NCBI GenBank assembly: GCA_041497675.1
Contig: JBGQGY010000100.1
Coordinates: forward strand, 1 to 13,836
DNA: 13,836 bases
DNA from: a bacterium
GTDB taxonomy: Bacteria; Sysuimicrobiota; Sysuimicrobiia; Sysuimicrobiales; Humicultoraceae
Direction: 5' to 3'
Position numbers and translations under genes: made by a program
Notes under the pieces: model-generated
Told to the model about the DNA's origin: nothing
The model's input: only the letters and a program-made list of their open reading frames with translations
The model's database searches: none
Shown: positions 1 through 13,836 of the stretch, piece by piece
How positions within the stretch are numbered: the first letter of the stretch is position 1
Layout: each line of letters starts with the position of its first letter

Positions 1-1
1 A

Positions 2-733
2 ACCTTCATCGAACAGGGCGGCACGGTGTTCGATACGGCACCCGGGTACGGCTCGTCCGAAGAAGTGTCCGGCCGTATCGCGGCCGAGTTGGGTCTCACG
101 GACAAGATCTTCTGGGCCACCAAACTCAACGTCGCACGCCAGGGCGGACCGGCTGATGCGGCCGCGGCGCGCGCCCAGATCGAGACCTCGTTCCGCCGGA
201 TCAGGAAGGCGAAGATCGACCTGATCCAAGTCCACAACATGGGCGACGTCGCCACGCAACTACCGATCCTTAGGGAACTGAAGCAGCAGGGGCGCATTCG
301 CTACCTCGGTGTGACCACGACCTTCGAGCAGCAGTACGCAGAGCTCATAAGCACCATGAGGAGCGAACCCCTCGACTTCATCGGCGTCGACTATGCTATC
401 GACAACCGCGAAGCCGAGACGACAATCTTGCCGCTCGCGCGAGACCGCAAGATCGGCGTGCTGGCCTACGCACCGTTCGGACGGACGCGGCTCTTTCGCC
501 GTGTCGGCGACCGCCCGTTGCCCGACTGGGCAAAGGAGTTTGACGCACAGACTTGGGCGCACTTCTTCCTCAAGTTCGTCGCCAGCCATCCGGCGGTCAC
601 CGTCGTGACGCCGGCCACCAGCCAGGCGACGAACATGCTCGACAATATCGGCGGGGCCGTCGGACGTCTCCCGGACGAAGCGACGCGAAGGCGCATGATC
701 GACTTCGTAGACAGGCTGCCATCAGCGCCATAG
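2..733 (+). CDS. Aldo/keto reductase (5'-truncated by the window edge)
   Basis: Frame is open from position 2 (TFIEQGGTVFDTAPGYG). AKR motifs: FDTAxxYG, ATK, IDLIQVHN, GRIRYLGV, AYAPFG. Stop TAG at 731-733. Confidence 0.92.
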   Translation, partial: TFIEQGGTVFDTAPGYGSSEEVSGRIAAELGLTDKIFWATKLNVARQGGPADAAAARAQIETSFRRIRKAKIDLIQVHNMGDVATQLPILRELKQQGRIRYLGVTTTFEQQYAELISTMRSEPLDFIGVDYAIDNREAETTILPLARDRKIGVLAYAPFGRTRLFRRVGDRPLPDWAKEFDAQTWAHFFLKFVASHPAVTVVTPATSQATNMLDNIGGAVGRLPDEATRRRMIDFVDRLPSAP

Positions 734-876
734 AGTCAACGCTCTCCCCAACGATACCCACCTAGTCACCTGACCAGGTCAAAGACCCGCCGCCGGGATG
801 ATGCCCGGGGCTACCCCGCAGGTGTTTACTAGTATCAGAGGACGAAACCAGAAAACCTCAACGAGGAGAGACGACG

Positions 877-1128
877 ATGAACAAGATTCTTGCAGGGCTG
901 TTGCTCGGTGGTGCACTGGTCGTGAGCGTGAACAACTGGTTCCCGACGGAAGCGCGAATGGCCGAGAACGAGCTGCTCCAGGTCGAAGCGACGAGCGCCC
1001 AGATCGAGGATGAGTTCCTGCCGGTGGATGTGCGGCAGGCGGCGATCGAGGACGAGTTCTTGCCGGTGGATGCCCGTACCGCGCAGGCCGACGATGAGGT
1101 TTTGCCCGTCGACGCGCGGTTTGCCTAA
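877..1128 (+). CDS. Small secreted protein: Sec-type signal peptide plus acidic 14-aa tandem repeats (putative multi-unit peptide precursor)
   Basis: RBS GAGGAG shortly upstream of the ATG. N-terminus is MNK + hydrophobic ILAGLLLGGALVVSV. Repeats of (E/D)DE(F/V)LPVD(A/V)R differ at synonymous codon positions. A hairpin follows the gene. Confidence 0.88.
   Translation: MNKILAGLLLGGALVVSVNNWFPTEARMAENELLQVEATSAQIEDEFLPVDVRQAAIEDEFLPVDARTAQADDEVLPVDARFA
961..1125 (+). repeat. 42-nt (14-aa) coding tandem repeat, three well-conserved units plus one degenerate unit
   Basis: Units: 961-1002 AENELLQVEATSAQ, 1003-1044 IEDEFLPVDVRQAA, 1045-1086 IEDEFLPVDARTAQ, 1087-1125 ADDEVLPVDARFA. Confidence 0.9.
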
Positions 1129-1156
1129 CCGAACCAGCGCGACCTAGCGTGAATAC

Positions 1157-1187
1157 CCAGGGTGAGCCTCACGAAGGCTCACCCTGG
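1157..1187. terminator. Probable bidirectional terminator hairpin between convergent genes
   Basis: Perfect 13-bp inverted repeat CCAGGGTGAGCCT-cacga-AGGCTCACCCTGG between the stops at 1128 (+) and 1201 (-). U-tracts are weak on both sides. Confidence 0.75.
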
Positions 1188-1200
1188 ACGCTTTCGGAGC

Positions 1201-2775
1201 CTATTCGCCCCGGCTCGTTGGATCGACTCCCGCGAAGGTCACGAAGTCGACCATTCGGAAATCACCCGTCGCGCCGTTCCGCTGCGGAAGCACAGGCCGC
1301 CAGTGGCGCTGGGCGTTGAGGAATGAGTCCGGATCCGTCTGCAACAGTCCGATGATCACCTCGGCGACGATCCGACCCCCCACGGGCCCAAGATGCAACC
1401 CCTGTTCCATGACCTCCGCTTCTTTGAGGACGTAGTACCAGAGCGGCGTGCTGCGGTCGAGCCCCAGGCGATACGGCTCGAGTTCCCTGAGATCGTCGCG
1501 GTCCAGCGCCGCAGCCCCAATCGCGCGGGCGATCGACTGCCCGGAGGGAAGCGACCACGTGACCTGGCGGAGCAGGTTTCGCTGGGGAAGCGACGTCGGC
1601 GGATCGCCCGTCGCGATGGCGCCCAGGGGCAGACGGAACAACGGTGTCGAGATCTTGGCGTCGATCCTCTTGTTGCGCTTCACCCGCCCGTCCCCGAAGT
1701 CGAAGAACACCTCGAAACCGACGTAGCGCCGGGGCGCCCGTGCCCCGCCGCGCAGATCATCGGGATCGGCCATCCCCTCCGATCTGGGGTCGAAGATGAA
1801 CCCGGTCAGCTCTTCGTTGGCCCGGTAGGAGGGTCGAACCATGCTGTGCCCGAAGCGGTAGGCCGCACCTTGGAACTCGACCGGAATGAACGCCTCGCCC
1901 CGCCGCGGTTCGTAGAAGCGCCGTCCCCGTTGAAGCACGTCGCGCACCATTTCTCGCCCCACGAACAGCGGCAGGAACTCGTGCAGGATCATCCACTGGT
2001 AGTGCCACCGCGTAAGTTCGTTCGCCTCTCCAAAGGTCCGGCGGATTTCGTCCGACCCCCGTTCCGTCCGCCGGCCGCGCGTCTGCGATCGAATCAGGTC
2101 GACGGCGTTGTTGTGGAACTTGAGGAACGCCGCCTGAAATCCTGAGATCAGCACCTGCTCATCGTTGCGAGGGTCCGGGATGATGGCTCTCATGGTCGCG
2201 TCCCGAGGGAGATCCTCGAATTCCCCTCCAAACTCGACCCTGAACTTCGCCCGATCACCGTGTTCGTAGAGATTAGGCGACCGAAATGGGCCACCCCCGT
2301 AGACCGAATCCAGATCGAACGCCGGAGTCCGCGTGTTTTCAGAGCGTTCCGGAACAGTCGGGACGCCCAGACGCGAGGTCAGATCAAAGGTCATGTCATG
2401 ATCCATGAACTGTCCCATAAACGTCGTACCGGCGGTGTGCGTCGGGTTGTCGGGGTTGTTCGGGCTGAGCGACGCATCTTCGAAGAGCGCCACCGGACCG
2501 GCGGCTAGATTGTCGCCCGCGTCCAGGATGCCTCCAGGTTTGCCGATGTCCAGCAAGGCCGCCATCAGACGGGGCGAGGGTTCGGCGAAGGGCGTCAGGC
2601 GATCGAAGATACGGCCGAATCGATCGGCGCGGTTGGCCTCGTGCCGCGCCCGCTCGGTGAGGGACTGGAGGGCCTCGGCCGTGTACCCTCCGAACAGACC
2701 CGTACTGCCGGCGACCGCCGCCGTGCCGATGCCGACGCGACTGAGAAACTGCCGACGGCTGTACCGCGTGGTCAT
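1201..2775 (-). CDS. Heme peroxidase, peroxidase-cyclooxygenase (animal heme peroxidase) superfamily, with Tat signal peptide
   Basis: Twin-arginine motif SRRQFL followed by a hydrophobic segment. Distal GQFMDHD, DLDSVYG, DPRNDE, proximal AYRFGHS, C-terminal PLWYYVLKEA and LGPVGGRIVAEV. RBS GGAGG upstream. Confidence 0.93.
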   Translation of the reverse strand: MTTRYSRRQFLSRVGIGTAAVAGSTGLFGGYTAEALQSLTERARHEANRADRFGRIFDRLTPFAEPSPRLMAALLDIGKPGGILDAGDNLAAGPVALFEDASLSPNNPDNPTHTAGTTFMGQFMDHDMTFDLTSRLGVPTVPERSENTRTPAFDLDSVYGGGPFRSPNLYEHGDRAKFRVEFGGEFEDLPRDATMRAIIPDPRNDEQVLISGFQAAFLKFHNNAVDLIRSQTRGRRTERGSDEIRRTFGEANELTRWHYQWMILHEFLPLFVGREMVRDVLQRGRRFYEPRRGEAFIPVEFQGAAYRFGHSMVRPSYRANEELTGFIFDPRSEGMADPDDLRGGARAPRRYVGFEVFFDFGDGRVKRNKRIDAKISTPLFRLPLGAIATGDPPTSLPQRNLLRQVTWSLPSGQSIARAIGAAALDRDDLRELEPYRLGLDRSTPLWYYVLKEAEVMEQGLHLGPVGGRIVAEVIIGLLQTDPDSFLNAQRHWRPVLPQRNGATGDFRMVDFVTFAGVDPTSRGE

Positions 2776-2826
2776 CGTGCCTCCCCCTCTCGTGAGGCCG
2801 ATGAGGCCGATCAGCGCGGTGAGGGC

Positions 2827-2866
2827 AAAAACACCGCACCCACCTTCCTCGCCGGAAAGTGGGTGC
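2827..2866 (-). terminator. Intrinsic terminator in the riboswitch expression platform
   Basis: Minus strand GCACCCACUUUCC-ggcga-GGAAGGUGGGUGC (13 bp, one G-U), then GGUG and UUUUU, located between the aptamer and the peroxidase RBS. Confidence 0.7.
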
Positions 2867-2867
2867 C

Positions 2868-2948
2868 CACCTTCGGCAACCCGGCTGGCTCAAGGAGCTC
2901 CGTGGCTTTGCGTCCCCGCCTCGCGGCGGGTTTGCCTTTGTCGGATGT
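2868..2948 (-). ncRNA. Cyclic di-GMP-I riboswitch (GEMM motif) aptamer
   Basis: Minus strand ACAUCCGACAAAGGCAAACCCGCC-GCGA-GGCGGGGACGCAAAGCCACGGAGCUCCUUGAGCCAGCCGGGUUGCCGAAGGUG. Contains the GEMM hallmarks GGCAAACC, a GNRA-capped P2, GGGACGCAAAGC, and P3 ending CAGCCGGGUUGCCGAA. Lies in the 5' leader of the peroxidase. Confidence 0.92.
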
Positions 2949-2956
2949 TACATCGT

Positions 2957-2985
2957 ATTAGAGCACTGCCACCCGCGGAACGCAA
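2957..2985 (-). promoter_or_regulatory. sigma70-type promoter for the riboswitch-peroxidase transcript
   Basis: Minus strand TTGCGT (2985-2980), 17-nt spacer, TCTAAT (2962-2957) with extended TGn. This puts the start site just before aptamer P1. Confidence 0.6.
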
Positions 2986-3093
2986 TTGGGAACATCAGTT
3001 CCACGTCTCCACATCGTGTCACGGGGAGGACGCTTCGTGGAATATGCGCACAACATGCGCAGACAATGGATGGGATGTTGCCGGCGCTTTCGC

Positions 3094-4698
3094 TCATCCT
3101 GACGCCGGTCGGATGTGGGATCCGCGCGGGCGTCTCAGCAGGTTCAGTGGGAGGAGTTTTCCTCGGTCGGTCCAGATCGGTTCTGCCCGCTGCACGTGGA
3201 TGGTGCGTGCTTCGGCCAGTTGCGTGCGCACGCGGCCACTCAGCGCGCTGTTGACGGCCTCGACCAGCAGCGCGTCGTCCTGGACGTCGACCCGCGGGCT
3301 GACCAGGAGCGTCAATTGCGTGAAGCCCTGTGGGTCCTCCGTTTCGTTCAGCTGATAGTCGAGCGGCGTGCCTCCAAAGCGCGCCGGCAGCACTTCTTCG
3401 AGGAGGTGGAGCATGTCGCTGCCCATGATCGTGACACCCTCGCTCGTCAGCTTGCGAAAACTGAAGATGTTCCGGAGATGCTCGACGAATCCATGGCGCT
3501 CCAGCGGGCACCCGCACGCTCTCTGCTCGACGACGCCGTAGTCATCGCTCTCGACGTTGAGGAGAAGTTTTGGCGCCGTCGGGAGTAACGTCGTGAAGTA
3601 GAAGGCGTCGACACTGACGTCCCACTCCGGGACCTGGCGGGGGTGCTGGATGAGCGCCAGGGCGTCCTTAAAGAAATGGATGTCGTTGCCATCAGCCGGA
3701 TTTGCGCAGCCAAAACCGACCGACCCGACTTCGCTGAAGGAATACGCTGGGATCCATCGCGCCCCGGAGCGCGTGATCTCGCGCACCTTCGCCGGCGTCG
3801 GGGGCTCGCCGCCGCCCATGAACACGGCGCCGGCCAGATTCAGGTTGAGATCGCGGGCCGCGAGGGCGACCCGGACGGCCATGCTGACATGGCACCGGAG
3901 CAAGGCGGCACCGCGGGTCGCGACCGTCTCATGGACCCACCGCGCGACGGTCGCCGCGTCGTCCAACCGCACCTCCTCGGGCCAGGGGATGCGCAATCCG
4001 TGAAGCCTCCCGCTGAGGACAATGTACGCGGTGGCGAGACGATGCTTCAGGGACGGGCCCCCGCCCGGTGTAATCGCGGGAGAGAACCATTTCTCCGGCA
4101 CGTGGCCAAACCGGCACTCGCGAAGAATGTTGGAGATCCCACTGCCGTCCGGCAGGGTTCCCCGCCAGAGCGCCATCGGCGCGTCGAGTACTCCGTGAGC
4201 CGCGTACGCCAGCATTACCTGCGCGGCTCGATTCGCCGCGTGCGTGAGGTCGGGGCGCACCTCGGTCGCCGGTCCCGTGACACCCCCGCTCGAGGCCATG
4301 TAATACTGCCGCAGCAGCGGGTTGTCGAACGCGGTGCGCTCGGTGCGGATCTCGCGCCCGCTGCGGACGATCGGCGTCCGTCCCCGGAACTCCTCAAAGG
4401 TCACGTAGACGCCGGCGTCGCGCAGGGCCCGCAGCGCCGGTTCGACTCCCTTGCTGTGCACCAAATTGCGGAGGTCCGCCATCTCGCAGCCGGCGAGGGC
4501 CAGCAGTTGCCGGTAGGGACTCGCCGGGTTGGCGAAGATCGCGCGCTCGACCACCGAAAGAAAATTCACGTCGCGCGTGTCCATGCGCCGGCGCACGATC
4601 TCTTCGGCCTGTGGGAGTGTTAGACGCTCGCGGAGGAACCCGTGCAGACCCCAGGCAAAGCGAGCGGTGTCAACCGCTGTCGCGATCCTTAACGCCAT
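3094..4698 (-). CDS. Adenylate-forming enzyme, phenylacetate-CoA ligase / CapK / F390 synthetase-like (divergent)
   Basis: P-loop-like SSGGVTGP, GGEP, YSFSEVG, ESDDYG followed by CGCP, and C-terminal TDRGKL Lys motif. Confidence 0.72.
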   Translation of the reverse strand: MALRIATAVDTARFAWGLHGFLRERLTLPQAEEIVRRRMDTRDVNFLSVVERAIFANPASPYRQLLALAGCEMADLRNLVHSKGVEPALRALRDAGVYVTFEEFRGRTPIVRSGREIRTERTAFDNPLLRQYYMASSGGVTGPATEVRPDLTHAANRAAQVMLAYAAHGVLDAPMALWRGTLPDGSGISNILRECRFGHVPEKWFSPAITPGGGPSLKHRLATAYIVLSGRLHGLRIPWPEEVRLDDAATVARWVHETVATRGAALLRCHVSMAVRVALAARDLNLNLAGAVFMGGGEPPTPAKVREITRSGARWIPAYSFSEVGSVGFGCANPADGNDIHFFKDALALIQHPRQVPEWDVSVDAFYFTTLLPTAPKLLLNVESDDYGVVEQRACGCPLERHGFVEHLRNIFSFRKLTSEGVTIMGSDMLHLLEEVLPARFGGTPLDYQLNETEDPQGFTQLTLLVSPRVDVQDDALLVEAVNSALSGRVRTQLAEARTIHVQRAEPIWTDRGKLLPLNLLRRPRGSHIRPASG

Positions 4699-4752
4699 CA
4701 GAACAGTTTACGCGATCGGGCGACGGATGTCCTGCGGATCGAATCCGCCGGT

Positions 4753-5511
4753 CTACTGCCCGCGCGCCGCGTAGAGGACTCCAGCGAGATATTCTTTCAA
4801 CGCAATGTCGACCGTTTCGAGATTCCCACCCGAAGGCACCCAATCGTCCCATCGATAGTCCCCGTGCACCTGGAATTCCACGGCGTGGGGAATTGGAGAC
4901 AGACCCGCGCGGCGAAATGCGCGCAGCGCGCGAGGCATGTGTACCGCAGATGTCACCAAGACAAAGGGGTCATGCCCGACCAAGGGCCCGACGTTGGCGG
5001 GGTGGTCGGCGGTGCGTCGCGACTGGGTTTCAGCGCGGATCTCGCGGTGTGGCGCCAGCAGGTGGGCAAGTTGCTGCAGCGTCACCGCGTCGGTCGACTG
5101 AGCGTGCTGCGCACTGGCCGATCCGGAGAAGATGAGCCGGCAGTCGTCGCCAAGCCGCGCGCAGAGTTCCAGACCGCTCATGAACCGGGGGAGCGAGCTC
5201 CCACCAATGCCCGACGACAGCATTTCCCCCTTCAAGGGGAAACTGCCACCCATCAGGACGACCACCTGCCGCACGCCCTGCGCCCGAAGAGTCGAAGGTG
5301 AAGATGACGGGGTGCGGTCTTCGAGGGGGCGCAGCAGCGCCTCGGCCACCGGTCTGGTGCCCAGCAACCACAGGCCCGCAAGGAGCACGGCGCCGAGCCA
5401 CCGTGCCCGCCGGTGAGACCGGGTGATCCCCACCGTGAAGACGGCGAGCGCCACCCAGAAGCACAGCACGACGTTGGGAACGAAAGGCTTGAGGAATGAG
5501 GATATGTCCAT
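4753..5511 (-). CDS. YdcF/DUF218 (ElyC/SanA-like) membrane-anchored protein
   Basis: Two N-terminal hydrophobic segments, LLRPLE, VVLMGG, IFSG, ETQSRRT, LVTSAVHMPRA, and C-terminal LKEYL. AGGAGA upstream. Confidence 0.9.
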   Translation of the reverse strand: MDISSFLKPFVPNVVLCFWVALAVFTVGITRSHRRARWLGAVLLAGLWLLGTRPVAEALLRPLEDRTPSSSPSTLRAQGVRQVVVLMGGSFPLKGEMLSSGIGGSSLPRFMSGLELCARLGDDCRLIFSGSASAQHAQSTDAVTLQQLAHLLAPHREIRAETQSRRTADHPANVGPLVGHDPFVLVTSAVHMPRALRAFRRAGLSPIPHAVEFQVHGDYRWDDWVPSGGNLETVDIALKEYLAGVLYAARGQ

Positions 5512-5547
5512 GGTGGAAGTCTTCTCCTCGCGACCAGGCGGAGCACG

Positions 5548-5576
5548 TTGAGTATGTTCGCCGTGGATGCTACGAT
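5548..5576 (+). promoter_or_regulatory. sigma70-type promoter for the hypothetical-udgB-glycosyltransferase operon
   Basis: TTGAGT (5548-5553), 17-nt spacer, TACGAT (5571-5576) with extended TGn. Confidence 0.6.
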
Positions 5577-5592
5577 ACCCCAGGTTTCAGCC

Positions 5593-6090
5593 ATGCCAGA
5601 ATTCATTGTCGAGCGCGCCGTCGTCGAGGCAGCGCGGGCCGCACGTCTCCGCCGGGCCGCCGTCATGTTGCGCGGTCAAGCCGGCACGCTCAAGTATCAT
5701 CCGGCGACCGGTCAGAAGCCGCGCGCGGGCGCCGAACTGACGGCCGCGCTGGACACCATGGCCCAGGTGTTGAACGACCTGCAGCGCGGCGCCGCCCAGC
5801 GCGCGGACGATGAAGCGGCGATCGCCGCGCGGAGCGAGGCCGCGGTCCGGCCGGTCCGGCAGGCCCACATGGACGTCGACCAGGGCGCACAGCTGTCTGC
5901 CGCCGCGATTGCCGTCCTGCGAGACGTGCTCGCCGACACCGACGGCGCGACGATCGATGCCCCCTACGGGCGCGGCGCGCCCCGTCGCCAACACCCCGGG
6001 GCGTTGTGTACCATCGTGGCCGAACGGGCCGAGACGTTGGCCCGGGCGCTGGAGTCGCTGGCCATCATTTCGGCCAACCTGACCGCGTGA
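5593..6090 (+). CDS. Hypothetical Ala-rich, probably helical protein
   Basis: GC3-rich codon pattern. Stop overlaps the next start (GTGA). ATG 5593 is preferred because the ORF-track TTG start at 5548 coincides with the predicted -35 box. Confidence 0.7.
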   Translation: MPEFIVERAVVEAARAARLRRAAVMLRGQAGTLKYHPATGQKPRAGAELTAALDTMAQVLNDLQRGAAQRADDEAAIAARSEAAVRPVRQAHMDVDQGAQLSAAAIAVLRDVLADTDGATIDAPYGRGAPRRQHPGALCTIVAERAETLARALESLAIISANLTA

Positions 6091-6776
6091 CCTCGCTTCG
6101 GCGTCTCGACGCCGAAATCATCGCCTGCCGAAAGTGCCCGCGCTTGATCGCGCACTGCCGTGCCATTGCGCGCACGAAGCGCCGCGCGTATCGCGACTCG
6201 GACTATTGGGGAAAACCGGTCCCGGGGTTCGGCGATCCGCGGGCACGGGTAGTGATCGTGGGGCTGGCGCCGGGCGCGCACGGGGCCAACCGGACCGGTC
6301 GGATGTTCACCGGAGACTCATCGGGAGCGACGCTCTTTGGGTCGCTCCATCGCGCGGGCTTCGCCTCGCGGCCCGAGTCGACCGCGCGCGATGACGGCCT
6401 CCGGCTGACCGACCTGTACATCACGGCGTCGATTCGCTGCGCCCCACCAGACAACAAGCCGCTGCCGGTCGAGATCGCCAACTGCCGATCCTATCTGGTA
6501 CGCGAACTGCAGCTGTTGACGCGCGTGCGGGTGGTGGTGGCGCTGGGCCGCTTGGGACACGATGCGTTGCTGATCGCGGCGCGCGACGCGGGGATCACGA
6601 TCCCCGATCCCAGACCCAAGTTCGCGCACGGCGCGGAGGCCGCGCTGACGCATGGGCTGCGCCGGTTGGTGCTGCTCGACGCCTACCATCCCAGCCAGCA
6701 AAATACGCAGACCGGACGGCTCACCCCCGTGATGCTCGATCGGATCTTCCACCGCGCCCGACAGCTGCTGCGCTGA
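6087..6776 (+). CDS. udgB: Uracil-DNA glycosylase family 5 (4Fe-4S)
   Basis: CRKCPRL, GLAPGAHGANRTGRMFTGD, RCAPPDNKP, C, and HPSQQN motifs. GTG start at 6087 overlaps the upstream TGA. Confidence 0.93.
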   Translation: MTSLRRLDAEIIACRKCPRLIAHCRAIARTKRRAYRDSDYWGKPVPGFGDPRARVVIVGLAPGAHGANRTGRMFTGDSSGATLFGSLHRAGFASRPESTARDDGLRLTDLYITASIRCAPPDNKPLPVEIANCRSYLVRELQLLTRVRVVVALGRLGHDALLIAARDAGITIPDPRPKFAHGAEAALTHGLRRLVLLDAYHPSQQNTQTGRLTPVMLDRIFHRARQLLR

Positions 6777-8185
6777 TGGCCGCTTCGCGCGCGGAGCGGC
6801 TCCTGATCCGTGTCGTGGTCGCGGGTGTGTTGCTTCGCCTGATCCTGGCGGCGCTGCTGCCGGTCGGTGACGATGAAGGGTACTACTGGCTGTGGGCGCG
6901 GCATCTTGCGTGGTCCTACCCGGATCATCCGCCGATGGTGGCGGCCGTCGTGGCCGCATCTACCAGGATGTTTGGCGATGGGGTCTTTGGGATCAGGGCC
7001 ATCAACGTCGTCCTGGCGTCGGCGCTGCCCGTGGCCGTCTACGTCGCCGGCCGCCGCATCTTCGACGCTGAGACCGGCGCGCGCGCGGGTGTGCTTATCG
7101 CGGCGCTGCCCGTGTTGGGTCTCGGCACCCTCATCGCGTCACCCGACGTCCCGATGGCGTTGTTCTGGGCGCTGAGCCTGTGGACGGGGTGGGAAGCCCT
7201 GCAACGCGGAGGCCGGTGGTGGGTGGCAGCCGGCGCGACGATCGGGCTGGCGCTGTTGTGCAAGCTGACCTCCGCCGGCCTGATCCTCGGCCTGGCCGGC
7301 GCGGCGGCGACCGGCGGCGGGCGGCGTGTCCTGCGCGACCGGTGGGTGTACGCCGGCGCGTTCATCGCCGCGGCGCTCTTCGCGCCCGTCGTCATATGGA
7401 ACATGCAGCACCGGTGGCTGCTTGCCGACATCACGCTCCACCGCGAGCGGTGGGTGCTGCCGCGATCGATCCCGGTCAATCTCGTACTCTTCGCCGGGGG
7501 GCAGGTGTTGTACTATGGCCTGCTCGCGCCGATCTTGTGGGCGGCCTGTCTCGCGGCGCTGCGGCGGGCGGGGTCGGCCTGGCGATACCTGGCGTGGATG
7601 AGTCTTCCCGTCTTTCTGGTGATGCTCGCCGCGGCGACGGAGGCACGGGCCAAGCCGCACTGGCCGGCCCCGGGCTATCTGGCGGCCGTCATCGCACTGG
7701 GCGCGCTGTGGCCGCACTGGGTCCGCGCGCGACCGCGGCTGCTCTGGGGGACCGCCGCTGCGACCGCGGGGGTGACGGCGACGCTTGCGGTCGCCCTGCT
7801 GCTTCCTTGGACCAGAGCGCAGGTTACGACGGGAATCGGTCTGTTCGATCGTCTCGCTGACGCGGTCGCCCAGCAGGCCGCTGCGCACCCCGGCCGTACA
7901 GTCATCCTCACCGACCGCTACCAGGCCGCGAGCCACATCGCCTACCGGCTGCGTGAGCGGATCCCAGTGACGACGTTCTATGGTGCATTTCTCGTCTGGC
8001 AGCGCCCGGAGGAGTGGACAGGGTGGCATGCGCTGTACGTCCAGGATGACCCGGGGCATCCCGGGCTGACCATCGGCGCGATGTGCGCGAACGTCCGGCA
8101 GGTCGAGGTGGTTGACCTGGCACCGGACCGCACGCCTGGCCGTCCCGTCAAGATCTTTGCGTGCGACGGCGTGCGGTTTCCTTGA
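6776..8185 (+). CDS. GT-C membrane glycosyltransferase, ArnT/PMT_2 family
   Basis: DDEGYYWLW...SYPDHPP, SPD, LLCK, PVVIWN motifs and many hydrophobic segments. TGATG coupling with udgB. Confidence 0.9.
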   Translation: MAASRAERLLIRVVVAGVLLRLILAALLPVGDDEGYYWLWARHLAWSYPDHPPMVAAVVAASTRMFGDGVFGIRAINVVLASALPVAVYVAGRRIFDAETGARAGVLIAALPVLGLGTLIASPDVPMALFWALSLWTGWEALQRGGRWWVAAGATIGLALLCKLTSAGLILGLAGAAATGGGRRVLRDRWVYAGAFIAAALFAPVVIWNMQHRWLLADITLHRERWVLPRSIPVNLVLFAGGQVLYYGLLAPILWAACLAALRRAGSAWRYLAWMSLPVFLVMLAAATEARAKPHWPAPGYLAAVIALGALWPHWVRARPRLLWGTAAATAGVTATLAVALLLPWTRAQVTTGIGLFDRLADAVAQQAAAHPGRTVILTDRYQAASHIAYRLRERIPVTTFYGAFLVWQRPEEWTGWHALYVQDDPGHPGLTIGAMCANVRQVEVVDLAPDRTPGRPVKIFACDGVRFP

Positions 8186-8194
8186 CCGGCGGTT

Positions 8195-8203
8195 TGCTAT
8201 AAT
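8195..8203 (+). promoter_or_regulatory. Extended -10 promoter for tRNA-Val
   Basis: Perfect TGCTATAAT 16 nt before the tRNA. No correctly spaced -35 box. Confidence 0.65.
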
Positions 8204-8219
8204 GGAGGATACCCTCTGT

Positions 8220-8294
8220 GGGCGGTTAGCTCAGTGGTAGAGCGCATCCTTCACACGGATGAGGTCACAGGTTCAAGACCTGTACCGCCCACCA
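8220..8294 (+). tRNA. tRNA-Val (anticodon CAC)
   Basis: Cloverleaf: acceptor GGGCGGT/ACCGCCC, D arm GCTC/GAGC, anticodon arm CATCC-TTCACAC-GGATG, T arm ACAGG-TTCAAGA-CCTGT, encoded ACCA. Confidence 0.97.
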
Positions 8295-8464
8295 TTACTC
8301 TATAATCTTCCTTGAATCTCCAGGGAATTAGCAGGAATTCGACACCCATATTCCCTAAAACTTCATCTGGTCTCAGGTTCGGTAGCATTTGGGCACACTC
8401 TATCGAAGGGGCACGAGGCCGGATTTCGTCAGACGTCCCCACCTAGCTGATTTGAGGAGTGCTA

Positions 8465-10081
8465 ATGATACGCCCTACCACTAGCAACGATCCCTGGTGG
8501 CTCCGGTTTCTTCTGGTCACCGTGGTCTTTGGCATCGCCTACAGCCAGTTCTCGCTGTTCTTCCTGGCACAAAACGAGTACTTCTTCTACGGGCTGGCCC
8601 GCGCGGGCTACGGGTTCATCAAAGACGATTGGCTGGCGCAGTCCGCCGACTCGTGGCCGCTCTTCAGCATGCTGATCCAGGCGACGCACCAGTATCTCGA
8701 TCTGCGCCTCGTGTACGTCTACTACGTCGTCGTCCTCGGCATCTACGCCTACGCGCTGCTGGGGATCGCGTCCACGCTGTTTGGCATCGACAAGACGCGG
8801 CCCCGGTACCTGGTAGCCCTGGCGCTGCTCACCGCATTGCACGCGCCCATCGCGGCCTTTGTGTCGAGGCGGCTCTTTGGGTTCCCGCTGACCAGGGAGT
8901 TGATCGGTGGCGTGGCGTCCCAGCGTATTCTCTGGGAGATGTTCCAACCCGGGGCGTTTGGAGCGCTGATGCTCCTGTCCATCCATCTGTTCCTGCGGGG
9001 ACGATGGGTCGCGGCGGCCGTGTTGCCTCCTCTTGCGGCGGCATTCAATCCGACCTACGCGTTGGCGGCCGGCGTGCTGACCCTTTCCTATATGGTCATC
9101 ATCGTCCGGAGGGGCGATGGGGTGCGCAAGGCGGCGGGTCTAGGGCTGGTGTCGTTCGTCGCCATCCTACCGGTGCTCATCCACGGCTACCTGGCGTTCC
9201 GTCCTACGGATCGGCAGCTCTGGGCCGAGGCGCGCGAGATCCTGGTGCACTTCCGATTGGCCCGGCATGCGCTCCCCTCAACGTGGCTGGGGTTCGCGGT
9301 GTATCTGAAGATTGCAGTTGTGGTAGCTGGCATCTTCGCGCTGCGGCGCACGCCGCTGGCGTGGGTGCTGGGGATCGGTCTGGTCGTGGGCGCCGGTGGC
9401 ACGTTGCTGCAGGTAGCCACCGGAAACACGGTGCTGGCGCTGCTCTACCCGTGGCGGATGTCCGTGCTCGTGGTCCCGCTGGCGTCGTCGCTTCTGCTGT
9501 TGTGGGGCGGGCAGGCGCTCGTGGAATCCATCGAGCGCCGCGCGCCAACACGCGTGCCCCTGCTGGCGCTGCTGGCGGCCGCGCTGTCGATCGCGCTCGT
9601 GGCCGCCGGGATTGGAACCACCGTGCTGCGGTTCGGGCAGAAAATCGAAGGGGATGAGACCGTCGGGTTGTTGCGGTACGTCGAGACGCACCGGGCGGCG
9701 AAGCAAATGTACGTGGTCCCCGTCGATTGGCGAAACTTCCGGATGTTCGCCGGTGTCCCGGTGCTTGTCGACTACCGGTTTGTTCCTTACAACGACACCG
9801 CCGTCATCGAGTGGTATCATCGGATCAACCTGGCGAATGAGTTCTATCATACGGGGGCCGAGCTCCGTTGTCAGAAGGGGCGCGAACTTGTCAGCAAGTA
9901 CGGCGTGACGCACGTCGTGATGGCCCAACCCATCCCGGAGGGAACACGACGGCCATCACGCAACGCGGATCACGAGGCCCCGCCGGCGAATCTCGAGGCG
10001 CCGTATCCCATGGACACCTGCCCTCACTGGAAACTCCTCTACGAGGATCGACGGTCGGCCCTGTACTCTATCACTGACTAG
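8465..10081 (+). CDS. Polytopic membrane protein, DUF6798-like C-terminus, probable GT-C fold
   Basis: RBS GAGGAG (8454-8459) favours ATG 8465. Many hydrophobic helices, N-terminal QNEY...DDWL loop, and C-terminal FRMF..VPVLVDY.FVP....VIEWYHR...YGVTHVV. The family call is from memory of this motif pattern. Confidence 0.7.
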   Translation: MIRPTTSNDPWWLRFLLVTVVFGIAYSQFSLFFLAQNEYFFYGLARAGYGFIKDDWLAQSADSWPLFSMLIQATHQYLDLRLVYVYYVVVLGIYAYALLGIASTLFGIDKTRPRYLVALALLTALHAPIAAFVSRRLFGFPLTRELIGGVASQRILWEMFQPGAFGALMLLSIHLFLRGRWVAAAVLPPLAAAFNPTYALAAGVLTLSYMVIIVRRGDGVRKAAGLGLVSFVAILPVLIHGYLAFRPTDRQLWAEAREILVHFRLARHALPSTWLGFAVYLKIAVVVAGIFALRRTPLAWVLGIGLVVGAGGTLLQVATGNTVLALLYPWRMSVLVVPLASSLLLLWGGQALVESIERRAPTRVPLLALLAAALSIALVAAGIGTTVLRFGQKIEGDETVGLLRYVETHRAAKQMYVVPVDWRNFRMFAGVPVLVDYRFVPYNDTAVIEWYHRINLANEFYHTGAELRCQKGRELVSKYGVTHVVMAQPIPEGTRRPSRNADHEAPPANLEAPYPMDTCPHWKLLYEDRRSALYSITD

Positions 10082-10824
10082 ACGTCGATTCGCTTCCCAT
10101 CTTCGGCGTACTCGCAGCCAAGAGCTGCGACCTTGCTCAGCATCTCTGCGCCCATGTGCGTGACGATCCAGCGCTTGGGTCGCAACTCGTGCAGGTGGGC
10201 CGACAAGGTCTGATAGTCGAGGTGGTACTTGACTGGCTTGTCGCAAGCGTACGCTTCAACAATAAACAAGTCGGCATCTCTCGCTGCAACGATGAGGGTG
10301 TTGGTCCAGTCGGTGTCGCCCGAGTACGCGATGACCTTCCCACTGCATTCGATCCGCAGCGCGTGTGCCGGAGCTCCGGATGGATGGTTGACGAGATATG
10401 GGGTCGCCGCGAAACCCTCAAAGGGCTGGCGGCGTCCCGGCTCCATCTCGACGACGTCCAGCCTGAAGCGACGCTCGACGGTCGACGACCCCGAGAACAT
10501 GACCTCCATCATCTGCATGAGGCGGGTGTGCGTACCGTCCGGTCCGGCGATGACCAGCGGCGTCGTGCGCTTGCTGATGAGTTGGGCGTCGAGGATGAGG
10601 AACGGGAGGCCGGCGATGTGGTCGCCGTGCAGGTGCGAGAGGAGCACCAGGCCGATCGTGTTCGGATCGATGCTCAGGCGGCGCATGGCAATCAGTGCTG
10701 TCGCGCCACAGTCGACAAGGGCGCTTCGGTCTTCGGCCCGCAGCAGGACGCACGTCTGCAGGCGCCCGCCGCTGCCAAACGCATCTCCGGTTCCCAAAAA
10801 CACGACCTGTACTGACGCAGCCAC
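10078..10824 (-). CDS. MBL-fold metallo-hydrolase (RNase Z/BN-like family)
   Basis: FLGTGDAFGSGGR, LVDCG, SHLHGDH (HxHxDH), YSGDT, and THM motifs. GTG at 10824 has GAGGAG 6 nt upstream. 4-nt convergent overlap (CTAG) with the previous gene. Confidence 0.9.
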   Translation of the reverse strand: MAASVQVVFLGTGDAFGSGGRLQTCVLLRAEDRSALVDCGATALIAMRRLSIDPNTIGLVLLSHLHGDHIAGLPFLILDAQLISKRTTPLVIAGPDGTHTRLMQMMEVMFSGSSTVERRFRLDVVEMEPGRRQPFEGFAATPYLVNHPSGAPAHALRIECSGKVIAYSGDTDWTNTLIVAARDADLFIVEAYACDKPVKYHLDYQTLSAHLHELRPKRWIVTHMGAEMLSKVAALGCEYAEDGKRIDV

Positions 10825-10939
10825 GCCCGTCTCCTCGTTGGGGCCCGGTGTGCAACTCCCGCCCATGTACCTTTCGACGCCGCGCCCGCCGACCCTGAAA
10901 ATCTGGACAGTCCGGGCCGTTTCAAGATAGTGTGAAAGG

Positions 10940-12043
10940 ATGAAGGATCCGCGCATTACCCGCCTCGCGCAGGTGCTCGTGCACTACTCGATCGACGTCA
11001 AACCCGGCACGCTCGTCCGCGTTGCCGGGCCGGCTTTCGCGGCCCCGCTGATCACCGCCGCATATCATGAGGCCCTGGCCGCCGGCGCGCACGCGTATAC
11101 CCGCGTCACGATCGACGAAATTGACGAGATCTTTTACAAACACGCGAGCGACGAGCAGCTGCGCTTTGTCTCACCGTTGCTGCCGCACGAATACGACGTG
11201 CTCGATGGTGATGTCGGCATCTGGGGCGCGTGGAATACGCGTGGACTCTCGGGGGTAGATCCCAAGCGGCAGGCCATGCGCCGTGAGGCCACGCGCGACC
11301 TCCAGCGCCGCTATCTCGAGCGGGCCTCACGCGGCGAACTGCGGTGGGTCGGCACCCAATATCCGTCCTTGGCCGACGCGCAAGAAGCCGACATGTCGCT
11401 GTCCGAGTATGAGGATTTCGTCTTCAGCGCCGGGCTGCTCGACCACCCTGACCCCATCGCCTCGTGGCAGCGGGTGCGGGCCGAGCAAGACCGGGTCATC
11501 AAGATCCTGCAAACGAGGAACGAGCTCGTCCTGCGCGGGCCGCACGTCGATCTGACGGTGCGCGCCGGCGGCCGCAAGTGGATCAATGCCGCGGGCGAGC
11601 ACAATTTCCCCGACGGCGAGATCTTTACCGGACCGGTCGAAGGGGAGACGCGCGGCTGGGTCCGGTTTTCCTTTCCCGCCATCCACAGCGGCCGCGAGGT
11701 GCAGGGGGTGACGTTGCGGTTTGCGGAGGGGCGCGTCGTGGACGCGACGGCCGACAAGGGTTTGGAGTTTCTCACGGCGATGTTAAACTTGGACGCCGGG
11801 GCACGTATTTTGGGCGAATTCGCGTTCGGGCTCAACTACGGCATCCAGCGCTTTACGCGCAACATCCTCTTCGACGAGAAGATCGGCGGGACGATCCACA
11901 TGGCCCTCGGCGCGGGCTACCCCGAGACCGGGTCGGCCAACACATCAGGTCTGCACTGGGACATGATCTGCGACCTGCGGCAGGACAGTGAGGTACGGGC
12001 GGATGGTGAGGTGATTTACCGGAACGGGAAGTTCTTGCTGTGA
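10940..12043 (+). CDS. Aminopeptidase, M29 (AmpS/aminopeptidase T) family
   Basis: DPR...LA.VLV.YS start, NFPDGEIFTGP, LGEFAFG, LFDEKIGGTIHMALG, and HWDMI motifs. Confidence 0.95.
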   Translation: MKDPRITRLAQVLVHYSIDVKPGTLVRVAGPAFAAPLITAAYHEALAAGAHAYTRVTIDEIDEIFYKHASDEQLRFVSPLLPHEYDVLDGDVGIWGAWNTRGLSGVDPKRQAMRREATRDLQRRYLERASRGELRWVGTQYPSLADAQEADMSLSEYEDFVFSAGLLDHPDPIASWQRVRAEQDRVIKILQTRNELVLRGPHVDLTVRAGGRKWINAAGEHNFPDGEIFTGPVEGETRGWVRFSFPAIHSGREVQGVTLRFAEGRVVDATADKGLEFLTAMLNLDAGARILGEFAFGLNYGIQRFTRNILFDEKIGGTIHMALGAGYPETGSANTSGLHWDMICDLRQDSEVRADGEVIYRNGKFLL

Positions 12044-12050
12044 CGCCGGG

Positions 12051-12323
12051 TCAGGCGCGCTCGAACTCTTCGACCAGACCGTCGAAGTACTGATGCCACT
12101 CGTCGCTGACCTGGTCTTCCATTTCGGCGTACCGGTGATGTTCCATGGCTTTGGTGTGGATGTTTTCGACCATGTTCGCTTCGATCTCACGGAGAAAGGC
12201 GATGATGTCGTCGCGAGAGAACTCGCCGAACTCCCCCGCCTTGAGCCGGCGGACGAACTCGTCGAGACTTCGCATCTCGACCTGACAGCACTGTTCGTAC
12301 ATTTCCCACAGCCGCTCACTCAT
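12051..12323 (-). CDS. Small acidic hypothetical protein
   Basis: Fills the gap between two + strand genes. GAGGGA RBS, GC3-rich codons, amphipathic-helix-like composition. Confidence 0.8.
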   Translation of the reverse strand: MSERLWEMYEQCCQVEMRSLDEFVRRLKAGEFGEFSRDDIIAFLREIEANMVENIHTKAMEHHRYAEMEDQVSDEWHQYFDGLVEEFERA

Positions 12324-12412
12324 CGGCGTCCCTCGCCGCTGCGATTAGTGGCGATGTTCGAGCGGCCGCGTGATATTCCTTCCTTTCGGTCGCGACAAGT
12401 TGGGAGCAGGCG

Positions 12413-13690
12413 ATGACGTACGAAACGATCTTCACCATGGATACCTCGAGCATCAAGTACGGGCCGGGTGCGACCCGCGAGGTCGGACACGAGATGAGCG
12501 CGCAGGGCGCGCGCCGCGTCATGGTGCTGACGGATCCCAACCTGTCGGCGAGCGCCACCGTGGCCGTCTCGCTCGAGTCGCTGCGGGCCGCGGGCGTCGA
12601 AGCTGTACGTTACGATCGCGTCCGGGTCGAGCCCACGGACGCGTCGTTTCAAGACGCGATTCGATTCGCTGTGGACGGCCGCTTCGACGGCTTCGTCGCG
12701 GTCGGCGGCGGCTCGACGATGGATACCGCGAAAGCTGCCAACCTCTACGCGACGCACCCCGCGCCGCTTCTCGCCTACGTGAACCCGCCGATCGGCGAAG
12801 GTCGCCCGGTCCCGGGACGCCTGCGACCGCTGATCGCGGTCCCGACGACGGCCGGTACCGGCAGCGAGACGACCGGGGTGGCCATTTTCGACTTCACCGA
12901 ATTGCACGCGAAGACGGGTATCGCGCACCGCGCGCTGCGCCCGGTGATGGGCATCATCGATCCCGACAACACCCGGACGCTCCCGAAGATGGTGGCGGCC
13001 TGCTCAGGGCTCGACGTCCTCTCGCACGCCATTGAGTCGTTCACGGCGCTCCCGTATGATCAGCGGCCGGCGCCGGACAGCCCCGCACTGCGCCCGGCGT
13101 ATCAGGGGGCGAATCCGATCAGCGACCTGTGGGCGGGCCGGGCGATCGAGATGGTCTCAGACTATCTGCTGCGCGCCGTGTATGATCCGGCCGACGACGA
13201 GGCGAGGTCGCAGATGCTACTCGCCGCGGCGTTTGCGGGTATCGGGTTTGGCAACGCCGGCGTGCACCTTCCGCACGGCATGTCCTATCCGGTGTCGGGG
13301 CTGGTGAAGACCTACCGGCCCGAGGGGTACCGGGTCGATCACCCGATGGTGCCGCACGGCCTGTCGGTGATCCTCTGCGCGCCCGCGGTGTTTCGGTTCA
13401 CGGCGCAGGCGAATCCCGGGCGGCACCTCCGGGCGGCCTTGCTCTTGGGCGCCGACGTCCGGGGCATACCAGCCGATCGCGCGGGCGCGGTGCTCGCGGA
13501 GACGATCATCGGGCTGATGCGGAAACTCGAACTGCCCAACGGGTTGCGGGCGATCGGCTACGGGCCCGACGACGTGGACGCCCTTGTGACCGGGACACTG
13601 CCGCAGCACCGGGTGACGAAGCTCTCACCGCGGCCGGCGGGTGAGGCGGAGCTGAAGCAACTCTTCCTCGACTCGATGACGTTGTGGTGA
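12413..13690 (+). CDS. Hydroxyacid-oxoacid transhydrogenase (iron-containing alcohol dehydrogenase family, ADHFE1/HOT-like)
   Basis: GGGSTMDTAKA, PTTAGTGSETT, DVLSHAIES, RPAYQGANP, GVHLPHGMSYP and PHGLSV motifs. GGAG RBS. Confidence 0.92.
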   Translation: MTYETIFTMDTSSIKYGPGATREVGHEMSAQGARRVMVLTDPNLSASATVAVSLESLRAAGVEAVRYDRVRVEPTDASFQDAIRFAVDGRFDGFVAVGGGSTMDTAKAANLYATHPAPLLAYVNPPIGEGRPVPGRLRPLIAVPTTAGTGSETTGVAIFDFTELHAKTGIAHRALRPVMGIIDPDNTRTLPKMVAACSGLDVLSHAIESFTALPYDQRPAPDSPALRPAYQGANPISDLWAGRAIEMVSDYLLRAVYDPADDEARSQMLLAAAFAGIGFGNAGVHLPHGMSYPVSGLVKTYRPEGYRVDHPMVPHGLSVILCAPAVFRFTAQANPGRHLRAALLLGADVRGIPADRAGAVLAETIIGLMRKLELPNGLRAIGYGPDDVDALVTGTLPQHRVTKLSPRPAGEAELKQLFLDSMTLW

Positions 13691-13704
13691 AACGTGGGCG
13701 CGGC

Positions 13705-13734
13705 TTGACCGGGCCGTCGATGGGTAGATAGACT
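13705..13734 (+). promoter_or_regulatory. sigma70-type promoter for tRNA-Thr
   Basis: TTGACC (13705-13710), 18-nt spacer, TAGACT (13729-13734), 14 nt before the tRNA. Confidence 0.65.
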
Positions 13735-13748
13735 TAGGTGTGCCGCGA

Positions 13749-13823
13749 GCCGGCGTAGCTCAGTGGTAGAGCAGCGCACTCGTAATGCGCAGGTCACGAG
13801 TTCGACTCTCGTCGCCGGCTCCA
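13749..13823 (+). tRNA. tRNA-Thr (anticodon CGT)
   Basis: Acceptor GCCGGCG/CGCCGGC, D arm GCTC/GAGC, anticodon arm GCGCA-CTCGTAA-TGCGC, T arm ACGAG-TTCGACT-CTCGT, encoded TCCA. Confidence 0.97.
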
Positions 13824-13836
13824 GTCCGATCACGCG

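Follow-up and report, generated by a model that had tools for sequence, protein, structure and literature searches.

The window analyzed here, a stretch of 13,836 nucleotides, carries at positions 877..1128 of the forward strand an open reading frame with an ATG start that encodes 83 amino acids (P0001), followed by a stop codon. A Shine-Dalgarno sequence, GAGGAG, can be read directly at 863..868 on the same strand, 8 nt before the ATG, and GGAG is present in all aligned cassettes of this type (see below). Folding places a terminator-like hairpin with a 13-bp stem at 1157..1187 on the forward strand, between the convergent peptide and peroxidase genes. Its folding energy is -36.6 kcal/mol (z -5.5), and none of 200 shuffled sequences folds as well. 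As its T-run is short, the consensus scan called no terminator. The strong ribosome binding site and the downstream hairpin that an initial annotation had assigned to the 83-aa frame are thus both present, and the translation bears out the layout that it had proposed, a hydrophobic N-terminus followed by ENELLQVEAT-SAQI-EDEFLPVDVR-QAAI-EDEFLPVDAR-TAQA-DDEVLPVDAR-FA.

The repeats extend closer to the N-terminus than this layout. A partial unit, WFPTEARMA (residues 21-29; 937..963, forward strand), adjoins the hydrophobic segment, and W(F/L)PTEAR(M/F)A is found directly after this segment in family members. The longer string NWFPTEAR is present in 11 of 13 database homologues, and the cassette alignment has YWLPTEARFA in the sister genus in place of the window's WFPTEARMA. 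The partial unit is followed by a degenerate 12-residue unit, ENELLQVEATSA (residues 30-41; 964..999, forward strand), which orthologues keep in its degenerate form, and then by three full 14-residue units, QIEDEFLPVDVRQA, AIEDEFLPVDARTA and QADDEVLPVDARFA (residues 42-55, 56-69 and 70-83; together 1000..1125, forward strand), as delimited by translation and self-alignment. The 14-residue period of the protein is far beyond chance. For residues 27-83, a lag of 14 gives the best ungapped self-alignment, with a score of 119 against 20.9 +/- 4.4 in shuffled sequences; the shuffle maximum was 48, and 0 of 2000 shuffles reached the score of the protein. Tandem Repeats Finder detected no array in the DNA, and 7 of the 9 residues (out of 14) that are identical between units 3 and 4 are specified by different codons, which argues that the repeat is old and held at the protein level and does not stem from recent DNA slippage.

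Residues 1-26 (877..954, forward strand) resemble a signal peptide in hydropathy and charge. They contain a lysine at position 3 and a 15-residue hydrophobic stretch from I4 to V18, in which 11-residue windows average 2.1-2.35 on the Kyte-Doolittle scale; cysteine and twin arginines are absent, and a candidate cleavage site after A26 (T-E-A26|R) obeys the -3/-1 rule. Charge, hydropathy, the -3/-1 site and conservation all agree with the Sec-type signal peptide that had been postulated, as features and not as the call of a trained predictor, and from these N-terminal features and their conservation we infer that the 83-aa protein is exported. The window's genome encodes Omp85 and LpxC, which indicates that the organism is a diderm, and in a diderm envelope a Sec signal would deliver the protein to the periplasm, not to the medium.

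The chain that would remain after a signal peptide of about 26 residues is 57 residues long and strongly acidic, with 15 Asp/Glu, 4 Arg, a single Met and a net charge of about -11. Lys, His, Cys, Trp, Tyr and Gly are all absent from it. AlphaFold2, run with a 13-row alignment, returned a mean pLDDT of 52: residues 1-20 form a helix (pLDDT 70-73), residues 26-83 all remain below 50, and short helices between the prolines (50-60 and 64-74) are modeled at low confidence. The mature chain is thus predicted to lack a stable fold. A complex prediction for four copies of residues 27-83 ended with a score of 0.02 and a mark of 0.42 and returned "no answer".

The protein has no match in the Pfam, NCBIfam, PHROG and PDB sequence profiles, so that no known structural repeat family, a finding that would have spoken against the first interpretation of the locus, was encountered. 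For Pfam, this holds for P0001 at E-values up to 0.01 and for 13 aligned members at E-values up to 1. The only match in the ESM Atlas belongs to an unnamed cluster and scores 0.80, below the useful range. A word-indexed search yielded 13 metagenome proteins, 69-122 aa long and all unnamed, and a profile search of 1.84 billion representatives of any length gave 30 matches, 13 of them true members, all small. The other 17, all inspected, are unrelated low-complexity repeats without LPx(D/E)(A/V)R. Since the true members are all small and the larger matches unrelated, a fused or larger form of the family does not seem to exist among these representatives. Within the phylum, the family occurs in 7 of 94 species genomes, all from a single order, and in 2 of 31 genera: all three genomes of the window's genus and 4 of the 8 genomes of one sister genus carry it, and no genome of the other genera does. 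Two pattern scans of genome contigs added nothing to this list: the signal-peptide stretch matched 599 stretches, none of them a relative, and W(L/F)PTEAR(F/M)A matched 30 loci, of which 3 were family members already known and 27 were chance matches. By these searches, we appear to be dealing with an unnamed, narrowly distributed family in two genera of one uncultured diderm phylum. The window's genome has a second, diverged paralogue on contig C18 with three ..TDEALPADVRSA units, so that the differing cores EDEFLPVDAR and TDEALPADVR occur in one genome. A role of the motif as a general sorting tag was considered and rejected, as the frames that carry it in this genome are the two family genes only.

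The unit consensus, derived from 141 units (36 distinct proteins), is (I/V)-D-D-(Q/E)-Φ-L-P-(V/T)-(E/D)-A-R-x-A, with the short form DDxΦLPxEARxA common to the family, and about 11 of its 14 positions are constrained. The proline is present in 141 of 141 units and the arginine in 128 of 141, so that the LPx(D/E)AR core, whose conservation had been proposed as a check, is indeed kept in every relative. Members contain 1-6 copies of the motif, and one of them, P0016 (55 aa), has a single full unit. The close relatives L041 and L042 differ by whole units, and a contig from an RNA library shows a net loss of 42 nt, equal to one unit, although this is weak evidence as the contig represents a relative at under 95 % identity. 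The protein end is also in register with the repeat: in 30 of the 36 distinct proteins the chain stops two residues past the Arg of its last unit, or past the Gln that stands there instead (...ARFA, ...ARSA, ...AQLG). Among the other six are fragments at contig ends and proteins that have lost the family likeness towards the C-terminus. Proteins of the window's group (type A) have distinct, position-specific unit types in an order that is fixed among orthologues. In the paralogue group (type B), A-V-A|D or S-I-A|N fits the -3/-1 rule, and the cleavage suggested by this fit would leave a whole number of units.

Comparison with relatives indicates that 877-1128 is a real gene under selection. 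Against six related cassettes, dN/dS is 0.10-0.28 (first 27 codons plus last unit), and a seventh, for which the comparison is limited to the first 27 codons, has 0 nonsynonymous and 6 synonymous differences. Over these 27 codons, five relatives have 0-2 nonsynonymous differences, L043 has 5 and L013 has 8.3, and synonymous differences number 4-8. The GC content by codon position (0.72/0.36/0.81 for the frame 877..1128) resembles that of the adjoining genes, and the ATG, the Shine-Dalgarno site and an in-register stop are kept in the 16 loci with DNA. Long open reading frames are common in GC-rich DNA (116 of at least 50 aa in these 13.8 kb), and the frame could in principle have arisen by chance or be incidental to a small RNA. 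In this context, an RsmW-like Rfam match was noted on the opposite strand at 1149-1261, a weak sub-threshold hit (E 0.16; 22 bits, where the gathering score is 52) beyond which Rfam found nothing. However, neither variant of a non-coding origin is easily reconciled with the low dN/dS, with the synonymous codon changes that preserve identical residues across units, or with a family of 36 distinct proteins and start, Shine-Dalgarno site and stop kept at 16 loci, and we consider such an origin barely credible.

Positions 849-1134 are covered by contigs from four RNA-labelled libraries, three of which are metatranscriptomes from three studies and represent relatives at 88-93 % identity; because DNA carry-over is possible in such libraries, the support for transcription is weak. 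No contig from these libraries covers 704-848 or 1146-1500, and only unrelated partial pieces fall on 568-703. As the relatives have other flanks, the cover of the flanks is uninformative, and the contigs cannot rank expression. An exact-match contig, from a library with a guessed RNA label, stops at 849 against adapter; this could at best hint at a 5' end. At least half of the sampled words are present in 19 of the 24 runs listed; all 19 bear the label sediment metagenome, and two of them may be the source of this DNA.

The gene is framed by further conserved elements. At 761..778 (forward strand), an imperfect palindrome, CTAGTCA-cc-TGACCAG, marks the 5' edge of what we call the cassette; relatives have the perfect form CCTGGTCA-cc-TGACCAGG, and the window copy has one mismatch. 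The 18-bp palindrome lies at the same distance from the ATG in 8 of 8 aligned type-A cassettes, irrespective of the upstream gene, and cassette subtypes other than type A have a palindrome of their own in the same place. It may serve as an operator. As a mark of a wider regulon it was rejected, since the window's genome has no other full copy and TGACCnGGTCA occurs there 7 times in no recognizable pattern. The palindrome is followed by a conserved block at 779..862 (forward strand) with a -10-like GTGTTTACT (822-830) and a short leader, which aligns in type-A cassettes from five contexts. In sister-genus cassettes, the columns of the -10-like GTGTTTACT hold GTGTAATG. We take this block for a putative promoter, for which the consensus scan made no call. 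Altogether, about 125 nt upstream of the type-A gene are conserved in 8 of 8 aligned cassettes. On the other side of the gene, a GC-rich hairpin is found 25-35 nt past the stop in each of the 12 cassettes for which downstream DNA is available; stem sequences vary, and the hairpins of several aligned cassettes have a T-rich tail. By sequence comparison, then, the gene is a self-contained single-gene cassette that consists of palindrome, Shine-Dalgarno site, open reading frame and terminator hairpin.

Close relatives have this cassette at different chromosomal sites, which indicates that it relocates. Across the family, the gene sits in about ten different contexts. In the window and in three metagenome contigs, a gene for an aldo/keto reductase with Tat signal lies upstream. 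In two genomes of the window's genus it lies between a MerR-HTH/TPR gene on the upstream side and a Vgb-lyase-like gene on the downstream side, the paralogue in the window's own genome has a hydrolase-adenylate cyclase gene downstream, and other copies are next to a small Ig-like secreted protein, between the genes for a binding protein and a LivH-type permease, or in two more contexts on short contigs. In the sister genus, three loci have a REC-only gene directly upstream together with a divergent NarL-type regulator and a PAS-GAF kinase, one has a divergent OmpR-type regulator with a membrane HAMP kinase, and one an RpiR-type regulator. The window's genome itself provides an empty site for comparison: its copy of the MerR-TPR gene, 95 % identical and overlapping the Ku gene by 4 nt, is directly followed by the Vgb-like gene. 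When the filled site is aligned with the empty one, the two differ by an indel of about 495 nt that starts at the stop codon and stops just short of a TAAGGAATTCC common to both, and the palindrome begins right at the junction.

The search for partners of the protein gave no consistent neighbor. Pfam and NCBIfam scans of the 12 open reading frames of the window detect neither a receptor nor a maturase, as had been stated from the start, and no protease, peptidase, receptor, transporter or modifying enzyme is a conserved neighbor among the 16 loci. The MerR-HTH/TPR protein, whose gene lies directly upstream of the peptide gene in two relatives, was considered as a receptor and rejected, since the two are not co-distributed: the MerR-TPR gene is present in 16 of 94 genomes from 6 genera, 13 of these 16 are without the peptide, and it is absent from all 8 sister-genus genomes, four of which have the peptide. 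Two-component systems or histidine kinases adjoin 4 of the 5 sister-genus loci, and none is a neighbor in the window or at any locus of the window's genus. The PAS-GAF kinase has no membrane segment and is therefore cytoplasmic, so that it could not see a periplasmic ligand directly. The sister-genus systems were dismissed as partners here, because the window's genome has no orthologue (best identity 31-37 %). A link to sortase failed as well. Sortase substrates end in an LPXTG-type motif, a hydrophobic segment and a basic tail, in this order. The motif of our protein has D/E at position 4 and lacks the Thr, and there is no C-terminal hydrophobic segment or anchor. Sortase is encoded in 34 of 94 genomes, including that of the window (on a 3.2-kb contig), but in 0 of 8 sister-genus genomes, four of which have the peptide.

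The window's genome does have small exported peptides with a receptor-like neighbor. It encodes four XRE-HTH proteins of 424-471 aa, and three of their genes (for proteins of 429-471 aa; contigs C7, C28 and C51) have a small exported-peptide gene directly upstream; the fourth (contig C7, 27577-28851, minus strand) has none. These peptides share with the window gene an MKK-type hydrophobic N-terminus, and one of them contains a duplicated motif. They differ in that they are 42-51 aa long, end in GG, have a motif other than the LPxEAR unit, and lie directly upstream of an XRE-HTH gene, a neighbor that the window gene does not have.

Together, these data lead us to favor tentatively, at somewhat less than even probability, a model in which the 83-aa protein is an exported multi-copy propeptide. 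Sec would export the protein, a protease encoded elsewhere would cut the chain at or near the unit boundaries, and each unit would yield a peptide of about 12-14 residues with an LPxEAR core. The released peptides would meet their target, a trans-encoded partner, outside the cytoplasm; that they serve as signals is a further step, and we regard it as rather doubtful. The propeptide is the most likely mode because constraint is nearly uniform along the unit, a one-unit member exists, whole units are gained and lost, register is kept at both ends, and no fold is predicted. The constrained positions and the copy number range make each unit resemble an independent functional entity, the two paralogues in one genome have differing cores, and the same genome has the three exported-peptide genes upstream of XRE-HTH genes. 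There is also precedent in Bacillota, where tandemly duplicated, Sec-exported pheromone propeptides are cut by extracellular proteases (PMC11343458). Several observations speak against the propeptide. There is no protease, receptor, transporter or modifying enzyme conserved beside the 16 loci, and conservation extends over nearly the entire unit, so that core and spacer are not clearly set apart. A cut at the boundary A-R-x-A| would put Arg at -3, a residue ill suited to signal peptidase I. The site P-(V/T)-(D/E)-A|R obeys the -3/-1 rule in most units, but not in type-B units (LPADVR). A Sec substrate of a diderm ends up in the periplasm, from where a 14-mer could reach other cells only by passing the outer membrane as well. 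Finally, the fixed order of position-specific type-A units also fits an uncut protein.

Such an uncut protein, unlikely in our view though a serious contender, would be an acidic periplasmic repeat protein whose 57 residues remain in one piece, unattached or anchored through an N-terminal helix that is not cleaved off. It would work as a disordered polyanion or multivalent ligand, for instance by buffering or binding hard cations (Ca2+, Mg2+, Fe3+), or as an accessory modulator or output of envelope signalling. Small exported proteins of this general kind, such as CpxP/Spy/ZraP and SilE/PcoE, are encoded beside, and often divergently from, two-component systems, for which CpxP, ZraP and SilE are accessory modulators or outputs. 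The periplasm is the default destination in a diderm cell, the net charge of the chain is high for its 57 residues, the position-specific unit types keep their order among orthologues, and the low-confidence helices between prolines could belong to an intact chain. The two-component neighbors at 4 of 5 sister-genus loci add to the likeness, and as the PAS-GAF kinase is cytoplasmic, the peptide gene there looks more like a regulated output than an input. However, these neighbors are confined to one genus, lack orthologues in the window's genome and are missing from the window. CpxP, Spy and ZraP have an LTXXQ motif, and P0001 matches neither this nor any other Pfam family. SilE, like the chain modeled here, is disordered when unbound, and SilE and PcoE have repeated His/Met metal-binding motifs; with 0 His, 0 Cys and one Met in the mature part, a soft-metal site of this type is excluded. 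Conservation is strongest at L, P, A and R and not only at the acids, which points to specific recognition rather than generic cation binding, and the one-full-unit member P0016 suggests that multivalency is not essential. The kinds to which the locus had initially been likened, Phr-type (RRNPP) propeptides and multi-core RiPP precursors, each fail a defining test. In the former case, a special form of the propeptide model, the peptides would return to the cytoplasm, as Phr-type pheromones do by way of Opp, and bind there to an HTH-TPR receptor whose gene lies elsewhere in the genome. The 83-aa length, the Sec-type N-terminus and the repeated cores agree with the description of RRNPPA propeptides (PMC11343458), and one of the four XRE-HTH genes comes without an accompanying peptide gene. 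Adjacency, though, defines these systems, and an XRE-HTH/TPR receptor is present at 0 of the 16 loci with flanking DNA. Moreover, the MerR-TPR distribution does not follow that of the peptide, the receptor-linked peptides of this genome are short, with a GG end, the cell is a diderm, and pheromones of 5-10 residues contrast with about 11 constrained positions per unit, so that we consider an orphan Phr-type system improbable. A RiPP precursor with cores modified by a trans-encoded enzyme would explain the repetition of near-identical cores in one small precursor. Yet no maturase-type family is encoded in the 12 frames of the window and no modifying enzyme is a common neighbor at the 16 loci, the N-terminus is of Sec type and not a leader peptide, Cys is missing from the units, and their Ser/Thr and aromatic positions are variable, which makes this origin very improbable indeed.

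Among known systems, the closest in architecture are bacterial Rap-Phr pairs and fungal KEPs, and the missing adjacent receptor and dibasic site keep our family from being a member of either. The Rap-Phr (RRNPPA) systems of Bacillus and its phages resemble our family in that a small precursor (50-120 aa) with Sec export contains a short motif in 1-4 or more near-identical copies; in those systems, extracellular proteases release the copies, Phr genes are immediately beside their TPR receptor, and the pheromones of 5-10 residues act in monoderm Bacillota (PMC11343458). By contrast, 16 of 16 loci of our family have no adjacent receptor, and its units have about 11 constrained residues in a diderm. 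We found no sequence similarity between the window protein and Phr propeptides. Kex2 cleavage sites are dibasic (KR/RR), and the window protein has no dibasic site between units, one Arg per unit and no Lys in the mature part. In fungal KEPs, which include the alpha-factor precursor, a signal peptide is followed by tandem near-identical units in variable number, and the genes stand alone without an adjacent receptor, as in our family; however, their units are split at Kex2 sites in a eukaryotic secretory pathway (PMC6339444, PMC7329392). The bacterial units have a single Arg within A-R-x-A. The boldest version of the propeptide model would make the family a bacterial counterpart of alpha-factor and the KEPs in an uncultured phylum with an outer membrane, with a stand-alone, relocating cassette, an exported polyprotein that yields diffusible or periplasmic LPxEAR signals of 12-14 residues, a receptor in trans, and the two paralogues as separate channels. 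We think this unlikely, though worth stating.

We assign the window gene to the kind "secreted multi-unit mini-protein", with a function that the data above only suggest. If the units are released, it would represent a multi-copy peptide precursor in a diderm without an adjacent receptor, and a second, differently organized peptide system in a phylum in which small exported peptides linked to receptors are already present. Should the chain remain intact, the family would instead be a new one of periplasmic polyanions that are small and disordered. In both cases it offers a small and clean test case, with a 12-residue motif that is easily synthesized and a palindrome that could serve as bait for the regulator.

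Two genes flanking the peptide gene (positions 877-1128, plus strand) encode proteins that may be exported through the twin-arginine (Tat) pathway. Upstream lies an aldo/keto reductase gene (2-733, plus strand), with relatives in two of the compared loci, L041 (2862-3824) and L046 (1078-2028). By eye, the N-terminus of the full-length relatives resembles a Tat signal (..TRRDWLRLTL..), and this likeness suggests that the reductase upstream of the peptide gene is periplasmic. On the other side, convergent with the peptide gene, lies the gene for a 524-aa protein with an animal-haem-peroxidase domain (1201-2775, minus strand; Pfam E 8e-15), for which the Pfam and NCBIfam scans also returned a twin-arginine signal match. 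Tat-exported bacterial members of this peroxidase family are uncommon. Further along the window, a 534-aa ORF (3094-4698, minus strand) has gene-like GC contents at the three codon positions (0.69/0.49/0.82), and neither Pfam nor NCBIfam yields a match for it at E up to 0.01. A 90-aa ORF (12051-12323, minus strand), also with gene-like values (0.64/0.29/0.79), is flanked by genes for an M29 peptidase and an Fe-alcohol dehydrogenase.

The sister genus has a stand-alone receiver-domain gene immediately upstream of the peptide gene at three loci, L037 (6386-6841, minus strand), L038 (14778-15230, plus strand) and L040 (293-745, minus strand), and the C-terminal tail of this gene extends across the conserved upstream block of the cassette. 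The peptide gene itself may vary in the number of its units. A metatranscriptome library contains a 225-nt contig in which window position 979 is fused to 1024 with two letters in between (980-1023 missing), a net loss of 42 nt, which equals one 14-residue unit. Since this contig stems from a relative with less than 95 % identity to the window, the loss may represent another allele or a misjoin of the repeats.

Elsewhere in the genome that contains the window, four XRE-HTH proteins of 424-471 aa are encoded on contigs C7 (25850-27337 and 27577-28851), C28 (7872-9497) and C51 (1312-2894). Three of these four genes have a gene for an exported-type peptide of 42-51 aa immediately 5'; the peptides end in GG, and one of the three contains a duplicated AGDGNIEVI motif. 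The same genome encodes a sortase-family protein (contig C250, 71-832, minus strand) besides Omp85 and LpxC, and sortase matches occur in 34 of the 94 species genomes of the phylum.

A 277-aa protein combining MerR-HTH and TPR regions is encoded on contig C44 of this genome (14925-15755; L017 1501-2334), and its gene is conserved in 16 of the 94 genomes. The first 4 nt of this gene coincide with the last 4 nt of a Ku gene, which in the relative genome G002 has a gene of LigD size on its upstream side (both names assigned by eye). The MerR-TPR protein may be a regulator or a partner of end-joining repair.
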